Part shown: positions 1 to 64,000 of the stretch, piece after piece | Position numbering within the stretch: position 1 is the first letter of the stretch | How the letters are laid out: the number at the start of each line of letters is the position of its first letter | Source: an uncultured Candidatus Saccharibacteria bacterium | GTDB taxonomy: Bacteria; Patescibacteriota; Minisyncoccia; Phycocordibacterales; UBA12088 | Assembly: GCA_964409035.1 (NCBI GenBank) | Contig: CAYPBQ010000001.1 | Coordinates: 111,638 to 175,637, forward strand | Length of the DNA: 64,000 nucleotides | Reading direction: 5' to 3' | Position numbers and translations under genes: made by a program | The notes under the pieces: generated by a model | The model's database searches: none | What the model was told of the DNA's origin: nothing | Seen by the model: only the letters and a program-made list of their open reading frames with translations

Positions 1-1204
1 CAGAAATCGTATCTGTCTGTGCAAGGTTGGTAGATGGGAGCGCAGCAGGTGATGCAGCGGTACTTCCATCACAAGTAAATGGCGAGCCATCAACCACCCC
101 TAACGTTCCCGCACACCATGCGACACTCACGTATTCTGTGGTTCCACCCACATGTACTCCGTTAGCCATATTTGAATCATGGATTGGCACTTCCATTGAT
201 CCAGCAAATGAATCATGGAGCAATTCGATTTCAGTAGCATCCTTTATGCCATCTTTATCGCTATCAAGCCAAAAGTACATGTCTATAAGTTCTCCAAGCT
301 CTCCATCGTCATCAGTAAGACTATCGAGTGCTTCATTTTCTGGATCAGTTAGTCCATTTTCTTTGTTCTCTACATCGGTAACATAGAGGCATGAGAATGC
401 ATCATTGCTATCAACGTGTAGGGATATAGTGTTTGTTCCGTAATCACCCGGCTTTACATCAGTGAATGCGAAGAATTTTTCATCATCAAGATCAGTGGCT
501 GACCATAGCTTGCATGAGCCTCCAACAGAGTAGGCAAACTCGTCTGGATCACAAACTCCATCCACCACCGCCTTAAACATTACCCCAGCTGGGTTAGTGG
601 TTGGTGTACTACCAGGGACACCTAGGTTATCAACCTCTACTTCGATAGTGTTAAGACCAGGCACCATTGCTGATGCGATGTTGTACACATCTTCTGTTCC
701 AAGTTGGAAGTTGTTTTCATCTGTTGACGCACCCACCAACACTCCATTTACCCTCGCGCGGTGTTGGTTGTCTGACGCAACATATAATTGCGCTGAAGAA
801 ACACTACCACTCCACACAAAGGTCTTTGTAAAGGTGAAGGTTTGCGTAACCGTAGGGTCACTTACTGGATTACTTATCCACACCCAATCACCCGCGCCAC
901 CTGTACCATCTAGGTCCGCAGTCCACGCAGGGTGGATAAAGGTGAGCACCTCTGCATTCGCGTTAGAATTTTCATCAACGGTAACCCCAACGCTACTAGG
1001 GACATCGCCATCACATCCATAGACACACTCCTCACCAAGATACGAAGCAAAGGTGTGGTCTACTTTGAGGTCAATGTTACCTGCGGTAAACACATTACCT
1101 GTTGAAGTCTCACCATCAGTGAAGAATGCTCCTGTACCCGCGGCTACCACCGACCCTAGGCCGATGATAATCGCAAGCGAGCTAATAATTCTAGTGTATT
1201 TCAT
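1..1204 (-). CDS. Secreted protein with SipW-cognate (TasA/camelysin-type) signal peptide, partial (C-terminus beyond window start)
   Basis: Minus-strand frame open from ATG at 1204..1202 to position 1 with no stop, so the track does not list it. N-terminus reads MKYTRIISSLAIIIGLGSVVAAGTGAFFTDGETSTGNVFTAGNIDLKV, which carries the AFFxDxExSxxNxFxAGxxDL motif. It is paralogous to the next gene. The + strand ORFs 27..386 and 597..1022 are antisense artefacts. Confidence 0.6.
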   Translation of the reverse strand, partial: MKYTRIISSLAIIIGLGSVVAAGTGAFFTDGETSTGNVFTAGNIDLKVDHTFASYLGEECVYGCDGDVPSSVGVTVDENSNANAEVLTFIHPAWTADLDGTGGAGDWVWISNPVSDPTVTQTFTFTKTFVWSGSVSSAQLYVASDNQHRARVNGVLVGASTDENNFQLGTEDVYNIASAMVPGLNTIEVEVDNLGVPGSTPTTNPAGVMFKAVVDGVCDPDEFAYSVGGSCKLWSATDLDDEKFFAFTDVKPGDYGTNTISLHVDSNDAFSCLYVTDVENKENGLTDPENEALDSLTDDDGELGELIDMYFWLDSDKDGIKDATEIELLHDSFAGSMEVPIHDSNMANGVHVGGTTEYVSVAWCAGTLGVVDGSPFTCDGSTAASPAALPSTNLAQTDTIS

Positions 1205-1254
1205 TTAATTTACCTTCTACTAATTACTAATAAATGAAGATGTTACCAAAGAGA

Positions 1255-2766
1255 TTAGTTCTCGAAGTCAAACTTCTTTGTTACGCCGTTTACTGTCATT
1301 GAGAAGCTGTCAACATTTCCAGTAAATCCATCTGCGTATGGCTCACCTACACGAATACCAAGCCATGAGTCGGTTGAACGAGTCTCAGCGTTAGGGAATG
1401 AAGCAACGATGTCGTTCCATGTTCTGTTTGCATTGGTATTTCCATCTGGCCACATGTTTCCATTAGCAGCAAATCCAGACCAAGACCACAAACTAGTACC
1501 ACCTGTATTCCATGTCTGCCATGTGTCAGGCACTACAGTGCCATTAGCACTTGGTACAAACACTAGACGCCTCTGCCATGTGTCAGAGTTGTTGAAGTCA
1601 ACATTGAAGTGAAGATACGGTGCTCGTTGTGTGCTTCCAGGGTTACCCGCAGATTGTGAAAGAGTGGTGAAGCTCATTGCATCAATATCAGCAAGCTTTA
1701 TATCCTTAAACTGATACGTTGCAATATTTTTCCTCTCTGTTCCTGTCACACTCATTTGCGCGCTTCCTGTGCCTGTCATTGGAGTAGTAGGTCCTGCTAC
1801 AAAACTGCCAAGTGTATTGTTAATGGTGTCATTCTCATCGTTATAGAAGAACCACTTTGTTGGATCAGATGCTACATCTACGAGACTTGATGCAAGGTTA
1901 GACGCGCCAACATTTGTCTCGATAGCGATAGGTCCAGGTGCTGGTACCCCCTCGCATACAAAGGTGTTGTTATTTCGTGACTGTACTGCCATAAACGACA
2001 CATCTAACTTAGTGCTGTCTGTCTGTGCAGCATTAGTAGTGCTTGCGCCGTTGCAGGTAAATCCAGTTCCACGAGCAAGCGGACCGCTAGTAGCAACTCC
2101 ATCTTGAGAAACTGGAGCGCTAGTCATTGTGCCGAAGCACCATCCCTTACCAATGTATCGCTCTGATCCTCCTGCTACTGGTCCTGTGCCGCTCCAAATG
2201 TTTCTGTTGGAGTCTGCAAGAGCAATATTTATTGGTGTGTTAAGTGGCGCATCGCCCAATTTTCCTTGAGTGATTACCGTCTCGTCACTTTCAAGTACGT
2301 TATCACCATCGTCTGCCCACCACATAAATGAGAGTGACTGTGCTAGGTCACCATCAGTCATATCAGTGTCTGGCTCTACACATGTTGTATCAGCATCAAG
2401 CTCAGAGTCATTACAAGTCACGTCGTCATTCTCTTTTACGGTAACTGCGGCACAAAGCCATGAGTCATTTGATGTAACCTTAAGACCAATAGTGTCTTCT
2501 CCGTGATCTCCAGGCTTTACATCAGCAAAGTTAAAAAATAGCCTACCGGTAAGCTCATTCCATGCCCATGTGGTAGCTGTTGAGGCAACAAGTGTGCCTG
2601 TCGCGTCAGTCACATAGCTCGTGTTAGACACTTTCAGGTCAATATCTCCTGCAGCAAAGGTGTTTCCGGTTGAGCTCTCTGAATCAGAGAAAAATGCTCC
2701 AGTAGCACCAACTGCCGCTATGCCCACAAAGGCAATCATCGCAAGCGATAATATAACTCTTTTCAT
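1255..2766 (-). CDS. Secreted Asn/Thr-rich protein with SipW-cognate class signal peptide (TasA/camelysin-like N-terminus)
   Basis: 503 aa. N-terminus reads MKRVILSLAMIAFVGIAAVGATGAFFSDSESSTGNTFAAGDIDLKV. It is a tandem paralog of the upstream partial gene. Many N-x-S/T motifs. Confidence 0.65.
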   Translation of the reverse strand: MKRVILSLAMIAFVGIAAVGATGAFFSDSESSTGNTFAAGDIDLKVSNTSYVTDATGTLVASTATTWAWNELTGRLFFNFADVKPGDHGEDTIGLKVTSNDSWLCAAVTVKENDDVTCNDSELDADTTCVEPDTDMTDGDLAQSLSFMWWADDGDNVLESDETVITQGKLGDAPLNTPINIALADSNRNIWSGTGPVAGGSERYIGKGWCFGTMTSAPVSQDGVATSGPLARGTGFTCNGASTTNAAQTDSTKLDVSFMAVQSRNNNTFVCEGVPAPGPIAIETNVGASNLASSLVDVASDPTKWFFYNDENDTINNTLGSFVAGPTTPMTGTGSAQMSVTGTERKNIATYQFKDIKLADIDAMSFTTLSQSAGNPGSTQRAPYLHFNVDFNNSDTWQRRLVFVPSANGTVVPDTWQTWNTGGTSLWSWSGFAANGNMWPDGNTNANRTWNDIVASFPNAETRSTDSWLGIRVGEPYADGFTGNVDSFSMTVNGVTKKFDFEN

Positions 2767-3171
2767 AAATATGAAGCTATTAATAATGAATAATCCAATA
2801 AAATCCTTACTCCCTATAACCGATAATCAGAAAGAACAGATACGACAAACACCGCATTTCTTTATGCGGTTTCTCTCGTCTACGCGTTAGTAGTTATGCG
2901 CATGACATCGACAGTATACGCCACAATATTGAAGCAACACAAAGATGCTACGTGTGCCAACAACGATCAAAATACAGTGTCAAATTAAAGGACAAACTAG
3001 ATTTTTTTGAGTTAGTATTAAAGCCATATTATGTGTGTCCTTAACAATTTTTTTGAAATATTCTGCGATAAAAGACACATGTTTATAGGACAATTTTTTT
3101 GACCTTTTTATCCAAAATATTCACCCCTTAAAGAAAGTGATACTCGTACGACTCTATGCTATATTAGCGAT

Positions 3172-5382
3172 ATGGATGAGAAAGTAATAGACTCAATCTT
3201 TTTAAAACCATACAACCCAGGCGATGTTGAGGAGGCCCTCTACAAGGATTGGGAGGCTTCTTCTTTTTTTAACCCTGATGTGTGCAAAGAGAGGGGTATT
3301 GCAAACCCAGCACTTAAGCCCTTTTCGATTGTACTTCCTCCCCCTAACGTAACCGGGACCCTCCACATGGGTCATGCTGCCATGCTTGCCACAGAAGATA
3401 TTTTAGTCAGGCATGCGCGTATGAGCGGTAGACCAACACTGTGGCTTCCGGGCACTGATTCAGCGGCAATCGCAACCCAAAGCAAGGTAGAGAAAGAAAT
3501 ACAAAAGAAGGAGGGTAAAAGCCGATACGACTTAGGGAGAGAAGAACTACTCAAGCGAGTCGGCGAATTTGCAGAGGAAAGCAAGGCGACAATTATTTCT
3601 CAGACTAAAAAAATGGGAAGCAGCCTTGATTGGTCTCGATATGCGTACACCATGGATGAATCACGCTACCGCGCCGTTATGGAAGCCTTTGTACGTATGT
3701 ATGAGGCGGGACTCATCTACCGTGGTCACCGTATTGTTAATTGGGACCCTAAGGGGCAAACGACTATTTCTGATGATGAGATTGTGTACATTGAAGAGAA
3801 AACTACGTTCTACCACTTTCAATATGGCCCATTTGTTATTGGCACCGCCCGCCCTGAAACTAAATTTGGCGACAAGTATGTGGTGATGCACCCAGATGAT
3901 GAGCGTTATAGCGCATACATCCACGGTCAAACAATTGAGGTTGAATGGATAAATGGTCCAATTACCGCAACCATTGTTAAAGACTCCTCTATTGATATGG
4001 CATTTGGTACTGGAGTGATGACTATTACCCCATGGCATAGCGCAATCGACTTTGACATTGCTGAACGATATCAACTTGAAAAGGAGCAGATAATTGATGA
4101 GCGCGGTAAACTCCTCCCTATCGCTGGAGAATGTGCAGGAATGAAAATAGCAGATGCGCGAGCGCGTGTTGTTGAGCTACTGCGCGCAAAGGGGTTAATC
4201 GTAAAAGAGGAGCCATATACCCACAACATAGCCACCGCAGAGCGCACTGGCGCGACCATTGAGCCTCAAATTAAGGAGCAGTGGTTTATTGATGTTGATA
4301 AGCAATTTACCATTCCCCACTCAACCATTGTTGGTATTCCAAGCGGATCACAGACCTCTCTCAAAACGCTAATGAAGCAGTGCGTTGAGAGTAAAGAAAT
4401 AAGCATTCTCCCCGACCGATTTGAAAAAGTCTATTTTAACTGGATAGATAATTTACGCCCATGGTGCATATCACGGCAAATATGGTTTGGACACCGCATC
4501 CCCGTTTGGTACAAGGGTAGCGAGACGTATGTAGGAGTTGAGGCGCCAACCGATGATGGATGGGAGCAAGATCCAGACACCCTTGATACATGGTTTTCTT
4601 CAGGACTATGGACGTTTTCTACCCTTGGGTGGCCTGATAAAACAACTGACCTAGCTACATACCACCCCACCAGCGTACTTGAAACCGGTTACGACATTCT
4701 CTTCTTCTGGGTAGCGCGTATGGTACTCATGAGCACGTTCCACCTCGGGGAGGTACCGTTTAAGACGGTATATCTCCACGGCTTAGTGCGTGATGCAAAA
4801 GGTCAAAAAATGAGTAAATCTCTTGGAAATATTATTGATCCAGTAGAACTAATAGAGAAGTATGGCGCTGATGCAGTACGGCTTTCACTCATTATTGGCG
4901 CAGCGGCAGGTAATGACACAAAGCTTTCTGAAGATAAGGTGCGTGGCTACAAGTATTTTGCTAATAAGCTATGGAATGTGGCGAGGTTTATTTTTGAGAA
5001 TACGCAGGATACTAGCATAGATGAGCAAGCCACCCTCTCTACTCTTGATGCAGAGTACCTACACACCTTTACTGAGCTTGCTAAGGAGATTGAGAGCGAT
5101 ATAGAAAACTTTAGGCTATATTTAGCTGCTGAAAAGTTATACCACTACTCTTGGGACACTCTCGCATCGCAGATACTTGAAGAGAGTAAAAAGCTATTCA
5201 CAGAAGGTGACAAAGCGCTTGTGGCATCTAGAAAGCAATTGTTGCTTGTCATCATTCGTGACTTGTTAAAGTTACTCCACCCGTTTGCTCCTTTTGTTAC
5301 AGAAAAAATTTGGCAGCATTCACCGTTTAAGCAACCATCTCGCCCATTTATCATGGTTGAGACCTGGCCTGTTCACAACTAA
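3172..5382 (+). CDS. valS: Valine--tRNA ligase
   Basis: 736 aa. Class I HIGH motif (LHMGHAAM) and KMSKS (KMSKSLGN). Editing-domain and anticodon-binding regions are typical of ValRS. It is short because the C-terminal coiled-coil is missing. Confidence 0.93.
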   Translation: MDEKVIDSIFLKPYNPGDVEEALYKDWEASSFFNPDVCKERGIANPALKPFSIVLPPPNVTGTLHMGHAAMLATEDILVRHARMSGRPTLWLPGTDSAAIATQSKVEKEIQKKEGKSRYDLGREELLKRVGEFAEESKATIISQTKKMGSSLDWSRYAYTMDESRYRAVMEAFVRMYEAGLIYRGHRIVNWDPKGQTTISDDEIVYIEEKTTFYHFQYGPFVIGTARPETKFGDKYVVMHPDDERYSAYIHGQTIEVEWINGPITATIVKDSSIDMAFGTGVMTITPWHSAIDFDIAERYQLEKEQIIDERGKLLPIAGECAGMKIADARARVVELLRAKGLIVKEEPYTHNIATAERTGATIEPQIKEQWFIDVDKQFTIPHSTIVGIPSGSQTSLKTLMKQCVESKEISILPDRFEKVYFNWIDNLRPWCISRQIWFGHRIPVWYKGSETYVGVEAPTDDGWEQDPDTLDTWFSSGLWTFSTLGWPDKTTDLATYHPTSVLETGYDILFFWVARMVLMSTFHLGEVPFKTVYLHGLVRDAKGQKMSKSLGNIIDPVELIEKYGADAVRLSLIIGAAAGNDTKLSEDKVRGYKYFANKLWNVARFIFENTQDTSIDEQATLSTLDAEYLHTFTELAKEIESDIENFRLYLAAEKLYHYSWDTLASQILEESKKLFTEGDKALVASRKQLLLVIIRDLLKLLHPFAPFVTEKIWQHSPFKQPSRPFIMVETWPVHN

Positions 5383-5391
5383 TAGCAATTC

Positions 5392-6150
5392 TTGCGCTAT
5401 ACTTTATACATGGAGCTAGCCGCTACGTGGCTTTCTGTTATTGGCGCATCACCCGCTGGGGCTTACTCCTATGCCTTTATAGGAGGTATAGTACCCGCAC
5501 TCCTTTGGCTACTGTTTTTTTTGCGTGAAGACAGACTCCATCCTGAACCACGCAAGTTGCTTATCTTTACCTTTATTGCAGGTATGTCATGTGTCATCTT
5601 TGTACTTCCTGTACAGCGATTTGCCTATGGGTTTTTGACTGGTGGCTCTCTATTGCTCGCGTGGGCGTTTATTGAGGAGCTATTCAAGTACTGGGCAGCA
5701 TATCTTGTGGTGTTGTGGCAATCGGCAGTTGATGAACCGATGGATCCTGTTATCTATATGATTACTGCAGCCCTAGGTTTTGCCGCTCTTGAAAACGCAC
5801 TGTTTATGTCTGGGCCTCTACTAAGCGGTAATCCTACTGAGGCACTTATTACAGGTAATCTTCGCTTTATTGGAGCAGCACTTCTTCATGTGGTTGCGTC
5901 AGCATCCATTGGTATGGCACTTGCGCTTTCATTTTATCGAAAGAGCAAATATAAACGATTGTATTTTTTAACCGGCTTTATCCTTTCTGTCTTATTGCAT
6001 ACGATATTTAACTTTTTTATAATGGAGAGTAACGGAGGAGAGGTACTTATCGTCTTTTCTTTTGTCTGGATTGGTGTCATTCTATTACTACTCCTCTTTG
6101 AGAGAATAAAGCTTATCAAAAAACCATTACCCACAAGCATCTTTAAATAA
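5392..6150 (+). CDS. PrsW-family intramembrane metalloprotease-like membrane protein
   Basis: 252 aa with multiple TM segments. EExxK-like motif (FIEELFKY) and HxxxN-like motif (LLHTIFNFF), as in PrsW/CPBP-type proteases. Confidence 0.45.
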   Translation: MRYTLYMELAATWLSVIGASPAGAYSYAFIGGIVPALLWLLFFLREDRLHPEPRKLLIFTFIAGMSCVIFVLPVQRFAYGFLTGGSLLLAWAFIEELFKYWAAYLVVLWQSAVDEPMDPVIYMITAALGFAALENALFMSGPLLSGNPTEALITGNLRFIGAALLHVVASASIGMALALSFYRKSKYKRLYFLTGFILSVLLHTIFNFFIMESNGGEVLIVFSFVWIGVILLLLLFERIKLIKKPLPTSIFK

Positions 6151-6156
6151 CATATT

Positions 6157-6657
6157 ATGGCAAGAGATAAACGATCATTTTTTGAACGACTAACTGGCAC
6201 CGTGAGTACGGATGAATATGAAGAATTTGGAGATGACTTTGTTCCGCAACAAACCGCTGTCACAACAGCAAAAAAGGCACGAGTAGTACCTACAGAAGAG
6301 CCCGTATATGAAGAACCAGAACCTGAAGAAGAAGGTCAATTATCTGTAGATGTGTATCAAACTCCAACCGACATTGTCATTAAAGCAGTTGTTGCTGGTG
6401 TAAAGCCTGATGAGCTAGATGTCGCAATTACAAGGGACATGGTTACCATCAGAGGAGAACGACAAGAGGTAAAGGAAGCAACTGATGAAAACTATTTCCA
6501 CCAGGAGCTTTACTGGGGTAGATTCTCACGAACCATTCTTCTCCCCGCAGAAATTGAGGTAGAAGCAGCGGAGGCGCAGGAAAAGCACGGCGTACTCGTT
6601 ATTCGACTTCCAAAAATTGATAAGGACCGTCAAACAAAGTTAAAGGTAAAGAGCTAA
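6157..6657 (+). CDS. Hsp20/alpha-crystallin family small heat shock protein
   Basis: 166 aa. The alpha-crystallin domain pattern (LSVDVYQT...DIVIKAVVAGVKPDELDVAI...VTIRGER...GRFSRTILLPAEIEVEAAEAQEKHGVLVIRLPK) and size fit the Hsp20/alpha-crystallin family. It sits 6 bp after the preceding gene, so it is probably co-transcribed. Confidence 0.85.
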   Translation: MARDKRSFFERLTGTVSTDEYEEFGDDFVPQQTAVTTAKKARVVPTEEPVYEEPEPEEEGQLSVDVYQTPTDIVIKAVVAGVKPDELDVAITRDMVTIRGERQEVKEATDENYFHQELYWGRFSRTILLPAEIEVEAAEAQEKHGVLVIRLPKIDKDRQTKLKVKS

Positions 6658-6677
6658 GATAATACTACCAATAACGT

Positions 6678-6710
6678 AAAAGGCGCAGGACAAATGTCCT
6701 GCGCCTTTTA
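6678..6710. terminator. Bidirectional intrinsic terminator hairpin between the hsp20 gene and tRNA-Phe
   Basis: The stem ggcgcaggaca / tgtcctgcgcc is flanked by A-run and T-run (aaaggcgcaggacaaatgtcctgcgcctttt). Confidence 0.7.
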
Positions 6711-6716
6711 CTCATG

Positions 6717-6789
6717 TGCTTGGGGCCGGGTTCGAACCGGCGACCCTTCGCTCTTCAGGCGAATGCTCTACCAACTGAGCTACCCAAGC
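6717..6789 (-). tRNA. tRNA-Phe (anticodon GAA)
   Basis: The reverse complement folds as a cloverleaf. Acceptor arm gcttggg/cccaagc, D-arm gctc-agttggta-gagc, anticodon stem ttcgc/gcgaa with loop ctGAAga, T-arm gccgg-ttcgaac-ccggc, discriminator A. CCA is not encoded. Confidence 0.9.
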
Positions 6790-6795
6790 GTTGTA

Positions 6796-7125
6796 TTACT
6801 CCTTTGGGGTAGAAGTAGCTTGTTCCCCTCCCAAATAATTAAGTAACTTTTGTATACCCTCTGGCAAGATAGATTCAGCATTTTTAATACCATCTACCTG
6901 CTCCTTTATTTGTGAATACGATGATGATATCTCACTCATATACGGCTGTACGTACGAATAGTAGATATATAGAGGTACTCCGATAAGTAACCCCCAGTAC
7001 ACAATAGTGATAACTGTGGTAATTATCCCAGACCGCCGAATCTTCTTCAGCATTCTGTTGTTCTCCTTTTCAAGCTCCAAGGTCTCCCTCAAAAGCCTTA
7101 GTGATTCATCATCCTTTTGATCCAC
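6796..7125 (-). CDS. Hypothetical small membrane protein
   Basis: 109 aa with one predicted TM helix (IITTVITIVYWGLLIGVPLYIYY). No recognisable family. Confidence 0.4.
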   Translation of the reverse strand: MDQKDDESLRLLRETLELEKENNRMLKKIRRSGIITTVITIVYWGLLIGVPLYIYYSYVQPYMSEISSSYSQIKEQVDGIKNAESILPEGIQKLLNYLGGEQATSTPKE

Positions 7126-7230
7126 CGCATGATTCTACCAGAAATACTCTCCAAAATAAAGCGTGTATGCTAATGCGCATCCTCCATAAGAAAAGAGGTA
7201 GCAGGTCTCAAACTGCTACCTCCTCGGGCG

Positions 7231-7869
7231 TTACGATATGTAATGGAGCAATACCCACACCTGCGTTGTTGTGCCCGCGAGCACAAAGACGTGTTGCAAC
7301 TCTCTATATCCAAAAACTCTGGGGACTATATCAGGCCACCTACTCGCATGTACAAGATAATTTATGAAGTAGCATGCGATCCCAAACCAAAATATGGTTA
7401 ACCCAATCACATCTAGCCATACCGTTAGTTCATAAAACGATATGGTAAGTGGTGTTGTAGCCAATACAAGATATAACACTCCTCCAGTCTTGTGATTTGA
7501 AAGACAAAACCATCTTACCGCACTTACTGATAGCGTGAGGAATGCCAACAATGGCAGTCGCCAGTATAACTCTGCATCAGGCAAGAGCGTCATCCAATAC
7601 GGCACAAATGTTCCGCCAGTAAGAAGTACAATGACTTGGTGATCAAGCTTTTGCCATACTATGCTGTATGGCAAAAAGTGGTAGCAACAACTCACAAAAT
7701 ACTGGAGTACAACTAAAAGCGGTAGTGTGGCTATCCAAAATGATGGTGCGTATGCAACCCACAACCACACCGTCACCAGAAAGCCAATTACATCTATCGC
7801 ACACAAAACAGGGTGGCGTGGCGTAAAGCCACTAGCATTTTCACGATGCGTGAGTTGCAACAACGACAT
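7231..7869 (-). CDS. Hemolysin III / PAQR family membrane protein
   Basis: 212 aa with 7 TM helices. SxxxH (SCCYH), DHxxIxLLxxGTxxPY (KLDHQVIVLLTGGTFVPY) and C-terminal HxxxxxxxxxxxH (LQHVFVLAGTTTQVWVLLHY) match hemolysin-III/YqfA motifs. Confidence 0.75.
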   Translation of the reverse strand: MSLLQLTHRENASGFTPRHPVLCAIDVIGFLVTVWLWVAYAPSFWIATLPLLVVLQYFVSCCYHFLPYSIVWQKLDHQVIVLLTGGTFVPYWMTLLPDAELYWRLPLLAFLTLSVSAVRWFCLSNHKTGGVLYLVLATTPLTISFYELTVWLDVIGLTIFWFGIACYFINYLVHASRWPDIVPRVFGYRELQHVFVLAGTTTQVWVLLHYIS

Positions 7870-7967
7870 GTCGTCCTTCCTTCCCTTTGGTCACTGTATA
7901 GCTATTCCTAACGCATACTATACTACCTACCCATTGATTCAAGTGGTGGTGGGCGTGTATCCAATAA

Positions 7968-8108
7968 TTGGTGCCCTTGGCAGGATATCTCACTCCTGGG
8001 AAACCCAAGGTTTTCCCAATCCTTCCTCCACGGGGAAACAAATGTTTCCCCGACCCACTTCTGGTTCGATTCCAGCCACGCTTGAATTACTTTGTGCCCT
8101 TGGCAGGA
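7968..8108. repeat. Direct repeat of the tRNA-Arg 3' end, flanking a 108-bp three-hairpin insert
   Basis: The 15-nt sequence gtgcccttggcagga occurs at 7971-7985 and again at 8094-8108, a 17/18 match once the flanking tt is included. The second copy is the last 14 nt of the minus-strand tRNA-Arg. The sequence between them contains hairpins gggaaa/tttccc and ggggaaaca/tgtttcccc, plus a T-arm-like ctggTTCGATTCCag. Confidence 0.6.
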
Positions 8109-8166
8109 ATCGAACCTACATCTCTCCCTTAGGACGGGATTGCTCTATCCATTGAGCTACAAGGGC
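8095..8166 (-). tRNA. tRNA-Arg (anticodon CCT)
   Basis: Reverse complement is gcccttg-ta-gctc-aatggata-gagc-a-atccc-gtCCTaa-gggag-agat-gtagg-ttcgatt-cctgc-caagggc-a. U33 and A37 are present. There is one mismatch at the top of the anticodon stem. Confidence 0.8.
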
Positions 8167-8193
8167 AATATTTAATAACGGCACTATAGCACA

Positions 8194-8221
8194 AAACCCC
8201 GCATTGTTTATGCGGGGTTTT
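8194..8221. terminator. Bidirectional intrinsic terminator
   Basis: aaaaccccgcattgtttatgcggggtttt has a 7-8 bp GC stem flanked by A-run and T-run. It lies downstream of the minus-strand glutaredoxin-like gene. Confidence 0.7.
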
Positions 8222-8229
8222 GTGTTTGC

Positions 8230-8478
8230 TTATATATTAAGCAGGGTAGATAACTGTCTTTCTTCAAATCCAATCATCATCTCTTCCTTATCCCCTTCTT
8301 TTACTACAATAACCGGTACCCCCATTTGCCCGCTCTTATCAACCATTTCTTTTCTTTTCTCAAGGTCATCTGCAACATTGTACTCAGTATAGGTGAGTCC
8401 CTTTTCATTCAGAAATTCCTTAGTTAATTTGCAAAAATGACACGTAGGGGTGCTATAGATGGTGATTTGTTTTTCCAT
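8230..8478 (-). CDS. Glutaredoxin-like protein (NrdH/YruB-like)
   Basis: 82 aa with a CxxC active site (TIYSTPTCHFCKLTKEFL) and GVPVIVV, a thioredoxin-fold glutaredoxin signature. Confidence 0.8.
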   Translation of the reverse strand: MEKQITIYSTPTCHFCKLTKEFLNEKGLTYTEYNVADDLEKRKEMVDKSGQMGVPVIVVKEGDKEEMMIGFEERQLSTLLNI

Positions 8479-8611
8479 AAATACTAATTATCTTACAAGC
8501 TAGGGCAGTATAGCATACATTTACTATTGCAAAATATATTGCCTCGCACTCATGCCCACCCCTCAGTATCGCGATACATCGCGATACTGAGGGGTGGTTA
8601 ATGACAAACTA

Positions 8612-9022
8612 TTACTTGAACCAACCAAGTATTTTTTCAAAAAACCCTTTTTCCTTCTCTTTGTTTGCATCAAGTGGTACTCGCTCTTCTTTCTCTACTA
8701 CAACAATTGCATACTCCCCCTCCCTTCCAACATCAAATTGCTTCCTGAGTTCTTCCTCCTTGCCTTTATCAGTTTCTAGGTATGCAATTCGCTCCCTCAA
8801 TTGAGCCTCACGCACTTGGAGCGCGCCAAGTTCAGCGGCAACTTCCATTCTTTTATCCTTTGCTATCGATGCTTTGTCCCATGCATTGTACGCAACATTA
8901 GCTAAGAATAGTGTAATGAGAAGTATCACTACCACCATAGGCTTAGAGTGCAATATCCTACGGAGCTTTCTTCTCTCATAAAAGGTAAACATATTATAAG
9001 TATACCAAAACTTGCGATACAT
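8612..9022 (-). CDS. Septum formation initiator (FtsB/DivIC-like) coiled-coil membrane protein
   Basis: A single TM helix (VVVILLITLFLANVAY) is followed by a coiled coil and the FtsB-like EEELRKQFDVGREGEY motif. The true start is probably an internal Met (MFTFY or MVVVILL). Confidence 0.5.
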   Translation of the reverse strand: MYRKFWYTYNMFTFYERRKLRRILHSKPMVVVILLITLFLANVAYNAWDKASIAKDKRMEVAAELGALQVREAQLRERIAYLETDKGKEEELRKQFDVGREGEYAIVVVEKEERVPLDANKEKEKGFFEKILGWFK

Positions 9023-9227
9023 CGATAAATTGAGTACCCTAATAGCACTATGCTATTTCATAAAAAAACAAAAAAGGCCATTAAATGGATTTGGGCGGGT
9101 TTGGTGATACTTATTATCTTCTCAATGGTGATTCTCTATATACCGCTTGGTTAAGAGTAGAGGTATAGACAATCAAAATAATTTGTTGTACAAAGCTATT
9201 TAGCTGGTACCAGATGGGAGCACGTCA

Positions 9228-9692
9228 ATGGTCACACTTAGACCGCTAAGTGACAATGATGTTGTAGCAATAAACAAGATTACAGAGGGGAACACAAATG
9301 GATTTGGTATACCGAACGTTGGCGCTACAATTGGTAAACTGCTGGAGGGAAAAAATACTCAAAGCGATGTTCATTTTTTCTGTATCGTGGTAGGTAATGA
9401 AATTGTTGGTATACGATATTTAAAACCACAAGACGATGGAGTAGAAACGGGGGTATGGATACTTCCAGCCCACAGAAGAAATGGGTACGCCACAGATTCA
9501 TTGCGTGTGCTTATCTATATACTGAAAACTGAATTTGCATGTGTAGGGTATAGAAAGGCATTAATCTATGTAGACATAGAAAAAAATCCCTATGCGTGTA
9601 AACCCGCATTACAATGTAGGTTTACAGAAGTAGGAGTAGCAGAAAGTATAAATGGGTCAACATTTTCAATATTTGCACTTTCGTTGGATTAG
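9228..9692 (+). CDS. GNAT family N-acetyltransferase
   Basis: 154 aa. GNAT core pattern (IVGIRYL...GVWILPAHRRNGYATDSLRVLIYIL...GYRKALIYVDIEKN). Confidence 0.55.
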   Translation: MVTLRPLSDNDVVAINKITEGNTNGFGIPNVGATIGKLLEGKNTQSDVHFFCIVVGNEIVGIRYLKPQDDGVETGVWILPAHRRNGYATDSLRVLIYILKTEFACVGYRKALIYVDIEKNPYACKPALQCRFTEVGVAESINGSTFSIFALSLD

Positions 9693-9744
9693 TCTACAGT
9701 TTGCACTCACTGAGGAGGCGGTCGCAAGACCGCCTTTTCTATTA

Positions 9745-11538
9745 CTAATCCCCTTTCATTATTTTCATAAACACATCCTGTGAGAGGTGCACCTTGCCTC
9801 GTTCAAGCATTTTTTTCTTTCCTCGCTTTTGTTTTTCACGTAGCTTCATCTTTCTAGTGATGTCACCACCATATAGGTGCCCCGTCACATCCTTTTTCAT
9901 AGCTGCAATACGCTCCGCAGCGATAATGCGTCCAAAGGCCTTTGCCTGTATTTTTGTCACAAACATTTGCTTAGGGAGTGAGTCCCTCAGCCTCTCTACA
10001 ATTTTAGTCGCCTCTTCTTCCACTCTTCTGAGGGATACCACTCGAGAAAACGCCGGGACAAGCTCTTCAGCAATAAGAACATCAAGACGAGTTACCTCAG
10101 CCTTTCGTGATCCGCCAAATTCATACGATACCGATGCATAGCCAGAGCTAATACTCTTTAACTTATCAAAAAAGTTTCTCATCATCTCTCTAAGTGGCAT
10201 GGTCACTGCCATAATGGTTCTTCCATCAGAAAATGCTTCCGAGTTACTAAGCTCTGCCTCATGATCGTAGAGCATCTGCATCACAGGCCCCACATACTCT
10301 GGTGGTGTAATTATCTTTACATCTACCCACGGCTCCATAACACCCTTATACATGCCATGGTCAGGAAATTTTGAGGGGTTATAAATGGTCTCTATCTTTC
10401 CATTTGATAACTCAACCTCATACACGATACTTGGCAGCGTTACAATCAGCTCAAGTGAAAACTCACGTCTCAAACGCTCGGTTATAATTTCAAGGTGTAG
10501 CATACCCAAAAATCCACACCTAAATCCCCGCCCCAATACACCAGATGTTTCTTCTTCGTAGGTAAGTGATGAATCTGAAAGACGTAGCCTATCAAGCGCC
10601 TGCTTGAGGGCAGAAAAGTCGTCTTGGCTCTCTGGGTACACACTGGCCCAGACAACAGGCCTTGGTGTTTTATACCCCGCAAGCGCTGTTACCGGCTGCT
10701 TAGAAAGCGCGATAGTATCTCCCACAGTAGCTACCCCAGGTTGTTTTATACCAGTTACCACATAGCCAATTTCACCCCCACTAAGGCTATCGACTGGTTT
10801 CTCCTCAGGAACAAATACCCCAACCTCTATCGCAATAAAGGATTCATTAGCGTTCATGAAAGTGAGGTAGTCACCCTTTTTTATCGCCCCATCAAAGAGG
10901 CGCATATACACAATTACCCCTCTATGATTTGAATATTGAAAATCAAATACAAGCGCACTAGTCGTAGTGGCGCCAGTCTCCCTTGGTGGTGGAATCCTTT
11001 CAATGATGGCATCTAGAAGCGTTGCAACACCTTCACCGGTCTTGCCTGAGGTAAGAAGTACATCATCCACATCAACATTAAACTTCAGCGCCATCTCTTC
11101 TCTAAGCTCTTTGGTGCGTGCCGTTGGAGCATCAATTTTTGAGAGCACAGGAATAACCACAAGCCCCTGCTCCTCTGCCATACCAAGGGTTGTGAGCGTT
11201 TGTGCTTGTATCCCCTGTGTCGCGTCAACAAGTAGTATCACTCCCTCTACCGCCTTGAGTGCGCGTGATACCTCATATGAAAAATCTATGTGCCCTGGTG
11301 TATCGATAAGATTAACTACGTATTCGACACCATCTTTCTTCCACACCATTCGAGCTGGCTGCATCTTTATAGTGATACCACGCTCACGCTCAAGCTCCAT
11401 AGAATCGAGTACTTGCTCTTTCATTTTTCTCTTTTCTATCGTGCCTGTTACCTCAAGGAGGCGGTCTGCGAGAGTAGATTTGCCGTGGTCTATGTGGGCA
11501 ATAATGCTAAAGTTGCGGATATGCTTCATGTAGCGCAA
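9745..11538 (-). CDS. lepA: Translation elongation factor 4 (LepA)
   Basis: 597 aa. N-terminal GTPase motifs IRNFSIIAHIDHGKSTLADRLL, DTPGHIDF and NKID. LepA-specific C-terminal domain. Confidence 0.93.
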   Translation of the reverse strand: MRYMKHIRNFSIIAHIDHGKSTLADRLLEVTGTIEKRKMKEQVLDSMELERERGITIKMQPARMVWKKDGVEYVVNLIDTPGHIDFSYEVSRALKAVEGVILLVDATQGIQAQTLTTLGMAEEQGLVVIPVLSKIDAPTARTKELREEMALKFNVDVDDVLLTSGKTGEGVATLLDAIIERIPPPRETGATTTSALVFDFQYSNHRGVIVYMRLFDGAIKKGDYLTFMNANESFIAIEVGVFVPEEKPVDSLSGGEIGYVVTGIKQPGVATVGDTIALSKQPVTALAGYKTPRPVVWASVYPESQDDFSALKQALDRLRLSDSSLTYEEETSGVLGRGFRCGFLGMLHLEIITERLRREFSLELIVTLPSIVYEVELSNGKIETIYNPSKFPDHGMYKGVMEPWVDVKIITPPEYVGPVMQMLYDHEAELSNSEAFSDGRTIMAVTMPLREMMRNFFDKLKSISSGYASVSYEFGGSRKAEVTRLDVLIAEELVPAFSRVVSLRRVEEEATKIVERLRDSLPKQMFVTKIQAKAFGRIIAAERIAAMKKDVTGHLYGGDITRKMKLREKQKRGKKKMLERGKVHLSQDVFMKIMKGD

Positions 11539-11608
11539 TTATGCCCTATTTTAGGCATTTATCAAGGTTAGTATTGACAAAAAATTTGCGTATGACAAGC
11601 TTTAACTT

Positions 11609-11838
11609 GAGGTGGAGGAGTTGACAACCTCCTGTCCGTTAGGGGACTGCGCCAAGAAATGCACATGCCCCCGTCTGGCAACACAGTTTGCTGGATAGCC
11701 TAGAGCCCAATGGGCTAGCAAAGACGGTGTGTCCGATGGTCTACTGACCCAAACGATCCGCTCCGAGCTAGAGCAGAGCTGAGCGGAGGACACCCACCTC
11801 ACTTTAACCCGCAGTCATCGACTGCGGGTTTGTCATTT
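11609..11838 (+). ncRNA. Candidate structured small RNA with intrinsic terminator (identity unknown; 6S-like closing stem)
   Basis: GC-rich ~230 nt between murJ and lepA. The 5' gaggtgg (11609-11615) pairs with ccacctc (11794-11800). Internal hairpins include aggag-uugacaac-cuccu, agccc-aat-gggct and ccgctc...gagcgg. It ends in a strong hairpin aacccgcagt-catcg-actgcgggtt followed by tgtcatttc. The T-tract is only on the + side, which gives the orientation. TTGACA is at 11574-11579 upstream. Confidence 0.35.
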
Positions 11839-11867
11839 CAAAATAATACTCAAAAATACTACAATTC

Positions 11868-13541
11868 TTACTCCATTTGCTCATCAGGCAACTGAGTTGG
11901 CCTTGCCGATAACTTATGATGAAGAGCGCCAATCACTTCCCTCACCTCAACATTTTTTAGTACATATAACACAGCAACATATGCAACAAGACCAAACAAT
12001 CCCGCGATTGCTCCTTGCAGTGATATACCGACAAACGTATTAATATCAACCACATCATCCATGAGGTTGAGACCGGTATAAGCAACTATTCCTGCACATA
12101 GTGAGGCAAAACCAGAATGAAGCACCACACGTGCAAGCACTCCAGAAAGTGGAGAAAAATCCTGACCAAAAAATACAAGTAGAAACATCGCATTAAATAG
12201 CATTCCAATGGTATATCCCAAAGGAAGCATAAGTACTTCTGTACCCGCAAGACCCTCTACCCTCAAAAGTGCTTCCATGAATAGTTGAAAGGGCTCATGG
12301 AGAGAAAAAACCGAAAGAAGCAATGTCGCACTTGAAAGACCTGCGATAGAAGAGACAGCATTAATAAGGAAAGGTTTAAGCGTATTACCTGCCGCATAGT
12401 ACGCCCGCACGACAACCAACATCACGCTATGCGCAAAAAGTGAAAGCGCAAAAAGCGCAAGACCTGCTGCAACAAGTCGAGTATCCGCCCAATCAAACTC
12501 CCCTGTTCCCAGCACTGTGCGCACCACCTGCGCTCGTAGCACAATAAGGAGCACCGTTGCAGGAAATGCCCAAAATACAATATGCCTAAGTGCGGTACCT
12601 ATGTGATGTACAAACGATTGCGTATCACCCGCACTAATAAATCGTGACAATATAGGAAATGCAGCGACAGAATAGCTCACCCCTATTATTGCAAGTGGTA
12701 CCGACTGGAGGTTAAACGCAAATGAGAACACTGCAATTGATCCAACCGTCATGTATGACGCTATAGATATAAATATAAACGATAGCATCTGCCCCACTGA
12801 AAGAGTGAGTGTTCGAGGTATCGACATCGAGAGTATCTTCCGAACCACGCTCCACTCGATTGAAAGCGTAAAGGTAGGAAATAGCTTGTGACTAACCATA
12901 AACGGCAGTTGAATTGCCAAGTGAAGAGTAGCTCCAATGGCAACACCTAGTGCTAATCCTGCAATACCAAGCAATGGGTACAAAAAGAGTACACCAAAAA
13001 TTATACCGATATTGTATAGAATTGGTGATATGCCGTAGAGTAAAAACTTTTGGTACACCTGAGTGACAGAAGCACAAAGATTAGACACGCCAAGTATAAT
13101 TGGTTGTACTAATAGTATGCGTATAAGCAAGGTCAAATCTCCATGAAGCGCTTCCTCAAAGCCCGGAAATAGTAACGGTACTAATGCCGGCGCAAGGACA
13201 AATACCACCGCGCTTGTACCAGCAATAAGTATGAGAAAAAAACTATATAAACTTGAGAGCAATTCTCGTACTTTCTCTGTAGAAATAAGTAATCGCTCAG
13301 AAAGAAATGGAATAAGCACATACACCGACACCAATGAACCAAGTAATACATACAAGAGATCAGGTATACGAAATGCCGCGTAATAGAGATCAAGGGTCAC
13401 ACCTGCACCAAATTCATGAGCGAGTATTCTATCTCGAAGGAGGGCAAGTACTTGTGAAGTAAGGGTAAATATACCCAAAAGGTACGCAGCCTCGTGGAGA
13501 CCGCGTACCTCTCGGTATAAAAATCCAAACACCTTAGACAT
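11868..13541 (-). CDS. murJ: Lipid II flippase MurJ (MviN family)
   Basis: 557 aa with about 14 TM helices. Family-typical N-terminal region (LLGIFTLTSQVLALLRDRILAHEFGAG...DLYYAAFRIPDLL) and size. Confidence 0.7.
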   Translation of the reverse strand: MSKVFGFLYREVRGLHEAAYLLGIFTLTSQVLALLRDRILAHEFGAGVTLDLYYAAFRIPDLLYVLLGSLVSVYVLIPFLSERLLISTEKVRELLSSLYSFFLILIAGTSAVVFVLAPALVPLLFPGFEEALHGDLTLLIRILLVQPIILGVSNLCASVTQVYQKFLLYGISPILYNIGIIFGVLFLYPLLGIAGLALGVAIGATLHLAIQLPFMVSHKLFPTFTLSIEWSVVRKILSMSIPRTLTLSVGQMLSFIFISIASYMTVGSIAVFSFAFNLQSVPLAIIGVSYSVAAFPILSRFISAGDTQSFVHHIGTALRHIVFWAFPATVLLIVLRAQVVRTVLGTGEFDWADTRLVAAGLALFALSLFAHSVMLVVVRAYYAAGNTLKPFLINAVSSIAGLSSATLLLSVFSLHEPFQLFMEALLRVEGLAGTEVLMLPLGYTIGMLFNAMFLLVFFGQDFSPLSGVLARVVLHSGFASLCAGIVAYTGLNLMDDVVDINTFVGISLQGAIAGLFGLVAYVAVLYVLKNVEVREVIGALHHKLSARPTQLPDEQME

Positions 13542-13556
13542 GAGTACAGTATACTC

Positions 13557-15974
13557 CTATTCAAGCACTTCTGTACTTGTTGACGACTCTTCACTTACCG
13601 GGAGTGAATCGAGAGACTCAACAGATGATGACGTGTTCTCAGAAACTGGAGGAAGTCCGTTTTCAAGATTTTCAAGAACACTCTCAATCTCAGCATTATC
13701 CGGATTAAGTGTTTGTACCTTCTTGAACTGTTCAATCGCACTGTCGATATCACCCCTCTCGTACTCAGAAAGACCAAGGAAGTAAAGTGCGTTTGAGTAA
13801 TCTGGATTAAGCGCTATCGCTCTTGAGAATGATGATGACGCACCCTCATACTGTTTGTCTGAGTACTTGAGTAGTCCAAGCTGGAAGAAATTAACAGCAT
13901 TTGTTGGTTCTATGATAGTAGTTGCTTCGACACTCTTTATCGCCTCTTCGGTCTCTCCTTCGTTTATCTGAATTTGCGCCAAGAGGAATATTGCTTCTGT
14001 ATAGTTATTCTTCTTTTCTAGGGCGAGCTGAATCTTTTCTTTTGCAGTCTCATTGTTACCATTTGCACTTTCTAGCTGCGCAAGACCCAAGAAGATTGCT
14101 GGTGATTGTGGGTTAAACTCTAGCGCACGTGCATAGGCTTGTGTTGCCCCATCATACGCACCTTCAACCTTAAGAGGTACTACTGTTTGATATACCTGTG
14201 CGAGATTTATCCAGTTTTGATAGTTTGTTGGATCAAGGACAGTGGCACGCTGTGCGTTTTGGATAGCAGCAGCAAGTACCGCTTGGAATTGTGTTCGAGC
14301 CTCCTCTTCAGAAAGTGTTTCTGATTGAGCAACCTCGCTAAGTCTAATGAGATTAAGATTGGTACCAAATCGATAGTACGCATCTACCTCATTAAGAGTC
14401 ACCGCTTGTGACACTAATGCCTCGGCTTTCTCAATGTCATTTTCTACATTGAGAGCTACCACTCCCTTTTGAAAGTACATTGCGCTTGCATATCGCTCAC
14501 CGATTGCAAATATTGAAGCGATGCTTCCAAGAAACAGCAAGGTGAGGAAAAGCACTGAGATAAAGCCAAGACGAGGGTTTTCTACAAAAGAAATTTCCTT
14601 TTCTGAAAAACCTCCCGGCTGACGTCTGATAGATGCAATAAATACTCCAGTGAGCAAAAAGGCGAAGAACAGAATGCTGTGACTAGGTGTATAAATGATT
14701 GCAAATATCCACAAGAAGAGTGCCCCAAGGTATGACGAGAGCGATAGGTACGAAGAAAGTGGGTCAGCGTTTGCTCGCATTACCAGCGCTCTAAAGCCTG
14801 CGTATAAGAATAATCCAATGAAGAGAATCCATGATATCGCACCAACAGCACCAGTGGTTGCAAGTGAAGTCGGAATGTAGCCAATACCGCTAGCAAAATC
14901 TGCAGACCAAAATAGTGTTTGATTGATTTCAACAGGCTTATTGAGTAGCCACTCTCTCGAGAAGGAGCCAGGACCAGAGCCAAATATCGCATGCTTTGCA
15001 TACGTACTCTGAATCACATCGGCAGTACTTTGCCAGGATGGACGCACCTCAAGCTGTGAGACATTAAAGAATGTAGATACGCTGTTACCGATAAAATTAC
15101 CTCCAACAAGAAATACAAGACATAATGACAGCACCAAGAGCGAAGCAAACGATGTTTGCCCTTCTCCCACAAGCTCACGCATTTGTGATTCACTCTCAAG
15201 TGAATCAGTGGTAGCTCTCTCGCGAGAGTATCGTCCGGTGGTTAAACTGTAGACAAAGGTACCAAGTGCAAATGCACCAATCACCCACCATACTACGCTA
15301 AAGTTGATTACAATAAGCATTGCAATAGATACTGCAAGCGCCCCGACAACGACAAGCTTTATTTTTCCATGAAGCGTAAGTCCAACAAGAGTTACGAGTG
15401 ACAGCACAGTAACCAATCCAAAGAATATTGCGAGATCATTCCAAGAACCAAGCACGTTTGCAGTGGTACTCGTAAAAATGCCGAAAGAAAGAAAATTTGG
15501 TCCAAAAAACAATCTTGCGATTTGAAATACAGCAACTATCCCAACTGACGCCATAAAAGCGCCGTATAGCTTTAGAAGACTCTCTCTTTTTCTAAGTCCA
15601 ATCGCAACAAGTGTTGCAATAAGTGTAAGTACTCCAACAAACGCAAAAGAGTCTGTGTTAAAGCCTTGACCAAGAAGTGATTGCTCTATGTTTCCTGAGA
15701 ATAATGAAGAAACAAGATACGCAATAGGAATCATCCACATCGCACCCATAAGTGGACTCATAGGAATGAGTATTCTGCGCTCTTTCATTCTTGCCACTAT
15801 GTAGAATGCGACACCGAGTAACGCTACTATTGCGATAAAAAACGCCTTAGTAAACTGAAACGGGGCAAACAAAAGAGGAATAAATACGATAGGAACAAGA
15901 GCGGTAGCCCCAATGAGAAGCCACTCAAGCATCCCATCAAATCCTGCGCGTGATTTCTGCGGAAGATATGCCAT
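13557..15974 (-). CDS. O-antigen ligase/polymerase-like membrane domain fused to C-terminal TPR repeats
   Basis: 805 aa. The N-terminal ~450 aa is polytopic membrane (Wzy_C-like). The C-terminal ~300 aa has TPR-like repeats (AYYRFGTNLN..., AQVYQTV..., GLAQLESANGN..., YFLGLSEYERGDIDSAIEQFKKV) and ends in an acidic Ser/Glu-rich tail. Confidence 0.5.
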   Translation of the reverse strand: MAYLPQKSRAGFDGMLEWLLIGATALVPIVFIPLLFAPFQFTKAFFIAIVALLGVAFYIVARMKERRILIPMSPLMGAMWMIPIAYLVSSLFSGNIEQSLLGQGFNTDSFAFVGVLTLIATLVAIGLRKRESLLKLYGAFMASVGIVAVFQIARLFFGPNFLSFGIFTSTTANVLGSWNDLAIFFGLVTVLSLVTLVGLTLHGKIKLVVVGALAVSIAMLIVINFSVVWWVIGAFALGTFVYSLTTGRYSRERATTDSLESESQMRELVGEGQTSFASLLVLSLCLVFLVGGNFIGNSVSTFFNVSQLEVRPSWQSTADVIQSTYAKHAIFGSGPGSFSREWLLNKPVEINQTLFWSADFASGIGYIPTSLATTGAVGAISWILFIGLFLYAGFRALVMRANADPLSSYLSLSSYLGALFLWIFAIIYTPSHSILFFAFLLTGVFIASIRRQPGGFSEKEISFVENPRLGFISVLFLTLLFLGSIASIFAIGERYASAMYFQKGVVALNVENDIEKAEALVSQAVTLNEVDAYYRFGTNLNLIRLSEVAQSETLSEEEARTQFQAVLAAAIQNAQRATVLDPTNYQNWINLAQVYQTVVPLKVEGAYDGATQAYARALEFNPQSPAIFLGLAQLESANGNNETAKEKIQLALEKKNNYTEAIFLLAQIQINEGETEEAIKSVEATTIIEPTNAVNFFQLGLLKYSDKQYEGASSSFSRAIALNPDYSNALYFLGLSEYERGDIDSAIEQFKKVQTLNPDNAEIESVLENLENGLPPVSENTSSSVESLDSLPVSEESSTSTEVLE

Positions 15975-16132
15975 AGATATGTTAGTTATGTATAAAGTGG
16001 ATCAAGGTTTTAGTATGCACATGCCCGCATCTAGTGGGAGGTGTGGTACCTACACCGAGAGCCTAAACACTACCCACATAGTATACGACTAAACAATCAT
16101 ATTGCACACGAAGCGGTGTGGGTAACTACATA

Positions 16133-16164
16133 GAAATACGCCCGCATTACGCGGGCGTATTTCA
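16133..16164 (-). terminator. Intrinsic terminator of rnpB
   Basis: Minus strand aaauacgcccgc-guaa-ugcgggcguauuu, immediately 3' of the RNase P RNA. Confidence 0.6.
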
Positions 16165-16590
16165 TATCTCGATATCTGTGCCTATAAGCCGAATTCTGTC
16201 TATCCCTATAGATGAGTACTATATGGGAGATAGTTATGTATCTAGGAGTGTTGTTACCAACACCCTCAAGCGGCTCTCCCCACCCATCTTAATCTTTATC
16301 TATATATAGAAGACTAAGATGGATGGGGCACGGCCTTGCACGCAGGTAGGAATTTTGCCGTTTCAGCCTTGCCTCACAACAAGGTTTTCTGCATATTGCA
16401 TACGCTATATGCAGACCGCATTTCTCTCAAAATAGCGCGTCTCTGTTCGCATCCCGTGGGTCACCCCAGGCGGGCGTTACCCGCTACCATTCTCCAGCTT
16501 TCACTGAGCGTGTTCGGACTTTCCTCTCTTTGTATACTTGCGTAACAAAGAGCAACTATCCAGCACAGACCTTTTATATTATACAACACT
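16165..16590 (-). ncRNA. rnpB: RNase P RNA (bacterial type A-like)
   Basis: The minus strand carries GGAAAGUCCGAACACGCUCAGUGAAAGCUGGAGAAUGGUAGCGGGUAACGCCCGCCUGGGGUGACCCACGGGAUGCGAACAGAGACGCG, matching the P4/P5-P7 consensus of bacterial RNase P RNA. Near the 3' end (16180-16200) it carries GACAGAAUUCGGCUUAUAGG, the P4 3' strand consensus ACAGAAnCCGGCUUA. The P3 hairpin is cucuuugu...acaaagag. There is an AU-rich insertion. The ends are approximate. The + ORFs 16118..16309 and 16336..16545 are artefacts. Confidence 0.8.
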
Positions 16591-16742
16591 TTTATATATA
16601 TGAAAACACCCTTTGTGAGGGTGTTGGGGGGGCGTGGAGCTAATCACGATGACTAGCTCCACGCTACGAGAGGTGCTGGGGGCGTTGGGGAGGAATCACG
16701 CCGACCTCATATAGAATACCCGTATACTGATATTTTTGCAAA

Positions 16743-17222
16743 TCACTCATCCTCCGCAGCAAACTCCATGTAGCGAAGTGTATCCCCCACCTTCATGCCA
16801 AGAGCGCTTGCAACACCACGGTTAACCTCAAGCACGTAGGTTGCCATTGTTGGCGGCTCAAATACTTTAGGGTAACTCTCTGGAGCAACATCCTCTTCGA
16901 TATGCACAATGGTAAGTGTGCTATCGACCCATACAATATCAATAGCAAACTTCATATCCTTCATCCATATACCGTGCGTGTCGGGAGTATCAAACACAAA
17001 CCATAGCCCAGTATCTTGTGGCAGCATCTCTCTATTTGAGAGTCCTGTTCTTCTTTCAAATGGTGTGCGTGCTACCTCAATTTTAAGCGGAGTAGTATTT
17101 ACAAGCAAAAGCGCAAGTGGTGCCTCTTGCTTGGCAACAATAGGTGAGAAGTATCCTTCCTCAAGAGCATAAACAAGACCTGTCGCCACAAACATGACAA
17201 TCCCAAAGATTGCTATACGCAT
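16743..17222 (-). CDS. DUF192 (COG1430) domain protein
   Basis: DUF192 signature MKFAIDIVWVD...IVHIEE. An N-terminal TM/signal segment is present. The start is probably at MRIAIF (17222), not the first ATG at 17240. Confidence 0.6.
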   Translation of the reverse strand: MRIAIFGIVMFVATGLVYALEEGYFSPIVAKQEAPLALLLVNTTPLKIEVARTPFERRTGLSNREMLPQDTGLWFVFDTPDTHGIWMKDMKFAIDIVWVDSTLTIVHIEEDVAPESYPKVFEPPTMATYVLEVNRGVASALGMKVGDTLRYMEFAAEDE

Positions 17223-17223
17223 A

Positions 17224-17634
17224 CTATTGCCACAACACAAGCACGCTAGCTACTGCAACTATACGAAGCGCCTCGTAGCCAACATATATAAGAAACAGAT
17301 TAAATGGCTTCTTCTCCCAAATTACTCCACCTAGATAATTAGTGACGATAAAACCCACCCAAATAATTGACCCTATAACAATGCCATCATATACGCTTGT
17401 TGCATTAGCAATACGAAGTATTATTGCAAGCACAGTAGAAAAGACGGCAGCGGTCAAAAATCCAGCGCCCATCACCTTTATCATTTCAGCACCCGATGGT
17501 TTAGATTGAGATACTCCTGTAAGTCTCATCCACGATCTTCCGATTGATGTCATTGGTGAGTACCAGAATGTTCCTATTACCATACTGATAATCGCTGAAA
17601 CAACAATTGCCCATGTATTTAAATCTTCAAACAT
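17224..17634 (-). CDS. DUF1761 family membrane protein
   Basis: 136 aa with 4 TM helices and the GxFWYSP motif (IGTFWYSPM) typical of DUF1761. Confidence 0.5.
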   Translation of the reverse strand: MFEDLNTWAIVVSAIISMVIGTFWYSPMTSIGRSWMRLTGVSQSKPSGAEMIKVMGAGFLTAAVFSTVLAIILRIANATSVYDGIVIGSIIWVGFIVTNYLGGVIWEKKPFNLFLIYVGYEALRIVAVASVLVLWQ

Positions 17635-17696
17635 ATAAAAATTAGAGATGTTTATAACAATACATATATTGTCTATGTAGTGGAGAAAAAAGTAAA

Positions 17697-17726
17697 GGCA
17701 GTAATGGACATAAGTCCATTACTGCC
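17697..17726 (-). terminator. Intrinsic terminator of the small poly-Lys ORF
   Basis: 13-bp perfect stem ggcagtaatggac-ataa-gtccattactgcc, followed on the minus strand by cuuuacuuuuuu. Confidence 0.75.
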
Positions 17727-17750
17727 CCCCTTCGACTTGAGGCTTATGCC

Positions 17751-17954
17751 TCATTTTTTCTTTTTCTTTTTCTTTCTTGAAGCCTCTATTGAAGGCCAGT
17801 TCATAGATTGGGGACCCTCTCCCTCAACCATGCTAGTAAGAGACCTCACTCTACCGAATCTTGCAAGGTTAATAGATATATCGAGTCTCTCTCTTACCTC
17901 ATCAAAATTCGGAGGTAATAACGACACCGGATCGAGTACATCGCGAAAAGTCAT
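17751..17954 (-). CDS. Small hypothetical protein (67 aa) ending in a heptalysine tail
   Basis: Strong SD GGGAGG 8 nt upstream of the ATG (cttcttGGGAGGtgtgttATG). The intrinsic terminator is 25 nt downstream. C-terminus reads ...EASRKKKKKKK, encoded by aagaaagaaaaagaaaaagaaaaaa. Confidence 0.55.
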   Translation of the reverse strand: MTFRDVLDPVSLLPPNFDEVRERLDISINLARFGRVRSLTSMVEGEGPQSMNWPSIEASRKKKKKKK

Positions 17955-18041
17955 AACACACCTCCCAAGAAGCTGTTACCGCATTATGTGTACCACACCA
18001 TGCTCCATTTTAGCAATACTTTATGGTATAACAGCGTGACT

Positions 18042-18128
18042 GGAGGGTTCGCATAGTGGTCGAGTGCGCCGCCTTGGAAAGGCGGTATTGGGGAAACCCA
18101 ATCGAGGGTTCGAATCCCTCACCCTCCG
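18042..18128 (+). tRNA. tRNA-Ser (anticodon GGA)
   Basis: ggagggt-tc-gcat-agtggtcga-gtgc-g-ccgcc-ttGGAaa-ggcgg-[long variable arm tattggggaaacccaatc]-gaggg-ttcgaat-ccctc-accctcc-g. The long variable arm is typical of Ser. CCA is not encoded. Confidence 0.88.
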
Positions 18129-18560
18129 CAATTTTGAACGTAGTAAAAAAGTGCGGAGGGTGAGAAAGGTACCTTCGTACCTTTCGTAGGGATTCGAAGC
18201 GCCGGAGTATATTGCGAAGCAATACGAGGCGCCGTCCTAGGAATGCGAGGTTTTTGTGAGCTGCAAGGCGAAACAAAACCCGCAATTCAGGGGACAATCC
18301 CTCACCCTCCGCAAAACAAGGAGAACAATGCGAAGTATTGGGCGACTATGTTTTGAGAGAGTGGTGAGGGATTCGCACCACAAGAGTATTTCCATGTTAC
18401 TAATTCGCCTTGCTCATAAGTAACATTGGTCAACGCCGGAGGCGGTCTACGATTTTACGAAACGAAGTGTAGTAAAATTGTCGCCGAGGCGCGACCAGCG
18501 TGCTTAGCCCGTAGGGCTTAGCAAAAGCGGGTCGAATCCCTCACCGCTCTAAGGATTTAA
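18129..18560. repeat. Degenerate direct and inverted copies of the tRNA-Ser T-arm/acceptor 3' segment in a 520-bp non-coding stretch
   Basis: Direct copy caatccctcaccctccgca at 18295-18313 against tRNA 18111-18130. Direct copy gggtcgaatccctcaccgctct at 18529-18550. Inverted copy gcggagggtgag at 18153-18164 forms a 12-bp hairpin with the tRNA 3' end. Inverted copy ggtgagggattcg at 18363-18375. Confidence 0.6.
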
Positions 18561-18648
18561 TATTGGAAATAGATAGAGGTATTACACAAAGATGCGCTGC
18601 AAACGCCATCATTTTAATAGATTGTTAGTTGGGTGGTAGGATAAAAAT

Positions 18649-19071
18649 ATGTCGAAACAAATTTATATTAATTTAATTACCAAAGATCTCGCCAAGTCCT
18701 CTGCTTTTTATAGAGCTATAGGGTTTATAAAGAATGAAGTGTTTTCAAATTCCGATGCTGAGTCATTTATGTATAGCGATGATATTGTCTTTATGATACT
18801 CACTGAGGAATTTGCAAAAAACTTCAATGACGGCAAGACCTTCCCAGATCAGAAGAAAACTGTCAGTGCACTCTATGCCCTAAGCTGTGCTTCAAAGGAG
18901 GAAGTAGACAACATGTGCGCTGCCGCAAAATCAGCAGGAGGTAGAGTCTATGAAAATGAATACAATAAAAAGGTAGCGGGCGACTTTATGTACTCTTTTG
19001 AAATCGAAGATCCAGATGGGTATATCCTCGAGCCAGTATTTATGGATATGACCAAATTCTCACAAGGGTAA
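18649..19071 (+). CDS. VOC (glyoxalase/bleomycin-resistance) family protein
   Basis: 140 aa. The N-terminal beta-alpha-beta pattern (YINLITKDLAKSSAFYRAIGF) and C-terminal FEIEDPDGYILEP are typical of VOC proteins. Confidence 0.6.
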   Translation: MSKQIYINLITKDLAKSSAFYRAIGFIKNEVFSNSDAESFMYSDDIVFMILTEEFAKNFNDGKTFPDQKKTVSALYALSCASKEEVDNMCAAAKSAGGRVYENEYNKKVAGDFMYSFEIEDPDGYILEPVFMDMTKFSQG

Positions 19072-19123
19072 ACCTGGGGTTAGTTACTATAACTAACATA
19101 GATTCTATTTTTAGTAGAAATGT

Positions 19124-19558
19124 ATGTCCTACACCAACAAAACACAGCCGACAAAAACTAGCCCTGAGAAGTATTTGAAGGAAAACTTTAAGGGAAAAGA
19201 AAAAGTGCAAAGCGAGGCACTGGCTTTAGTTGATCTGTATACAAAAGTCACTGGCTCCCCGTGTGTGATGTGGAACAAAATTTTTGGCTTTGGGAAATAT
19301 CATTATTTAGATAGCAAAGGCGGCGAACATACCCACCTTATAACTGGCTTTGCTATTTCTTCAACCGGCTTCACCCTCTACAACATGATAGGCTGGGAGA
19401 CTTATAAAAAAGAAATTGAAAAACTTGGTAAATACAAGCTCTCGGGTAAATCTTGTCTTGCAATAAAGAGCATAGAAGATATTGATCTGAAGGTGCTAAA
19501 AGCGGTTGCAAAAAGCTCATTTGTCTTGATGAAGAAACGCTATAGAACTGAAAAGTAA
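19124..19558 (+). CDS. DUF1801 (YdhG-like) domain protein
   Basis: 144 aa. VMWNKIFGFGKYHYLDSKGGEHTHLITGFAISSTGFTLY matches the YdhG/DUF1801 core (GFGSYHYKY...GF...LTLY). Confidence 0.6.
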   Translation: MSYTNKTQPTKTSPEKYLKENFKGKEKVQSEALALVDLYTKVTGSPCVMWNKIFGFGKYHYLDSKGGEHTHLITGFAISSTGFTLYNMIGWETYKKEIEKLGKYKLSGKSCLAIKSIEDIDLKVLKAVAKSSFVLMKKRYRTEK

Positions 19559-19569
19559 TTTGATACCAC

Positions 19570-20010
19570 ATGACCATGAACCAAAAAGCACATACAGTAA
19601 AAAAAGTATTTAGTAGAGAAACAGCAGTATCTATTTTGATCAACGCTACCCCAGAAAAAATTTGGCAGATACTGGTAGATGTTGGTAATTATAAAAACTG
19701 GAATAGTACTATTCTTTCAATAGAGGGAGAGATAAAGGCTGGCGGAGAAATTAAAATCGTTCCATCAATAAACCCAAATAGAACTTTTAAGCTAAAGATA
19801 AAAGCATTTGAGCCGTATACAAAAATGGTTTCAGGAGATGCGATGGGTAGCCGAACCTTTTTACTTGAAAAAGTTGAAGGCGGAACCCTGTTTACCATGA
19901 CAGAAAAAATTGGCGGGCTGCTTTTTCCGTTATTTGCAAACATGATACCCCCGTTTGACGACGCCTTCGATGCCTATGCAAGAGATTTAAAAGTAGTCAG
20001 CGAGAAGTAG
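19570..20010 (+). CDS. SRPBCC (polyketide cyclase/START-like) family protein
   Basis: 146 aa. The N-terminal pattern VSILINATPEKIWQILVDVGNYKNWNS is typical of SRPBCC ligand-binding domains. Confidence 0.55.
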   Translation: MTMNQKAHTVKKVFSRETAVSILINATPEKIWQILVDVGNYKNWNSTILSIEGEIKAGGEIKIVPSINPNRTFKLKIKAFEPYTKMVSGDAMGSRTFLLEKVEGGTLFTMTEKIGGLLFPLFANMIPPFDDAFDAYARDLKVVSEK

Positions 20011-20044
20011 GTCTCAATTTTATAAAATAATTAACTAAAGAACT

Positions 20045-20236
20045 ATGAAGACTCTAAAATGTGATTTGTGTGAAGCAACGGCGGAAGGCGCAACATTTGA
20101 AGAATGGATGAGTGCTCTTATGCCACATTATATGCAAGCTCATGCCGATGTCATGAACGACCCAAAAATGACCAAAGAAGACCAGCAGAAGTGGATGGCT
20201 GAAAACAAAGCAAGGTTTGAAGCGGTAATATTGTAA
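20045..20236 (+). CDS. Hypothetical small CxxC protein
   Basis: 63 aa. It begins MKTLKCDLCEAT, packs well into a helical sequence, and has reasonable codon usage. Confidence 0.4.
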   Translation: MKTLKCDLCEATAEGATFEEWMSALMPHYMQAHADVMNDPKMTKEDQQKWMAENKARFEAVIL

Positions 20237-20333
20237 GCAAAATGTATGACAAACAACAAAACACGATCTTAATCGTGTTTTGTTGTCTCATATCCCTGAA
20301 TACACTTTGAATACCCTCTTACTTCAGAGCTTT

Positions 20334-21089
20334 TTATTTTTGTGTATCCGCAAAATGTATCATTGCGTCCTGCATAAATTGTGCGAGTCCACTAGCAACA
20401 TTCTCATAATTTGCCTTAAAGCGTTCGTCTGCAACATACATATGTGCTAAACCGCGATATATTTCAACATTTGGTTCGTAAAACGCACGAAGACCATCGT
20501 AGTGCTTAGCAATTAGCGTTTGAACTTTCGCACTTGTTGGATCGAGCCCAGCTTTCATTGTCTCTGCAATCTCTACCGTAAGCATACCTGACTCCTCCAT
20601 TACCTTTTTCAAACCGTCTTTTCCCATTTTCTTTACGCGCACTTGTGACTCCTTGAATGCCTTTGTATTGCCCCACTTCTGCCGCGCCTCTTCGGTGTAG
20701 GTATCCATCTCCTCTTTGGAGAAGTTTCCATATAATTCTTTGTCATCCATAGTAATCTCTTTGTTAATTTTTTTAATTGTTTTATCAATTGTCTTAACTA
20801 ATTTGCTCAGACGATTCTTTTTAAGCTCAATCAATTTTTTCTGATCGCGAAGCGTTTCTCTCATATCAAATGATTGGGAGGACAGAATTTGTTTTATTTC
20901 TTCAAGAGAAAAATCAAGCTCTCTAAAGAATAGAATCTGTTGGAGCTTCAGAAGCTCTCTTTCCTCATAATATCTATAACCATTATTTTCAACTCGAGAC
21001 GGCTTTAAAAGCCCCACTTTGTCATAATGGTGAAGTGTCCGGACACTTATTCCGGCAATGATTGCTAGTTTTTTTATGGTATACGACAT
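20334..21089 (-). CDS. MerR family transcriptional regulator with TipAS-like C-terminal effector domain
   Basis: MerR HTH (YTIKKLAIIAGISVRTLHHYDKVGLLKP...NGYRYY) and coiled-coil linker. The C-terminal domain resembles TipAS/Mta (KWGNTKAFKESQ...HYDGLRAFYEP...ERFKANYE). The start is at MSYTIKK (21089) rather than the ORF's first ATG (21134). Confidence 0.75.
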   Translation of the reverse strand: MSYTIKKLAIIAGISVRTLHHYDKVGLLKPSRVENNGYRYYEERELLKLQQILFFRELDFSLEEIKQILSSQSFDMRETLRDQKKLIELKKNRLSKLVKTIDKTIKKINKEITMDDKELYGNFSKEEMDTYTEEARQKWGNTKAFKESQVRVKKMGKDGLKKVMEESGMLTVEIAETMKAGLDPTSAKVQTLIAKHYDGLRAFYEPNVEIYRGLAHMYVADERFKANYENVASGLAQFMQDAMIHFADTQK

Positions 21090-21259
21090 ACAAATTACAA
21101 CCACCCTATTTTCGGTGTCGACCCACCATACCACAGTCTAAACTATGACGTTACGTTATAGTCAAGGTCATGATGATATGCCGTACTGAGATATGCCCAG
21201 CCGTTTATAAAGTGTGTAGTTTGCAAGCAATAGCAACAGTGAGAGTGCCGTGTGCACAT

Positions 21260-21670
21260 TTACTCGTGAGCAATTTTTTTCAATACCCCCTTTCTTTTTA
21301 CAATATTTTTATAATCCCACTGTATCTCTTTTGCCTTCTTCAACCACCTTTTTACACTTGTGATCTTAATCTCCTTAACGTCTGTATACACCACCTCTGC
21401 GGCTTTGAATTTTCCACTCGGCACTAAATCCTTTTCATCAAAACTTTGACCGCTGAAAAATAGCAAAGAAACATTCTTACCCTTTCGCACAGAGTATGCA
21501 ACAACAGGATTGCCTTCTATAAACCACACTGGGCTTCCATGCCAGATTTTTGACTCACTCTTCTTCACGTTCTTTTGTATTAACGCATCCAAAAATACAC
21601 AAATATCATTCACCTGTTTTGTGTGTAGGGTGTTGTATTCCGGTATGGTAGTGGCAGTCGTTTTTTGCAT
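21260..21670 (-). CDS. DUF1801-like domain protein
   Basis: 136 aa. WHGSPVWFIEGNPVVAYSVRKGKNVSLLFFSG resembles the second DUF1801/YdeI-type family. Confidence 0.45.
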   Translation of the reverse strand: MQKTTATTIPEYNTLHTKQVNDICVFLDALIQKNVKKSESKIWHGSPVWFIEGNPVVAYSVRKGKNVSLLFFSGQSFDEKDLVPSGKFKAAEVVYTDVKEIKITSVKRWLKKAKEIQWDYKNIVKRKGVLKKIAHE

Positions 21671-21682
21671 ATTGTAGCTATA

Positions 21683-22114
21683 TTACCCCTTGTGTGTTGG
21701 GTCAAAATCTATCATCCATTCAATTCCATATTTGTCACGAAGCATACCAAAGTACGTACCCCAGGGGCTCTCACTCATTGGAAATTCAACACTTCCACCC
21801 GCGGATAACCCGTTGAATAATGCATCAGCCTCTTCTCTACTTTCTACGCTAATAGCAATTTTTGATCTATGTTCATTTTCATTTGTCCTCCCCATACTCT
21901 CTGGCACGTCGTTACCCATTAAAAAGCTTTTACCAATTGGTAAAGCGATGTGCATTATTTTGTTTGCCTCATTCTCTGCCACCTGAAATTCAGCGCTTGC
22001 AAGATCTTTGAAGCGCATAATCTTTGCAAACTCTCCACCAAATACCGACTTATAAAAAGTGAAAGCCTCTTCTGCATTTCCATTAAAGTTTATATGCGGA
22101 TGTATTGTTGTCAT
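21683..22114 (-). CDS. VOC family protein (PhnB-like)
   Basis: Start at MTTIHPHINFNGNAEEAFTFYKSVFGGEF (22114). PhnB/VOC-like pattern FYKSVFGG...MHIALPIG...GIEWMI. Confidence 0.6.
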   Translation of the reverse strand: MTTIHPHINFNGNAEEAFTFYKSVFGGEFAKIMRFKDLASAEFQVAENEANKIMHIALPIGKSFLMGNDVPESMGRTNENEHRSKIAISVESREEADALFNGLSAGGSVEFPMSESPWGTYFGMLRDKYGIEWMIDFDPTHKG

Positions 22115-22287
22115 ACTTATTTTTATCGATAATAGCACTATTGTAGTATTTTTGATGCACAATTGCGATTTACCATGCTTGAAAGGATGAGAATTTTCTT
22201 AAATACCTACATTGCTTGTTTATCCGTAAAGCTTGCCTCCCAGAAGGCTGTCATTGTCTTATCTTGAATAAAAAACTATTTGACGCA

Positions 22288-23214
22288 TTATCGATCGCTC
22301 TTATTGAGGAGTGCATGCACACGTGCTTCGACAGGTGGGTGTGTCGCAAAGAGCGAGGCTATCCAGCTTCGTTTTTGCACTCCCACCTCGCCTTCATCGG
22401 TATCACCAAATGGATTTGCAATAAAGAGGTGCGCCGTGGCATGGCTTGCCCTTTGCATGGGGTGGCCACTTCCATACGCGTGGATTTTTTTAAGCGCGGA
22501 GGCAAGCCCTTCTGGATAACGTGTAAGCAGGGCGCCAGAAGCGTCTGCTAAAAACTCACGTTTGCGTGATATAGCAAGCTGAAGAAGCTGTGCCGCAATA
22601 GGAGCAAGAATTGCAGCAACAATACCAACAATAAGCAAAATGAGTCCCGCTCGCGAATCTCTGTCTCTCCCACTTCCAAACATACTCATACGCAAAAACA
22701 TATCAGAGAGTATTGCCACAAATCCAACAAGCACAACCGCCACAGTAGAGACGAGCATATCACGGTTACCAATGTGGGATAGCTCGTGTGCCGCTACCCC
22801 TTCAAGCTCACTCCTATCGAGGATAGAAAGAATACCAGTGGTAAAGGCAACAAGTGAGTGTTCAGGATTTCTACCTGTAGCAAATGCATTTGGTGCCGAA
22901 TCTTCAACAATATACACCTTTGGTTTTGGCAGACCCGCCGTTATCGCGAGATTCTCGACAATGTTGTGGAGGTCTTTGTACACAACCTCATCTGCTGGCT
23001 TTGCGCCCGTCATCGCAACAACAAGCTTGTCTGAAAACCAGTAGCTGCCCACGTTCATAACAAGGGCAATCACCACCGACACGTACAAGATAGTTTGATC
23101 GTTGAAGTAAAAGGCAAAGCCCCACCCAAGGGCAATAACTGCCATAAAAAACCCAATCATGAGAAACCAGGTCTTTCGTATATTAGAATCTTTTTGTGTA
23201 TACAGTGTTGCCAT
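22288..23214 (-). CDS. htpX: Zinc metalloprotease HtpX (peptidase M48)
   Basis: 308 aa. N-terminal TM helices, HExxH (HELSHIGNRD) and a downstream E of the M48 fold. Confidence 0.88.
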   Translation of the reverse strand: MATLYTQKDSNIRKTWFLMIGFFMAVIALGWGFAFYFNDQTILYVSVVIALVMNVGSYWFSDKLVVAMTGAKPADEVVYKDLHNIVENLAITAGLPKPKVYIVEDSAPNAFATGRNPEHSLVAFTTGILSILDRSELEGVAAHELSHIGNRDMLVSTVAVVLVGFVAILSDMFLRMSMFGSGRDRDSRAGLILLIVGIVAAILAPIAAQLLQLAISRKREFLADASGALLTRYPEGLASALKKIHAYGSGHPMQRASHATAHLFIANPFGDTDEGEVGVQKRSWIASLFATHPPVEARVHALLNKSDR

Positions 23215-23271
23215 ACGTCAAAAGACAGGTACTACGCACATAAAGAGACGGTACACTCTCTGTATTCTTTC

Positions 23272-23835
23272 TTAGAACTTTACCTCTACCGGCTTTCGAG
23301 CTGCTTCCTCCCCTTCTTCAAGCTCAAAGAACTCTCGCTCAGAGAAACTAAACATGTTGGCAATAATATTGTTAGGAAATACCTGCACAGAGGTATTTAG
23401 GTCACGCACATTGCCGTTATAAAACCTACGTGATGCTTGAATTTTGTTCTCTGTGTCAGACAATTCTCTTTGAAGCTCAAGGAAGTTTGTATTTGCCTTT
23501 AAATCTGGATAACTCTCCGCCACCGCAAAAAGTGACTTGAGCGTTTCTGAAAGCATATTCTCTGCCTTTCCTTTCGCTTCTATCCCCTCTGCCTTCATTG
23601 CTGATGATCGCATCTCGGTTACCTTTTGCAATGTGTCCTTTTCATGTGAGGCATACCCTTGCACCGTGCTTACCAAATTAGGGATAAGGTCATACCGACG
23701 CTTTAGTTGAACATCAATATCTGCCCACGCCTCATTTGTCCTGTTGATAAGACGAATAAATCCATTGTATGCAGCGGCAATCCATAGCCCAAGCACCACA
23801 AGCGCACCTACGAGAATATAAAAAATGGTGTCCAT
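23272..23835 (-). CDS. lemA: LemA family protein
   Basis: 187 aa. N-terminal TM, LemA signature ...QLKRRYDLIPNLV... and a Q/E-rich helical domain. It lies upstream of htpX, a common pairing. Confidence 0.85.
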   Translation of the reverse strand: MDTIFYILVGALVVLGLWIAAAYNGFIRLINRTNEAWADIDVQLKRRYDLIPNLVSTVQGYASHEKDTLQKVTEMRSSAMKAEGIEAKGKAENMLSETLKSLFAVAESYPDLKANTNFLELQRELSDTENKIQASRRFYNGNVRDLNTSVQVFPNNIIANMFSFSEREFFELEEGEEAARKPVEVKF

Positions 23836-23896
23836 ATATATTGCTATTAGTAGTATGGGAAGTATACCAGAATTACCTACTATGGTTAATAGATAA

Positions 23897-23956
23897 TTGA
23901 TTGGCTTGCAATCAATCCTGAGAGGGTATTGACAAAATATTATTTTCGTGTAAATT
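23897..23956 (+). promoter_or_regulatory. Palindromic operator-like site plus sigma70-like promoter upstream of the RTX-repeat gene (divergent from lemA-htpX)
   Basis: Inverted repeat TTGATTG-gcttg-CAATCAA (23897-23915). TTGACA (23928-23933), a 17-nt spacer, then TAAATT (23951-23956). Confidence 0.4.
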
Positions 23957-24047
23957 CTCCCCTGGGTCTACATTTTATCGGTCCAACATAAGGGAGGCAC
24001 GTCTCAACTCGGAAGCATTACGCAATTCTGCGTGATGAATCTGGGAT

Positions 24048-24980
24048 ATGAGCATGCCTACTTTTACTGGGACCGCTGGCAACAACTCCTCGACGCTCAA
24101 GGGACTTATCCAGTTGGATAAGTTCTATATGCTCGAGGGGAATGATCTGCTCGACCTTACCGGAGCGTGGGGTAACACCTCATTCTCCGTCTTCGGTGGA
24201 GCAGGTAACGATATCCTACGTGGGTCGTCTCGTACGACCACCATCATGGACGGTGGTACAGGCAATGACGACTTTGTAATCAACAACCAGAACAACCTCG
24301 CCGTAGAGGTGGCGAACCAGGGTTACGACACCCTGCGTATTGCCACGCCTTACGTTGAAGCGGGGGGATCGCGTTCGATCGTTATGGCCGGAAGCGGCGT
24401 CAGCGGTGGATACATTGTTGACGTTGACATCGAGGCCGTCCGTGCAGAGGTGTCTTTGGGGAAGATTGGGCCCAAAAGTCTTGGGTTCAACTTCTATGGA
24501 AACACCGGAGCGAACGTCTTTGCAGGATCGGAGGGTGGCGATACCATGCGTGGAAACGCTGGGAACGACACCCTCGAAGGAAAAGGTGGTGACGATCGCC
24601 TGCAGGGCGAACTCGGGCTCGACATCCTCGTTGGGGATGGAGGGAACGACACGCTCTTTGCAGAGAGAGCTGACGGAGACAAGCTCACCGGCGGTGCTGG
24701 TGCAGATCTCTTCGTCTTCGGAGGAAAGGGTGGAACACCGGTCACCCTTACCGATGTTGTCATGGACTATGATCGCGCCCTGGACGATATCGTCCTCCAG
24801 GGCATTGGGAGCAGCATCAAGAGTGTCTCGGGCGTCACCGCAGGTGGAACCACCCAGGTGACAGTAGTAGGTACAACTGATACCGCCATCTTCTCGATGG
24901 TGGGGTCGTACTCGACCTCAGTGCTCAATAGCATGTTGGGCGCTGGTGACATCAGGATCGACAACAATTTGTTTGTCTGA
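24048..24980 (+). CDS. Hemolysin-type calcium-binding (RTX) repeat protein
   Basis: 310 aa with multiple GGxGxDxL nonapeptide repeats (GGAGNDILRG, GGTGNDDFV, GNAGNDTLEGKGGDDRLQG, GDGGNDTLF, GGAGADLFVFGG). No N-terminal signal peptide. Confidence 0.75.
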   Translation: MSMPTFTGTAGNNSSTLKGLIQLDKFYMLEGNDLLDLTGAWGNTSFSVFGGAGNDILRGSSRTTTIMDGGTGNDDFVINNQNNLAVEVANQGYDTLRIATPYVEAGGSRSIVMAGSGVSGGYIVDVDIEAVRAEVSLGKIGPKSLGFNFYGNTGANVFAGSEGGDTMRGNAGNDTLEGKGGDDRLQGELGLDILVGDGGNDTLFAERADGDKLTGGAGADLFVFGGKGGTPVTLTDVVMDYDRALDDIVLQGIGSSIKSVSGVTAGGTTQVTVVGTTDTAIFSMVGSYSTSVLNSMLGAGDIRIDNNLFV

Positions 24981-25028
24981 AAAAGGAGGGTAAACCTCCA
25001 AAGTATACCTCAAGCGGTTGTACAGGGG

Positions 25029-25056
25029 GGCGGGTGCGCAAGCACCCGCCTTTTGA
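25029..25056 (+). terminator. Intrinsic terminator after the RTX gene
   Basis: ggcgggtgc-gcaa-gcacccgcc followed by ttttgac. A second long hairpin at 25095-25140 probably terminates groEL on the minus strand. Confidence 0.7.
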
Positions 25057-25161
25057 CTTTTTATACTTGAACAATAGAGATTCTTGAAAATCCACAAAAA
25101 CAAATAGCAGGCACAACATGTGCCCGCTATTTGTTTCTTCTAGCTCTAGTGGATGTACTTA

Positions 25162-26814
25162 TTAATACATTCCTCCCATGTCACCTCCTTGTGGTGACTC
25201 CTTCTTTGGTTCAGGAATATCCGCAATAGCTACCTCGGTAGTAAGGAGGATAGCAGCAGCAGATGCCGCGTGGCGCACACCAGATCGGGTTACCTTAACC
25301 GGATCAAGTATTCCTCGCTCAATCATGTTTACACGCTCACCGATTTTTGCGTCAAACCCTTCTTCAAGTTTTGCATTTGCCACCCACTCTACAATCACCG
25401 CGCTATCATCTTCGTGTCCCGCATTATACGCAATACGGTTAAGTGGCGCTCTAAGCGCAGAGAGCATAATGTCATACCCTGTTTCAAACTCAACCTCATG
25501 TCGCTTTGCGCTCTTTGCATTCCCCTCCCTTTTTTTGCGAAGTATTGTTGAAACCTTAGCAAGCGCAGCTCCCCCTCCTGGCACCACACCCTCTTCTATC
25601 GCTGCCTTTGTTGCATTGACTGCATCCTCAATTTTTAGCTTCAGATACTTCATTTCGGTCTCAGTAGCTGCCCCCACGCGGATAACTGCCACTCCGCCAG
25701 AGAGCTTGCCAATGCGCTCTTGCAATTTTTCTTTATCGTACTTTGAATCGGTATTTTTAAGCTGGGCTCGTAGCTGTGATACTCGCTTATCAATATCTGT
25801 CTTCTTTCCCTTTCCTCCCACGAGTACCGTTTTGTCTTTTGTAGCAACTACCCTACTTGCCTTTCCAAGCACCTCCACTCCCACTGAGTCAAATTTCATC
25901 CCCACATCATCAGACACCACCGTTGCGCCAATAGTAACGGCGATATCAGCGAGCATTTCTTTTTTCTTGTCACCATACCCTGGCGCCTTTACACCAAGCA
26001 CATTAAATGTGCCTCGTAGCTTGTTAAGCACAAAGGTTGTAAGCGCCTCGCCATCAATATCATCGGCAACAATCACTAAATCCTTTTTACCTGTCTGCGC
26101 CAACTTCTCAAGTAGCGGTAGAACCTCCTGTATCGAAGAAATCTTTTTGTCAGTAACAAGAATTGGCACCTCCTTATACTCCGCCTCCATGCGCTCCGCA
26201 TTAGTTATCATGTAAGGCGAAATGTAGCCTTTATCAAATTCTAGTCCTTCAACCACCTCGGTTTCAATACCAAATGATTGCGACTCTTCTACGGTGACTA
26301 CACCATCTTTACCTACTGTTTGTATGGTTTCAGCTATCTTTTCTCCCAAGACTTCACTCTCAGCAGAAATAGTAGCTACGTGCTGTATTTCTTCTTTGCT
26401 CTTTACAGGGCGAGCCATCTTTTTTAGTTCTTCAAGAATGTCTTCAGTAGCTTGCTCAATACCACCCCGCACCATCATTGCATTTGCGCCAAGAGCAGTT
26501 CTTCTAAATCCTTCTGAGATTATTGCTTGAGTGAGTACTACCGCAGTGGTAGTACCATCACCTGCCGCCTCATTTGTTTTGGTAGCAACCTCCTTTACGA
26601 TTTCAGCACCCATGTTTTCAAATCTATCCGTGAGGGTAATCTCTTTTGCGATAGATACACCATCATTAATTACCGATGGGCCTCCGTATGACTTTTCAAT
26701 AGCAACATTTCTTCCCCGCGGACCAATCGTAACGCGTACCGCATTAGCAACCTTATCCACTCCTTCCTTTATTTTTCGTCGTACATCCTCATCAAAAATA
26801 ATTTGTTTTGCCAT
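25162..26814 (-). CDS. groEL: Chaperonin GroEL
   Basis: 550 aa. MAKQIIFDEDVRRKIKEGVDKVANAVRVTIGPRGRNV... with the canonical C-terminal GGM repeat. Confidence 0.95.
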   Translation of the reverse strand: MAKQIIFDEDVRRKIKEGVDKVANAVRVTIGPRGRNVAIEKSYGGPSVINDGVSIAKEITLTDRFENMGAEIVKEVATKTNEAAGDGTTTAVVLTQAIISEGFRRTALGANAMMVRGGIEQATEDILEELKKMARPVKSKEEIQHVATISAESEVLGEKIAETIQTVGKDGVVTVEESQSFGIETEVVEGLEFDKGYISPYMITNAERMEAEYKEVPILVTDKKISSIQEVLPLLEKLAQTGKKDLVIVADDIDGEALTTFVLNKLRGTFNVLGVKAPGYGDKKKEMLADIAVTIGATVVSDDVGMKFDSVGVEVLGKASRVVATKDKTVLVGGKGKKTDIDKRVSQLRAQLKNTDSKYDKEKLQERIGKLSGGVAVIRVGAATETEMKYLKLKIEDAVNATKAAIEEGVVPGGGAALAKVSTILRKKREGNAKSAKRHEVEFETGYDIMLSALRAPLNRIAYNAGHEDDSAVIVEWVANAKLEEGFDAKIGERVNMIERGILDPVKVTRSGVRHAASAAAILLTTEVAIADIPEPKKESPQGGDMGGMY

Positions 26815-26855
26815 AGTATATATAGAGTATTACGCCTATGGATAATGACTGGTAA

Positions 26856-27254
26856 TTAAGACCCAAGGACCGCAAGTATATTGTCCTCTCTTACTAGATA
26901 ATATTCCTTTCCATGAACCTCAACCTTTTCCCCCCATTGAAATAGAATTCTGTCTCCCTCTTTTACATCAATCGCTACACGCTCACCATTTTCATTACGC
27001 TTACCTGCACCAACTGCAATAACCACTCCTCTATCAGACTTTTCTTCTTTAGACCCAGTAGGGATGATGATACCAGAAGGTGATCGTGTACCCATTTCTT
27101 CAGGAGTAAACTCACGTACAAGCACCCTATCTCCAAGTGGCATAATTGGCGCTGATGCCGCTGCTGGTTTGCGAGGGGCAGTTTTCACAGATAATGATAC
27201 TTGCTTCTGTTTTTTTGAAGCGGTACGCGTTGCTTTCTTTGCTTTCTTTGCCAT
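26856..27254 (-). CDS. groES: Co-chaperonin GroES with N-terminal Lys/Ala-rich extension (alternative start at 27143 gives canonical 95 aa)
   Basis: The core MPLGDRVLVREF...EYYLVREDNILAVL is canonical. The ORF carries 37 extra N-terminal residues (MAKKAKKATRTASKKQKQVSLSVKTAPRKPAAASAPI) with no in-frame stop. No SD is evident before either ATG. Confidence 0.8.
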   Translation of the reverse strand: MAKKAKKATRTASKKQKQVSLSVKTAPRKPAAASAPIMPLGDRVLVREFTPEEMGTRSPSGIIIPTGSKEEKSDRGVVIAVGAGKRNENGERVAIDVKEGDRILFQWGEKVEVHGKEYYLVREDNILAVLGS

Positions 27255-27297
27255 ATAAAGAAACTATTATCTGATAATACTTCTAATCGGAACATAG

Positions 27298-27323
27298 TAT
27301 ACAAGACTCTCTAAACTTGTATA
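27298..27323. promoter_or_regulatory. CIRCE-like inverted repeat upstream of groES-groEL (non-canonical sequence)
   Basis: TATACAAG-actctctaaa-CTTGTATA, 44 nt upstream of the first groES ATG. The canonical CIRCE TTAGCACTC-N9-GAGTGCTAA is absent. Confidence 0.3.
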
Positions 27324-27427
27324 GCTGCTTGCTATTGCGCCACGGATTATAACGGCATTTGTATTTCACTACCGTATTTGATATTGCTTGCTTGCCTCAT
27401 ACAAGAGCCTGTGGTAGCATGTGACAA

Positions 27428-27658
27428 ATGGAAGTTATCGAGGGCATTATGCCTTACCTACAAATAGCGCTCTCCATTCTCCTTATTCTGGCTATTCTCC
27501 TACAACAAAGGGGATCAAGCTTGGGTGGAGCATTCGGGGGAGATAATTTTTCAGCGACATTCCATACCAGGCGTGGCGCAGAAAAGGTATTGTTTCAAGC
27601 TTCAATAGTCCTTGCCTTTCTCTTTGCACTATCTGCATTTGCTGTATTCCTTTTCTAA
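27428..27658 (+). CDS. secG: Preprotein translocase subunit SecG
   Basis: MPYLQIALSILLILAILLQQRGSSLGGAFGG followed by a second TM helix. The start may be at MPYLQ (27449). Confidence 0.7.
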   Translation: MEVIEGIMPYLQIALSILLILAILLQQRGSSLGGAFGGDNFSATFHTRRGAEKVLFQASIVLAFLFALSAFAVFLF

Positions 27659-27720
27659 GGCTCTTCCATCGCGTTACAAATTACCACTCGGATACTATTT
27701 AGTTTCTATTATATATTTTC

Positions 27721-29451
27721 ATGACTGACGAGCATTCTACGTCTCTTGGTTCGTTTCGGTTTTCAGTAGAACGAAAACTTGCTGAGACACTTTCACAATT
27801 TTCTCCTTTCGAGCGAATACTCTTTGGGTTTCTTTCACTTACCCTTATCGTCTCTAGTTTTTTATTACTTGAAAAAGTGAGCGCTGCATTTAGTGAGGTA
27901 GTACCAGCTACAGGCGGATCATACGCAGAGGGTATCATCGGCTCTCCACGATTCATCAACCCACTTCTTGCAATCTCAGATGCAGACAGAGATATAGGAG
28001 CACTTATCTATAGTGGCCTCATGCGCCCAGGGGAAAAGGAGGGATTGGTCACCGACCTAGCAGAGTCATATACAATATCTGAAGATGGAAAGACATACTC
28101 ATTTATACTACGGGGTGATGCGGTATTTCATGACGGAAAGCCAGTCACCGTGGAAGATGTCATTTATACGGTAGAACGAGCACAAGACCCTGGACTTAAA
28201 AGTCCCATGAGAGCGTCATGGGAAGGTATTGCCGTAGAACGAGGAGCGCAGCAAAACGAAGTTATTTTTACCCTTACGCAACCATTTGCGCCATTCCTTG
28301 AAAATCTCACCATTGGTATTCTCCCTAAGCATATTTGGAAAAGCTCTGACAATGAAGAGTTTCCATTCAGTAAATTTAATACCGAACCTATTGGCTCTGG
28401 CGCGTATAAAGTGTCTTCAATTCTACGAGACCAAACGGGTGTACCCACCTCATATACACTCACCGCAGTTAACGACCACTACCTAAAGCCTAATATCAAA
28501 ACCATCACTCTCAAGTTTTACTCTGGAGAAGACGAGCTCATAACTGCGCTTAATCGAAGAGAAATTGATGCCGTAAGTGGTATACGACCAACATCGTTGT
28601 TCTCTATTACTCGCAAAGACCTTTCTATCATTACCACCCCACTCCCAAGAGTCTTTGGATTGTTTTTTAACCAAAATAAAAACAGTATCTTTGCAGACAA
28701 GGCATTGCGTGAATCTCTTGATATTGCTATTGATAAAGAGCGCCTTATTACTGACGCATTACTTGGTTATGGTACCGTCATTGATTCACCATTCCCTCCT
28801 ACGGTAGTATCTTCAACCCACACTCGTAACGAGGGTGCAATTGATGAAGCGCTCGCATTACTCGCATCACGTGGGTGGGTAAAAAATCCTGAAACAGGTG
28901 TTCTTGAGAAAGGATCGAAAGAAAAAACCCCTCTCAGTATCAGTATTGCCACCGCAAATGTGCCTGAGCTAAAGACGGCAGCTGAATCTGTTGCCGAGGA
29001 TTGGCGAGCACTCGGTATTGATGTCCAAATAAAGATATTTGAACCAAGCGACCTCACACTTAATGTAATTCGCCCACGCGATTATGAGGTACTCTTGTTT
29101 GGAGAAGTGGTAGGGAGAGGACTTGATTTGTTTGCATTCTGGCATTCTTCACAAAGAAATGATCCTGGACTCAACATTGCTGGATATGCAAGCATCACCG
29201 CAGACGCACTACTTGAAAAGGCTCGCAAAACAAGTGATGTAGGCGAACGCAACGAGCTCTTCAGCGCATTCAGAGAAGAAGTAGCAAAAGAAAAGCCAGC
29301 AATATTCCTTTACTCTCCGAATTTTTTGTATGTTCTTAAAGATGACATTTCTGGTATCACCATTTCAAATATCGAAACAGGCTCTGACCGATTTGATTTT
29401 GCGCATGAGTGGTTTATAGAAACTGAGAGAGTGTGGAGTTTCCTCCTATAA
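27721..29451 (+). CDS. ABC transporter substrate-binding protein, family 5 (peptide/nickel type), orphan
   Basis: 576 aa. An N-terminal TM anchor is followed by the SBP_bac_5 pattern (GSYAEGIIGSPRFINPLLAISDADRDIGALIYSGLMR..., LKFYSGEDE...). No permease or ATPase gene is adjacent. Confidence 0.75.
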   Translation: MTDEHSTSLGSFRFSVERKLAETLSQFSPFERILFGFLSLTLIVSSFLLLEKVSAAFSEVVPATGGSYAEGIIGSPRFINPLLAISDADRDIGALIYSGLMRPGEKEGLVTDLAESYTISEDGKTYSFILRGDAVFHDGKPVTVEDVIYTVERAQDPGLKSPMRASWEGIAVERGAQQNEVIFTLTQPFAPFLENLTIGILPKHIWKSSDNEEFPFSKFNTEPIGSGAYKVSSILRDQTGVPTSYTLTAVNDHYLKPNIKTITLKFYSGEDELITALNRREIDAVSGIRPTSLFSITRKDLSIITTPLPRVFGLFFNQNKNSIFADKALRESLDIAIDKERLITDALLGYGTVIDSPFPPTVVSSTHTRNEGAIDEALALLASRGWVKNPETGVLEKGSKEKTPLSISIATANVPELKTAAESVAEDWRALGIDVQIKIFEPSDLTLNVIRPRDYEVLLFGEVVGRGLDLFAFWHSSQRNDPGLNIAGYASITADALLEKARKTSDVGERNELFSAFREEVAKEKPAIFLYSPNFLYVLKDDISGITISNIETGSDRFDFAHEWFIETERVWSFLL

Positions 29452-29490
29452 AATTAATTATTACTTTGAAATACTGACGCAGCACACTAT

Positions 29491-31593
29491 ATGAACGAAC
29501 AATATTCACCAAGAAACAACTCGCATGGACCTAGAAATGCAAAAGGCAGGTCTCGCCAAAACATTCGCACCATGCACACACCAGAGGCAACAACACCACC
29601 TCTTGAACAAGCCGCAACACAGCAAAAGGCTACTTCTGTGCGCCCACCATCTCGTTATCAGTATAGCCAACGTAGTACTACCCCACACAGGCGAAGCCCC
29701 TCATCACCACGTAGATCAACCTATCAAGGTAGCGGTACAAGCTATCCTAGACGAACACCGCTTGCTGCACCAAGCAACAGAGGAGAAAGCACACAAAGAG
29801 AAGGTCGAGCAAGTACCACCGCAAGAAGCGCTCGAAAATCTTTGCGAGAGCGACGACCACGTACCTCTGCTCCAAAAGCAGAAGTTGTACCACTTCTCCC
29901 TATTCCTAAAATTGCACCGGGAGTTATCCGTATAATCCCACTCGGTGGCGTTGAAGAAATTGGCCGCAACATGACTGCGGTAGAGATTGGTGACGATATT
30001 TTTGTTATTGACTGCGGATTTCAATTCAAAGAGGAAGAGACACCAGGCATTGATTATATTCTTCCTAATACAAAATACCTTGAGGATAATGTAGAGAGGG
30101 TGCGCGCCATGCTGATTACGCACGGACACCTCGACCACATTGGCGGTATTCCGTATATTCTTGATAGAATTGGCAACCCCCCACTCTACACACGAAACCT
30201 CACCGCTATAATGATAAAAAAGCGGCAAGCTGAGTTTCCTCACCTTCCACAAATCGACATGCGAGTAGTAGAAAAGAACGAAAGTATTCGCATAGGCAAC
30301 GTGTCATTTAGATTCTTTGGTGTTACTCACACAATACCGGATTCAATGGGTATCATTATAGACACCCCATATGGTCCAATAGTCGCACCGGGCGATTACA
30401 AGCTGCAACATGTAGCGGGAGTACCATCACTTGAAGAAGAAAATGAATATAAGTTTTTCGATAATGAAAAGCCTCTGTTTCTCATGCTCGACTCCACTAA
30501 CGTTGACCAGCCAGGATGGTCTACGCCAGAGCATCTTGTTCATGAAGGATTGGAGCACATCATTCAAGAATCAAGTGGACGACTTATAATCGGCACCTTC
30601 TCGTCACAAATAACTCGTATCATCAAAACTATCCAAATCGCTGAGAAGTACAAGAAAAAGATTGTGGTAGAAGGTAGGAGTATGAAGACCAACATTGAGA
30701 TTGCTCAGCTTGCAAAAATGTTTGAGCCTCAAAAAGGTACATTTATTACCGCGCAAGAAATGGATAGATATCCTAAGAATAAAATTATTATTCTTTCAAC
30801 AGGCGCGCAGGGTGAAGAGTTTGCCGCGCTAATGCGCATGGCAAATAAGAGCCACAAGTCTGCCCGCATCGAGCCAGGTGATACCGTTGTCCTTTCTGCA
30901 TCAATCATTCCTGGAAACGAGAAGGCAGTTGAAAAACTTAAAGATAACCTTGCAAAAGCAGGTGCACGTATCGTCAGCTACCGAACCAGCGAGCAGTATA
31001 TCCACTCAACAGGTCACGGAAACCGTGAAGAGCTTGCCTGGCTGCATCGAAAGGTAAAGCCTCGATTCTTTATGCCGCTACACGGCAATTACTATCGTCT
31101 CAAGATTCATGCTGAGCTTGCTGAAGAAAATGGCATCGCAAAAGAAAACATCATTATTCCTGAAAACGGTTCTATACTAGAAATACGTGACGAGGGCACA
31201 AAGATGGTAAAGCTCAAGGAAAAAGCTCCTTCTAATATCCGTATGGTAGATGGCTTTGCGGTAGGCGATATGCAAGAGGTGGTGATCCGTGACAGGCAAA
31301 TGCTTGCTGAAGATGGTATGTTCGTAGTTATTGCTATGGTTAATCTAAAAACAGGCAAACTACGCAAATCTCCTGATATTATCTCTCGAGGATTTATCTA
31401 CCTACGAGAGTCACAAGACCTACTTGGACAAACAAGACTCATCGCTAAAAAGGCAGTAGAGGATACGACCGCAACAATGAATCCAATAAACTTTGACTAC
31501 GCAAGAAAGAATCTCACTGACGCAGTAGAACTGTTTCTATTTCAAAAGACTGCAAAACGACCTATTGTGATACCAGTCATCCTTGGCGTGTAA
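29491..31593 (+). CDS. rnj: Ribonuclease J with about 145-aa Arg/Ser/Thr/Pro-rich N-terminal disordered extension
   Basis: The core from IRIIPLGGVEEIGRNMTAVEIGDDIFVIDCG has the metallo-beta-lactamase HGHLDHIGG motif plus beta-CASP and C-terminal domains. The N-terminal 145 aa are low-complexity and basic (...RRSPSSPRRSTYQGSGTSYPRRTP...). Confidence 0.88.
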   Translation: MNEQYSPRNNSHGPRNAKGRSRQNIRTMHTPEATTPPLEQAATQQKATSVRPPSRYQYSQRSTTPHRRSPSSPRRSTYQGSGTSYPRRTPLAAPSNRGESTQREGRASTTARSARKSLRERRPRTSAPKAEVVPLLPIPKIAPGVIRIIPLGGVEEIGRNMTAVEIGDDIFVIDCGFQFKEEETPGIDYILPNTKYLEDNVERVRAMLITHGHLDHIGGIPYILDRIGNPPLYTRNLTAIMIKKRQAEFPHLPQIDMRVVEKNESIRIGNVSFRFFGVTHTIPDSMGIIIDTPYGPIVAPGDYKLQHVAGVPSLEEENEYKFFDNEKPLFLMLDSTNVDQPGWSTPEHLVHEGLEHIIQESSGRLIIGTFSSQITRIIKTIQIAEKYKKKIVVEGRSMKTNIEIAQLAKMFEPQKGTFITAQEMDRYPKNKIIILSTGAQGEEFAALMRMANKSHKSARIEPGDTVVLSASIIPGNEKAVEKLKDNLAKAGARIVSYRTSEQYIHSTGHGNREELAWLHRKVKPRFFMPLHGNYYRLKIHAELAEENGIAKENIIIPENGSILEIRDEGTKMVKLKEKAPSNIRMVDGFAVGDMQEVVIRDRQMLAEDGMFVVIAMVNLKTGKLRKSPDIISRGFIYLRESQDLLGQTRLIAKKAVEDTTATMNPINFDYARKNLTDAVELFLFQKTAKRPIVIPVILGV

Positions 31594-31621
31594 GTATCAC
31601 CCCGCGCTATACTAGTAGTAT

Positions 31622-32782
31622 ATGCAATCGCAACGTTCATTTGTGCGAAACATATACGCGCTTGATTTTTTGCTGTTCTTCCACCTATTTTTGGTGTTGT
31701 ATGTAAATTCAAGCATATTGTCCAATTACTTCTCCGCACAGGCGGTAAGTAGCGTATTTTTCGTTGGGTCATTTTTTGCACTCCTCGCCATCACTTTTTT
31801 ACCCAGGCTACTTCGCATACACGGTCTTATCAAGGTCATGCTCACTTTGTCGGTCATTGAGACCGCACTTTTTGTCGGACTAGGAACAACCTCCTCAGGT
31901 GTCCTACTAGTGATCTTTTTCATCGCTACACAAATGACATACATAACCCTTACCTACGGGCTTGATATATTACTCGAAAGAGCAATAAGCAAAGAGGGTT
32001 CGACTGGGCACGTGAGAGGGATATTTCTTACTATTGTTAATACCGCACTAATTCTCTGTCCGTTATTAGTGGGGTATCTCGTAGAAAGACATGACTACTC
32101 ATTTGTATACATACTCTCAAGTCTTATTATGATCCCTGTCGCATTAATCATGGGCTTTGGCTTCAGAGGATTCAGCGACCCAAAATACCACTCATACTCT
32201 ATTGTAGATACCTACAAAAAAGTTTTCCAAGTGGACGCACTCAGAAAGGTGTACTTTGCACATTTTGTACTCCGCATCTTCTATGGATTTATGGTTATTT
32301 ATTCCCCACTCTTCCTACGTTTTGAGCTAGGCTTTTCTTGGAGTGAAATTGGAATACTACTTAGCCTTGCAATATTACCATTTGTATTGTTTGAGTATTC
32401 CATAGGCAAAATTGCTGACTCATATATTGGAGAGAAAGAAATGATGGTGCTGGGCTATATAATTATGATTGTTGCGGTAAGTGTATTTTTCTTCGCTACA
32501 ACTAAGAGTCTGGTCTTTTGGGGTATACTCTTCTTTATTTCAAGAACTGGCGCAAGTCTAGTTGAAGTTACCACTGAGAGTTATTTCTTTAAACACGTCG
32601 ATGCGTATGATGCGTCACTAATTAGTGTCTTTAGAGCACTCCATCCTCTCTCTGGTATGATAGCGCCGCTTATCGCGGGTATGGTGCTCCTAGTTGCTGG
32701 ATTGCAGTACGTATTTCTTGCACTTGTCGTAATACTAGTGTTCGGACTTGCATTATCACTTACACTCACAGACACACGCTAA
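31622..32782 (+). CDS. MFS transporter
   Basis: 386 aa, 12 predicted TM helices in a 6+6 arrangement with a central loop. Confidence 0.6.
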   Translation: MQSQRSFVRNIYALDFLLFFHLFLVLYVNSSILSNYFSAQAVSSVFFVGSFFALLAITFLPRLLRIHGLIKVMLTLSVIETALFVGLGTTSSGVLLVIFFIATQMTYITLTYGLDILLERAISKEGSTGHVRGIFLTIVNTALILCPLLVGYLVERHDYSFVYILSSLIMIPVALIMGFGFRGFSDPKYHSYSIVDTYKKVFQVDALRKVYFAHFVLRIFYGFMVIYSPLFLRFELGFSWSEIGILLSLAILPFVLFEYSIGKIADSYIGEKEMMVLGYIIMIVAVSVFFFATTKSLVFWGILFFISRTGASLVEVTTESYFFKHVDAYDASLISVFRALHPLSGMIAPLIAGMVLLVAGLQYVFLALVVILVFGLALSLTLTDTR

Positions 32783-33648
32783 TTATCGTTAGGTACCATA
32801 TATCGAACGCCTCTTTTGGTTACCAATCCATCACGAACAAGAGAATGTAGGGCTTGCTCCACCTTACTCTTTTCTTTTTTTACTTTTTTCGAAAGCTCAG
32901 CAAGTGTGTAACTGCCTATGGTGAGCTCCCTTACTATGGCCCCTCTTATTTGCCGAGTTGATCCATTGAATGCAGATTGTCCTCTATAATTATGAGCACG
33001 GGCTACATGATTATTGCCACTTTTTTTAAGGTGCGCGCCATAATCCATGAGCGCATATCCCCACTCTCTTACATCTATACCCGCGTCTTTAGCAAACTTC
33101 CACAACATATTCGCGGTAGCAAGTAATTCTTTTTCAGTAACCTTCTCCTTTTCTTTGTAAAAAAAGTGTATTAGTACTGTACGGATATTTGTCTCTAAAA
33201 AGACACTCTCTGTGTTGTAGGCAAACGCTAGGATAGCCCCCGCAGTGTAAACCCCTACACCAGGAAGTGCGACAAGCGCCTCAAGAGTGGTTGGCACTTT
33301 TCCGTTGTGATTAGTCACAATGTTGCGCGCACTCTCTAGCAGATACTTTGCCCTACGGTTATAGCCGAGTCCCTTCCATAAGATAAGTACCTCACTAAGT
33401 GACGCACGGGATAACGACTCCACCGTAGGAAACCGTTTACACCACAAGCGGTAATAAGAAACCACCCGCTCTGCTTGTGTTTGTTGCAACATCACCTCTG
33501 ATACCAAAATCCTGTATGCGATAGTGCTACGACGATTATTATTAACCACGCCAGAGATTCTCCAAGGGAAATCCCGGCGATTGTTGGCATAATAACGACT
33601 AATTGTCTGTACTACTCGTTTGTACTCACTAGCTGCGTTTCTCTTCAT
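32779..33648 (-). CDS. HhH-GPD superfamily DNA glycosylase (MutY/Nth-like, no Fe-S cysteine cluster) with C-terminal winged-helix-like domain
   Basis: HhH-GPD motif LPGVGVYTAGAILAFAY and helix bundle YRILVSEVMLQQTQAERV. The C-terminal ~60 aa are Lys-rich (ELSKKVKKEKSKVEQALHSLVRDGLV). No CX6CX2CX5C cluster. Confidence 0.65.
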   Translation of the reverse strand: MKRNAASEYKRVVQTISRYYANNRRDFPWRISGVVNNNRRSTIAYRILVSEVMLQQTQAERVVSYYRLWCKRFPTVESLSRASLSEVLILWKGLGYNRRAKYLLESARNIVTNHNGKVPTTLEALVALPGVGVYTAGAILAFAYNTESVFLETNIRTVLIHFFYKEKEKVTEKELLATANMLWKFAKDAGIDVREWGYALMDYGAHLKKSGNNHVARAHNYRGQSAFNGSTRQIRGAIVRELTIGSYTLAELSKKVKKEKSKVEQALHSLVRDGLVTKRGVRYMVPNDN

Positions 33649-33868
33649 GCAAAATAGTCACATGGTGATCTCCCTCAAGCGGTATAACAAACATAGAGAT
33701 AACATACACCAGTAGGCAAGGTACTATTGCCGTTACGATAAGTACGATTATAAAAATAATCCTAAGCAAAACTGGATCGATTGAAAAGTATTCACCTACC
33801 CCGCCAAATACCCCCGCAACAATGCGATTTTCTCTGCTTCTATATAAATGCTTATAAGGTGAATGCAT
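33629..33868 (-). CDS. PspC domain-containing membrane protein
   Basis: RIVAGVFGGVGEYFSIDPVLLRIIFIIVLIVT is the PspC signature. The start is taken as MHSPYK (33868), because the longer ORF (to 33946) runs through a terminator-like hairpin at 33898-33930. Confidence 0.65.
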   Translation of the reverse strand: MHSPYKHLYRSRENRIVAGVFGGVGEYFSIDPVLLRIIFIIVLIVTAIVPCLLVYVISMFVIPLEGDHHVTILHEEKRS

Positions 33869-34086
33869 AAGTAACCATGATTGTATCACAAAACAACAAA
33901 AGCGCTTCTGGTGAACCTGAGCGCTTTTGTTGGTAGACAAAAACAAAAAAACGGCAACGCCGAATTGTTTTTTTATCTACATATGTAATCCCTCTCCACA
34001 AGGGATGTAGCTTTATCGCTACAGAAAAAAGATCATACCCTTATATAGTATACCAATGAGCCACATACATTGATAGTGGATAAATC

Positions 34087-34773
34087 CTACAAGTGGTAAA
34101 TCACATCCTTTCGCTCAACTACCACCTTCCATCCATTTCTTCGGGCATGACGGTATAGCTCTTTATTTGGGTTAACACATATAGGGGTCTCTACCAATTC
34201 AAGAAATGATATGTCCGATTCTGTATCACCTATTCCAAATGAGCCCTCAAGGGTTAAATTATCTTTTTCTATTGCACGCTTCACAATATTTGCCTTGTTG
34301 GCGATAAGGTGTAGGTCCTGCACCTCACCGGTAAAACGATTCTCAGGGCCAATGGGGTATATGCGTCCATAAACCTTATCAAAACCCAAATTCTTGCAAA
34401 AACCTTCTAGGATAGTTTTTGGTGATTGAGATACTGCAAGCAGAAAGTATCTCTGCGCCTTGAGAGATTGAATTAAATCTCTCGTATACTTGTACACACG
34501 ATTATGGTGATACGCGACCACCTCATCTGCTACCGATGCAAAGTCAGCGTAATGCACACCCTTAAGGTGAGTCATAAATGAGGCGACAATAGTATTGAGG
34601 TACGCATCATATTCACCCGTACGCTCTAGCCACGCAGTTTTCTCCTTTTCATAATCTTTCACCATTTCTTTAGGAAAGACTCCCTCCCTTATAAGCGCGT
34701 CTACAAGCTCAGTAAACAGTGAGGATCTGAAGACTGTCCCATCAATATCAAAAATTGCCACAGATCGCTTCAT
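34087..34773 (-). CDS. HAD superfamily hydrolase (subfamily IB-like)
   Basis: Motif I AIFDIDGTV, a cap domain, and C-terminal GDTESD. Confidence 0.75.
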   Translation of the reverse strand: MKRSVAIFDIDGTVFRSSLFTELVDALIREGVFPKEMVKDYEKEKTAWLERTGEYDAYLNTIVASFMTHLKGVHYADFASVADEVVAYHHNRVYKYTRDLIQSLKAQRYFLLAVSQSPKTILEGFCKNLGFDKVYGRIYPIGPENRFTGEVQDLHLIANKANIVKRAIEKDNLTLEGSFGIGDTESDISFLELVETPICVNPNKELYRHARRNGWKVVVERKDVIYHL

Positions 34774-34805
34774 GGAGTGAAGTATACATCAAAAAGTAGC
34801 ATATT

Positions 34806-35501
34806 TCAGCGCTTGAGATTTTTAGGTTTTAGGCAATCTCGCAGCCTAAATCTATTACCAGCACTAGGGTAAATAGCAACAAGAGGATCGCGCGCCACGT
34901 CATACACCCTTGCAGGAGCCACTTCTCTCCCATACCTAATGACGAGATAGGTAAAAGTGAACCATTCCTTTGGGGGTAGAATTTTCATCAAATCCTTCTC
35001 AATACAAGTGGGGTCATGAGGTGAGTCAGTAAGATCAAAACGCGCAGCAAAGCGTTGCACATGGGTATCCACGGCAATACCCTCACTTCTTCCATGCAGA
35101 TTACTCAATACCACATTAGCAGTTTTTCTTCCTACACCTGGGATGGTAAGCATCTGAGATATGCTGGTCGGAAGCACACCGTTAAAATCCGCAAGAACAG
35201 TGCTAGCTGCGCGAGTGATGTGTCTAGTTTTAGACTTATAGAATCCTGTTTGAAATATATCTTGCTCAAAGGTAGCAATGTCTGCTGTTGCGTATGCGGA
35301 TATGCTTGGATATTTAGCAAACAAATGTTGCGTTACCTCATTAACTTTTTTGTCTGTACATCGCGCTGAAAGTATAACCGCAACAAGCAACTCCCACTCT
35401 GTGGAGTAATTAAGCATGGTACCCTTCGGCTCAGGAAACATCCTTTTAAGTGCGGCAAGAAGTTTTCTTGCTCGGAGTGCTCTATTTGTCTTTTTCTCCA
35501 T
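34806..35501 (-). CDS. nth: Endonuclease III-like DNA glycosylase (HhH-GPD), lacking Fe-S cluster
   Basis: HhH LTIPGVGRKTANVVLS, catalytic region GIAVDTHVQRFA. No four-Cys cluster. Confidence 0.75.
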   Translation of the reverse strand: MEKKTNRALRARKLLAALKRMFPEPKGTMLNYSTEWELLVAVILSARCTDKKVNEVTQHLFAKYPSISAYATADIATFEQDIFQTGFYKSKTRHITRAASTVLADFNGVLPTSISQMLTIPGVGRKTANVVLSNLHGRSEGIAVDTHVQRFAARFDLTDSPHDPTCIEKDLMKILPPKEWFTFTYLVIRYGREVAPARVYDVARDPLVAIYPSAGNRFRLRDCLKPKNLKR

Positions 35502-35510
35502 GCACTCCTA

Positions 35511-36647
35511 CTACCTATTCATCCACACTTGTCGATATGCCATTTGAGCCAAGACTCCACAAGCTGCCATAAAGAAGAATGTGCCAATTATCCAACCCGC
35601 AATTGGCATGACACTCACTACCGACAAGGCAACGACACCAATAAATACCCACGATAGGTTAATCTGTTGTTTTTTTGTAAAGACTTTTGCAAGCATTGCT
35701 CCACACAAAATACCAGAATATACCATACTAAGTAGTATGAGTACGCCATAAAGAGCAAGCACAATACATGCAACTATCCATCCAAAGAATGTGACAAATG
35801 CAAGAAGAATCGCTAGTGGCGTAAGTACCATTACACCAAATCCAATAAGTACGCTTTTGAAGAATGAGTGGGCACCCGCATCTACCACATCTTTACTAAA
35901 GTCCTTAAAGAAGTATACAGCAAGTAGTGCCGTGACAAGCATAGCAAGCACCTTTGATACAAAAAACAATCCCGCAAGCGCAAGCATGCCTTTTGTAACT
36001 CCCATGCGTACATCATCTCGTACTGACTGTGTCTCAATCATTTCACCAACCACCACCGATCCCTCCTTGATGGTTATTTCAGCGTGATATGGATACGAGA
36101 GTGAGCCATTTATAACTGCCCCCTCTTCAATAACAATATAATCTGCTGATATCTTTACATCACCATTTGCAGTACCGCTAAATACAACCCTCTCGCCACT
36201 CAAACGGAGAGTCTTTTGTGCTGTACCTGCAAACGACACTTCTCCGCCAGCAAGTACGGTATCCCCTTTAGTGATTGCATCTGAAAGTACTCGTACAGAA
36301 CCTCCTACTGCAAGCAAGTCGCCACCAATGTCAGTGTTTACCGTTATCTCACCACCAGTGATACGCGCATCCTCCATAACTGATCCAAGGATATCAACAG
36401 TACCTCCCGCAATTGAAGCATCATTTGACACCATGCCGGAGAGTAATACACGCCCACCTATTGCATACACATCCCCCAGCACATCACCTGAGAGTATTGC
36501 ATCCCCAGCAGCAACATAGAGATTTTCTGGTGTTACTGAATCCTTAGGGAGTGAATATTGCTCTCCCGCCTTAAACAAGGCAGCGTGAGCTACCCCCGTA
36601 GAAAAAAGAATCGCGAGTAAACAAAAAGAAAAGAGGTGCTTATGCAT
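35511..36647 (-). CDS. Bactofilin-like beta-helical repeat protein with signal peptide and C-terminal polytopic membrane domain
   Basis: Signal peptide MHKHLFSFCLLAILFSTGVAHA. About 200 aa of G/V/I-rich short repeats typical of bactofilin/DUF583 (GDVYAIGGRVLLSGMV...GGEITVNTDIGGDLLAVGGSVRV...). The C-terminus has 5 TM helices. Confidence 0.45.
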   Translation of the reverse strand: MHKHLFSFCLLAILFSTGVAHAALFKAGEQYSLPKDSVTPENLYVAAGDAILSGDVLGDVYAIGGRVLLSGMVSNDASIAGGTVDILGSVMEDARITGGEITVNTDIGGDLLAVGGSVRVLSDAITKGDTVLAGGEVSFAGTAQKTLRLSGERVVFSGTANGDVKISADYIVIEEGAVINGSLSYPYHAEITIKEGSVVVGEMIETQSVRDDVRMGVTKGMLALAGLFFVSKVLAMLVTALLAVYFFKDFSKDVVDAGAHSFFKSVLIGFGVMVLTPLAILLAFVTFFGWIVACIVLALYGVLILLSMVYSGILCGAMLAKVFTKKQQINLSWVFIGVVALSVVSVMPIAGWIIGTFFFMAACGVLAQMAYRQVWMNR

Positions 36648-36729
36648 ATAATATATAAATAGTAATACCTACTGTAACTATAGTGTGCCAAAGATACGCC
36701 CAAAGAGCAATCGAGATACCGCCCCTCAC

Positions 36730-37368
36730 CTACTCGGTAACTTCAAACCAGCCAAACGGCATCTTGCATGGCGAGGAGAATGTTTGTCGCTCACCAGTAA
36801 CTGATTGTTCGCCGATAATTTCTCGTGGAGTACACATTGAGACAATGTCGCCCTCAACCTCTTTAGCAATGAGATACAATGCCCCCTCATCAAGCACATA
36901 GTAATCAGTAGCGATTTGTCTCCCAACTCGACGCACCGCTGAGTAATTATCTATAGGATTAACTATCAATAAATTACTATCTTTTCTGTATGCTACACCC
37001 TCTTCAGAAAGAAGATTGTATACCACAATAGCCCCATCGAGTGCGTCTACAATAGCCAGACCCTCGCAACTAGTACCACATCCCCATGTTGCAATTATGT
37101 AATGACCTGCAAAATTAACACCCGTATTCACTGCATTAGTTATAGCCGTACGAAAAGTAGCTGCATCTTTATTAGATTCAAAATCCACTGGCGCCACCAC
37201 CCCATCGTAGAGGTTATCGGCAGGATACTGCGAGAAAGATATACTACGAGGTGTTGGAGTGGTGTGTATATCATTCTCTGCTTGCTGGTACACATACGTA
37301 ATGAGAGTAAGAAGACACGCCAACACCACACACACAATCACATTTTTGAGTGTGAAAAATGTTCTCAT
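36730..37368 (-). CDS. Hypothetical membrane-anchored protein
   Basis: The start is probably MRTFFTLKNVIVCVVLACLL (TM anchor). The Cys-containing extracytoplasmic domain is GHYIIATWGCGTSCEGLAIVDALDG. Confidence 0.4.
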   Translation of the reverse strand: MRTFFTLKNVIVCVVLACLLTLITYVYQQAENDIHTTPTPRSISFSQYPADNLYDGVVAPVDFESNKDAATFRTAITNAVNTGVNFAGHYIIATWGCGTSCEGLAIVDALDGAIVVYNLLSEEGVAYRKDSNLLIVNPIDNYSAVRRVGRQIATDYYVLDEGALYLIAKEVEGDIVSMCTPREIIGEQSVTGERQTFSSPCKMPFGWFEVTE

Positions 37369-37369
37369 A

Positions 37370-38374
37370 CTACTTTTCAAGCGAGGAGGTGTATTGTCCA
37401 TCGCGCGCAAGTATGTTCATTCGAAGACGATGAATAAATTTTCTTTGTGCCTCATCTCTATTTGCTTCATCACCCTTCCACGCATCAAGAGCGGCGTCCT
37501 GTAGTGCGCGCGAATAAGAAAATGTCATTGGCCACGGATGCGGGCCTATGAGCGCCATTTCATTGAGATGTTCTGTAGCCATAAGTGCTGATTGTCCACC
37601 AGAAAGAAAGACAACGCCCCCTACTTTTTCTGGAACGCAATCCTTGAGCACCGCAACAGTCCGTGTTGCCACATCCTTGTAACTTACCGATACCCCGCTA
37701 TCCTTTCCAGGAAGAACCATACTAGTTTTAAGAATTGTAGAACCCAAATCCACCTCTGCATTTACAAGCTCTTTGTAGAGGGCAGTGAGAACTCGGCGCA
37801 ATGCCGACTCACACTCATCTATGCTGTGAGAACCATCATAAAGCACCTCTGGTTCAAGGATAGGCACCACCCCTGCCTCTATGCAGTTAATTGCATAAGA
37901 CGCTAATGCCTTTGTATCGATTGTTATATCTGCATCAGTCGGAAGTCCGTTACCGACTGAAAAGACCGCTCGCCATTTTGCAAATGATGCGCCCTGTTTT
38001 TTGTATTCTAAGAGGCGCTGATCAAGCCCGCTTAATCCGTCAGTGTATTGTTCACCAGGTGTTTCAGGATTATCAAGTAATCCCTGGTCTACTTTTATAC
38101 CTACTTGTATCCCTTTATTTTTTAAGTGGTGCGCAAATGGATCTCCCAAAAGGGTAGATTGTCGAAGTGTTTCTTCGTATAAAATAACTCCGCTTACATA
38201 ATGCTCAATGTGAGGCGTGGTTAAGAGTAGATCTCTGTACGCCCTGCGGACCTCAGCGCTTTCTGTAATTCCTCGCGCCTTCAATCGCGCATTCATTGAC
38301 TTATTACTCTCGTCTGCCGCAAGAATACCCTTACCCTCTTGCATAAGAAGAGAAACCGTTTCGTGTAGATTCAT
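37370..38374 (-). CDS. Fructose-bisphosphate aldolase, class I
   Basis: 334 aa. GKGILAADESNKSMNARLK, a Schiff-base lysine region, and a C-terminal region typical of class I FBA. Confidence 0.85.
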   Translation of the reverse strand: MNLHETVSLLMQEGKGILAADESNKSMNARLKARGITESAEVRRAYRDLLLTTPHIEHYVSGVILYEETLRQSTLLGDPFAHHLKNKGIQVGIKVDQGLLDNPETPGEQYTDGLSGLDQRLLEYKKQGASFAKWRAVFSVGNGLPTDADITIDTKALASYAINCIEAGVVPILEPEVLYDGSHSIDECESALRRVLTALYKELVNAEVDLGSTILKTSMVLPGKDSGVSVSYKDVATRTVAVLKDCVPEKVGGVVFLSGGQSALMATEHLNEMALIGPHPWPMTFSYSRALQDAALDAWKGDEANRDEAQRKFIHRLRMNILARDGQYTSSLEK

Positions 38375-38388
38375 ATCCGTATTGTATA

Positions 38389-40932
38389 TTAGATTTTATC
38401 TTTTCGAGCTAAATAAATTGGTAGATACGGATTCTTATCTTGTGCTTCTTTTTGTAACATTTCAATTCGTGATCGTATCGTAGCCATTATTTCATCATCT
38501 GTCTCAGTAGTAAACTGTATTGGCTCACCAATAGCAACCGTTACCGTCCCTGAATGCGGAATAATCGAATTTCTTTTTAGTACATACGAGAGCCCATAAT
38601 GGGCAATAGGTACTACGGGTAGTTTGAGTGCTCGAATAAGGTGTGCAGTTCCTCGCATAAACGGTAAGAGCTCACCATTATCACTTCGTCTACCCTCTGG
38701 AAACATAAGTAGTGACTCTCCCCCTTCTACTACATGCCCTGCATATTTGAGCGATGCCGAAAATCCATCTTCTTGCCGCAAGATAAATGCCCCCGCGCTA
38801 ACTCTCACAAGAAAAAGAATACCCCTATACCACAATCGCGTAAGGAGTGGAGCATGTGGTCGATAATAATAGGTGTCCGCAGTAGGTGTTGCAAGAAGAT
38901 ATCTATATCTATATGGCAATGCTCGTATTATTACCGAGTGATCAGCGCTACTAACGTGATTAGTAACAATCATCATAGGTTCGTGGGTATCGGGTATATG
39001 CTCGCGCCCAATCACCTTGAGTGTAATAAAGCATGCACTTATCGCGCTCTCGAGCACAGACATGAGCGCACGAAGCGATCTACCTACTGGAGTATGAATA
39101 CCTTGAAACCCATGAAGAGATTGCGTAGTCTTTTTTCTCTCTTGAATGTACTTTTCTATCTCAGCAACAGTGGTACGCGGAGTAATCATATCCTCTGATA
39201 ACTCGTAGTTATACTCACGAGCAATGCCAGAGATAAGCTCTACCCTCCCTAATGAATCGAGCCCCACCTCACTTACCAATGTTTGATGAGGAGCAATCGT
39301 AGAGGCTTCCCTTCCAGTTATGGACGCCAGCAAATCATATAGTTTTGACCTATGTGATGATGCGGTAGCACTTCCTTCTGTAGCGCCAGAGATAATTCTT
39401 TTGACTGCGATACGTTTTGTTTTTAGTGTTGTGGTTTTAGGAAATTCTCGCTCATGCCACAAACTGTATCCTTGTATTCGCATCGCGCTTGAAAGCGTGT
39501 CATTTGCACGTTGTACAATATCCTTCACGTCATCATGCTCATCTTTTAGAATCAACACCGCATGGATTGCCTCACCATGATCTCGCTCTACCCCCACCAC
39601 GCACGCCTCCTTTACTCGTGAATCATCTAGGAGTACTCGTTCTATATCATCAGGAAATATGTTGATACCAGAGGAAGAAAGAATCATTTCTTTCACCCTA
39701 CCACTCACTACCAAGTTAGCATCATCATCTTTATAACCAATGTCACCTGTTTTAAACCATCCATCATCAGTAAATGCATCGTGTGTTGCATGCTCATGAT
39801 GATAGTAACCAGTAAAGACATTAGGTCCGCGTACTTCTATTTCTCCCTCTTTTGAAAAACGCACTGACACACGAGGAAATTCTTTGCCTACCGTACCCCA
39901 TGCCTTATCAGTAGGAGAAGTTGCAGCGATAACAGGAGATGTTTCAGTAAGGCCATACCCCTCATATATAGATATACCGACATTTCTCCAAAATGTAGCA
40001 ATAGACCGAGAGAGTGGCGCGCCACCTGATACCATGTACTCAAAATGTCGTCCAAACGCCTTATGTATTTTTCTAAATAGTATCTTTTTTACAAATAGCG
40101 GTAGTGTACTCGCTCGCTCGCTTAATTTCATGAGTGTATCATATCTGCCTGATTCTTTTGCCCTCCCAATCACACCCATATACATCGCCTCAATAAGGCG
40201 TGGCACTACGAGCATGTGGGTTATTTTTTCCTTTTTTAACAAAGAAAATAGTACAGATGCGACTATCGCACTTGGGTATACAATAGTACCGCCTAACAAA
40301 AGTGGTACCCAGAGTCCGCCAACCTGCTCAAACATATGAGAGAGTGGGAGCGTAGAGAGTACGCGAACTCGTTTTCCAAATGAAAAATGAGTTACTGCTC
40401 CACACACATTTGCAGTCACGTTTGCATGGGTAAGCATCACCCCCTTAGGATCGCCTGTGGTGCCAGAGGTATACACAATGTAGGCAAGATCATCTTCCTT
40501 GACTAAAGACGCAGGGATACCAGCATATGGCGCAATAGTATGTAAAAAATCTTCAAGTACTACTGTTGTCCCGCTCATATTCTGCGGTCGGTACTTACTC
40601 TTAAGTAGTAACTTCGCTTGTGATCGTGTTGCGATTGTTTGTGCAGTTGAGAGAGTTGCCTGTATATCAACAGGGACAACAACCGCTCCAACAGATAGCG
40701 CTCCAAGGCTTGCAACTACCCACTCAATACTATTTGGTCCCCATATAACAATGGTGTCTCCCTTGCGTATACCCTCCGCTACACACCACGCGCTCGCCTT
40801 CTGTATAAGTGTATGCAATGTTGCGTAGGAATATCTAAAGGTGCGATATCCGTTATGAACTACAATCGCCTCACCCGATTGTGTTGCATGTATACCAAGT
40901 ATATCTACAAGAGTTTTCGGGTCTTTAGTCAT
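38389..40932 (-). CDS. Tri-domain fusion: acyl-CoA/acyl-ACP ligase (AMP-binding) - phosphopantetheine carrier domain - PlsC-type lysophospholipid acyltransferase (Aas-like, reversed domain order)
   Basis: The N-terminal AMP-binding domain carries YTSGTTGDPKGVMLTH. A central carrier motif (LVSEVGLDSLGRVELISGI) has the conserved Ser. The C-terminal domain carries the HX4D acyltransferase motif (NHVSSADH), FPEGRRS and PIAH. Confidence 0.8.
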   Translation of the reverse strand: MTKDPKTLVDILGIHATQSGEAIVVHNGYRTFRYSYATLHTLIQKASAWCVAEGIRKGDTIVIWGPNSIEWVVASLGALSVGAVVVPVDIQATLSTAQTIATRSQAKLLLKSKYRPQNMSGTTVVLEDFLHTIAPYAGIPASLVKEDDLAYIVYTSGTTGDPKGVMLTHANVTANVCGAVTHFSFGKRVRVLSTLPLSHMFEQVGGLWVPLLLGGTIVYPSAIVASVLFSLLKKEKITHMLVVPRLIEAMYMGVIGRAKESGRYDTLMKLSERASTLPLFVKKILFRKIHKAFGRHFEYMVSGGAPLSRSIATFWRNVGISIYEGYGLTETSPVIAATSPTDKAWGTVGKEFPRVSVRFSKEGEIEVRGPNVFTGYYHHEHATHDAFTDDGWFKTGDIGYKDDDANLVVSGRVKEMILSSSGINIFPDDIERVLLDDSRVKEACVVGVERDHGEAIHAVLILKDEHDDVKDIVQRANDTLSSAMRIQGYSLWHEREFPKTTTLKTKRIAVKRIISGATEGSATASSHRSKLYDLLASITGREASTIAPHQTLVSEVGLDSLGRVELISGIAREYNYELSEDMITPRTTVAEIEKYIQERKKTTQSLHGFQGIHTPVGRSLRALMSVLESAISACFITLKVIGREHIPDTHEPMMIVTNHVSSADHSVIIRALPYRYRYLLATPTADTYYYRPHAPLLTRLWYRGILFLVRVSAGAFILRQEDGFSASLKYAGHVVEGGESLLMFPEGRRSDNGELLPFMRGTAHLIRALKLPVVPIAHYGLSYVLKRNSIIPHSGTVTVAIGEPIQFTTETDDEIMATIRSRIEMLQKEAQDKNPYLPIYLARKDKI

Positions 40933-40945
40933 ATACCTTTATGTG

Positions 40946-41257
40946 TTAGGTAAGTAATACTATCGCAGTAGCATATTCACCATCGTGACTTATTGATACA
41001 CTCATTATCTTGCTATCATCTACGCGCAAAAAAGGAGCGCCACTTACTTCATGATCTACTTCAAGCAATAGCCAATCGATTTTTTTACCTACCGCCTTAC
41101 AGTACGCCTCTTTAACGGCTATGTATCCCCCAGCCCGAAGAGAATTTCCTTGAATTGATTGTAACTCTGCATCTGTAAACACTCGAGCACACTCTTCACT
41201 ATTTGAAAGTAGCCGCTCTACCCTTCGTATGCTGATTAAATCTATTCCTACCCGCAT
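40946..41257 (-). CDS. acpS: Holo-[acyl-carrier-protein] synthase (4'-phosphopantetheinyl transferase)
   Basis: 103 aa. MRVGIDLISIRRVE...IAVKEAYCKAVG is the AcpS fold signature. Confidence 0.75.
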   Translation of the reverse strand: MRVGIDLISIRRVERLLSNSEECARVFTDAELQSIQGNSLRAGGYIAVKEAYCKAVGKKIDWLLLEVDHEVSGAPFLRVDDSKIMSVSISHDGEYATAIVLLT

Positions 41258-41295
41258 TGGTAGTAGTATACCAGAGCTGTGCTATGCTTTTTGAC

Positions 41296-41745
41296 ATGGC
41301 GATTATTCGTAACAAAAAGGCATCATTTAACTTCGAACTTCAAGAGAGATTCGAGGCGGGTATTGAGCTTTTTGGCCATGAAGTAAAGGCAATAAAAGCC
41401 GGAAAAGCACATCTAGAGGGAGCTCGGGTACTTGTAAGAGGGGGCGAGGTATATCTTGTGGGTGCAACTATATTTGCATACCAAGAAAGTAATAGCCCAA
41501 AGACATATAACCCAATGCGCAACAGACGACTGCTTCTCCACAAAAAGGAAATGCTTCAGATAGCAAGCGCGGAAGCCACCAAAGGGTTGACAGTAGTACC
41601 AATTTCAATGTATAATAAGGGTAGAAAGTTGAAGCTTGAAATTGCTATTGCTCGTGGTAAGAAGATGGCAGACAAACGAGAGACAATAAAAAAGCGTGAC
41701 ACTAATAGAGACGTTGAGCGCGAGACAAAATTCAAACTCAAATAA
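41296..41745 (+). CDS. smpB: SsrA-binding protein SmpB
   Basis: IRNKKASFNFELQERFEAGIELFGHEVKAIKAGKAHLEGARV... with a basic C-terminal tail. The start is at MAIIRNKK; the longer ORF from 41257 overlaps acpS. Confidence 0.88.
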   Translation: MAIIRNKKASFNFELQERFEAGIELFGHEVKAIKAGKAHLEGARVLVRGGEVYLVGATIFAYQESNSPKTYNPMRNRRLLLHKKEMLQIASAEATKGLTVVPISMYNKGRKLKLEIAIARGKKMADKRETIKKRDTNRDVERETKFKLK

Positions 41746-41836
41746 CACGTCATTTTGTTTTTTGAAAATAATATACATGCTTATCGTAATGGAAACATAT
41801 CCTTCCCCGCCTTTACTTATTACATGAGTTAAGACG

Positions 41837-42218
41837 GGGGATGATTGGCCTCGACAGTGAGTATGTGTTGCATAGTGTGCGAGTTCGTGTGAGGTGACAC
41901 GGTAAAAACACCTCAACCAATACGTGCTACAAAACTTCGCACGGCAATTCTTTCACCTTTCCAGATGAAGGACTTTGCACTCGCTGTAGCCTAAGGCTCG
42001 CGACATCCTACAGGGCGTTGTCTGATAGCCTTGTAACGGTGTAATACCATCAGAACCGCAAGTAGAACGACGTCACTCTGCTTGCTAAATAATGACGCTA
42101 TACGGTGTTGGCTTTTGACGAATTTTCTATCAACACCACGAACCAACAAATTCGCCAAGACTTCGTAGACTCACTATGCACTCCTCTCTGGATGCGGGTT
42201 CGATTCCCGCCATCTCCA
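41837..42218 (+). ncRNA. ssrA: tmRNA (SsrA)
   Basis: The 5' GGGGAUGAUUGGCCUCGACAG... acceptor strand pairs with the 3' ...GCGGGUUCGAUUCCCGCCAUCUCCA (T-arm plus acceptor). The internal tag frame ends ...FQMKDFALAVA-UAA. It lies immediately downstream of smpB and is followed by a terminator hairpin at 42231-42255. Confidence 0.85.
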
Positions 42219-42259
42219 CAATTACAAAAACCTTCCCGCTTTCGCGGGAGTTTTTGTTT

Positions 42260-42433
42260 GTGGAGTGGAGCGAGAGAACTTCTTCTCTCGCGTCGGGAAT
42301 CGAAAGGCGCAGCGATGTTTTGTCCGCGTCCAAGCGGACAAAACCGCGAGCCTAGACGAAGCGCGCTTACTATCTTTTTGAGCGCAGCGATAGAAAGTAG
42401 TTAGCGACGCATCGTCGATCCGCCATCTCCACA
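42260..42433 (+). repeat. tmRNA-3'-end-associated structured module, copy 1
   Basis: It begins GTGGAGTGGAG, then the hairpin cgagagaacttcttctctcg, then GTCGGGAATCGAAAGGCGCAG. It contains an 11-bp hairpin gttttgtccgc-gtccaa-gcggacaaaac. It ends CGATCCGCCATCTCCACA, a degenerate copy of the tmRNA 3' end. The module ends can pair with each other. Confidence 0.6.
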
Positions 42434-42474
42434 AATTAAAACAATACCGCCCTTTGGCGGTTTTTGTTTTTACT

Positions 42475-42633
42475 GTGGAGTGGAAGACGATGCCTTCGCA
42501 TCGTCTGTCGGGAATCGAACGGCGGAGCGTTATACGTACGACTAAAAGGAGTGCGTATCGCGAGCCGCGTCCAACAACACTTAACGAATGCAATGAGTTT
42601 AGTGATTGTGGGACGATTCCCGCCATCTCCACG
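42475..42633 (+). repeat. tmRNA-3'-end-associated structured module, copy 2
   Basis: It is preceded by the terminator ccgcc-cttt-ggcgg-TTTTTGTTTTT. It begins GTGGAGTGGAAG, then the hairpin agacgatgc-cttc-gcatcgtct, then GTCGGGAATCGAACGGCGGAG. It ends GGGACGATTCCCGCCATCTCCACG. Confidence 0.6.
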
Positions 42634-42751
42634 TAATAACACTAATTCGAACTATTTGGTCGCAGAGCGACTGTTCTGTGTACTTGGTACGCGCCGAGTG
42701 CGTGGGACAGGCATACTAAGAAAAAAGGGTAATTTTTGTTATACTCTGCAC

Positions 42752-43279
42752 ATGAAATCATCGACCATCGAATCCCCTTCCTATGTTATAAGACAATTTA
42801 AGACGAGTGATGCCGAATTGTGGCAAATGTGGGATATTGATCCTGAAGTGCAGGCATTTATGCCGGAGCCGTTTAATAAACCACAAGACATTGAGGAGCA
42901 GTACGCATACATCAAAGCATGTGAAGCTGATGAAGAAGGATACTACTGGTCAATAGAAACGAGGGGTGGAGTCACGATTGGTACCATCGCGCTCACAGAA
43001 TGCAATGACTACCATGGCGTTGCTAATCTCGGTATCGTGATCGGAAATAAAAACTATTGGGGCAAAGGGGTTGCAACGGAAACCATCACTGCTCTTATCG
43101 ACTATGCATTTACAAATCTAAACCTTTTCTATATTAGCGCTGAAGTTGAGGAAGGAAATGTTCCGATGGTGAATGTTCTGGAAAAAGTCGGGTTCAGACA
43201 AGACGGTTTATTTGAATCAGCTCGGGTAAAAAATGAAAAACGAATCAATGTTCACCATTTCAGTATTGTTAAGCGATAA
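42752..43279 (+). CDS. GNAT family N-acetyltransferase (RimJ/RimL-like)
   Basis: The start is at MKSSTIESP (42752). The ORF's upstream 96 codons overlap the repeat modules and are an artefact. Motifs are IGTIALTECNDYHGVANLGIVIGNKNYWGKGVATE and FYISAEVEEGNVPMVNVLEKVGF. Confidence 0.7.
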   Translation: MKSSTIESPSYVIRQFKTSDAELWQMWDIDPEVQAFMPEPFNKPQDIEEQYAYIKACEADEEGYYWSIETRGGVTIGTIALTECNDYHGVANLGIVIGNKNYWGKGVATETITALIDYAFTNLNLFYISAEVEEGNVPMVNVLEKVGFRQDGLFESARVKNEKRINVHHFSIVKR

Positions 43280-43782
43280 TGAATAGTTATATGAAAAGCA
43301 CAAAAATAATCCCTATTAAACAACGAGACGCCAGTGCCTGCGGACCTACCAGTATTGAAATGACTCTGAAATACTTTGACGTACCACATACAGTCGCAGA
43401 TATTACTAGAGTAACTAACTATAAAAAAGAAGGTGGCATATACAACAAACAACTGGTGAGCGTGCTACAACACTATGGCCTTAAGACAAAAGTTTTGAAG
43501 AATACCTCTTGGGAACAACTGATGGAACTAAATACCAAAGATTCCGTGATAATTCTTTCTTGGATGCTTGATGGCTACATTGGACACCTTAGTGTTTTGG
43601 ATAATGTTGATAAAGACCATATCTATCTCGCGGAACCTACAACTGGAGAAATATTAAGGGTAGGTAAGATAAAGTTTCTCAGGCTCTGGTTAGACTACGA
43701 GGCTAAAGCTGAAGTACCACTGTTCCCCGAATCAAAGTCTGACATTCAACTGAGGTGGTTGTGTATCGCATCGAAACCATAA
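43279..43782 (+). CDS. Peptidase C39-like (papain-fold cysteine peptidase) domain protein
   Basis: 167 aa. The start overlaps the GNAT stop (ATGA). The putative catalytic Cys is in DASACGPTSIEM and the His in YIGHLSVLD. Confidence 0.5.
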   Translation: MNSYMKSTKIIPIKQRDASACGPTSIEMTLKYFDVPHTVADITRVTNYKKEGGIYNKQLVSVLQHYGLKTKVLKNTSWEQLMELNTKDSVIILSWMLDGYIGHLSVLDNVDKDHIYLAEPTTGEILRVGKIKFLRLWLDYEAKAEVPLFPESKSDIQLRWLCIASKP

Positions 43783-43790
43783 GCAAAGAG

Positions 43791-43823
43791 AAAACCCAAA
43801 AGCCAATGAAGGCCTTGGGTTTT
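43791..43823. terminator. Bidirectional terminator between convergent peptidase and ureohydrolase genes
   Basis: aaaacccaa-aagccaatgaaggcc-ttgggtttt. Confidence 0.65.
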
Positions 43824-43839
43824 CAAGTTGTGTCCTGGG

Positions 43840-45102
43840 TCACTTTTTCAGACTTACCCAATGCAGTACCTTCATGAGGATATGGAAGACCAGGCTGGTC
43901 GTCATATCATCACGATCGAGTGCTGGACTAAGTTCGACAACATCTATGCCGACAACCTGGTTGCGCTCGATAACCGCACGCAACAACTTCAGCAGCACCT
44001 GCGGAGTCATGCCGAGCGGTACAGGAGTACCAGTTCCAGGAGCGAAAGATGGGTCGAGCACATCAACGTCGAAGCTGATATAGCACTTCATCCCTTTTGG
44101 CAACCTAGTTGCAAGCACATTAGCCAGCTCCTCTTCGATGACGACTTGAGTTGTTGTCTGACACCTTTCTTCACCAAGAGGAGCACCGGCAAAACCACGC
44201 ACTCCAAACTGGAGCAAATGGGCTGTTGGGTTTTCATGCACCACTCGTCGCATGACGTTGCCATGATGATGCTCTGAACCAACCTCCCACTCCCCCATGT
44301 CTGTGTGCGCATCCAGATGAATGATGACTATCTCTCCATGGACTTCTGTACACGCACGAATGAGTGGCGCAGAGATTGAGTGGTCTCCCCCAATGAACAC
44401 AGGAAATGCACCGCTCCGATGTGACAATAAAGCGCCCCGATAGCAACGCTCATAGACAGTCGCTAGAGATTCCCCTGTTCGATACGCAACATTGCCCAGG
44501 TCTCCAAACGGAACTCCTTCGAGGATCACAGTCCCGAGGTCAGCGTTATGCCAACCACGGTTTCTTCTGGTAAAGATATCCCGCTCGTAAGCCAGAAATT
44601 TCGCTGAAACTTCACGGAGTCGATCCGGACCAAAGCGAGTACCCGGATTACCGGTCGCCGCCTGGTCGAGACATACTCCAGCCACAACGATTGTTCCTTC
44701 TTCGAGACTACACACATCGACTGCAGGCGAGTACACAAACTGTATTCGCGCACTAACAAATAAGGTTTCCCTATCGACAACCAGCGGCTCTTCAGCTTTT
44801 CCGTCTACTACTTCAATTAGAAAGAAAGCTTCAGCAAACGCAGCAATAATCAATAGAAATTCCTCGTACGGTTCACCCCCAGCCACTCCAAGCTCCATCG
44901 CGGCTTCATGCGTGCTTTTAACTACGCGGAAAGCTGCGAGGATCTTCAAGGACTCCTCAGTCAGAGAAAGCCGATGACCAGTCCGAGTGTTGTGTACCAC
45001 AACACAATTCTCGCCATCTTCACTTTCAAGCATGAGGTGTCTTGATACAACATACCAATCAGTACTCATGACTCTCCTCTCTTGTGCCCACAGCATGGGC
45101 AC
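43840..45102 (-). CDS. Arginase/agmatinase/formiminoglutamase-family ureohydrolase with N-terminal PqqD-like (RRE) domain; candidate peptide arginase
   Basis: Ureohydrolase metal-binding motifs GGDHSIS, HLDAHTD and SFDVDVLDP. The N-terminal ~110 aa (YVVSRHLMLESEDGENCVVVHNTRTGHRLSLTEESLKILAAFRVVKSTHEAAMELG...YEEFLLIIAAFAEAFFLIEV) follow the PqqD/RRE pattern. Confidence 0.7.
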   Translation of the reverse strand: MPMLWAQERRVMSTDWYVVSRHLMLESEDGENCVVVHNTRTGHRLSLTEESLKILAAFRVVKSTHEAAMELGVAGGEPYEEFLLIIAAFAEAFFLIEVVDGKAEEPLVVDRETLFVSARIQFVYSPAVDVCSLEEGTIVVAGVCLDQAATGNPGTRFGPDRLREVSAKFLAYERDIFTRRNRGWHNADLGTVILEGVPFGDLGNVAYRTGESLATVYERCYRGALLSHRSGAFPVFIGGDHSISAPLIRACTEVHGEIVIIHLDAHTDMGEWEVGSEHHHGNVMRRVVHENPTAHLLQFGVRGFAGAPLGEERCQTTTQVVIEEELANVLATRLPKGMKCYISFDVDVLDPSFAPGTGTPVPLGMTPQVLLKLLRAVIERNQVVGIDVVELSPALDRDDMTTSLVFHILMKVLHWVSLKK

Positions 45103-46175
45103 ATGTGCCGTTTCCTGAATTTGCGGAAGTTGATATCGTAGGTACGAAAATCCAACTCCGCAACCTTATTAGTCATCGTTGGTTTCGAGAAACCAGTAAT
45201 GACCTTCACCACATCCAATACATGATAGTTTGCGGTGATCGCACTAATGGCAGCGATATTTCCACCTTTAATGTGCGTATTAGTAACTGTCAATTGCTGA
45301 TACTCAGCTCGATGAAGCTGTTTATCAAGTGCGTGCTCATAACAGTACCAACACGCTGATTCTCCAGGAATGACCGTTGGTCCGATAAAGCTTAAGTGTC
45401 CATCATACCCTCCGCAGAGAATGTGAGGCACTTGTAGCTCAAAACCAACTTCCGTGACAATCCGATTAACCACATCTGTACTCGGATCATCCGCACAGGA
45501 GATAATCAAACTGCTACCTCGCATCCCAACAAGGCAGTCTTGTGGGGACACAACTTGCCGTGCAACACCCTGGACTGAGATTCCAGCATCAATGGCACGG
45601 AGTTTTCGTTCTGCCACTTGAACCTTTAGGGATCCGACGTCATCAACATTGAACAAACACTGTCTGTTCAAGTTTGATATTTCCACCACGTCTGGATCGA
45701 TGAATGTAAAGTTACGGACACCAGCTAGGGCAAGACCTTGGGCAACCCAAGTACCAATCCCTCCCAAACCGATTATCGCAACCCGCGCTATATGTAAACG
45801 CTCTTGCATTGCTTCGCGGGATTGGGTTCTTGTCTCAAACTCCGCAAAGAAATTGCGCTGGGTTACAAATTTATCCTGGCAAATAACGGTAGGATGCTTT
45901 TTGGTAGCCAGTATCCGACTCTTTTGGAGTATTGATACCAGTCGCCGGACTTCTATTATTGGGAGGCCTGCTTTCCTTGCTATCTCTTCGATTGGATGCA
46001 AACCATCAAAATATTGCAAGCAACCAAAAGCCTCTTTGTTAAGTTGGAACGGCAGGACAACACTACTTGCATTGAAGAGAAAGTTCACTTCATAGACATC
46101 TCGTACACTTCTGTACAAGACAGAGATACTGTCTTTGATCTGTGGAAACACTGCGTGGACTCCTTTCATAGGCAT
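45066..46175 (-). CDS. ThiF/MoeB/E1-like adenylating enzyme with N-terminal PqqD-like (RRE) domain (MccB-like architecture)
   Basis: Rossmann motif VAIIGLGGIGTWVAQGLALAGVRNFTFIDPDVVEISNLNRQ. Zn-binding CxxC pairs (CWYC...CPCC). The N-terminal ~110 aa (VLPFQLNKEAFGCLQYFDGLHPIEEIARKAGLPIIEVRRLVSILQKSRIL) closely match the PqqD/RRE consensus. It overlaps the ureohydrolase gene by 37 nt. Confidence 0.75.
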   Translation of the reverse strand: MPMKGVHAVFPQIKDSISVLYRSVRDVYEVNFLFNASSVVLPFQLNKEAFGCLQYFDGLHPIEEIARKAGLPIIEVRRLVSILQKSRILATKKHPTVICQDKFVTQRNFFAEFETRTQSREAMQERLHIARVAIIGLGGIGTWVAQGLALAGVRNFTFIDPDVVEISNLNRQCLFNVDDVGSLKVQVAERKLRAIDAGISVQGVARQVVSPQDCLVGMRGSSLIISCADDPSTDVVNRIVTEVGFELQVPHILCGGYDGHLSFIGPTVIPGESACWYCYEHALDKQLHRAEYQQLTVTNTHIKGGNIAAISAITANYHVLDVVKVITGFSKPTMTNKVAELDFRTYDINFRKFRKRHMCPCCGHKRGES

Positions 46176-46240
46176 TCCGAACCCTTCTGTACAAGACAGG
46201 GATACTGTCTTTAGCCTGTGGAAACACTGCGTGGACTCCT
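46108..46240. repeat. 57-bp tandem direct repeat (period 76 bp) duplicating the E1-like gene 5' end into its upstream region
   Basis: Copy A is at 46108-46164, inside the codons for MPMKGVHAVFPQIKDSISVLY. Copy B is at 46184-46240. They differ at 4 of 57 positions. Copy B is out of frame and lacks an ATG. Confidence 0.8.
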
Positions 46241-46264
46241 ATTGTTAATTTCAAAAAACAAGAA

Positions 46265-46552
46265 GTGATTCTATGCGAAAAGTACTACACATCGGAGTCA
46301 TGTCAAGGCAAGCTACTGGAGATTGACACAAAAGAGAATAGCCACTACTCTTCTAATAAACAAGTGGATAGGCTGCTTGTTCCCAACCCGCATACGGAGA
46401 ATCCTATGCAAAAGAGCGTTCTGTCGACCGACTCAACTCCCCAAGGCAATCCGGCAGCCACCGTAGTCGATCTGCGGAAAGTGAGCATCAAGTCGTTGCC
46501 GCGTCGTCACAGCGATGTCTACATGCGGGGACTGCGACGTCCGCGCGCTTAA
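46265..46552 (+). CDS. Hypothetical small protein (GTG start; candidate RiPP precursor, speculative)
   Basis: 95 aa, divergent from the E1-like gene. The C-terminus is Arg-rich (...SLPRRHSDVYMRGLRRPRA). It is followed 14 nt later by a strong +-oriented terminator. Internal Met codons would allow a shorter peptide. Confidence 0.3.
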   Translation: MILCEKYYTSESCQGKLLEIDTKENSHYSSNKQVDRLLVPNPHTENPMQKSVLSTDSTPQGNPAATVVDLRKVSIKSLPRRHSDVYMRGLRRPRA

Positions 46553-46565
46553 TCGGACGACGGCC

Positions 46566-46605
46566 ATTGCCTGGGACGGAGACCACAACGTGTGGTTTCC
46601 GTCCC
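46566..46605 (+). terminator. Strong nested-hairpin intrinsic terminator
   Basis: gggacgga-gaccaca-acg-tgtggtt-tccgtccc followed by tttttcacttt. The U-tract is only on the + strand. Confidence 0.7.
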
Positions 46606-46638
46606 TTTTTCACTTTCCCTTCGGGCGCTTTTTGTTTT

Positions 46639-46811
46639 GTGGAGTGGAGCGAGCAAACTGCTTTGCTCGCGTCGGGCATCGAAAGGCGCAGGCATATCGC
46701 GAAGCGATGCCGAGCCGTGGTCAAGAGTGCTTAGTATTTTTAGAGCAACGCGAATAAAAATAGTTAGCAACTAGTGACCGATTCCCATAAGACGATTCCC
46801 GCCACCTCAAG
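46639..46811 (+). repeat. tmRNA-3'-end-associated structured module, copy 3 (4.4 kb from copies 1 and 2)
   Basis: GTGGAGTGGAG, then the hairpin cgagcaaactgctttgctcg, which has compensatory changes relative to copy 1's cgagagaacttcttctctcg, then GTCGGGCATCGAAAGGCGCAGG. The interior is homologous to copy 1 (tatttttagagcaacgcgaataaaaatagttagcaac against tatctttttgagcgcagcgatagaaagtagttagcgac). It ends cgattcccataagacgattcccgccacctcaag, a degenerate tmRNA 3' end. Confidence 0.6.
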
Positions 46812-46855
46812 ACAAAAATGAAATATCCTCCCCAAGTTGGTGTAATAAGAGTAGT

Positions 46856-47413
46856 ATGCGGGGTATGGAGTCCGAAAGTGACGAAATAGTGGCAGAAAAA
46901 ATACAATCGGGCGATGCCGAGGCGTTTGGTGTATTGATGGATAGGTATGAGGCAAAGATAACCCGATATGCGAGTAGATTTTTGTACTCGTATGATGATC
47001 AGCTTGATGCCGTGCAGGATGTTTTCTTGCGAGCGTTTCAAAATATCCAAAGTTTCAATTCGAGCCAAAAGTTTTCTCCATGGCTATATCGAATTGCGCA
47101 CAACGTATTTCTTAATATCATCAGAAAGAAAGGGAGAGAAAAAATCTCCTTTGTCGATCTCGATACTCTGTTCCCTTCTGGTATCCCAGATGAGAGTGAG
47201 GAAAGAGTCATGCTATCTAATGAGTACCCGCATATTGAACGGTACCTTTCTGCGCTCGATGTAAAGTACAGAGAGGTGTTGGTATTATTTTATTTTGAAG
47301 AACACTCATACGAGCAAATCGCAGAAATATTACAAATCCCAAAGGCAACCGTCGGAGTGCGGTTAAAAAGAGCAAAGAGCGCAATGAAGAAAATAGTAGA
47401 AACATCAGCATGA
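46856..47413 (+). CDS. ECF-type RNA polymerase sigma-70 factor
   Basis: Region 2 (FLRAFQNIQSFNSSQKFSPWLYRIAHNVFLNIIRKK) and region 4 HTH (EQIAEILQIPKATVGVRLKRAKSAMKK). Confidence 0.8.
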   Translation: MRGMESESDEIVAEKIQSGDAEAFGVLMDRYEAKITRYASRFLYSYDDQLDAVQDVFLRAFQNIQSFNSSQKFSPWLYRIAHNVFLNIIRKKGREKISFVDLDTLFPSGIPDESEERVMLSNEYPHIERYLSALDVKYREVLVLFYFEEHSYEQIAEILQIPKATVGVRLKRAKSAMKKIVETSA

Positions 47414-48162
47414 ACAATCTCAAACACACAGTAATGAATACAATAAAGGCAGGAAATGTCTCTATGCATTCGCGAATGCACTTTATTATTCGTAGCACGC
47501 TCCTCATTACGGGATTTGTTCTATTGTTTGCCGCGTCATTATTTTTGGTAAGTTTTGTGATATTTCTTCTACGAACAAACGGGCTTCTTGGTATCGCCCA
47601 CTTTGGCATGGACGCACTTGGCTCTTTGTTATTTAGCCTTCCGTGGCTAATCCTGCTTTTAGCAGTATTAGTATTTATCACTCTAGAGTTACTCGCATCA
47701 CACTTCTCATTTGTATATAAGCGCCCACTTGTGTATTCGATTCTTGGCGGCAGTGTAGTGGTAGTCTGCGGCGGAGTCCTTATCGCACACAGCACCATTC
47801 ACGAGCAAATGTTTCGACTCAACGAGCTTCGCCCTATACCAGGGATAAATTATATGTACAAGCAAGCATTGTTTACACCCGAGGGGGTACTTGTCGGGAT
47901 TATATCTAGCTCTAGCAGTTCATTTATTGATATTGATACAAGAGGTGGTTCAAGCACCCGTGTCACCGTCCTTGAAAAAACCAGACGACCACCTATGCCC
48001 TTTGCCGTTGGAGATGCGGTAGTGGTAATGACCAAAAAGGAGAACGGCAGTATTACAGCAATAGGTATACGCCCGATTGAAAAGCAACGCGCTCTTTTAC
48101 ACAAAAAGGACATACAGCAACAGAAAAAGGACCTATGCAAAGAGGCGGAATGTCGCAAGTGA
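47410..48162 (+). CDS. Membrane protein, possible anti-sigma factor (overlaps sigma gene stop)
   Basis: 4-bp overlap (ATGA) with the sigma factor gene, with TM helices. No zinc-finger anti-sigma motif was recognised. Confidence 0.35.
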   Translation: MNNLKHTVMNTIKAGNVSMHSRMHFIIRSTLLITGFVLLFAASLFLVSFVIFLLRTNGLLGIAHFGMDALGSLLFSLPWLILLLAVLVFITLELLASHFSFVYKRPLVYSILGGSVVVVCGGVLIAHSTIHEQMFRLNELRPIPGINYMYKQALFTPEGVLVGIISSSSSSFIDIDTRGGSSTRVTVLEKTRRPPMPFAVGDAVVVMTKKENGSITAIGIRPIEKQRALLHKKDIQQQKKDLCKEAECRK

Positions 48163-48285
48163 AATAAGTAACACTAAATGGTGTACTAATAAGTGTGAGG
48201 ACGCTCACGTATCACAATATAAACTTCTGTATCATTGTGATAACAACTTATTAAAAAACACACATTACTTCATACGCATCACTCT

Positions 48286-48879
48286 ATGGTTAAGACATAT
48301 ATTATTGCGGGTATTATCGCAACCAGTATAGTAGCAGGAACTACAGCATTTGCAGCTGAGGACACAATGCCACTACGTGGCGCAGGTCACATTGATAAAG
48401 GAGCAATAGTGGCAGACCTTCTTGGTATTACACAAGATGAATTTATCTCCAGAGTCAAAAATGGAGAAAAGCCAAAGGAAATGCTCGAGAGTGCTGGTAT
48501 TACAAAAGAGGACATGGAATCAGCTCGAGCCACGCATATGCGTGAGCGGCTAGCCAAAGCAGTAGCAGATGGAAAGATAACGCAAGCACAAGCAGATGAA
48601 AAAGTTAAAAAAATGGAACTACGACAAGCTAAGCATGAGTCAATACGCGTAGCTATTACCAACAACGACTACGATGCATTTATTATTGCAGTCGCAGACA
48701 CTCCCCTTAAAGAAAGGGTGACACGAGAAAACTTTGCAAAATTTGTGGAAGCACATCGTCTTCATGAAGCAGGTGACCATAACGGAGCAAAAGCCATCAT
48801 GGACGAGCTCGGACTTAAAGGTCTACATAAGGACGCAAAACACACAAAAGGCATGGGCTCCATAAGGAGTGCAAAATAA
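48286..48879 (+). CDS. Secreted hypothetical protein
   Basis: Signal peptide MVKTYIIAGIIATSIVAGTTAFAAED followed by a helical Lys/Glu-rich domain. The terminator acaccgccc-aata-gggcggtgt is at 48906-48927. Confidence 0.5.
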   Translation: MVKTYIIAGIIATSIVAGTTAFAAEDTMPLRGAGHIDKGAIVADLLGITQDEFISRVKNGEKPKEMLESAGITKEDMESARATHMRERLAKAVADGKITQAQADEKVKKMELRQAKHESIRVAITNNDYDAFIIAVADTPLKERVTRENFAKFVEAHRLHEAGDHNGAKAIMDELGLKGLHKDAKHTKGMGSIRSAK

Positions 48880-49005
48880 TGTAGTCACATAAACACAGCA
48901 TACGCACACCGCCCAATAGGGCGGTGTTTCGTTATACAAACAGAATAAATTCATCTTACAAAAAAATGCCGGATAAATCCGGCACAAGCACTGTGAGATG
49001 TTATT

Positions 49006-49431
49006 CTACTTTAAAGGGAAGGGTTCAATCGTTTTCGCCTTTTGAATCCACCAGGTTACCTCCTCCAAATTCGGCGATCTTCGAGATAGTCTCTCTTGTG
49101 CATTTATTTCATCAAGCAGGTCGTGCAGCTCCACGGCTTGTTGTTCTGCCAATACTTTGGCAGAAGTGATATTCCCGATTATCAGTAGATTTAGGAATAC
49201 TTGTCCAATGCCGTGTATACTAGCCAACTCGATACGACCATCACAAGCAATCAATGAATCTAATGAAATCCCTGTGTGTTCAGCAAATGCATCTAGATTC
49301 GGAAATAAATTTCTACGCACAAAATAACCCGGGACTGTGCATATCCTATTTTTTTTGAGTGTAGCTTGCACATTTTTATCTAGTCCTCCCACCTTTGATA
49401 GGGGGAGCTCGTATGCATTTCTATTTCCCAT
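49006..49431 (-). CDS. DUF4332 (HhH-like) domain protein
   Basis: LDSLIACDGRIELASIHGIGQVFLNLLIIGNITSAKVLAEQ matches the DUF4332 pattern. Confidence 0.5.
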   Translation of the reverse strand: MGNRNAYELPLSKVGGLDKNVQATLKKNRICTVPGYFVRRNLFPNLDAFAEHTGISLDSLIACDGRIELASIHGIGQVFLNLLIIGNITSAKVLAEQQAVELHDLLDEINAQERLSRRSPNLEEVTWWIQKAKTIEPFPLK

Positions 49432-49575
49432 GACGCTCTCCTTGCTGATGTGCCAGGGAGATTATGCAATATAATCTATATTTAGCAATACCCTGTGTGT
49501 AAAATGAGTTTAAATATAAAACACTACATGCCACAGCAAAAGATTTATCCCGGTTACGGGACTACTTTTCTGTAA

Positions 49576-50688
49576 TTGATGCTGTATAACCTAGGGTTAT
49601 TCTTTCTCAATATTTGCTATACTTCATACATGCGATTTGGATATATACAACAATTTTTCTTTTTTGGATTACTACTCGTTACCACGGCAACCTTTTTGTG
49701 GATGATTGGTGGATTTATTATGCCTATCTTTTGGGCAATAGTGCTCTCTATTGTCTTTTATCCTTTTTTTACCAGATGCGCTGATACCCTATTTGATAAT
49801 CGTACTGTCGCCTCACTCATTACGATACTTATTTTAATTGTTATCGTACTTGCTCCACTTATCAGCATTGCAGGGCTTGTGGTAAAAGAATCTATCACAC
49901 TGTATCAAACCATTACAGAAAACGGATCAGCACAAACACAAACACTTTCACTACTTGAGCACCTTGATGATCTTTCCTATTACCTTGAACCGTACGGAAT
50001 CACCGAGGCAATGGTCAAAGAAAAATTGAAGTCATATGTAGCTGGTATATCATCGTGGCTTACTTCATCAGCACTTACAATAAGCCAAATAACATTTTCT
50101 TTCCTTATCAATATTTGTTTAATGTTGTATATACTCTTCTTTCTTCTTAAGGACGGTGATGCGATACAGAAAAAATTGCTGCATATTCTCCCACTTGGAG
50201 ATAAGTATGAAAAGCTCCTTTTTGAGCGATTTAGTGCTACCACCCGAGCAGTGGTAAAGGGTACATTAGTGATCTCCGTCATCCAAGGCATTATTGGCGG
50301 CGTACTCTTTTATCTTACTGGAGTTACGGCGCCTGTGTTATGGGGCGTGGTTATGACATTTCTTGCTATTATTCCTGCGGTAGGTCCAGCAATAGTATGG
50401 ATCCCTGCGGGAGTTATTCTCATTCTCTCAGGTTTTCTATGGGAAGGCTTTACTATTCTTCTTGTGGGAAGCCTCCTTATTAGCCTTGTTGATAACGTGC
50501 TTAGACCTCTTCTTGTTGGGCGAGACACGCAAATGCCAGACGCAATAGTGTTACTTTCAACCATTGGCGGTCTTGCCACCTTTGGTATATCTGGCTTTGT
50601 TATTGGGCCAATTGTTGCCGCATTCTTTATTTCATTGTGGTCTATTTTTGAGGAGAAGTACCACGCGGAACTTTCTCAAAACACCTAA
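49576..50688 (+). CDS. AI-2E family transporter (PerM/YhhT-like, UPF0118)
   Basis: 8 TM helices and the conserved C-terminal region VVKGTLVISVIQGIIGGVLFYLTGVTAPVLWGVVMTFLAIIPAVGPAIVWIPAGV. The start may be an internal Met. Confidence 0.75.
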   Translation: MMLYNLGLFFLNICYTSYMRFGYIQQFFFFGLLLVTTATFLWMIGGFIMPIFWAIVLSIVFYPFFTRCADTLFDNRTVASLITILILIVIVLAPLISIAGLVVKESITLYQTITENGSAQTQTLSLLEHLDDLSYYLEPYGITEAMVKEKLKSYVAGISSWLTSSALTISQITFSFLINICLMLYILFFLLKDGDAIQKKLLHILPLGDKYEKLLFERFSATTRAVVKGTLVISVIQGIIGGVLFYLTGVTAPVLWGVVMTFLAIIPAVGPAIVWIPAGVILILSGFLWEGFTILLVGSLLISLVDNVLRPLLVGRDTQMPDAIVLLSTIGGLATFGISGFVIGPIVAAFFISLWSIFEEKYHAELSQNT

Positions 50689-50690
50689 CG

Positions 50691-51326
50691 CTACTTAATT
50701 AGTTCAACATATTCTCCAAGTACCCATCCTTCTGTCTTTGCATCTACCACAATAAGATACCATCCGTCTTTTAGCTCTTTGTATTCGTATTCTGTTCGAG
50801 GAGATACGCGAGTCACACGAGTACCTGTTGGAGATGGTGTCGCACGAACATTAAGCCACCCTGTCTCGGTCTCTCGTATACGAAGTTTCTTAACCACTAC
50901 TGAGGGAGTTGGTGTGGTGCTTGTTGCTACGGTACTTGTAGCCACGGTAGTAGGCGGAGTAAGACTATCATCAAGTGGTGTTTCGTCTATTACCACCTCT
51001 GGTCTATTACTTGTTGAAATACCCAAGGTAAGAAAATGCGGTGCGTAAAAAACAATTCCTGCGATAATTCCAATAACCGCACTTACCACTACAATCTGAA
51101 ATAGCACCCCTAAAAAGGAGACGTCTTTAAGAAATGGTCGATGGGGACGGGGTGGATATGGCTTATTGCTTGTTGTGTATGCTTCCTCAACCTCATCTTC
51201 AAACACATCATCAATGACAGCTTCCGGTTCATAGGTCTGCTCGCTTGCTTTTGCCTTACGCGTGATATCTTCTGTATGTGGTTTTTGTCGTTTGCCCTCC
51301 ATGTGTGTAGTATAACTCCAGTGCAC
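50691..51326 (-). CDS. Membrane-anchored SH3b domain protein
   Basis: Acidic N-terminus, one TM helix (VLFQIVVVSAVIGIIAGIVFY), a Thr/Ser/Pro-rich linker and a C-terminal SH3_3-like domain (GWLNVRATPSPTGTRVTRVSPRTEYEYKELKDGWYLIVVDAKTEGWVLGEYVELI). Confidence 0.55.
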   Translation of the reverse strand: MHWSYTTHMEGKRQKPHTEDITRKAKASEQTYEPEAVIDDVFEDEVEEAYTTSNKPYPPRPHRPFLKDVSFLGVLFQIVVVSAVIGIIAGIVFYAPHFLTLGISTSNRPEVVIDETPLDDSLTPPTTVATSTVATSTTPTPSVVVKKLRIRETETGWLNVRATPSPTGTRVTRVSPRTEYEYKELKDGWYLIVVDAKTEGWVLGEYVELIK

Positions 51327-51334
51327 TGCTTTTA

Positions 51335-53356
51335 CTATGCCTCAAATTTCAATGGGTCACACTCCTTACAAATACCCAATGTATTGAGTTTTGCTAGATA
51401 ATCAAGCACGGTAATAACGTATTCTGCATGACTCCAAACTAGTGGCGCAACAGATACCTGACTCCCTGTGTATGGGTTAATTTGCTCTGATAGAATTCCA
51501 GAGGGGGTAGCGTATTTTGTCATCCATTCGAATACCTTTCTTACCTTATCTAAGTCACCATCATCTTTTGCGGTAGCAATATCAAATTGCGTAAACCATA
51601 GTGTTGTAATAAACCAAGGATTTTCTGATGCATCATCACCTGATCTAAAGTATTGATCATGCTCATAACGCTTTATGCCTCCAATATGCGTATCTACATG
51701 CAACTTTTTCCGAGTAACCGTAAATGCTCGTATGAGTCGCTCATCAGTAGGAGGAAGTACTCCAAATCGAAACACTCCATACGCGCTACTAGCATCTAGG
51801 GTTCGCTCTGGGTGGACTACACCATCTTCAATCATGATTGAGCGGTAAAAAAATCCATCTCCCGCATCATAACAATATTTGATAATGCTCTGCTGTATCT
51901 CCTTAGCAACATCACTGTATAAGAGCGCCTCGTCGTGCTTTCCGAGTAATGTTGCAAATTTTGACGCGACCGTAAGAGCGCCATACACAGATGAGGCGGT
52001 AAATGTGTGTATTCCGTACCTCTCTTCCCATATATCATAGCTAGGTAGTGGCATTCCTGTTTTCTCATCACGATATTTACACAAAAATTGTGCCGTCTTC
52101 TTTATAAGAGTATTGTAGACCTCTTCAATAAACTCAAGGTCTTTGGATAGCTCGTAGTAGCGCCACAGCGAATAGAGCACTAGTGCTGTCTCATCTTCTT
52201 GAATTGGGAGTACTCGCTTCCCCTCTCGTAACCATGGATGCCACGAGCTACCAAGAGAACCATCAACACCATACTTGTGCATAAAGTAACCACCATCAGA
52301 GAGTATTTGATTACAAAACTCAAAAAAACGCTTTGCAGGAGAATATGATCCTGATTGATAGAGGGCGATAGTGGTAATTGCTCCGTCGCGTGGCCACGAG
52401 TACGCATAAGAATCTTTACCCTGGTGGAGGATATCTGAATCAGAAGAGGCAATAACTGCCCCTCCCGCGTCAACATGCGCGCGAATAGTAAATAATGACC
52501 TTTTAAACAAGGCAATCGCCTTTTCTCCCATACCATAAAAGGTGTACGGTCTACGGCTAACCCACGCTCTCCAAAAGTCAGTGGTGGTAGTAATCAAATG
52601 TTGTGGACCCTTTTGAAGCACATACGAGTTAAGGGCGGTAACTTCAGGTATCGAAAATCCCGCACACATCCAAAAAAATACTTCTTTTTGTTCACGCGGC
52701 AAAAATCTAATTCCACATCCAATTACCGAATCAGCAGGTCCATGTTCGATAGGATTCTTGGATAGGATACCTTCTTCTGCGTCTCTAAAAGAACCCTCTT
52801 TATTCCATATACCTTGAATGCCAGTAGTATACTCAGTAAATTTTTTACCATCAGCAATAGCATTTACCAAAAACACCCGCTTGCCCTTATAGTGTATGAC
52901 TGCATGCGTATCAGGATCAAAGTATGCCGTGTGTGCCGTAGATGATTCGTATATCTGAAACTCTTGCCCAAAGAATATTTTTACCACGCGCTCATCGTTA
53001 CGTTCGTTTTTTATGGAAAACTTTCTTACCAAAATTGTCTTTTCGTTATATACCACGTCAGTTATTGTGATAGAAATACCAAGTTCGTGATTACGAGCCG
53101 TGGTAACTCCAACCTGCGAATCAATCTCAGAGCCAACCTGTATGTCCCACGCATTATCAACAAACCAATAAAAAACTCCATCTACCCATACGCCTACACG
53201 GTGAATAAGCCCCCTGCCCACATGGTTTTCTAACCCGACTTGCGGATAATACAAATCCTTAACCTGCCCATCAGCATCAAATCCAATAAGCAAATTACCA
53301 TTACCGAGTGTGAGCGATCTAGACATTATACTTAGCAAGCGAAGCTCTAACTGCAT
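51335..53356 (-). CDS. Glycoside hydrolase family 15 (glucoamylase/glucodextranase-like)
   Basis: 673 aa. An N-terminal beta-sandwich domain is followed by an (alpha/alpha)6 barrel. The GH15 catalytic-region pattern is YAYSWPRDGAITTIAL. Confidence 0.75.
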   Translation of the reverse strand: MQLELRLLSIMSRSLTLGNGNLLIGFDADGQVKDLYYPQVGLENHVGRGLIHRVGVWVDGVFYWFVDNAWDIQVGSEIDSQVGVTTARNHELGISITITDVVYNEKTILVRKFSIKNERNDERVVKIFFGQEFQIYESSTAHTAYFDPDTHAVIHYKGKRVFLVNAIADGKKFTEYTTGIQGIWNKEGSFRDAEEGILSKNPIEHGPADSVIGCGIRFLPREQKEVFFWMCAGFSIPEVTALNSYVLQKGPQHLITTTTDFWRAWVSRRPYTFYGMGEKAIALFKRSLFTIRAHVDAGGAVIASSDSDILHQGKDSYAYSWPRDGAITTIALYQSGSYSPAKRFFEFCNQILSDGGYFMHKYGVDGSLGSSWHPWLREGKRVLPIQEDETALVLYSLWRYYELSKDLEFIEEVYNTLIKKTAQFLCKYRDEKTGMPLPSYDIWEERYGIHTFTASSVYGALTVASKFATLLGKHDEALLYSDVAKEIQQSIIKYCYDAGDGFFYRSIMIEDGVVHPERTLDASSAYGVFRFGVLPPTDERLIRAFTVTRKKLHVDTHIGGIKRYEHDQYFRSGDDASENPWFITTLWFTQFDIATAKDDGDLDKVRKVFEWMTKYATPSGILSEQINPYTGSQVSVAPLVWSHAEYVITVLDYLAKLNTLGICKECDPLKFEA

Positions 53357-53765
53357 CTATAGTTTCGTGTCTTGTTTGCGCGCGTTTGATTTTTTTAGCA
53401 CACGCATCATCACAAAGGACAATACCGACCCATGGCACAAAGTCATTTCGCTCGGCATTAACATGATAAGAAAACTGCGCATCATCAATTTCCTCTAGAA
53501 CACGAAGTAATTCGAGTAGATTACTTATAATGTGTCCGCTACTGAAGTAGAAACGATACTCTCCCTCAGCGTGCAATAAATCCTTTTTGACATTTGATTT
53601 TTTGGTAACGGATTTTCTGGCGGTTTTTGGAAGTGCTGACCGTGAAGTACGCTTCTTTAATGAAGACGCTGCTTCTGTGACGACTTCTTTTTTTGCCATA
53701 GATATAGTGCCGTTAACATTATAATTGCCTTGTATTCCTAATATATCTCTAAACGTTTCCCACAT
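53319..53765 (-). CDS. Hypothetical protein with Lys-rich N-terminal region
   Basis: The start is probably at MAKKEVV (53699). It overlaps the GH15 start by 38 nt. No recognised family. Confidence 0.4.
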   Translation of the reverse strand: MWETFRDILGIQGNYNVNGTISMAKKEVVTEAASSLKKRTSRSALPKTARKSVTKKSNVKKDLLHAEGEYRFYFSSGHIISNLLELLRVLEEIDDAQFSYHVNAERNDFVPWVGIVLCDDACAKKIKRAQTRHETIDAVRASLAKYNV

Positions 53766-53807
53766 AATTGATGCGTATAGTGTAAGTATACCACTGTGAT
53801 AGCGTGC

Positions 53808-55037
53808 CTATGTCTTGTTATGCACAGCTTCTATCCGCAGTGTGAGGTCTTTAACGGCATTCATATAAGCAATAAAGGCATCGTATGGAGAGTCATACGG
53901 AGAAAAGTACGCATGCACATCACCGTCATTAGACCACTTAGTACACATATAATAAAAATGATCAGATGTTTGGAGTTTTCGCCACGAAGTAATTAGTGCT
54001 GAATCGTTAGTAGCAAGAACACTCTCTTCAAGTTTATATATCGCCTCAATCGCACTCCTCTGCATATCATTTGCCACCCACGCGGTAAGGTCCCTATCGG
54101 TATCTGCCCACGTAAGTATCTCTGGAGAATCAATCTCTCCCCTATCTTGATAGGATGCTACTGTTTGTGAGGGTGTCTTGAATGAATTATCTGGATGAGC
54201 AAGAATCGCTGAAGGCAACGCGCGTAAAAAATCAAAAATACCAGTATCTTCCCATTGATGTTCACCAAATGTTTCAAAATCCATAAAGAGATTAACCGTC
54301 TCTCCATTTCCATTGATTGAGGAAATCCAGTGCGCGTAGGTGTCTGCGGTAAGAGGCCACGATTCCCAACTTTTTTGACCAAAGCGAAATGCGACATCAT
54401 CAGATAACTTGTAGTTTTTTAATAGTAGCTTTATGTTTGTTGCTCCCTTTGGATGGTACACAAAATTTGGACTTCTCTCTCCTAAAATTGTATGCCATCC
54501 CTCAGCAAGTACTGCCGTATACCCCGCGCGATCTGCCCATATCCCAACGTTGTTATTATATGAAAGTTCAGTATTTCTAAATACCGTTGGTGTAACACCA
54601 AATAAATCCTGTATTTTCTTTTTATGAAGAAGTACTTGTCGTTCAAACTCCTTTTGTGAATAGAAAAATGCTAGTGAATGGTAATAAGTCTCACTCAATA
54701 CTTCTACTCGGCCAGTTGCAATTACCTGCCTAAACAACACAAGCGTGTCACTATCCCATGCCTCAAGTTGTTCTAACACTAGCCCAGAGAATGATAGAGA
54801 AAAGGTAAACTCTGGATGCTTCTCTAGTAACTCCAATAGCACACGTAGTGTTGGTGCATAGGATTTACTGGCAACTTTTTTTAGTATCCATTCATTATTA
54901 AGATTATTCGATCCTGTTGCATTAAAGTACTCGCTATCCTCAGCAATATCAAATACTCGGTACCGCTTTACCCGGTATGGCTGATGAACCTGTAAATATA
55001 TACACACTGATGCCATATTACATGGGGTTTCTTCCAA
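53808..55037 (-). CDS. Glycoside hydrolase family 57 protein (alpha-glucan-active)
   Basis: N-terminal YLQVHQPYR, typical of GH57, in a (beta/alpha)7-barrel-sized protein of 409 aa. Confidence 0.7.
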   Translation of the reverse strand: MEETPCNMASVCIYLQVHQPYRVKRYRVFDIAEDSEYFNATGSNNLNNEWILKKVASKSYAPTLRVLLELLEKHPEFTFSLSFSGLVLEQLEAWDSDTLVLFRQVIATGRVEVLSETYYHSLAFFYSQKEFERQVLLHKKKIQDLFGVTPTVFRNTELSYNNNVGIWADRAGYTAVLAEGWHTILGERSPNFVYHPKGATNIKLLLKNYKLSDDVAFRFGQKSWESWPLTADTYAHWISSINGNGETVNLFMDFETFGEHQWEDTGIFDFLRALPSAILAHPDNSFKTPSQTVASYQDRGEIDSPEILTWADTDRDLTAWVANDMQRSAIEAIYKLEESVLATNDSALITSWRKLQTSDHFYYMCTKWSNDGDVHAYFSPYDSPYDAFIAYMNAVKDLTLRIEAVHNKT

Positions 55038-56211
55038 CTCGTTTATAGATTTCTTTCATTCGGAGGGCGGACTTTTCCCATGTCGCTGCTGATGCTTCTG
55101 CCTTACCGTGTCTAATCAACTCATGGGCAAGTGCTGGGTACTCGATCGCGCAAAGTATCTTGTTTGCTAGTTCATCAATATCCCAAAAATCAACCTTAAG
55201 TGCGTGAGTAAGTATCTCAGCAACACCAGATTGCTTTGATACGATAACTGGTGTGCCGTGCATAAGTGCCTCAAGCGGCACAATACCAAACGGCTCTGAG
55301 ACAGAGGGCATTACCACCACATCTGCTGTCTTATACATACTATCTCGCTCATCTCCCCATAATGGTCCAGCAAATAACACATTTCCTGAGAGACCTAGCG
55401 CTGCGGTCTCACGAATAATCTGTCGTTCCATATCACCGGAACCAGAGATAACAAATAATACGTATGGATTAATTTCAACCACCCGCTTTGCTGCTCTGAT
55501 AAAGTAATCTGGGCCCTTTTGTATAGTGATTCGTCCATGATAGAGCACAACACGGTATCCATGTTGTCGCAATACCGCAAGTGACGATTGAACATTTGAT
55601 GCACTTATTGCAACCCCATTGTACACTACAGATATTTTTGATTCTTCAATTAAAAACTTTTCTATAATCATCCGTTTTGTTCGCTCACTCACCGCCACAA
55701 TATGATCTGCTGAAAGAAAAGCCCCGCGCTCTATGTCATAAATCTCTTTATCTACATGATTACTTGCTGCTTGATCAAAAGATAGCGAATGCACATGTAA
55801 TACAAGTGGCTTTTTAGTTTTTCTCTGCACGGCTACCCCAGCCAAATAGCTCACCCAGTCATGAGCATGTATCACATCAAAGTCGATATCACTCACCTGC
55901 CCTTGTATCTGGTGTGCGTACACCTTTGATTCATCTATGAGCTTGTTCCACGAATGAGTGAGTGGGACATCTCCCTCATGTGGTAATGAAGAAATATAGG
56001 GACCATGCCACCCATCTTTTGAAAAAAAGTCGGGAACTGAACAAAATACAACAGGCATACTAGTATCAATTGATTGAGGCTTTGGAAGCACAAAGGTAAT
56101 ATCACATCCGTCAGCTATGAGTGCATCTGTAAGACCCTTGCACGCAACACCAAGACCGCCCATGGTTTGCGGAGGAAAATCCCAACCAATCATCAAAACC
56201 CTTTTGCTCAT
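55018..56211 (-). CDS. Glycosyltransferase (GT-B, glycogen/starch synthase-like)
   Basis: N-terminal VLMIGWDFPPQTMGGLGVACKGL (GlgA-like K-x-GGL). The C-terminal GT1-type nucleotide-binding region is ...PSVSEPFGIVPLEALMHGTPVIVS. Confidence 0.7.
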   Translation of the reverse strand: MSKRVLMIGWDFPPQTMGGLGVACKGLTDALIADGCDITFVLPKPQSIDTSMPVVFCSVPDFFSKDGWHGPYISSLPHEGDVPLTHSWNKLIDESKVYAHQIQGQVSDIDFDVIHAHDWVSYLAGVAVQRKTKKPLVLHVHSLSFDQAASNHVDKEIYDIERGAFLSADHIVAVSERTKRMIIEKFLIEESKISVVYNGVAISASNVQSSLAVLRQHGYRVVLYHGRITIQKGPDYFIRAAKRVVEINPYVLFVISGSGDMERQIIRETAALGLSGNVLFAGPLWGDERDSMYKTADVVVMPSVSEPFGIVPLEALMHGTPVIVSKQSGVAEILTHALKVDFWDIDELANKILCAIEYPALAHELIRHGKAEASAATWEKSALRMKEIYKRVGRNPM

Positions 56212-56428
56212 GCAATATGCTGTATTACAACATCTCTATTGTACCTCAATACAAAAGGGCGACATAGTCGCCTTTTTGTATATCTCTCTTTAAGTGAGCA
56301 ACTTATTTTTTGTTTTTTACTGACTTTTTTGGTTTTTTCTTTTCTTTGTTTGATCGTTGATCTGCCATATGTATACATCTACTGTTCAATGATAAACTCG
56401 ACCTAGTTACTGTAGTGTACCACCAAGA

Positions 56429-56989
56429 TTACTTCAAAATAAATACATCAATTGCATATCCAATGCCATACGCAATCGCTGCTGCTACCCCACCAACAAG
56501 TAACATCTCCATACCCGCATATAACCAGTGTAATCTCGTAAATAGCGCGCGACCACTCCCTACCACAAAGAGCGTAATTGCTGTTGCAATAGCAGAAACC
56601 TCAAATTGATAGTCAGATGATACACCAAATAAAAATGGCGTAAGTGGTAGTGTTCCTGCAATAACAAATGCGATAAAGGTAGCAGACCCGTCTCCTATAG
56701 GAGACCTACTCTGCACATCAGAATCTTTATCATGAACAGCTTGCTCTGATGAAAGCGCCAAGTACCTTGATGATCCCATTGAGAAGCCGTCCGCAATAAG
56801 ATTAGATACTCCCAGAATAATTATTACCGTTGCCCCCAAATCTGCCCCTGACGCTCCAGAGACTACTGCAAAGGTGGTGATAATTCCATCATTGGCACCG
56901 TAGACAATCTCACTCAAGTAATACTGAAATTTGTTGCGTATATATTCAATCATGCCAATTAGTGTTCCACGAGTCGTACATGTACGCAA
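56429..56989 (-). CDS. VIT1/CCC1 family (iron/manganese transporter-like) membrane protein
   Basis: YGANDGIITTFAVVSGASGA is the VIT signature, with 4-5 TM helices. The terminator aaagggcgac-ata-gtcgcccttt is at 56254-56280. Confidence 0.65.
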   Translation of the reverse strand: MRTCTTRGTLIGMIEYIRNKFQYYLSEIVYGANDGIITTFAVVSGASGADLGATVIIILGVSNLIADGFSMGSSRYLALSSEQAVHDKDSDVQSRSPIGDGSATFIAFVIAGTLPLTPFLFGVSSDYQFEVSAIATAITLFVVGSGRALFTRLHWLYAGMEMLLVGGVAAAIAYGIGYAIDVFILK

Positions 56990-56992
56990 TAC

Positions 56993-58270
56993 CTATAACT
57001 GCCCACTATCTAGTGGCTTACTACCACGCACTGTCTCCATAGAATGATCAGGGAAAAAAGCGTAAAAAGTACTTCCCTTATTTTCTTCAGACACAAACCA
57101 CGTCATACCGCCAAGCTCATCAAGTATTTTTTTAACGATATAAAGACCAAGTCCTGTACCATCAACATCTAAAGTTTTAATGTTGTGTGCTCTAAACATC
57201 TTTTCATATATACGTGATTGTTCTTGAAGTGGTATTCCATATCCGCTATCAGTAACAGAAAATAGCATGCCGCCAGTCTTAATTTCATGATCTCCGATGC
57301 AAACCTCGCCTTCATTTTTCTTTTCAAGTCGCACATCAATAACGCTCTCAGGGTAGGTGTATTTTATTGCGTTAGAAATAAAATTACCACACACAATCGA
57401 GAGTAGATTTTTATCTGCTATTATCCCACTCTTCAATTCATCATCAATATGTGTATTTACTGTTATATTTTTTGCTGTAAGTAGAGGCGCCACGCCTAGC
57501 ACCACCTCTTCAACAAGTGATGATGGCACAATTGAAACCGGCTCAATCGCAAATGTACCAAGCTCAAGACGCGAGGCATTAAGCAGTGCGTTTACAAGGG
57601 CAGTCATTTTTTGCGTACTGTCATACGCCTCAGCAAGATACTTTTTTTGTTGCTCAGTAATATTTCCCGCATCCCCCGATAGCAGCATTTCAATATACCA
57701 ATTCGCAGTTGATAGCGGGGTTCGCAGTTGGTGTGAAGCCACAGAGACAAATTCTGTTTTTGCAGTATCAATTTGCTTTTCCTTAGTAATATCTCTATCA
57801 ATGCTGACAAAAAATTCTACATTGCCGTCATCGTCATAAACAGGTGAGATGGTGGAGTGAGTAATATACCGCTCACCATTCTTTCTCTTGTTTTCTATTT
57901 CACCAATAAAGCTTCGCTTTTCCTTTATCAGCCGTTCAAACACACCTGCATAAAACTTGCTCGATGACTCAGTACCCCACAGCGACACGTCTCCTGCTCG
58001 CTTAGTTAACACCTCAACATTTGAAAATCCAGTTATTTCTTCTACCGCTCTATTTGCATAGGTAATAATACCTTCTGCGTCAGTGATGATGATGTGATCT
58101 GAGGCGCTTTCAACCGCCAGTTTAAACTTCTCAAGATCCTTAGCACTTTCAAGCGCTTTCTCTTTTTCCAACTCCACATCATGGAGCACATTTGTAAGTG
58201 CACTATATGAGGTAGCCAGATCTCTATATTGTTTTTCTAGGCTATCATCAGTATCCATGTAGTGGTGCAC
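56993..58270 (-). CDS. Sensor histidine kinase with PAS domain (orphan)
   Basis: PAS (ITDAEGIITYANRAVEEITGF), HisKA H-box (ASHQLRTPLSTANWYIEML) and HATPase_c G-boxes (VTDSGYGIP, GTGLGL). No response regulator is adjacent. Confidence 0.8.
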   Translation of the reverse strand: MHHYMDTDDSLEKQYRDLATSYSALTNVLHDVELEKEKALESAKDLEKFKLAVESASDHIIITDAEGIITYANRAVEEITGFSNVEVLTKRAGDVSLWGTESSSKFYAGVFERLIKEKRSFIGEIENKRKNGERYITHSTISPVYDDDGNVEFFVSIDRDITKEKQIDTAKTEFVSVASHQLRTPLSTANWYIEMLLSGDAGNITEQQKKYLAEAYDSTQKMTALVNALLNASRLELGTFAIEPVSIVPSSLVEEVVLGVAPLLTAKNITVNTHIDDELKSGIIADKNLLSIVCGNFISNAIKYTYPESVIDVRLEKKNEGEVCIGDHEIKTGGMLFSVTDSGYGIPLQEQSRIYEKMFRAHNIKTLDVDGTGLGLYIVKKILDELGGMTWFVSEENKGSTFYAFFPDHSMETVRGSKPLDSGQL

Positions 58271-58324
58271 AATAAGAGCACTGCAACAGTCGGAACATGT
58301 TTCCGACTGTGTGCGCTACTCTCA

Positions 58325-58795
58325 TTAACGAGTAACCTCTATTGTGTCATCTAACTCTGCCTTAGGAGCTATGACTCTTACACGATTACCAGAGGTAGTT
58401 GCGATTGTATATCCGGTACCGTTAGTAATTGTCGCGCCCTGAGGATCACTTGGTAGCAGTGTAAGGTATGTCTCACCATCAGTGAGTGCGCCTAAAAACA
58501 CTAGCCCACCAGATGCGCAGGTAGTAGATGCTACTCCCGTCGCGCATATTTCAACAGGAGAACCATTTGATACAAATGGCATCTGCCCATTTTCGTCAAT
58601 TGCATATTGATACACCGCATTAAGGATTGTGTTTACATCAGCCTTTCTTTGGGCGTTGCGAGTTTCTGCAAGCTGCTTAGAAGGATTGATTGCCACAATT
58701 ACAATTGATGCAAGTATACCAATCGCTGCCACCACAAGAAGAATTTCAAGTAGGGTGAATCCTCGATTTGTTATACGAGTATGTGCTGATTGCAT
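58325..58795 (-). CDS. Type IV pilin (prepilin with class III signal peptide), paralog 1
   Basis: NRGFTLLEILLVVAAIGILASIVIVAINPSKQLAETRNAQRKADVNTIL has a G/FTLLE cleavage-methylation motif. It is about 85% identical to the next gene over the N-terminal 70 aa. Confidence 0.8.
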   Translation of the reverse strand: MQSAHTRITNRGFTLLEILLVVAAIGILASIVIVAINPSKQLAETRNAQRKADVNTILNAVYQYAIDENGQMPFVSNGSPVEICATGVASTTCASGGLVFLGALTDGETYLTLLPSDPQGATITNGTGYTIATTSGNRVRVIAPKAELDDTIEVTR

Positions 58796-58827
58796 AGTGC
58801 TACAAAGTTATACGCTCTCAATAAGGT

Positions 58828-59286
58828 CTATCGTCGTGCTTCGATCGTTTGACCTTGCTCTGCCTTTGGCGCATGTACCACTACGCGACCACTTGAAGTA
58901 GTTGCAATAGAATATCCTGCTCCGTTAGTCAACACAGCTCCCTGTGGATCAAGAGGAACTGAAATGAGGTATGTCTCTGCATCAGTAAGCGTGCTTAGGT
59001 CAACCAAACCTGAACATGATGGTGCTCCAGTTGCGCATACTTCTGTGAGTGTTCCAGTCGATGTGAAAGGAAGTCTACCCTCATTATCAATCGCATACTG
59101 ATACACCGCAGACAAGATGGTGTTAACGTCAGCGCGACGTTGCGCGTTGCGAGTTTCCGCAAGTTGCTTAGATGGATTAATAGCGACAATAACTATCGAT
59201 GCAAGAATTCCGATTGCTGCCACCACGAGAAGAATTTCAAGTAGGGTGAATCCGCGATTCTGCGTGCTTCGTGAAGAATTATTCAT
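58828..59286 (-). CDS. Type IV pilin (prepilin), paralog 2
   Basis: NRGFTLLEILLVVAAIGILASIVIVAINPSKQLAETRNAQRRADVNTIL. A tandem duplicate of the previous gene. Confidence 0.8.
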   Translation of the reverse strand: MNNSSRSTQNRGFTLLEILLVVAAIGILASIVIVAINPSKQLAETRNAQRRADVNTILSAVYQYAIDNEGRLPFTSTGTLTEVCATGAPSCSGLVDLSTLTDAETYLISVPLDPQGAVLTNGAGYSIATTSSGRVVVHAPKAEQGQTIEARR

Positions 59287-59385
59287 GCTGAATATTTTTC
59301 TAATAATTTCTAATAACTGGCTAATTATAGCGCCTTGTTAGTTAAGACGCTAAATAAACTGTGGATTACTCTAACTATCAACAAC

Positions 59386-59766
59386 CTATCTAAGATACTC
59401 TACAGTAATTGGATTGGTAGAAATAAGCTTCAACTCAGCCGTTTTTGCAATATCAGACATGGTACTTGTGGCAAGTAAATATGTGGCATCATCGGTAACC
59501 AACACCGTCATTACACAATTACCGCCGCCAAATGCAAGAGTTTCCTGTCCGTAATAGCTAGCATTCTCACTAATCTTGTATAATCCCATTTCAATACATG
59601 CATCTATAAGTTGTATTGCTTGAGCTTCATGATACGTATGTAAACTCTGTTTTTCTGTATCTATACCAAGTAGCACAATAGGAAGCGCGATTGACATACC
59701 AATAGCACCAGCAATCATAGTAGCGAACAGAGTGATATAGCCTTCTTGATTAGTGTGCATAAGCAT
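59386..59766 (-). CDS. Minor pilin/pseudopilin-like protein
   Basis: 126 aa. The N-terminal hydrophobic helix (ITLFATMIAGAIGMSIALPIVLLG) is preceded by a short leader. Its operon position is consistent with a minor pilin. Confidence 0.45.
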   Translation of the reverse strand: MLMHTNQEGYITLFATMIAGAIGMSIALPIVLLGIDTEKQSLHTYHEAQAIQLIDACIEMGLYKISENASYYGQETLAFGGGNCVMTVLVTDDATYLLATSTMSDIAKTAELKLISTNPITVEYLR

Positions 59767-59768
59767 AG

Positions 59769-60266
59769 TTATTGTCCCACCGCTGCAGCGCTCCTTATTG
59801 TATAAAGATAATTATTCGCACTACCCGACAATGTCATACCTCTAATAAATGAAGTGCTCACATCAACCACACCCGGTGATGAAGACGTGCCAACGTGAAG
59901 TACGGTAAAACTGCTAACTAATGTTTCAGGAGAAGTGATACGCTCAGGCGCTATTGTATCCTCACTCCTCCACACACCTGAAGAAACAAATTCATACGCA
60001 ACGATAGTACCGTCTTCTCGCTCAAGCAAAAGTGAGGTGCTAGTACTAAATAGTGTAGGATAAAGTACCCGCTTAGCTACTCGGATATCATACGTGAGTA
60101 ATCGCTGTACCCTGTCTGCATCCTGAAATAGTTGCGAAGTTTCTTGATGCCGAAATTCGGCCCTAAGCATACTATATATATACGAAGATACCGCACCAAG
60201 TACCACGGTCATGATGGCAAGATAGAGCATGGTCTCTACCAGAGTGAATCCTTTTTGACTATTCAT
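59769..60266 (-). CDS. Prepilin-type N-terminal cleavage/methylation domain protein (minor pilin)
   Basis: MNSQKGFTLVETMLYLAIMTVVLGAV. Confidence 0.6.
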   Translation of the reverse strand: MNSQKGFTLVETMLYLAIMTVVLGAVSSYIYSMLRAEFRHQETSQLFQDADRVQRLLTYDIRVAKRVLYPTLFSTSTSLLLEREDGTIVAYEFVSSGVWRSEDTIAPERITSPETLVSSFTVLHVGTSSSPGVVDVSTSFIRGMTLSGSANNYLYTIRSAAAVGQ

Positions 60267-63051
60267 AAAAAATACTTACTGATTCTACTTCTGGCGTACT
60301 AGATGCAATCTCTGTCGCAAGCCTAAGGCGGTACTGTAGTAATGGATATGGATTTATAGCGCGCATCTCTTTAGAGGGTAACTCAAGATCATCCCCTTCT
60401 ACATAAGGACCGTACCAAGAGCTTGTAGTAAGTGGACTATGTGAATAGGCATATCTAATCATAAGCGACACAGAGGTTGATGCAATATTCATATTTTCCA
60501 AGGCAACATTTCTAATGGTGACTTCCTGTTTGTTTGTGTGATACCACCGCGAAGTAAACCAACCCTCTTGCGCGTACAATCGTTCCAATTCCTTAGGTGA
60601 AAGAATTAGCAATTCGGCATTATTATTTTCGCATGCCACATACACAAATGACTCATGTGCAGTAACACCGTTGCAATCCCCCGCATTGTTATATGTTGAA
60701 ACCATTGTTGGATTAGTTGAAGACGCTACATCAAGCGCAGCAAAACCACTTGCATTGTTGTTTGTTGCCACAAACACTGTAGGAAACACAACACCTATCC
60801 CCGTTACATCTTCTCCGATATTGTATGTCCCCTTGTATTGGGGCGTAGAAAGAGTTGATATGTCTATTATATGCATGTCACCTTCTGATGATGCGTGATT
60901 AGTACCAACGTATGCGGTAGTACCTGTAACAGCGACAGAAGTTGCTGACAGTGTTCCGGGTATATCAACTAAAGCCCTTACGGCTGGCAAGGCTTTATTA
61001 GAAGCATCAAGAATGACAAGCTCACTGCTATTATTGTCGGTTGCCAAAAAAAGAGTATCTCCTTGTGTGTCTATACCTAACACATCTTCATTTACCTCAT
61101 ACCCGCCAATTTGTGTAAATGTTACCGAGGATTGATTAGTGGTATTAGGAACTAAAACATGCACCTCGTAATTGAGCCCAGAAGAGGTGTTCTGTGTGGT
61201 GCCTACAAACAATGTATTACCGATACTCATAATTGCCCGCGCGTCTGAACCAGAATCTAGGTTGTAGTAACCAACTTTAACAATATTTGTTGGGTCCTTT
61301 ACATATAACACCATTACTTCTTCAGAGTTGTGTGATGTCGCAATGTACGCAAAGTCCCCCACCACCGCAACATCAAAAGCACTCGCAGAGAGATTGAGTC
61401 CATCTAAAAATACTGGCCTCTTTGGATCACTCACCTCATACACCGCGATATCCATACTTGCTCCTGCGTCTGTTCTGGTAACGTAAGCAAGTGATTCAAC
61501 AAGTTCTACGTGTACTGCGTTATCCGCACCAGCTACATCTTCCTTGGCAACCATTACTGGCTCTGTCCATCCCCCTCTACCAGCAGAAATAATATTAAGT
61601 ACTCCCTGAGCGCCACCTGTTACCAAGAAACGCCCTGTTTTTATCATTGCATATGGACTGTATGCACCCGTAACATCTATGGTAGTAGTAGAAAAATCCT
61701 CCAAGGATACCACTCTAACCTCTGCGCCGTATGAAGATTCTTGAGCGATAAAAAGCCGCGCATAAAGTGAATCATAAGAAAGTGAAGCTACGTTTGATGT
61801 GCCGTAATCAGTATTAAATAATTCTTCTACTCCACTTGATGTGGTTATCGGGCTTTCAAATGATAGACCTACCACCCTATTGGTATCCATTCCTATGAAT
61901 ACAAGGTTATCCTTAACCGTAACAGATGTAGCGTTAGGATTATTTGCATCACTTGGATTATATGTACGCACCACACTACACACACCTTGAGGGCAATCAG
62001 TATAATCAACAATCCACAGCTCATCTACATTATCTGTGGCAAGGTACGCATACCTATGAGTAAGCGCAATCGCACGAACCGCATCACCAACCTCAACAGA
62101 TCCAATCAGCTCACCTTCTTCAGAAAAAATAAAAAATTCGCTCTCTGTCTGTGCTGGTTTTCCCACAGCCACATATCCATTGTAGGACGCAATAGCAATT
62201 GATCCCGCTGCTCCTGGCACATCAATAGGAGTAGTACTTGCAGTCATGCGGTCAAATAGCAGCAAATCAGCATTTTGTGTATTAGTAGCGATAAATACCG
62301 TACTTGTTGCTACCGCAATAGCACGGATACTATGCCCAATATCATAACTCTTAGTAGGAGTGACTATACCCTCTGATATAGCAGCAATGTCTAGCACTGC
62401 AAGCTCAGAAGATGTCACGCTCTCATCTCGTCCCACATACATCTCTGTAGCATCCGAGGCTATTGATCGAATTGATGCACCGCCTGGTAAATCATTCACA
62501 TTATACGTAAAGCCGGTTTTCCAGTCCCCCTCCTTTTCAAGTATGATACTATCTCGTAACTCATCTATATATACTGAGTGTGATTTTCCTGATGAAAACT
62601 CAGCAAATGTGGTATCGATAAATGCCAGCACTCCAGACTGGACCCAATTATAAAAGTATGTGACTAACGAAATCATTCTTGTCACGTACCCTCGCTCTTG
62701 CCATGAGACTGTCGCTGTAACTTCTTTTGTGTGTGCATCAATTGATTCTATCGCCACCACTCGAGTAAGATTGCCATGCACATCTGGGGGGCTATGAAGA
62801 TTGTACCCATCAGCGGATACATCAACTCCATACATACCATCTACAAGGTGAGCAAAATCTGCCTCACGTATATCACGCACCACTTCGATTGCTTGTGTTG
62901 CAAGTGCGGTAGCTGAAAGTCTGTTTAGTGCATCTGATGTGCTTTCCTCAGAGTACAACAGCACCCCTGCAAATATCGTACTGTAAATAGCAAGGAGTGC
63001 TCCACTGAGAAGAACTTCTATTATTGAAAACCCTCTTTCCGTGACTCTCAT
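60259..63051 (-). CDS. Large (930 aa) prepilin-type N-terminal domain protein (putative pilus tip/adhesin-like minor pilin)
   Basis: The N-terminus MRVTERGFSIIEVLLSGALLAIYSTIF is a class III signal peptide. It is followed by about 880 aa with many S/T/G/V-rich beta-strand repeats. Confidence 0.6.
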   Translation of the reverse strand: MRVTERGFSIIEVLLSGALLAIYSTIFAGVLLYSEESTSDALNRLSATALATQAIEVVRDIREADFAHLVDGMYGVDVSADGYNLHSPPDVHGNLTRVVAIESIDAHTKEVTATVSWQERGYVTRMISLVTYFYNWVQSGVLAFIDTTFAEFSSGKSHSVYIDELRDSIILEKEGDWKTGFTYNVNDLPGGASIRSIASDATEMYVGRDESVTSSELAVLDIAAISEGIVTPTKSYDIGHSIRAIAVATSTVFIATNTQNADLLLFDRMTASTTPIDVPGAAGSIAIASYNGYVAVGKPAQTESEFFIFSEEGELIGSVEVGDAVRAIALTHRYAYLATDNVDELWIVDYTDCPQGVCSVVRTYNPSDANNPNATSVTVKDNLVFIGMDTNRVVGLSFESPITTSSGVEELFNTDYGTSNVASLSYDSLYARLFIAQESSYGAEVRVVSLEDFSTTTIDVTGAYSPYAMIKTGRFLVTGGAQGVLNIISAGRGGWTEPVMVAKEDVAGADNAVHVELVESLAYVTRTDAGASMDIAVYEVSDPKRPVFLDGLNLSASAFDVAVVGDFAYIATSHNSEEVMVLYVKDPTNIVKVGYYNLDSGSDARAIMSIGNTLFVGTTQNTSSGLNYEVHVLVPNTTNQSSVTFTQIGGYEVNEDVLGIDTQGDTLFLATDNNSSELVILDASNKALPAVRALVDIPGTLSATSVAVTGTTAYVGTNHASSEGDMHIIDISTLSTPQYKGTYNIGEDVTGIGVVFPTVFVATNNNASGFAALDVASSTNPTMVSTYNNAGDCNGVTAHESFVYVACENNNAELLILSPKELERLYAQEGWFTSRWYHTNKQEVTIRNVALENMNIASTSVSLMIRYAYSHSPLTTSSWYGPYVEGDDLELPSKEMRAINPYPLLQYRLRLATEIASSTPEVESVSIFYE

Positions 63052-63052
63052 A

Positions 63053-63499
63053 TTAATTATGCGCCTCTGTCACCCCATAACGGTTTATTGAAATAGTCCG
63101 CGAAATAAGCGATGGAGAGACTAACGTGATGGTGGAAGGTGTAAGGGTAAATATATTTTCTGATGAAAATCGCACATCTCGCATACCCGATACTCCATAC
63201 GATGTACCAAATGTGATTATTTCATCGGCGTGAGGAGTCCTCTGTGTATACGAAGAGCCAGCGTATAATGTGGTACTTGTAGCGGTAACATACACTCCCC
63301 AGGCGCCTTGTTGCTTGTCCGAATACGCATAGGCGCTCGCGCGAGAAATCTGTTCGCGTATCGCTCCTTCAGCAACTGACATATCAACTCTCTCAAGGTA
63401 CGAAAGGTACACCGGAGCAATGATAGCAGCAACACAAGCAACTATACTCACCGAGAGTAAGAATTCTAGTAATGTAAATCCTTTCTGTAATGCGTGCAT
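63053..63499 (-). CDS. Prepilin-type minor pilin
   Basis: MHALQKGFTLLEFLLSVSIVACVAAIIAPVYL. Confidence 0.65.
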   Translation of the reverse strand: MHALQKGFTLLEFLLSVSIVACVAAIIAPVYLSYLERVDMSVAEGAIREQISRASAYAYSDKQQGAWGVYVTATSTTLYAGSSYTQRTPHADEIITFGTSYGVSGMRDVRFSSENIFTLTPSTITLVSPSLISRTISINRYGVTEAHN

Positions 63500-63511
63500 A
63501 TATGAGTGAGT

Positions 63512-64000
63512 TTATATCTCTGCCGCCCCGGTACTTGATTCACGCACATCACTCCTTTTTATCCATCCCTCGACTCCAGGTTTAACTATCACTCGTACCC
63601 ATGTAGACGTTACCTCAACCACATCATAACCAACACTATTACTTGCTTGTTGTAGTACTACTGCCTGTTCATCTGCCGCAGTATATATTGGAACCTCATC
63701 AAATTTGGTAAATGCAACTTCACCAATTGGATTACCCTCTGTTACTGGCGCGTTAGTGCTAGATCCCATATTAAGCCCGCTAGTAAGATTGTATACAGGT
63801 AATATGACCGCAAACGCCACCGCAACTACTCCTGCCCATATAATAATAAGTAGTATCGGCTCAATAATGACTGAGAGATTTTTTGTGGCAATATCGGTAC
63901 GCTCTTCATATACTTTTCCTATATGCATAAAGGTATCAGAGAGTGTTCCTGAGTTTTCTCCCGCAATGATGAGCTGTCCAACACTTGTAGGAATCAATCG
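63512..64000 (-). CDS. pilC: Type IV pilus assembly protein PilC / T2SS protein F family, C-terminal part fused to SH3b-like domain (partial; N-terminus beyond window end)
   Basis: IPTSVGQLIIAGENSGTLSDTFMHIGKVYEERTDIATKNLSVIIEPILLIIIWAGVVAVAFAVILPVYNL is the conserved C-terminal T2SSF repeat. The frame stays open to position 64000, so the TTG the track takes as the start is internal. The C-terminal ~70 aa (VGYDVVEVTSTWVRVIVKPGVEGWIKRSDV) look SH3b-like. Confidence 0.7.
   Translation of the reverse strand, partial: RLIPTSVGQLIIAGENSGTLSDTFMHIGKVYEERTDIATKNLSVIIEPILLIIIWAGVVAVAFAVILPVYNLTSGLNMGSSTNAPVTEGNPIGEVAFTKFDEVPIYTAADEQAVVLQQASNSVGYDVVEVTSTWVRVIVKPGVEGWIKRSDVRESSTGAAEI

Follow-up and report, generated by a model that had tools for sequence, protein, structure and literature searches.

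The E. coli RtT RNA is a processed RNA that is released from the tyrT transcript. Egan and Landy reportedly described the E. coli repeats in 1978 and Bösl and Kersten, it is said, the RtT RNA in 1991; since the late 1970s, RtT has remained an unexplained curiosity of a single tRNA operon in E. coli. The 178-bp repeat of tyrT/tyrV consists of a spacer, GGGGAAGGAT, a core of ~100 nt and ATCCTTCCCCCACCACCA. The annotated RttR begins 7 nt past tyrV, and its 3′ end coincides exactly with the CCA of the direct copy. In the Rfam RtT consensus, the inverted copy is paired with the direct copy and the acceptor tail is single-stranded. RtT-family RNAs adjoining tRNA genes give Northern signals in Actinobacillus (PMC4986893), and Erwinia strains differ by RtT copies that were inserted or replaced, with the function stated to be unknown (PMC7542023; bioRxiv 10.1101/2024.07.17.603846). 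Our literature search found no described tRNA-trailer family other than RtT. If the RtT design is widespread, some general function would be tied to the ends of tRNA genes.

The locus considered here lies in a 64-kb window, by which we mean the whole stretch of DNA that was analyzed. In this window, a tRNA-Ser(GGA) gene is followed by a tract that, in our assessment, probably consists of two tandem, structured units trailing the tRNA in the manner of RtT (Table 1). As in RtT, the units of the tract lie directly downstream of the tRNA, on the same strand and in tandem, and each ends in a direct copy of the tRNA end (~19 nt in RtT, 19 nt in unit A and 13 nt in unit B). The basal helix is likewise formed by the inverted and direct copies, with 13/13 positions pairing in unit A and 17/18 in unit B. 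Units are arrayed in tandem at both loci of the window, with two after tRNA-Ser, and two adjacent and one distal after the tmRNA gene, and for both RtT (PMC7542023) and the units described here, strains differ in how many copies there are and where these lie.

The differences from RtT are also considerable. The core fold differs, being here a three-way junction that includes a CCGGAG...CGAGGCG internal loop, and the 5′ arm also complements the acceptor strand, by way of an inserted hairpin. The tRNA is Ser(GGA) with no encoded CCA, and the host belongs to the Saccharibacteria, part of the candidate phyla radiation, where the same family is also found after the tmRNA gene. The tract is below the gathering threshold of the Rfam RtT model (RF00391, 45 bits) and does not match RF00391 at all: no RtT match was found at this threshold in the whole window, or in 17900–18750 even at E up to 10. 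Conversely, our own broader covariance model of the units (R2, below) finds no match in E. coli RtT. No similarity in sequence or covariance model was detected in either direction; the link to RtT is architectural and not a demonstrated homology, and by the Rfam model the tract is outside RF00391.

The first-pass annotation of this DNA had also proposed an Rfam covariance search of the tract, and this returned no structured-RNA family there. With both gathering and permissive thresholds, Rfam searches of the window, the tract and more than 20 related loci gave only tRNAs, tmRNA, RNase P and sub-threshold noise. The family defined by our models is absent from Rfam. The sole useful lead from Rfam was a weak RtT match in locus L123.

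From the sequence alone, the annotation had described a tRNA-Ser(GGA) followed by a non-coding tract that carries two direct and two inverted copies of the tRNA 3′ half. ARAGORN and Rfam agree on the tRNA, and in the 520 nt that separate its end from the next gene (at 18649), all ORFs are short and overlapping (at most 95 aa), with no gene called in this interval in the matching contigs. The first direct copy, placed by the annotation at 18295–18313, is an exact 19-nt repeat, AATCCCTCACCCTCCGCAA, that the repeat finder locates at 18113–18131 (the tRNA-Ser end) and 18296–18314, with a spacing of 183 nt. The second, placed at 18529–18550, is present, but its identity to the tRNA is limited to the 13 nt at 18533–18545 (CGAATCCCTCACC). 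Both inverted copies were recovered: the first (annotated as 18153–18164) as 13 nt at 18152–18164, and the second (annotated as 18363–18375) as 18363–18379, which is 94% complementary to tRNA-Ser 18107–18123. The pairing that had been suggested between the second inverted copy and the last direct copy, over ~160 nt, corresponds to a helix between 18358–18375 and 18533–18550 in which 17/18 nt (94%) are complementary, with one U.G pair on the + strand, and the arms are 157 nt apart. The distance from the last direct copy to a run of accessory genes, estimated as ~100 bp, is 98 nt when measured to 18649. The clustering of these copies is unlike that of shuffled sequence, as the 12-mer GAATCCCTCACC, allowing at most one mismatch, occurs four times in the 64-kb window, all at the tRNA-Ser locus, compared with a mean of 0.21 in shuffles, none of which (0/100) reached four.

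The four copies are better read as two closed modules, each with a core held between an inverted and a direct arm. Inverted copy 1 can pair with the tRNA-Ser end (18118–18135; 18-nt arms, 94% complementary), and the annotation had described this hairpin as terminator-like. The hairpin can form, but no T-run lies 3′ of it, which rules out the terminator reading. Inverted copy 1 also has an alternative and perfect partner in 18301–18313 (100% complementary, 13/13), and this pairing closes unit A.

Table 1. Positions in the window of the tRNA-Ser(GGA) and tmRNA loci and of the units that follow them
Feature	Position	Strand	Evidence or remark
tRNA-Ser(GGA)	18042–18129 (Rfam end 18128)	+	ARAGORN; Rfam tRNA 58.2 bits
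Reference repeat copy (tRNA-Ser 3′ end)	18113–18131, including 2 flanking nt	+	Repeat finder
Spacer, tRNA-Ser to unit A	18130–18151	+	Contains TTGAACGTAGTAAAA
Unit A (162 nt)	18152–18313	+	Arms 13/13 complementary; fold; R1/R2 match
Unit A 5′ arm, acceptor complement	18152–18164	+	Repeat finder
Unit A inserted hairpin (21 nt)	18165–18185	+	
Unit A T-stem/T-loop complement, AGGGATTCGAA	18188–18198	+	
Unit A three-way-junction core	18189–18301	+	Covariance model R1
Unit A 3′ arm, direct copy of tRNA-Ser end	18296–18314	+	Repeat finder
Spacer ("leader") between units A and B (44 nt)	18314–18357	+	93–95% identity to L006/L012
Unit B (193 nt)	18358–18550	+	Arms 18 nt, 94% complementary; fold
Unit B 5′ arm	18358–18375	+	
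Unit B core	Between arms	+	Extra 5′ hairpin; CCGGAG...CGAGGCG motif
Unit B 3′ arm	18533–18550 (18533–18545 tRNA-identical)	+	
Tail before variable gene islet (98 nt)	18551–18648	+	
VOC/glyoxalase-family gene, first of islet	18649–19071		
tmRNA gene	41837–42221	+	ARAGORN; Rfam tmRNA 92 bits
tmRNA-linked unit 1	42260–42434	+	R1 23.9 bits, E 9e-4; R2 41.2 bits, at 42295–42423; fold z −7.1
tmRNA-linked unit 1, acceptor complement GTGGAGTGGA	42260–42269	+	Followed by inserted hairpin, GGGAATCGAA and core
tmRNA-linked unit 1, direct copy CGATCCGCCATCTCCACAA	42416–42434	+	
tmRNA-linked unit 2	42475–42632	+	Layout as unit 1; R1 45.4 bits, E 7e-9; R2 57.2 bits, at 42510–42621
tmRNA-linked unit 2, direct copy CGATTCCCGCCATCTCCAC	42614–42632	+	
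tmRNA-linked unit 3	46639–46812	+	R1 43.3 bits, E 2e-8; R2 50.1 bits, at 46674–46786
tmRNA-linked unit 3, direct copy (degenerate)	46793–46812	+	

Both units fold far more stably than shuffled controls, with energies of −81.5 kcal/mol for unit A (z −7.8) and −90.5 kcal/mol for unit B (z −7.2), and the tract as a whole folds better on the + strand (−199.6 kcal/mol) than on the − strand (−173.6 kcal/mol). Unit A begins 23 nt past the tRNA-Ser end on the + strand, with a basal helix of 13 bp and five further pairs past the inserted hairpin. The TTGAACGTAGTAAAA element of the spacer that precedes it is a degenerate form of a motif, GTGAACGAAGTGAAC, found at the same position in other loci of the candidate phyla radiation (L022, L040, L048, L109 and L115). 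Neither a terminator nor a promoter-like site was found on the + strand within 18130–18648. Joining of an acceptor/T-stem-like helix to a non-tRNA domain is also a feature of tmRNA and of the Y-RNA-like YrlA; in contrast to these, the tract units contain no T-loop or D-arm mimic, have no Rfam match and copy the adjacent gene rather than a generic tRNA fold. As neither a T-arm nor a D-arm can be drawn, we ruled out that unit A is a tRNA-like pseudogene.

Comparison with units beside other tRNAs came from two covariance models. Model R1 was built from six metagenome units adjoining other tRNAs, includes no sequence from the window and describes a three-way junction of helices P1, P2 and P3; R2 is broader. 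R1 has four matches in the window, all on the tRNA strand, which are unit A and three units linked to the tmRNA gene. On unit A, the R1 score is modest (21.2 bits at 18189–18301; E 0.004 over the window and 4e-4 over 6.5 kb), and R2 gives 34.6 bits. The annotation had also offered, as an alternative, a structured RNA in which the acceptor sequence of the tRNA is used again; with the RtT architecture and the R1 match of unit A, this suggestion is much closer to the evidence. Unit B is matched by neither R1 nor R2, and we tentatively place it in the same family as unit A, an assignment that rests on its outer layout and, by eye, on the CCGGAG...CGAGGCG motif. An exact two-block pattern taken from the unit A core recovered only the known relative among genome contigs and nothing in viral contigs.

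Covariation within the three-way junction is strong. Among 42 aligned units, 91.3% of pair cells can pair, versus 72% in shuffled alignments, and compensatory (both-sided) cells number 127 versus 37.8, counts that are somewhat inflated by the fitting of the alignment to the structure of the model. The covariation score is 0.376, compared with 0.116 after shuffling and 0.05–0.07 in slid-partner controls, and double changes are present in 16/19 pairs across P1, P2 and P3. In the same alignment, G.U pairs outnumber A.C pairs 34 to 9, an excess that favors a single-stranded reading of the tRNA-sense strand.

An aside in the annotation, which likened the tract to integrations at ssrA, was apt, as the tmRNA gene of this same window is followed by three such units. 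These copy the 3′ tRNA-like end of tmRNA, their arms match the tmRNA T-loop (GGGAATCG / CGATTCCC) and, as in unit A, an inserted hairpin separates their acceptor complement from their T-stem complement. The third unit lies beyond an islet of ~4 kb with Pfam-annotated GNAT, C39 peptidase, arginase-family and ThiF genes, such that the order is tmRNA, unit, unit, GNAT/C39 peptidase/arginase-family/ThiF, unit and ECF sigma factor. The relatives examined at ssrA share one SmpB sequence, 97% identical to that of the window, and differ both from the window and from each other. In one (L153), the tmRNA gene is followed by one unit, other cargo (GNAT plus a helicase block), one unit and the sigma factor, and the right boundary of the cargo restarts with CCACAA, the tmRNA 3′ end, plus a terminator. 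In another (L150), the third unit is absent. No integrase was found in the ssrA locus of the window or in those of the L150/L153-type relatives. At the tmRNA gene and at many metagenome loci, terminator-like hairpins lie ahead of the units, so transcription of those units would require either read-through or a promoter of their own.

At tRNA-Ser, we compared genomes in which the neighboring DUF1761 protein is 86–100% identical to that of the window. The window has the arrangement tRNA-Ser, spacer, unit A, leader and unit B; L006 and L012 have tRNA-Ser, leader and an A-like unit; and L016 has tRNA-Ser, spacer and unit A. Four relatives (L006, L007, L009 and L012) have exactly one 183-bp period fewer than the window, and in L006/L012, which are 89% related, the tRNA end directly adjoins the leader, which in the window comes after the direct copy that ends unit A. 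Because the window and L006/L012 differ by one period, an "empty site" exists, and the shorter junction that the annotation had proposed to look for in related genomes was found. The A-type core is 87–92% identical across these relatives, in which the DUF1761 protein is 86–89% identical. Both arms of the L006 unit have diverged from the tRNA sequence but remain able to pair. The fold of the L006 copy is weak (z −1.8), and the L016 copy, which R2 matches as a homologue of unit A (31 bits, E 1e-5), lacks 6 nt in its 3′ arm, so that decay may be under way in some copies. Beyond the tract, where the window has VOC, SRPBCC, MerR, DUF1801 and similar genes (Pfam), the genes differ in all three related genomes and include no integrase. 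Several metagenome contigs terminate at the tRNA 3′ end. Among more distant relatives with HtpX synteny and a nearby tRNA-Ser(GGA), the L018, L022 and L023 contigs stop at the tRNA, and in L024 the tRNA-Ser(GGA) has no unit.

The design is not confined to this genome. A scan of metagenomes for a tRNA T-arm followed 50–80 nt later by its own inverted T-loop gave at least 120 loci that fit the pattern. Among the 122 matches listed, 50 follow tRNA-Ser, 18 tRNA-Arg and 8 tRNA-Tyr, with fewer for the others, and in about half of those listed, 14 nt or more of the tRNA 3′ end recur in direct orientation 30–420 nt past the inverted copy. Tandem repetition of the unit is frequent among these listed matches, and in 34/122 the inverted copy complements the acceptor strand of that tRNA by at least 6 nt, for which chance, roughly estimated, would give ~4 of 122. 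The arms follow the neighboring gene, being GGGATTCG after tRNA-Ser and GGGAATCG after tmRNA. Locus L053 illustrates this within one locus: three units with near-identical cores follow tRNA-Leu, tRNA-Arg and tRNA-Lys, and the arms of each match its own T-loop.

How might such units arise and function? In the explanation that we favor, each unit is a structured domain in which a basal helix pairs the inverted and direct copies of the tRNA-Ser 3′ half, and every unit therefore ends in the T-stem, acceptor-strand and discriminator sequence of the tRNA. As no terminator separates them from tRNA-Ser, the units are probably co-transcribed with it. The basal helix of unit A (13 bp plus 5 pairs) would imitate the 12-bp acceptor/T-arm stack of a tRNA, and because of this resemblance, the enzymes that process tRNA ends could free each unit as a discrete RNA of ~180 nt. 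By analogy, the freed RNA might be a regulator that mimics tRNA, or perhaps a by-product. At the level of DNA, the reiterated tRNA ends may serve as short homologies or secondary target sites, through which recombination would gain, lose and swap units and variable gene islets would build up beyond or between them. Islets do sit in these positions at the tRNA-Ser and ssrA loci, and the 183-bp period difference among relatives suggests that the direct repeats also drive gain and loss of units.

The leading proposal of the annotation was that the tract reflects att-site reiteration from integrations at the tRNA gene. On this reading, successive insertions by an integrase would have displaced the tRNA 3′ ends, and the elements between them would have decayed. 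Part of this proposal holds up, in that the direct repeats and an empty site are present: relative to L006/L012, the window has an extra segment bounded by the 19-nt repeat. The different genes beyond the tract in three related genomes, the frequent breaks of metagenome contigs right at the tRNA end and the two different cargos between units at ssrA, together with the CCACAA restart at the L153 boundary, would also be expected. The tract thus shares with the attL/attR sites of tRNA and tmRNA islands direct repeats of the tRNA 3′ end, presence/absence polymorphism and nearby accessory genes. However, there is no integrase in or beside either locus of the window, nor among the first ORFs past the units at ten metagenome loci inspected by eye, where unrelated housekeeping and accessory proteins are encoded instead. 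The "insert" is just 183 bp, non-coding, structured and 87–92% conserved, with helices that covary, and att reiteration leaves unexplained both the inverted copies and their compensatory co-evolution with the direct copies, features that set the tract apart from attL/attR. Moreover, this layout is found behind many different tRNAs across numerous taxa, and the E. coli counterpart gives rise to a processed RNA. Simple reiteration of att scars is thus not the best reading, and we regard it as unlikely.

It is also conceivable, and in our view quite improbable, that the units are folded recombination sites, akin to integron attC or CTX-phage attP, in which a single-stranded hairpin rebuilds the tRNA T-arm for a recombinase acting in trans and the tract is a cassette array whose members are empty or gene-bearing. 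This idea is a pure analogy. Like attC and CTX attP, the units have imperfect inverted repeats around a variable center, with structure kept much better than sequence, and form tandem arrays next to small accessory genes that resemble cassette cargo. Their arms reproduce the T-loop and T-stem of the presumed target, and at ssrA, what comes after the cargo block is a whole unit rather than a lone direct repeat. However, the arms copy a tRNA gene and contain no attC core motifs, no dedicated recombinase is linked to the units (Pfam annotation of the window loci revealed no integron-type integrase or recombinase near them) and no unit separates or follows the seven genes past unit B (18649–22162). 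An RNA would account equally well for the G.U excess and for the fact that the units always face the same way relative to the tRNA, and the E. coli counterpart is known as an RNA.

Although terminal inverted arms of 13–18 nt, a length of 160–190 bp, the lack of coding capacity and the degraded appearance of some copies might suggest non-functional palindromic DNA or a MITE-like selfish repeat with tRNA-like terminal inverted repeats, this is very unlikely, as the window copies are found solely behind tRNA-Ser or tmRNA and on one strand, with none dispersed, the arms differ at each locus and match the neighboring gene, there is no target-site duplication besides the tRNA end itself and strong covariation of the internal helices extends across phyla.

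If these units are RtT-like tRNA trailers, as we favor, then the design extends to the minimal genomes of Saccharibacteria, where it occurs behind both a tRNA and tmRNA, and to at least 120 metagenome loci. A more ambitious proposal, which we consider possible but rather unlikely, is that the units trailing tRNA and tmRNA genes constitute a large, undescribed superfamily that ranges from the candidate phyla radiation to Proteobacteria and of which enterobacterial RtT is one known corner. Members of this superfamily would copy the tRNA 3′ half, spread between tRNA genes and act as landing pads for, or boundaries of, gene islets, behaving much like cassettes with no linked integrase.

The units also matter for the interpretation of genome data, as they interrupt metagenome assemblies at tRNA genes, look like att sites to genomic-island finders and mark hotspots of accessory-gene exchange. 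Finally, we note that among the metagenome matches listed, the cores sort into a few recognizable sequence families, and that the inserted hairpin of the 5′ arm varies in sequence across loci while retaining its stem.

The structured trailer units that follow tRNA-Ser(GGA) recur at the tmRNA gene of the window, where two units of the same family stand in tandem and a third lies beyond a gene islet of about 4 kb. In all three tmRNA-linked units the arms are copies of the tmRNA 3′ end, and these units are the best-scoring matches to our covariance models in the window. They share with a tRNA-Ser unit an inserted hairpin in the 5′ arm, placed precisely where the complement of the acceptor meets the complement of the T stem. 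The sequence of this hairpin varies across loci, while its stem is conserved.

The islet between the tmRNA-linked units encodes GNAT, C39-peptidase, arginase-family and ThiF-family proteins and may be a peptide-modification cluster. In one strain, which has an SmpB 97% identical to that of the window, a block containing a helicase takes the place of most of this islet. Many metagenome contigs (L008, L010, L011, L013, L018, L022, L023, L151, L152, L154 and L155) terminate at or just past the 3′ end of tRNA-Ser or tmRNA, as would fit assembly breaks caused by repeated units or by strain variation.

Arms matched to the adjoining gene are also found at other loci. On one metagenome contig, L053, the cores of three units are near-identical, and the arms of each fit the T-loop of its own tRNA (TTCAAAT, TTCGAAT and TTCGACT). 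In candidate-phyla-radiation loci the stretch that separates the inverted arm from the tRNA end has a recurrent short motif, GTGAACGAAGTGAAC; the version in the window is degenerate (TTGAACGTAGTAAAA). Behind one of two divergent tRNA genes on metagenome contig L123, the Rfam RtT model has a match of 29 bits, below its gathering score of 45, which suggests that relatives of RtT may extend outside the curated family.

Positions of units, associated features and neighboring genes in the window and at metagenome loci
Feature	Sequence	Positions	Strand	Context
tmRNA gene with two tandem units	Window	41837-42632		
Third tmRNA-linked unit	Window	46639-46812		Past islet
5′-arm hairpin	Window	18165-18185		tRNA-Ser unit
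5′-arm hairpins	Window	42270-42291, 42485-42506, 46649-46670		tmRNA units
Islet	Window	42752-46175		Between tmRNA-linked units
Islet	L153	2275-6639		Relative, ssrA
Islet	L150	11416-14839		Relative, ssrA
Unit	L053	2537-2733		After tRNA-Leu
Unit	L053	5668-5895		After tRNA-Arg
Unit	L053	8868-9099		After tRNA-Lys
GTGAACGAAGTGAAC motif	Window	18134-18148		Degenerate
GTGAACGAAGTGAAC motif	L022	7609-7626		
GTGAACGAAGTGAAC motif	L040, L048, L109, L115			
RtT match	L123	990-1126		
RNase P RNA	Window	16169-16571	-	
67-aa ORF	Window	17751-17954	-	

A bacterial RNase P RNA of type A, scoring 137 bits and carrying several large insertions, is located 1.5 kb upstream of tRNA-Ser. The ORF immediately upstream of the tRNA ends in a run of seven lysines, and a gene of 66–71 aa is called at this position in the close relatives L006 and L016.

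Follow-up and report, generated by a model that had tools for sequence, protein, structure and literature searches.

Folded non-coding modules behind tmRNA and tRNA genes of CPR bacteria: candidate insertion cassettes that bring their own gene 3' end

Three homologous modules of about 200 nt (M1, M2 and M3) lie downstream of the tmRNA gene (ssrA) in the 64-kb stretch of DNA analyzed here (the window). Together with two modules behind tRNA-Ser (S1 and S2) and one behind tRNA-Arg, they belong to one large and apparently undescribed family of folded non-coding modules standing behind tRNA and tmRNA genes of CPR bacteria. Among the loci examined, the family was found only in these bacteria. Our best explanation, to which we give an even chance, is that the modules are small non-coding insertion cassettes, by which the gene would be split in the T-loop, a replacement 3' end brought and the old end left as a decaying repeat. 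Arrays of modules can bracket cargo genes, including a RiPP-like (modified-peptide) cluster in the window. CPR genomes are very small, yet this single 64-kb window holds six modules, and more than 120 others were found in a metagenome scan.

Modules of the window

The ssrA gene does not encode CCA, and its last ~20 nt, from T-loop to discriminator, form the sequence that is repeated downstream. In each of M1, M2 and M3, a 5' arm (IR-L) complements the ssrA 3' end, the hairpins vary among the modules through compensatory changes, and the ssrA end is copied once more at the terminus (IR-R; Table 1). The 19-mer CGATTCCCGCCATCTCCAC is exact in ssrA itself (42201-42219) and at 42614-42632, and occurs with three mismatches at 46793-46811, where shuffled sequence gives an expectation of zero copies. 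Two 1-nt deletions mark the copy at 42417-42432 (GAT-CC-GCC), and both are also present in a relative (locus L001). The initial annotation, made from the sequence of the window, had reported such degenerate copies of the tmRNA end, and these are borne out, as are the three versions of the hairpin within the 5' arm (P2) and the anatomy, in which the 3' end has its inverse in the 5' arm. GTGGAGTGGAG starts at 42260, 42475 (one mismatch) and 46639, and GTCGGGAATCGAA at 42292, 42507 and 46671 (one mismatch). Terminator-like hairpins with T-tracts precede M1 (42233-42250) and M2 (42446-42461), while the hairpin of M3 is truncated. Together with its A-tract, the M1 terminator lengthens the palindrome that the M1 5' arm makes with the end of ssrA. 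Counted between the ends of successive gene-end copies, M1 is 213 nt and M2 200 nt long, and M3 spans ~195 nt from truncated hairpin to terminal copy, instead of the ~175 nt proposed initially. The phenomenon also reaches well past the interval 41837-42640 to which it had been assigned. Fold energies were far below those of shuffled sequence for M1 and M2 (z = -8.1 and -7.4), with z = -3.2 for M3. No ORF was found in M1, M2, S1 or S2.

Table 1. Positions of tRNA-type genes, modules and cargo genes in the window. Covariance-model scores of M1 to M3 (62-70 bits) are those of modules that were all in the model seed.
Feature	Position	Strand	Basis	Details
tRNA-Arg module, different core ("type 3")	7969-8079	-	sequence	IR-L GTGGCTGGAATCGAACC (8079-8063), then two hairpins; IR-R ATCCTGCCAAGGGCACCA (7986-7969), with CCA
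tRNA-Arg(CCT) gene	8094-8166	-	ARAGORN, Rfam	without CCA
tRNA-Ser(GGA) gene	18042-18129	+	ARAGORN, Rfam	3' end is the template of the S1 and S2 arms
Module S1, behind tRNA-Ser	18151-18312	+	fold z -8.9; covariance-model match, 28.3 bits	IR-L GTGCGGAGGGTGAG (18151-18164); P2 18165-18185; GTAGGGATTCGAA (18186-18198); then P3/P4 core; IR-R AATCCCTCACCCTCCGC (18296-18312), identical to tRNA-Ser end
Module S2, second behind tRNA-Ser, degenerate	18357-18553	+	sequence; weak covariance-model match at 18425-18543 (11.5 bits, E 0.36)	partial IR-L GGTGAGGGATTCG; P3 GCCGGAG..CGAGGCG; decayed IR-R GAATCCCTCACCGCTCTAAG
tmRNA (ssrA) gene	41837-42219/42221	+	ARAGORN; Rfam RF00023, 92.1 bits	
M1 start: bidirectional terminator hairpin and T-tract	42233-42259	+	sequence	
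M1 5' arm (IR-L)	42260-42304	+	motif matches, fold	GTGGAGTGGAG (42260-42270), complement of acceptor 3' strand; P2 42270-42291, gcgagagaa/cttc/ttctctcgc; GTCGGGAATCGAA (42292-42304), complement of T-stem 3' strand and T-loop
M1 core (P3 and P4)	42305-42416	+	fold z -8.1; covariance-model match at 42292-42426, 62.4 bits; alignment A2	P3 GGC..GCC with hairpin, internal loop GCAG/CGAG (family consensus GGAG/CGAG); P4 a long hairpin
M1 terminal ssrA-end copy (IR-R) GATCCGCCATCTCCAC	42417-42432	+		two 1-nt deletions
Unit M2	42433-42632	+	terminator 42446-42461; covariance-model match, 70.1 bits	IR-L 42475-42485 plus 42507-42519; P2 42485-42506, agacgatgc/cttc/gcatcgtct; core to 42613; IR-R 42614-42632, ssrA end 19/19
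Cargo	42633-46605		Pfam	RiPP-like (modified-peptide) cluster, bracketed by M2 terminal copy and M3
GNAT acetyltransferase	42752-43279	+	Pfam	
C39 peptidase	43279-43782	+	Pfam	
Arginase-family protein	43840-45102	-	Pfam	
ThiF-family protein	45066-46175	-	Pfam	
Small ORF in cargo	to 46552	+		
Unit M3	46618-46811	+	truncated hairpin and T-tract; covariance-model match, 67.6 bits	IR-L 46639-46649 plus 46671-46683; P2 46649-46670, gcgagcaaa/ctgc/tttgctcgc; core extends to GTGACC (46774-46779); partial ssrA-end copy GATTCCCA (46780-46787); degenerate IR-R CGATTCCCGCCACCTCAAG (46793-46811)

The same layout recurs behind tRNA-Ser (two modules) and tRNA-Arg, with arms fitted to each gene's own 3' end, bringing the window's total to six modules at three of its four tRNA-type genes. 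The core of the tRNA-Arg module is of another type and is homologous to that of a module behind the tmRNA gene in locus L013.

In the cargo between M2 and M3, no recombinase or integrase remnant was detected with Pfam, in agreement with the initial reading of this interval. The cargo is 94.9% identical to its counterpart in L001, compared with ~79% for the flanking genome, and M3 is 95.4% identical to the first L001 module, which occupies a different position in its array. We count these values for horizontal movement. No polymorphism was seen within the species, the same modules being present on three contigs from other samples (exact-protein look-up).

A family defined by its arms and fold

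Modules range from ~110 to 215 nt and are non-coding. A metagenome scan with a core pattern in which only GAA comes from the tRNA gave at least 121 matches beyond the window. Among the 121 matches listed, ~96 have a tRNA or tmRNA gene on the same strand within ~300 nt upstream, most of them at 20-90 nt, and the genes upstream of the listed matches cover at least 39 tRNA anticodon types in addition to tmRNA. A covariance-model search of genome loci selected by smpB returned 33 matches, in CPR-labelled loci only. At orthologous tmRNA loci the occurrence is sporadic (19 of ~60 CPR-labelled loci), the comparison loci all being metagenome assemblies. The module has three unrelated core types with a common arm layout, and two to five unlike modules can stand behind one gene: M1 and M2 are stacked here, three modules in L035, and types 1 and 3 in L220. 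Exact tandem duplications occur in L206, L209 and L230. Cores may be 91-96% identical behind different tRNAs, where spacers, P2 hairpins and arms are unrelated, which suggests either that the core alone is the conserved unit or that gene conversion homogenizes the cores.

The nearest downstream genes of 93 modules were housekeeping genes according to Pfam; among these neighbors there was no excess of recombinases, and no reverse transcriptase, transposase, DEDD recombinase, TnpB or Tas gene. Serine recombinase genes adjoin tRNA or tmRNA ends in five loci (L002, L003, L039, L271 and L298), and only in L298 does one occur together with a module: there, tRNA-Tyr is followed by the serine recombinase with 5.3 kb, the module and then a gene-end copy matching at 18/18 positions. 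Another locus, L258, has 1.1 kb of cargo and a gene-end copy of 18/18. In our search of modules, only L021 had an ORF inside P4, encoding a GIY-YIG protein. Of the families in Rfam 15, which include ribozymes, group I introns and tRNA-like RNAs, tmRNA, tRNAs and RNase P are the only ones to reach the gathering threshold in the window, and no credible family was found in 42200-42700 with E up to 10. Two core motifs and the full core pattern gave only chance matches in coding sequence in IMG/VR, and M1 plus M2 had no blastn match among the phages of INPHARED or the plasmids of PLSDB. No description of such a module was found in the literature searched. That literature yielded only anticodon-loop group I introns of Patescibacteria, TIGR-Tas and the standard island papers.

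The order within a unit is a gene-end copy from the T-loop on, often a terminator, the 5' arm, the folded core and a second gene-end copy, and units are stacked head to tail. The direct repeats, most often 18 nt long, begin near tRNA position 56 and end with the gene. The 5' arm is an exact Watson-Crick complement of the gene 3' end, sometimes split by P2, which emerges at the acceptor/T-stem junction, where the tRNA body would emerge. In 46 of 82 tRNA-adjacent modules there are zero to two mismatches to the module's own tRNA, compared with 1% of mismatched pairings. At all seven informative acceptor positions, including G3:U70 of tRNA-Ala, the arm complements the 3' strand. In the module helix, pairing continues past the discriminator, and identity elements, for example G3:U70, are lost. 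In ~40% of modules the terminal copy is decayed or lost, which often leaves no closing helix, and the most decayed copies are the outermost (M3, L004 and L028). At positions that distinguish the live gene from the terminal copy, the 5' arm agrees with the live gene in 49 cases and with the terminal copy in 3. The idea put forward initially, that each module closes on itself, is thus correct in part: the arm tracks the live gene rather than the module's own end. In many loci, the gene end, A-tract, hairpin, T-tract and 5' arm make a single continuous palindrome. From the 82 adjacent modules, 49 spacers could be scored, of which 26 have a terminator-like hairpin with a T-run and 23 lack a T-run, so that the latter modules may be transcribed with the tRNA.

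A comparison among tmRNA loci also speaks for insertion. L005 and L008 have the layout of an empty site, with the tmRNA gene, its native terminator and a downstream gene. In L021, by comparison, ~450 nt are inserted, which include a new 3' end and terminator; beyond them come the old 3' end, now degenerate, a terminator of native type and the downstream gene seen in the other two loci.

The core is formed by P3 and P4 around a conserved three-way junction. In alignment A2, 93.3% of cells are paired, compared with 72.0% after shuffling, and in alignment A3, which was fitted to the model, 91.5% compared with 68.0%; none of 500 shuffles reached these values in either case. Covariation is strong, with observed values of 0.57-0.61 (A2, A3) against 0.05-0.12 for slid controls. 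One P3 base pair illustrates the exchange, being CG in 51 cells, AU in 38, GC in 29 and UA in 7. G.U exceeds A.C in both helices (18:3 in P3 and 45:12 in P4), a strand asymmetry coming mostly from two P4 columns plus P3, and besides these counts one P4 G.U pair is conserved in 110 of 116 cells. The motifs GAAAG, GGAG/CGAG and GGGGUCG are conserved and unpaired, and an internal loop of the core is compatible with tandem G.A pairs. With covariation above controls and G.U tolerance, the modules qualify as predicted structured non-coding RNA, and the conserved unpaired motifs and G.U pair suggest RNA as well. The "empty islets" of the initial annotation are not debris: the three-way-junction core that they share is conserved, covaries strongly and keeps certain unpaired bases unchanged.

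Competing explanations

If the modules are insertion cassettes, each unit would have inserted by splitting its gene in the T-loop. The gene would stay intact because the unit supplies a substitute for its 3' end, in many cases together with a terminator, and the old 3' end would have been displaced downstream, to decay there. Core and complementary arm would be the cis-acting site of the element. The folded core probably works single-stranded, more likely as RNA than as folded DNA, and the arm would pair with the gene-end copy, showing the target as a duplex in the manner of integron attC or the CTX phage attP hairpin. The catalyst would be provided in trans, with large serine recombinases and small GIY-YIG endonucleases, both found near tRNA ends in related loci, as candidates. 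No excised or circular form of a module was observed, and the conserved unpaired motifs would be compatible, too, with an RNA that binds a trans-acting factor and has a cellular role. The cargo cases are ambiguous, as an independent island could have entered between the tRNA gene and a pre-existing module. A more specific and, in our opinion, unlikely version makes the module a self-contained targeting device guided by nucleic acid. Both arms would read one stretch of 18-20 bp at the tRNA-gene 3' end, the 5' arm by pairing with its sense strand and the 3' arm by pairing with its antisense strand, and the three-way-junction core would recruit an enzyme acting in trans for insertion or homing of the unit. 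Re-templating of the arms on each new tRNA would explain the near-identical cores behind different tRNA types. Such a device would amount to a programmable insertion system without a protein of its own, spreading through CPR genomes.

The main rival, which we consider possible though doubtful, is a small RNA serving the host, made from the tRNA promoter as in plant dicistronic tRNA-snoRNA genes. Its closing helix would mimic the acceptor/T-stem stack, so that tRNA-processing enzymes release it. It could, for example, serve as a decoy or take part in quality control or in the maturation of tRNA 3' ends, and would be copied by local duplication of the tRNA end. Modules always lie on the tRNA strand, 10-75 nt behind the tRNA, the spacers lacking a T-run would permit cotranscription, P2 exits exactly at the acceptor/T-stem junction, and the modules have no linked mobility gene; the strong covariation, conserved G.U pair and internal loop fitting tandem G.A pairs also agree with a cellular RNA. 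However, a host function does not sit well with sporadic occurrence at orthologous tmRNA loci, with several unlike modules behind one gene, or with three unrelated cores sharing an arm layout. The closing helix itself is often missing and, where present, runs past the discriminator without the identity elements; a terminator-like hairpin with T-run separates tRNA and module in many spacers; and the similarity of M3 to a module of another genome exceeds that of the flanks.

Insertion at the gene 3' end, as the initial annotation proposed, is reasonable. Its preferred account, in which integrase-bearing islands entered ssrA serially and lost their integrases and most of their content, leaving attL/attR scars, is in our judgment improbable, as modules also stand behind tRNA-Ser, tRNA-Arg and 39 anticodon types. 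Islands in tRNA and tmRNA genes are classically recognized by direct repeats of the gene end that begin in the T-loop (PMC4383910), outer copies are indeed the more decayed, serine recombinase genes adjoin tRNA or tmRNA ends in the five loci named above, and the L298 island terminates in a module. Random decay, however, would not be expected to yield a uniform unit of 110-215 nt with a covarying fold at so many tRNA types; the window's cargo holds no integrase remnant, recombinases are not enriched beside modules, and no module was found in the viral, phage and plasmid collections searched, where attP forms would be expected. The modules moreover carry an inverted copy of their target, and we know of no tyrosine or serine integrase attP site with a 20-nt inverted target copy ~100 nt of structure away from the core site.

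A functionless by-product, arising by template switching at the terminator hairpin (quasi-palindrome extension) and by unequal crossing-over around a neutral spacer, appears very unlikely. Gene end through 5' arm is one palindrome in many loci, exact tandem duplications do occur, and quasi-palindrome correction could hold an inverted arm matched to its gene. A by-product would nevertheless leave unexplained the conserved P3/P4 core, its covariation and unpaired motifs, and why the same cores reappear behind many types of tRNA across many genomes; this account is contradicted for the core and could survive only as the mechanism that matches the 5' arm to the gene. A MITE-like non-autonomous transposon, whose transposase would recognize terminal inverted repeats, is hardly credible despite the small size, lack of ORF, inverted termini and many copies. 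The supposed terminal repeats vary by copy and equal the local tRNA end, insertion is restricted to tRNA/tmRNA 3' ends in a single orientation, there is no associated transposase, and no module copies sharing identical termini were seen away from tRNA genes. Since the termini differ with every tRNA, a classical MITE is excluded; the acceptor-copying small-RNA or MITE-like family mentioned initially as an alternative nonetheless came nearer to the truth than the reading then preferred.

Three other candidates were rejected. A group I or T-loop intron is contradicted by the small unit, the lack of an Rfam match and an upstream gene copy that is already intact. A complement of the mature tRNA resembling a primer-binding site is not what the 5' arm offers, as it fits the genomic end and not the CCA end. 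An RNA intermediate might have been read from CCA on terminal copies, which at least seven of them carry; by eye, this looks no higher than the share of CPR tRNA genes encoding CCA, so it is not informative.

Relation to known systems

Like the Islander-type tRNA/tmRNA islands ("traffic at the tmRNA gene"), the modules show a split gene with the 3' part from incoming DNA and a displaced fragment at the far end, tandem arrays at one gene and a repeat beginning in the T-loop. Unlike them, they are ~200 nt long, non-coding and integrase-less, with a conserved covarying fold and an inverted target copy, and occupy essentially all tRNA types within one bacterial lineage. From the Islander definition, the regenerated target gene and displaced 3' fragment were found, while an integrase inside the element was not, L298 alone having a serine recombinase. 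With integron attC sites and the single-stranded attP of CTX phage, the modules share structure conserved over sequence, imperfect inverted repeats and a duplex target copy, and with integron cassettes the arrays and a folded site at the 3' end; empty or non-coding cassettes also exist in integrons. A folding imperfect inverted repeat in arrays was present, but not the R box (GTTRRRY core) or an adjacent intI/attI, no link to IntI or Xer is shown, and the arms are tailored to each tRNA. The conserved unpaired motifs and G.U pair of the core, unlike attC or CTX attP, suggest RNA. The shared terminal inverted repeats of MITEs were not found, the arms differing per tRNA.

A structured scaffold flanked by target-matching segments is also found in the IS110 bridge RNA, the IS200/IS605 omega RNA and the TIGR-Tas RNAs. 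The omega RNA guide is copied from the local flank and differs at each locus, like the module arms. TIGR-Tas comprises tandem-spacer RNAs, occurs in CPR bacteria and reads both DNA strands (PMC12045711). The modules differ from all three in having no adjacent DEDD recombinase, TnpB/IscB or Nop-domain Tas gene, either among the 93 downstream neighbors or in the cargo and flanks of the window, and in their 18-20-nt arms and different layout. On the cellular side, plant dicistronic tRNA-snoRNA genes also place a small RNA directly behind a tRNA on the same strand, and, as in mascRNA and viral tRNA-like structures, RNase P, RNase Z or the CCA-adding enzyme could be attracted by a helix similar to the acceptor/T-stem stack. 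Helix geometry and P2 position fit an acceptor/T minihelix, whereas the perfect-complement pairing past the discriminator, the loss of identity pairs, the lack of a T-loop, the frequent terminator and the often decayed 3' arm differ from such signals.

If the modules are insertion cassettes, they would mean that tRNA genes can be colonized by minimal non-coding elements that repair their own target, and they would offer a route of gene flow, for instance for the RiPP-like cluster, in a lineage with poorly known mobile elements. Should the core act as a guide or recognition RNA, it would be a protein-free addition to RNA-guided mobile systems, with rules readable from hundreds of natural arm/target pairs. 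Assemblies are likely to break at the duplicated tRNA ends and palindromes, both of which can also mislead tRNA-based island finders in CPR genomes.

Gene-end copies behind the tmRNA and tRNA genes of the window

The final 19 nt of the tmRNA (CGATTCCCGCCATCTCCAC) recur downstream of the gene in three copies of differing quality (table); chance would not be expected to yield either the exact copy or the one with three mismatches. The reiteration claimed in the initial annotation was therefore borne out, and its module anatomy was right. The three homologous modules of ~200 nt (M1, M2, and M3) share a common layout, consisting 5' to 3' of GTGGAGTGGAG, a 9-bp hairpin, GTCGGGAATCGAA, two more hairpins and the tmRNA-end copy, with a bidirectional terminator directly 5' of M1 and of M2. 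In M1 the first hairpin is built from gcgagagaa/ttctctcgc, in M2 from agacgatgc/gcatcgtct and in M3 from gcgagcaaa/tttgctcgc, all as quoted initially. Compared with shuffled sequence, folding gave z values of -8.1 (M1), -7.4 (M2), and -3.2 (M3).

M2 and M3 bracket a cargo that resembles a peptide-modification (RiPP-like) cluster, the small ORF of which has the C-terminal end RRHSDVYMRGLRRPRA. We compared the window with L001, a locus from a close relative recovered by the smpB-based scan, which also placed the organism of the window among the Patescibacteria (CPR). The flanking genes were ~79% identical and the 3.5-kb cargo 94.9% identical, indicating that the cargo was exchanged recently. M2 was ~96% identical, and M3 was 95.4% identical to the first-position module of L001. 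M1 occupies the same array position as that first module, yet the two are by eye roughly two-thirds identical, and they share the same deleted terminal copy. It follows that movement or exchange of modules and cargo was independent of the genome around them. Tandem 76-nt repeats in the cargo, also found in L001, each hold a palindrome (ACAAGACAG.GATACTGTCTTT) that looks like a paired operator. Two same-species contigs from other samples (L327, L328) break off in or beside this cargo; assembly may be interrupted there by the repeated modules.

A T-arm complement search also matched directly 3' of tRNA-Arg and tRNA-Ser, where on reading we found the same architecture built from each gene's own sequence. 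The first tRNA-Ser module (z -8.9 against shuffled sequence) comprises, in order, GTGCGGAGGGTGAG (complementary to the 3' strand of the tRNA-Ser acceptor), one hairpin, GTAGGGATTCGAA, a further pair of hairpins and AATCCCTCACCCTCCGC, which is identical to the tRNA-Ser end. A second, decayed module follows, and the tRNA-Arg module has a different core with the same arm layout. No module was found at tRNA-Phe of the window, so that three of the four tRNA-type genes are occupied, with six modules. The architecture is not specific to ssrA. An RNase P RNA gene lies ~1.5 kb from the two-module tRNA-Ser gene. Some terminal copies, in the window and in L253, L249, L256, L264, and L019, read N73-CCA where the adjoining live gene reads N73-C-A; the CCA stems either from a displaced ancestral gene that encoded it or from passage of the copy through a mature RNA.

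Coordinates of features in the window and in comparison loci (L-numbers)
Feature	Locus	Position	Strand	Remark
tRNA-end copy reading N73-CCA	window	7969-7986	-	
tRNA-Arg gene	window	8094-8166	-	module 3' of gene
RNase P RNA	window	16169-16571	-	class A, 137 bits
tRNA-Ser gene	window	18042-18129		own-end module 3' of gene
Second tRNA-Ser module	window	18357-18553		decayed
tmRNA	window	41837-42219	+	just 3' of smpB
tmRNA-end copy	window	42417-42432		two single-base deletions
tmRNA-end copy	window	42614-42632		exact
Cargo	window	42752-46552		GNAT acetyltransferase, C39 peptidase, arginase-family protein with N-terminal extension, ThiF-family protein, small ORF
Two tandem 76-nt direct repeats	window	46089-46240		88% identical; between ThiF-family gene and small ORF
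tmRNA-end copy	window	46793-46811		three mismatches
Large serine recombinase gene	L002	8876-10480		
Large serine recombinase gene	L003	8759-10240		
Large serine recombinase gene	L039	8820-10337		
Large serine recombinase gene	L271	114-1496		
Large serine recombinase gene	L298	4303-5832		
Putative GIY-YIG ORF	L010	1573-1869		
Putative GIY-YIG ORF	L018	3260-3520		
Putative GIY-YIG ORF	L021	9048-9287		
Putative GIY-YIG ORF	L033	8764-9048		
Putative GIY-YIG ORF	L041	8453-8719		
Putative GIY-YIG ORF	L042	8466-8741		
Putative GIY-YIG ORF	L046	8247-8504		
Putative GIY-YIG ORF	L061	9222-9446		
Palindromic motifs	L016	3249-3400		directly 3' of tmRNA
Palindromic motifs	L021	8882-9000		directly 3' of tmRNA
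Inverted tmRNA 3' end	L036	8912-8970		near contig end

Fold and covariation of the module

The 5' arm (IR-L) is complementary, by Watson-Crick pairing, to tRNA positions 54 to ~74. At seven of seven informative acceptor positions, among them G3:U70 in two tRNA-Ala genes and C1:A72 in an initiator-type tRNA-Met, it complements the tRNA 3' strand rather than copying the 5' strand. About half of the modules carry a conserved hairpin (P2), placed exactly at the acceptor/T-stem junction. P3, located 3' of GAAAG, consists of a basal stem of 3 bp, an internal loop (GGAG/CGAG) compatible with tandem G.A pairs, and a hairpin that varies; GGG follows, then P4 with a GGUC/GACC base and a conserved G.U pair, and finally the 3' arm (IR-R), a copy of tRNA positions 56 to 73.

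Covariation upheld this fold. In alignment A2 (34 sequences), 93.3% of cells were paired (72.0% when shuffled) with a covariation of 0.607 (0.211 shuffled; slid controls 0.08-0.12), and in A3 (130 sequences) the values were 91.5% (68.0%) and 0.572 (0.181; 0.05-0.09), reached by none of 500 shuffles in either case. One P3 base pair occurs as CG 51, AU 38, GC 29, and UA 7 times. G.U outnumbers A.C in P3 (18:3) and in P4 (45:12, besides the conserved G.U), so that the strand on which the fold is read is the tRNA-sense one, either in RNA or in single-stranded DNA of the top strand; in the closing helix the preference is weak (71:45). An identical arm layout occurs with two or more other core types, which speaks for a common mode of insertion or processing, not for a single ancestral RNA. 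Cores 91-96% identical also stand behind tRNA genes of different types, where spacers and arms are unrelated; this is explained either by re-templating of the arms as the core moves or by gene conversion that homogenises cores within genomes.

Distribution and evidence for insertion

We scored each tRNA and tmRNA 3' end of 80 loci, obtained by an smpB-based scan of genome contigs, against its 600 nt downstream. Many genes of the candidate phyla radiation (CPR) were followed by inverted and direct end copies, with none in upstream controls, and a common core emerged on reading of these loci. The core pattern GAAAGNCGGAR..GAGNCRGGGTCG, of which only the first bases (GAA) derive from the T-loop complement, occurred in at least 120 metagenome loci. 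Among the matches listed, about 96 of 121 had a same-strand tRNA or tmRNA gene within ~300 nt upstream, mostly at 20-90 nt, covering at least 39 anticodon types plus tmRNA. A covariance model gave 33 hits in the smpB loci, all 33 in CPR loci and on the strand of the adjacent gene, and 130 hits in 100 listed metagenome loci, a single locus having as many as five. The family is abundant in CPR metagenomes. It looks undescribed, with no matching Rfam family, no module in IMG/VR, INPHARED phages or PLSDB plasmids, and no description found in literature searches.

In 46 of 82 tRNA-adjacent modules the terminal copy had at most two mismatches to its own tRNA, as against 1% of mismatched controls; in the rest it was lost or decayed. 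Where gene and terminal copy differ, IR-L follows the gene at 49 positions and the terminal copy at three, which fits a unit that would bring in both a new gene end and its complement, the old end being pushed downstream on arrival. Comparing ssrA flanks, as initially proposed, revealed empty and filled sites: L005 and L008 have the tmRNA, its native terminator and a downstream gene, whereas in L021 there are ~450 extra nt, which start with a new tmRNA end plus terminator and close with CCTGACC; beyond them lie a degenerate old end, a terminator of the native type and then the downstream gene seen in L005 and L008. No such polymorphism appeared within the species, as three contigs from other samples carry the same modules. 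Unlike modules are also stacked behind single genes. Modules with an 18/18 terminal copy follow 1.1 kb of cargo in L258 and 5.3 kb, including a large serine recombinase gene, in L298. Separately, L036 carries a perfect 30-nt inverted tmRNA 3' end with the whole T-arm, 35 nt past the gene, possibly either a tRNA-like gene in convergent orientation or a fold-back introduced by assembly. The repeated GAAGTGCATGCAC/GTGCGTGCAC motifs of L016 and L021 are unlike all three module cores.

Competing explanations and candidate enzymes

We give about even chances to small non-coding insertion cassettes whose target is the T-loop in tRNA and tmRNA genes, the structured core being active as a single strand and the catalyst acting in trans. 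The initial annotation preferred integrase islands that had entered serially at ssrA and decayed. This is not the best fit and seems improbable, the same layout at tRNA-Ser and tRNA-Arg and behind the many anticodon types listed counting against it; its alternative, a small structured family copying the acceptor, came closer. A cellular role for the modules, as resident small RNAs linked to tRNA genes, is doubtful, though this is a better candidate than decayed islands. A terminator-like hairpin with a T-run is present in 26 of the 49 spacers that could be scored and missing from 23; to go by these spacers, transcription may read through into modules at some loci and be blocked at others. A neutral palindrome by-product appears very unlikely, and a MITE even more so.

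No enzyme could be linked to the modules by proximity, the nearest downstream genes of 93 modules being ordinary housekeeping genes. In five loci a large serine recombinase gene points toward a tRNA or tmRNA gene, with its 3' end touching that gene's 3' end, and a module lies alongside in one of the five. Serine integrases are unusual agents for tRNA-gene integration. Small putative GIY-YIG nuclease-like ORFs (74-98 aa), assigned by jackhmmer from the L021 ORF alone, adjoin tmRNA genes in CPR loci and are common near smpB and ssrA. Five are just 3' of smpB, three of these shown to be between smpB and ssrA, while no tmRNA was detected by ARAGORN in L010 and L018; the L021 ORF lies inside the insert behind the tmRNA.

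Follow-up and report, generated by a model that had tools for sequence, protein, structure and literature searches.

We put the probability at roughly 70% that the genes described here form a compact RiPP biosynthetic cassette, consisting of a peptide, two RRE-bearing enzymes, a peptidase and a GNAT. The cluster lies in DNA of an uncultured Candidatus Saccharibacteria bacterium (GCA_964409035.1 CAYPBQ010000001.1:111638-175637); this stretch of 64,000 nt is referred to as the window, and all coordinates are counted from its first letter. The cassette is known so far from Patescibacteria (CPR) only, a literature search found no paper on this combination of enzymes and precursor, and the cluster appears to represent a family of ribosomal peptide natural products that has yet to be described. 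A preliminary description had already proposed a RiPP interpretation, which proved largely right and is corrected in detail below; the genes that it reported are all present, with domain assignments above curated thresholds. The islet is flanked by copies of a ~215-nt unit that repeats the sequence following the tmRNA gene. The left copy (42443-42642, plus strand) ends in a copy of the tmRNA 3' end, and the right copy (46606-46820, plus strand), the third of its kind, ends in ...CCCGCCACCTC.

The first of the two central enzymes is an MccB-like E1/ThiF adenylating enzyme of 361 aa encoded on the minus strand (45066-46151), with an RRE domain at ~45897-46151 and an adenylation domain at ~45096-45818. 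Its core matched ThiF (PF00899) with an E value of 3e-41, and the ATP-binding and Zn motifs (GLGGIG, NLNRQ and two Cys pairs) were invariant or nearly so across the family alignment. The best relative of solved structure was MccB, with PaaA and ThiF/MoeB behind, bearing out the MccB-like architecture attributed to this protein earlier. The second enzyme, also on the minus strand (43840-45069), is an RRE-fused PF00491 ureohydrolase of 409 aa and a putative peptide arginase, with an RRE domain at ~44803-45069 and a catalytic domain at ~43867-44691. It matched Arginase (PF00491) with an E value of 9e-62, and the full arginase-family signature ascribed to it is intact: all six ligands of the binuclear Mn site (H230, D253, H255, D257, D334 and D336) were invariant in 38 sequences, and the motifs GGDHS, DAHTD and DVDVLDP are the local forms of the family motifs GGDHS, DAHxD and DxDxxDP, which are invariant or nearly so.

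Both ORFs had been described as beginning with MPM and as overlapping by 37 nt. Judging by homologues and ribosome-binding sites, the E1-like gene actually starts at GTG 46151 (VFPQIKD...) and the ureohydrolase gene at ATG 45069 (MSTDWY...); the MPM starts, like the 37-nt overlap, are therefore artefacts of ORF calling, and the two genes are translationally coupled through a 4-nt ATGA overlap. The upstream MPM of the E1-like ORF results from a 76-nt tandem duplication, the upstream copy of which (46165-46240) is 88% identical to 46089-46164. The duplication, which takes in the ribosome-binding site of the E1-like gene along with its first codons, is absent in the related loci L067-L069 and partial in L009. 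A candidate sigma-70-like promoter for the enzyme operon was read from the sequence at 46282-46306 on the minus strand (TTGACA, a 13-nt spacer and TAGTAC, with TGTG before the -10 element). Its spacer is below the canonical 16 to 18 nt and a consensus promoter scan did not report it; the element is kept upstream of the E1-like gene in L067-L069.

The claim that the two enzymes carry homologous N-terminal RRE domains held at the level of profile and fold, but not in direct sequence comparison. BLASTP found no similarity between the two domains (E 0.64), whereas hhalign related their profiles with a probability of 94.8% (E 5.5e-8, 54 columns). The PqqD model PF05402, which had been suggested as a means of detecting both domains, matched neither full protein at E<=1 in the Pfam search; it matched 1 of 35 ureohydrolase N-domains, with an E value of 0.12, and the E1-like N-domain profile gave a weak match to PqqD chains (E 0.006). 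Structure prediction, also suggested earlier, yielded the RRE topology for both (AF2, pLDDT 89.1 and 90.8), a three-stranded sheet followed by three helices, and the predicted structures matched known RREs. The assignment of both N-domains as RREs is founded on predicted structure rather than on sequence.

The E1-like and ureohydrolase genes were adjacent in 36 non-redundant Patescibacteria loci, with identities of 31 to 92%, and a natural fusion of both enzymes into one protein of 775 aa was found (P0210). One family member (L099) has no ureohydrolase gene downstream; its contig starts within the E1-like gene. Among the 36 loci, the only recurrent companions were the GNAT and the C39 peptidase.

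The Arg-rich ORF of the preliminary description is a real and conserved precursor gene, although its extent has to be revised from 95 aa starting at 46265 to 48 aa starting at 46406. The gene (46406-46552, plus strand) encodes MQKSVLSTDSTPQGNPAATVVDLRKVSIKSLPRRHSDVYMRGLRRPRA and is preceded, 7 nt upstream, by a GGAG ribosome-binding site at 46396. Its product carries the leader motif K-V-x-I-x-x-L and ends in the core MRGLRRPRA, which is nearly invariant in the family. In 29 distinct non-redundant precursors adjoining the enzyme pair, the final 26 residues aligned without gaps and the consensus was K[VL]xIxxL…[ML]R[GT][LV]RR[RP]RA, with four or five near-invariant core arginines and with Ala as the C-terminal residue in 27, Ser in 2 and Asn in none. 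Relatives therefore do carry a small Arg-rich ORF beside the enzyme pair, and it is conserved down to ~31% enzyme identity. Here, as in the closely related loci L009 and L067-L069, the gene is oriented divergently to the enzyme operon; in most remaining loci it lies directly upstream of the enzyme genes and runs in their direction. The terminator noted after the ORF is likewise present, as an intrinsic terminator-like hairpin (46573-46605, plus strand) with a 15-bp stem containing 9 G-C pairs and followed by TTTTT; a hairpin comes after each of the 29 precursors, and equivalents with T-runs were found 3' of the precursor in L001, L003 and L005.

A stand-alone C39-type papain-fold cysteine peptidase of 167 aa (43279-43782, plus strand) is the putative leader peptidase. 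As in the preliminary description, it is C39-like: it matched PF03412 with 44.4 bits (cut-off 22), its catalytic Cys and His are retained, and the motifs KQ..CGP and GH.S were conserved in 26 sequences. It was located 22 to 433 nt from the enzyme pair in all 22 loci with a long precursor versus 2 of the 10 with a short one. The papain fold, the Gln/Cys/His catalytic residues and the leader-bearing precursors recall the C39 domains of bacteriocin ABC exporters (ComA, LahT). In contrast to those, the peptidase here (~160 aa) is a separate protein rather than the N-terminal domain of an exporter, there is no transporter, and no double-glycine motif is recognizable in the precursor; in the precursor alignment the classical motif was absent, with no GG or GA in a conserved register. 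The GNAT reported earlier is present as well, with its bounds corrected to 42749-43279 (plus strand, 176 aa). It is an N-acetyltransferase of the Acetyltransf_3 type (PF13302, E 1.6e-28) with a putative role in tailoring or self-protection, adjoins the cassette in 10 of the 36 loci, and has as its best solved relatives the spermidine/diamine N-acetyltransferases SpeG and PA3944, which acetylate primary alkyl amines.

ThiF-like RiPP enzymes that carry an RRE at the N-terminus adenylate the C-terminus of a peptide, and an internal nucleophile then closes a ring, which is a thiolactone with GrcB, an imide or amide with EnfB and an indolylamide with IndF (PMC12250964, PMC12150305). The E1-like enzyme resembles these adenylyltransferases in its adjoining short precursor with a conserved C-terminus, and the MccB group (PaaA, GrcB, EnfB, IndF) in having the short precursor gene and hairpin upstream of the enzyme in most loci and in the presumed ATP-dependent activation of the peptide C-terminus. 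It differs from the group in its strict pairing, and occasional fusion, with a ureohydrolase, and the core here lacks the Cys, Trp or Glu nucleophile of GrcB, IndF and PaaA.

For the ureohydrolase, an RRE fusion had been regarded as the expected form of an OspR-type peptide arginase. OspR, however, belongs to PF12640 and has no RRE (PMC10028609, PMC12703449); its substrate is recognized by a cleft that an internal insert, Ser170-Ser234, forms in the homodimer (PMC10028609). The RRE-fused enzyme, which matches PF00491 alone (Pfam, E<=1), is therefore not the known form, and its likeness to the OspR type (landornamide, selidamides, FlmR/OhkR) lies in the binuclear Mn site, the RiPP pathway and the proposed conversion of peptidyl-Arg to peptidyl-Orn and urea. 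A nearer precedent is KgrD, a PF00491 Mn-arginase acting on peptide-bound Arg in the enteropeptin RiPP pathway (PMC12703449). Compared by its description, KgrD likewise places the conventional arginase/agmatinase family in a RiPP pathway, but that pathway is of the radical-SAM sactipeptide type, a thiomorpholine-modified substrate is needed and there is no E1-like partner. The GNAT also has a parallel, since in the selidamide pathways GNATs N-acylate the ornithines produced by peptide arginases (PMC12703449).

We infer the pathway as follows, including which substrate each enzyme uses, in what order the steps occur, the conversion of Arg to Orn and what becomes of the acyl-adenylate. The 48-residue precursor, with its leader motif K-[VL]-x-I-x-x-L and its last nine residues MRGLRRPRA, would be made first, and both enzymes would dock on it, each via its own predicted N-terminal RRE domain. 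The Mn-dependent PF00491 ureohydrolase would turn one or more core Arg residues into Orn with release of urea, and the MccB-like E1 would then spend ATP to adenylate the carboxylate of the C-terminal Ala. A nucleophile would capture the activated C-terminus. As the conserved core contains no Cys, Lys or Trp, the delta-amine of Orn unmasked by the arginase is the most economical candidate, and capture would possibly take the form of an ornithine lactam between side chain and C-terminus; if the penultimate Orn were used, the lactam ring would have 9 members and be strained. Finally, the stand-alone C39 peptidase would cut off the long leader, and the SpeG-like GNAT would acetylate a free amine as tailoring or self-protection.

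The same cassette could carry out a different chemistry, which we consider rather unlikely: agmatine, a polyamine or another external amine would be coupled by the E1 to the adenylated C-terminus, and the agmatinase-like enzyme would then trim the appended guanidino group instead of the core arginines, or the Arg residues would stay intact for binding of a target or enzyme. EnfB is able to use available amines to amidate its activated C-terminus (PMC12250964). Here, the ureohydrolase has a catalytic domain that is agmatinase-like at the equivalog level, polyamine genes lie near some loci and the GNAT resembles polyamine acetyltransferases. Against this, the near-invariant arginines of the core are most simply explained as substrates. 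The RRE of the ureohydrolase does not discriminate between the two chemistries, since it would be needed under both.

The relationship to MccB (PDB 3H5A/3H5N) extends to the RRE "peptide clamp," the E1 adenylation domain and the tetra-Cys Zn site, although identity to the E1-like enzyme over the catalytic domain is ~30%. It raises the thought of a microcin C-type "Trojan horse," in which a nucleotide would be attached to the C-terminus by a phosphoramidate, the basic peptide would act as uptake module and the GNAT would provide MccE-like immunity. MccE has a C-terminal GNAT domain of the RimL/RimJ type that detoxifies processed microcin C, and a GNAT of that type (PF13302) is indeed present in the cluster. 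The MccB mechanism, however, forms a succinimide from the carboxamide of a C-terminal Asn (PMC12250964). This residue is required for the MccB route, and all 29 precursors end in Ala or Ser, so the succinimide route to an N-P bond is excluded as such. Genes for MccC, MccD, MccE and MccF are absent from this cluster, no homologues of MccC, MccD or MccF were found, the GNAT is missing from most loci, and the co-conserved, sometimes fused ureohydrolase would be left without explanation, making this reading quite improbable.

Database names of the homologues ("agmatinase," "molybdopterin-synthase adenylyltransferase") point to primary metabolism, that is, a SpeB agmatinase for polyamines beside a ThiF/MoeB-type activator of a sulfur carrier, with the small ORF irrelevant. 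Judged by sequence alone, the catalytic domain would be called a free-substrate agmatinase: it scored 182.1 bits against the agmatinase equivalog TIGR01230 (cut-off 174.3) over residues 131-413 only, its closest solved relatives are SpeB enzymes (PDB 1WOG, 7LBA; E 7e-56) with the same metal ligands, and in L005 the pair has genes for AdoMet decarboxylase and AdoMet synthase nearby. SpeB, in contrast, is a single-domain protein of ~300 aa without an RRE that acts on a free small molecule and is unlinked to a precursor or E1-like enzyme. Solved agmatinases aligned to the ureohydrolase profile from position 107 onwards only, and the predicted RRE domains of both enzymes are absent from free-substrate enzymes. 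The RRE-ureohydrolase architecture is very rare (56 matches in 1.84 billion representative proteins), ThiF and MoeB scored well below MccB for the E1-like enzyme, no ThiS/MoaD-like carrier gene lies beside the pair, and the precursor has kept both its sequence and its position in 29 distinct loci. A role in primary metabolism is therefore very unlikely.

Ubiquitin- or Pup-like tagging, with the E1 activating a small basic protein for conjugation and the peptidase processing or deconjugating it, is highly improbable as well. In its favour, the cluster combines an E1 fold with a papain-fold peptidase and a small protein whose basic C-terminal tail is extended and conserved, and the Rossmann segment of the E1-like enzyme partially matched CBASS E1-E2 models in a PADLOC search for anti-phage defence. 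Those matches, however, span only ~100 residues of the nucleotide-binding region generic to E1 enzymes, no full-length match was obtained and the other three proteins gave none. E2 and JAB domains are absent, the peptide has no Gly-Gly and is not long enough to form a beta-grasp fold, and the ureohydrolase would have no role. RREs are a hallmark of RiPP enzymes that work on leader peptides, and most short-precursor loci lack the peptidase.

Within the RiPP reading, the biological role of the product can be approached from the distribution of its core. No transporter was found in the window's islet, nor was a dedicated immunity gene, in agreement with the preliminary description, and an antibiotic role is therefore unsupported. 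Since the core is kept across very distant genomes, a housekeeping, cofactor-like or signalling role fits at least as well. We propose tentatively, and with less than even confidence, that the cassette represents a new RiPP class confined to the CPR, in which an Orn amine unmasked by the arginase would be joined by the E1 to the adenylated C-terminus. Under this ornithine lactam proposal, conservation of the core MRGLRRRRA across deeply divergent, genome-reduced bacteria would indicate a conserved physiological role rather than a strain-specific antibiotic. If true, the product would be the first E1-made ornithine lactam, and it may act, for example, in host/symbiont interaction or in RNA or ribosome binding.

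The RiPP-type cassette in the window was found to be real and conserved; its pairing of enzymes is novel, and a chemistry is proposed for it. The cassette lies immediately 3' of smpB (41257-41745) and the tmRNA gene (41837-42221) and is laid out as two convergent gene pairs with a small gene at the far end. In Pfam searches, the plus-strand genes were assigned as a GNAT (42749-43279; PF13302, E = 1.6e-28) and a C39 peptidase (PF03412, 44 bits; cut-off 22), and the minus-strand genes as an E1/ThiF enzyme (45066-46151; PF00899, E = 3e-41) and an arginase-family enzyme, here called the ureohydrolase (43840-45069; PF00491, E = 9e-62). Both minus-strand enzymes carry approximately 100 additional N-terminal residues without Pfam assignment. 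Database annotations place the nearest relatives in Candidatus Kaiserbacteria, Paceibacterota or Patescibacteria.

Alignment with homologues led to several revised gene boundaries. Because E1-like homologues are 361 aa long and start with MFPQIKD, the window gene was taken to begin at GTG 46151, with an AGGAG site upstream. The "MPM" start given in the preliminary description is a false extension created by a 76-nt tandem duplication (46089-46164 and 46165-46240, 88% identical), which spans the ribosome-binding site and the first ~20 codons of the gene. This duplication is partial in L009, the closest related locus, and absent from the other close relatives, L067-L069; it also yields an out-of-frame 54-aa upstream ORF. 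Ureohydrolase homologues are 409 aa long with the N-terminus MS(T/I)D, and the ureohydrolase was therefore assigned the start ATG 45069, which overlaps the E1 stop codon as ATGA. The real overlap of the two genes is 4 nt rather than the 37 nt first reported, and the same 4-nt overlap occurs in L001, L002 and L005-L008. Likewise, the Arg-rich ORF described as 95 aa proved to be shorter: the gene (46406-46552) codes for 48 aa, has a GGAG site 7 nt before its start and is followed by the terminator already noted, with a 15-bp stem at 46573-46605. Upstream of the E1-like gene, the minus strand has a sigma-70-like promoter candidate (46282-46306; TTGACA, 13-nt spacer, TAGTAC, and TGTG preceding the -10 element) that is conserved in L067-L069. 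Back-to-back with this candidate is the upstream region of the divergent precursor gene.

A unit of ~215 nt, whose end repeats the 3' end of the tmRNA, CCGCCATCTCCAC, is present in three copies 3' of the tmRNA gene (42222-42442, 42443-42642 and 46606-46820). The second and third copies flank the 4-kb cassette, which fits an insertion at the tmRNA gene with the flanking copies as attL/attR-like scars; no integrase is present at this islet, as had been stated. The tmRNA association described earlier holds for the window and L009 and fails elsewhere in the family. Since it is limited to these two loci, tmRNA linkage is not a family trait.

The family profile of the E1-like enzyme, built from 45 members, matched MccB (190 bits, E = 5e-55, from profile position 52) far ahead of ThiF or MoeB (132 bits) and PaaA (130 bits), and the window protein alone ranked these in the same order, upholding its assignment as MccB-like. 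GLGGIG and both Cys pairs are invariant in the family, NLNRQ and the Asp of CADDP are kept in at least 90% of sequences, and PHILCGGYDGHLSF forms a distinctive motif. The best matches of the ureohydrolase profile were agmatinases (1WOG, E = 7e-56), which align with it no earlier than profile position 107. Across 38 sequences none of the six metal ligands varies, in agreement with the full binuclear-metal signature noted previously. The ureohydrolase scored above the NCBIfam agmatinase cut-off (182 versus 174 bits), which explains the database names and calls for caution about the substrate.

The N-terminal domains take up about residues 1-85 of the E1-like enzyme and 1-89 of the ureohydrolase. 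Sequence methods were weak for both. PF05402 (PqqD), expected to identify them as RiPP recognition elements (RREs), matched neither, and the Pfam and NCBIfam PqqD/RRE models were negative. BLASTP gave no similarity between the two domains, whose kinship was seen at the profile and structure levels only. The ureohydrolase domain profile reached the N-terminus of TigE, a radical-SAM RiPP enzyme, at an E value of only 0.01, and the lasso RRE TbiB1 at 0.85, while hhalign aligned the two domains with each other over 54 columns (probability 94.8%, E = 5.5e-8). Structure prediction was decisive: high-confidence models (pLDDT 89.1 and 90.8) of strands followed by three helices settle both domains as predicted RREs, as first proposed. 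Compared with known structures, the E1-like RRE scored 9.2 with LynD, 8.9 with TfuB1, 8.4 with TbiB1, 8.3 with both ThcOx and PbtF-RRE, 7.9 with TigE, 6.9 with MccB and 6.6 with PqqD.

The window precursor ORF ends ...DLRKVSIKSLPRRHSDVYMRGLRRPRA. Small ORFs followed by a hairpin and T-run were found on the same strand immediately upstream of the E1-like gene in L001 (ending ...KLDLGKVKIVPLPRRNDDIYMRGLRRRRA), L003 (ending ...PLDLAKVTIVRLPRRNDDVYMRGVRRPRA) and L005 (MRVNPKKLRIKKLGVKVDQAGLRTVRRRTA). Systematic searches extended the small Arg-rich ORF anticipated at homologous loci to almost every locus. The 29 distinct precursors fall into two length classes, of ~45-56 and ~28-33 aa, and align without gaps over their last 26 residues. 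Counted from the C-terminus, the leader portion keeps K at -24 (22/29), V or L at -23 (26/29), I at -21 (24/29) and L at -18 (27/29), and D is found at -13 in 22/29. The Arg-rich end has M or L at -9 (26/29), R at -8 (29/29), G (24/29) or T (5/29) at -7, L, V or I at -6 (29/29), R at -5 and -4 (28/29 each), R (20/29) or P (8/29) at -3, R at -2 (28/29) and a terminal A (27/29) or S (2/29). A conserved leader-plus-core peptide was directly observed beside the enzymes.

In L021, L022 and L100 the precursor gene lies 3' of the ureohydrolase gene; in the window and the four loci most closely related to it, it is oriented divergently to the enzyme operon, and at the remaining loci it lies 5' of the E1-like gene. 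A recent inversion in the window was rejected, since the opposite orientation is common to all five close-clade members (the window, L009 and L067-L069) and is therefore a stable arrangement. Gene callers rarely report the precursor: none was called in L001, and a 30-aa gene was called in L006. A precursor search of a 5.8-billion-protein collection gave no candidates; the peptides are mostly uncalled. Three loci with the enzyme pair and C39 peptidase (L015, L088 and L092) gave no recognisable precursor with an RRxRA tail. They carry an opposite-strand ORF with LPRRTNVE, ending YARGRWSVRKPT, which may be a divergent or frameshifted precursor.

For all three ureohydrolase homologues whose contigs were looked up (54%, 51% and 36% identical), the E1-like gene lies directly upstream. 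Searching JGI metagenomes and a set with one genome per species with the E1 profile added many further loci, and after removal of redundancy the pair was adjacent in 36 loci. When ORFs around the pair were clustered, only two other families recurred, the C39 peptidase and the GNAT. The ureohydrolase RRE profile found only 56 representatives among 1.84 billion proteins, mostly of 400-430 aa with the domain N-terminal. One protein of 775 aa, P0210, combines ThiF, RRE and arginase, in that order, in a single polypeptide; it may be either a Rosetta-stone fusion or the product of a stop codon lost at the ATGA junction. The former would support a shared pathway for the two enzymes.

Several neighbouring cases were also recorded. 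P0238 (373 aa) joins an RRE of the same subtype to a sulfotransferase domain (PF13469). Contig L099 begins inside a family-type E1-like gene (3-719; PHVLCGGYDGHLSF motif, 44% identity), which is followed by a convergent sensor kinase, not a ureohydrolase. In the clade with ~54% identity to the window, two genomes have a divergent trio adjoining the cassette, made up of a TrmB-type regulator, a PLP-dependent (PALP) enzyme and a Zeta-toxin/AAA_33-like kinase, and Peptidase_S51 genes also occur near the cassette in L001 and L005; these observations concern L001 4946-6503 and 1768-2280 and L003 4415-6507. Distant ThiF relatives from Firmicutes and Actinobacteria (L023-L027, L102) have no ureohydrolase and are members of other ThiF-like RiPP families. 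In L023 (Siminovitchia thermophila), a 21-aa ORF, MKVTKKGEVIREKSCFCVACT (6552-6617), lies directly upstream of the E1-like relative (36% identity) and close to ABC-type genes; this locus appears to be a separate ThiF-like RiPP cluster, one whose core is rich in Cys. N-extended PF00491 proteins from Proteobacteria-type contigs (P0066-P0073, 381-397 aa, loci L147-L149) stand in other contexts that lack an E1-like gene. Their N-terminal extensions appear strand-then-helix by eye, and L148 holds an acyltransferase, three ORFs of 38-68 aa, an M50 peptidase and ketosynthases. From these proteins, RRE-fused arginase-family enzymes may be more widespread.

The C39 peptidase was found to track leader length. 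It lies 22-433 nt from the enzyme pair in 22/22 long-precursor loci and near the pair in only 2/10 short-precursor loci; a GNAT is adjacent in five of these ten. KQ..CGP and GH.S, holding the oxyanion Gln, catalytic Cys and His, are kept in 26 sequences, which together with the Pfam score confirms a C39-like peptidase. Among solved structures, the GNAT is nearest to two spermidine/diamine N-acetyltransferases, SpeG and PA3944 (E about 2e-9), which presumably acetylate primary alkyl-amines.

The cassette would operate in the manner of a ThiF-like-adenylyltransferase RiPP pathway. With no C-terminal Asn on its precursor and no MccC-F genes, it is no microcin C system. In the proposed pathway, the RREs of both enzymes would bind the K[VL]xIxxL leader, the E1-like enzyme would quite probably adenylate the C-terminal Ala, and the ureohydrolase would, with somewhat less assurance, convert core Arg to Orn. 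The resulting ornithine amine could attack the activated C-terminus to form a lactam, although this specific fate of the adenylate is a tentative and rather doubtful suggestion. The conserved core offers only arginines, making this amine the most economical nucleophile, and its supply by the partner enzyme would account for the inseparability of the two genes. The known ThiF-like RiPP enzymes use an internal nucleophile for ring closure, namely Cys for GrcB, a backbone amide for EnfB and the Trp indole for IndF; external amines can also serve EnfB for amidation (PMC12250964, PMC12150305). In selidamides, a GNAT acylates arginase-made ornithines (PMC12703449). The OspR-type chemistry suggested earlier matches the proposed arginase step, but the enzyme itself is not of the OspR family: OspR is a PF12640 protein with a dimer-cleft insert and no RRE (PMC10028609, PMC12703449), whereas the ureohydrolase belongs to PF00491 and has one.

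KgrD was the only PF00491 peptide arginase found described in the literature. Two reviews of ThiF-like enzymes (2025) do not mention arginase, ornithine or lactams, a structure-based RRE survey (2025) does not mention arginase-family fusions, and PADLOC assigned the cassette to no defence system. Targeted full-text searches on MccB with arginase and RiPP, ThiF-like with arginase, and Patescibacteria RiPPs returned no description of the system; as far as found within this literature, the cassette has not been described before.

The enzymes are currently annotated as "agmatinase" and "molybdopterin-synthase adenylyltransferase", and the precursor is mostly missed by gene callers. If the proposal is true, the peptide arginases would gain a representative from the classical arginase/agmatinase family that is fused to an RRE, and the chemistry of ThiF-like RiPP enzymes would gain a new nucleophile or outcome. 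Four genes and a 48-aa peptide provide a clonable entry point, and a leader-guided arginase acting with a C-terminus-activating enzyme on the same short Arg-rich core would be attractive for ornithine-containing or cyclic peptides. To our knowledge, Patescibacteria, with their tiny genomes, have almost no characterised secondary metabolism, and a conserved, translationally coupled peptide-modification cassette in these organisms is unexpected.
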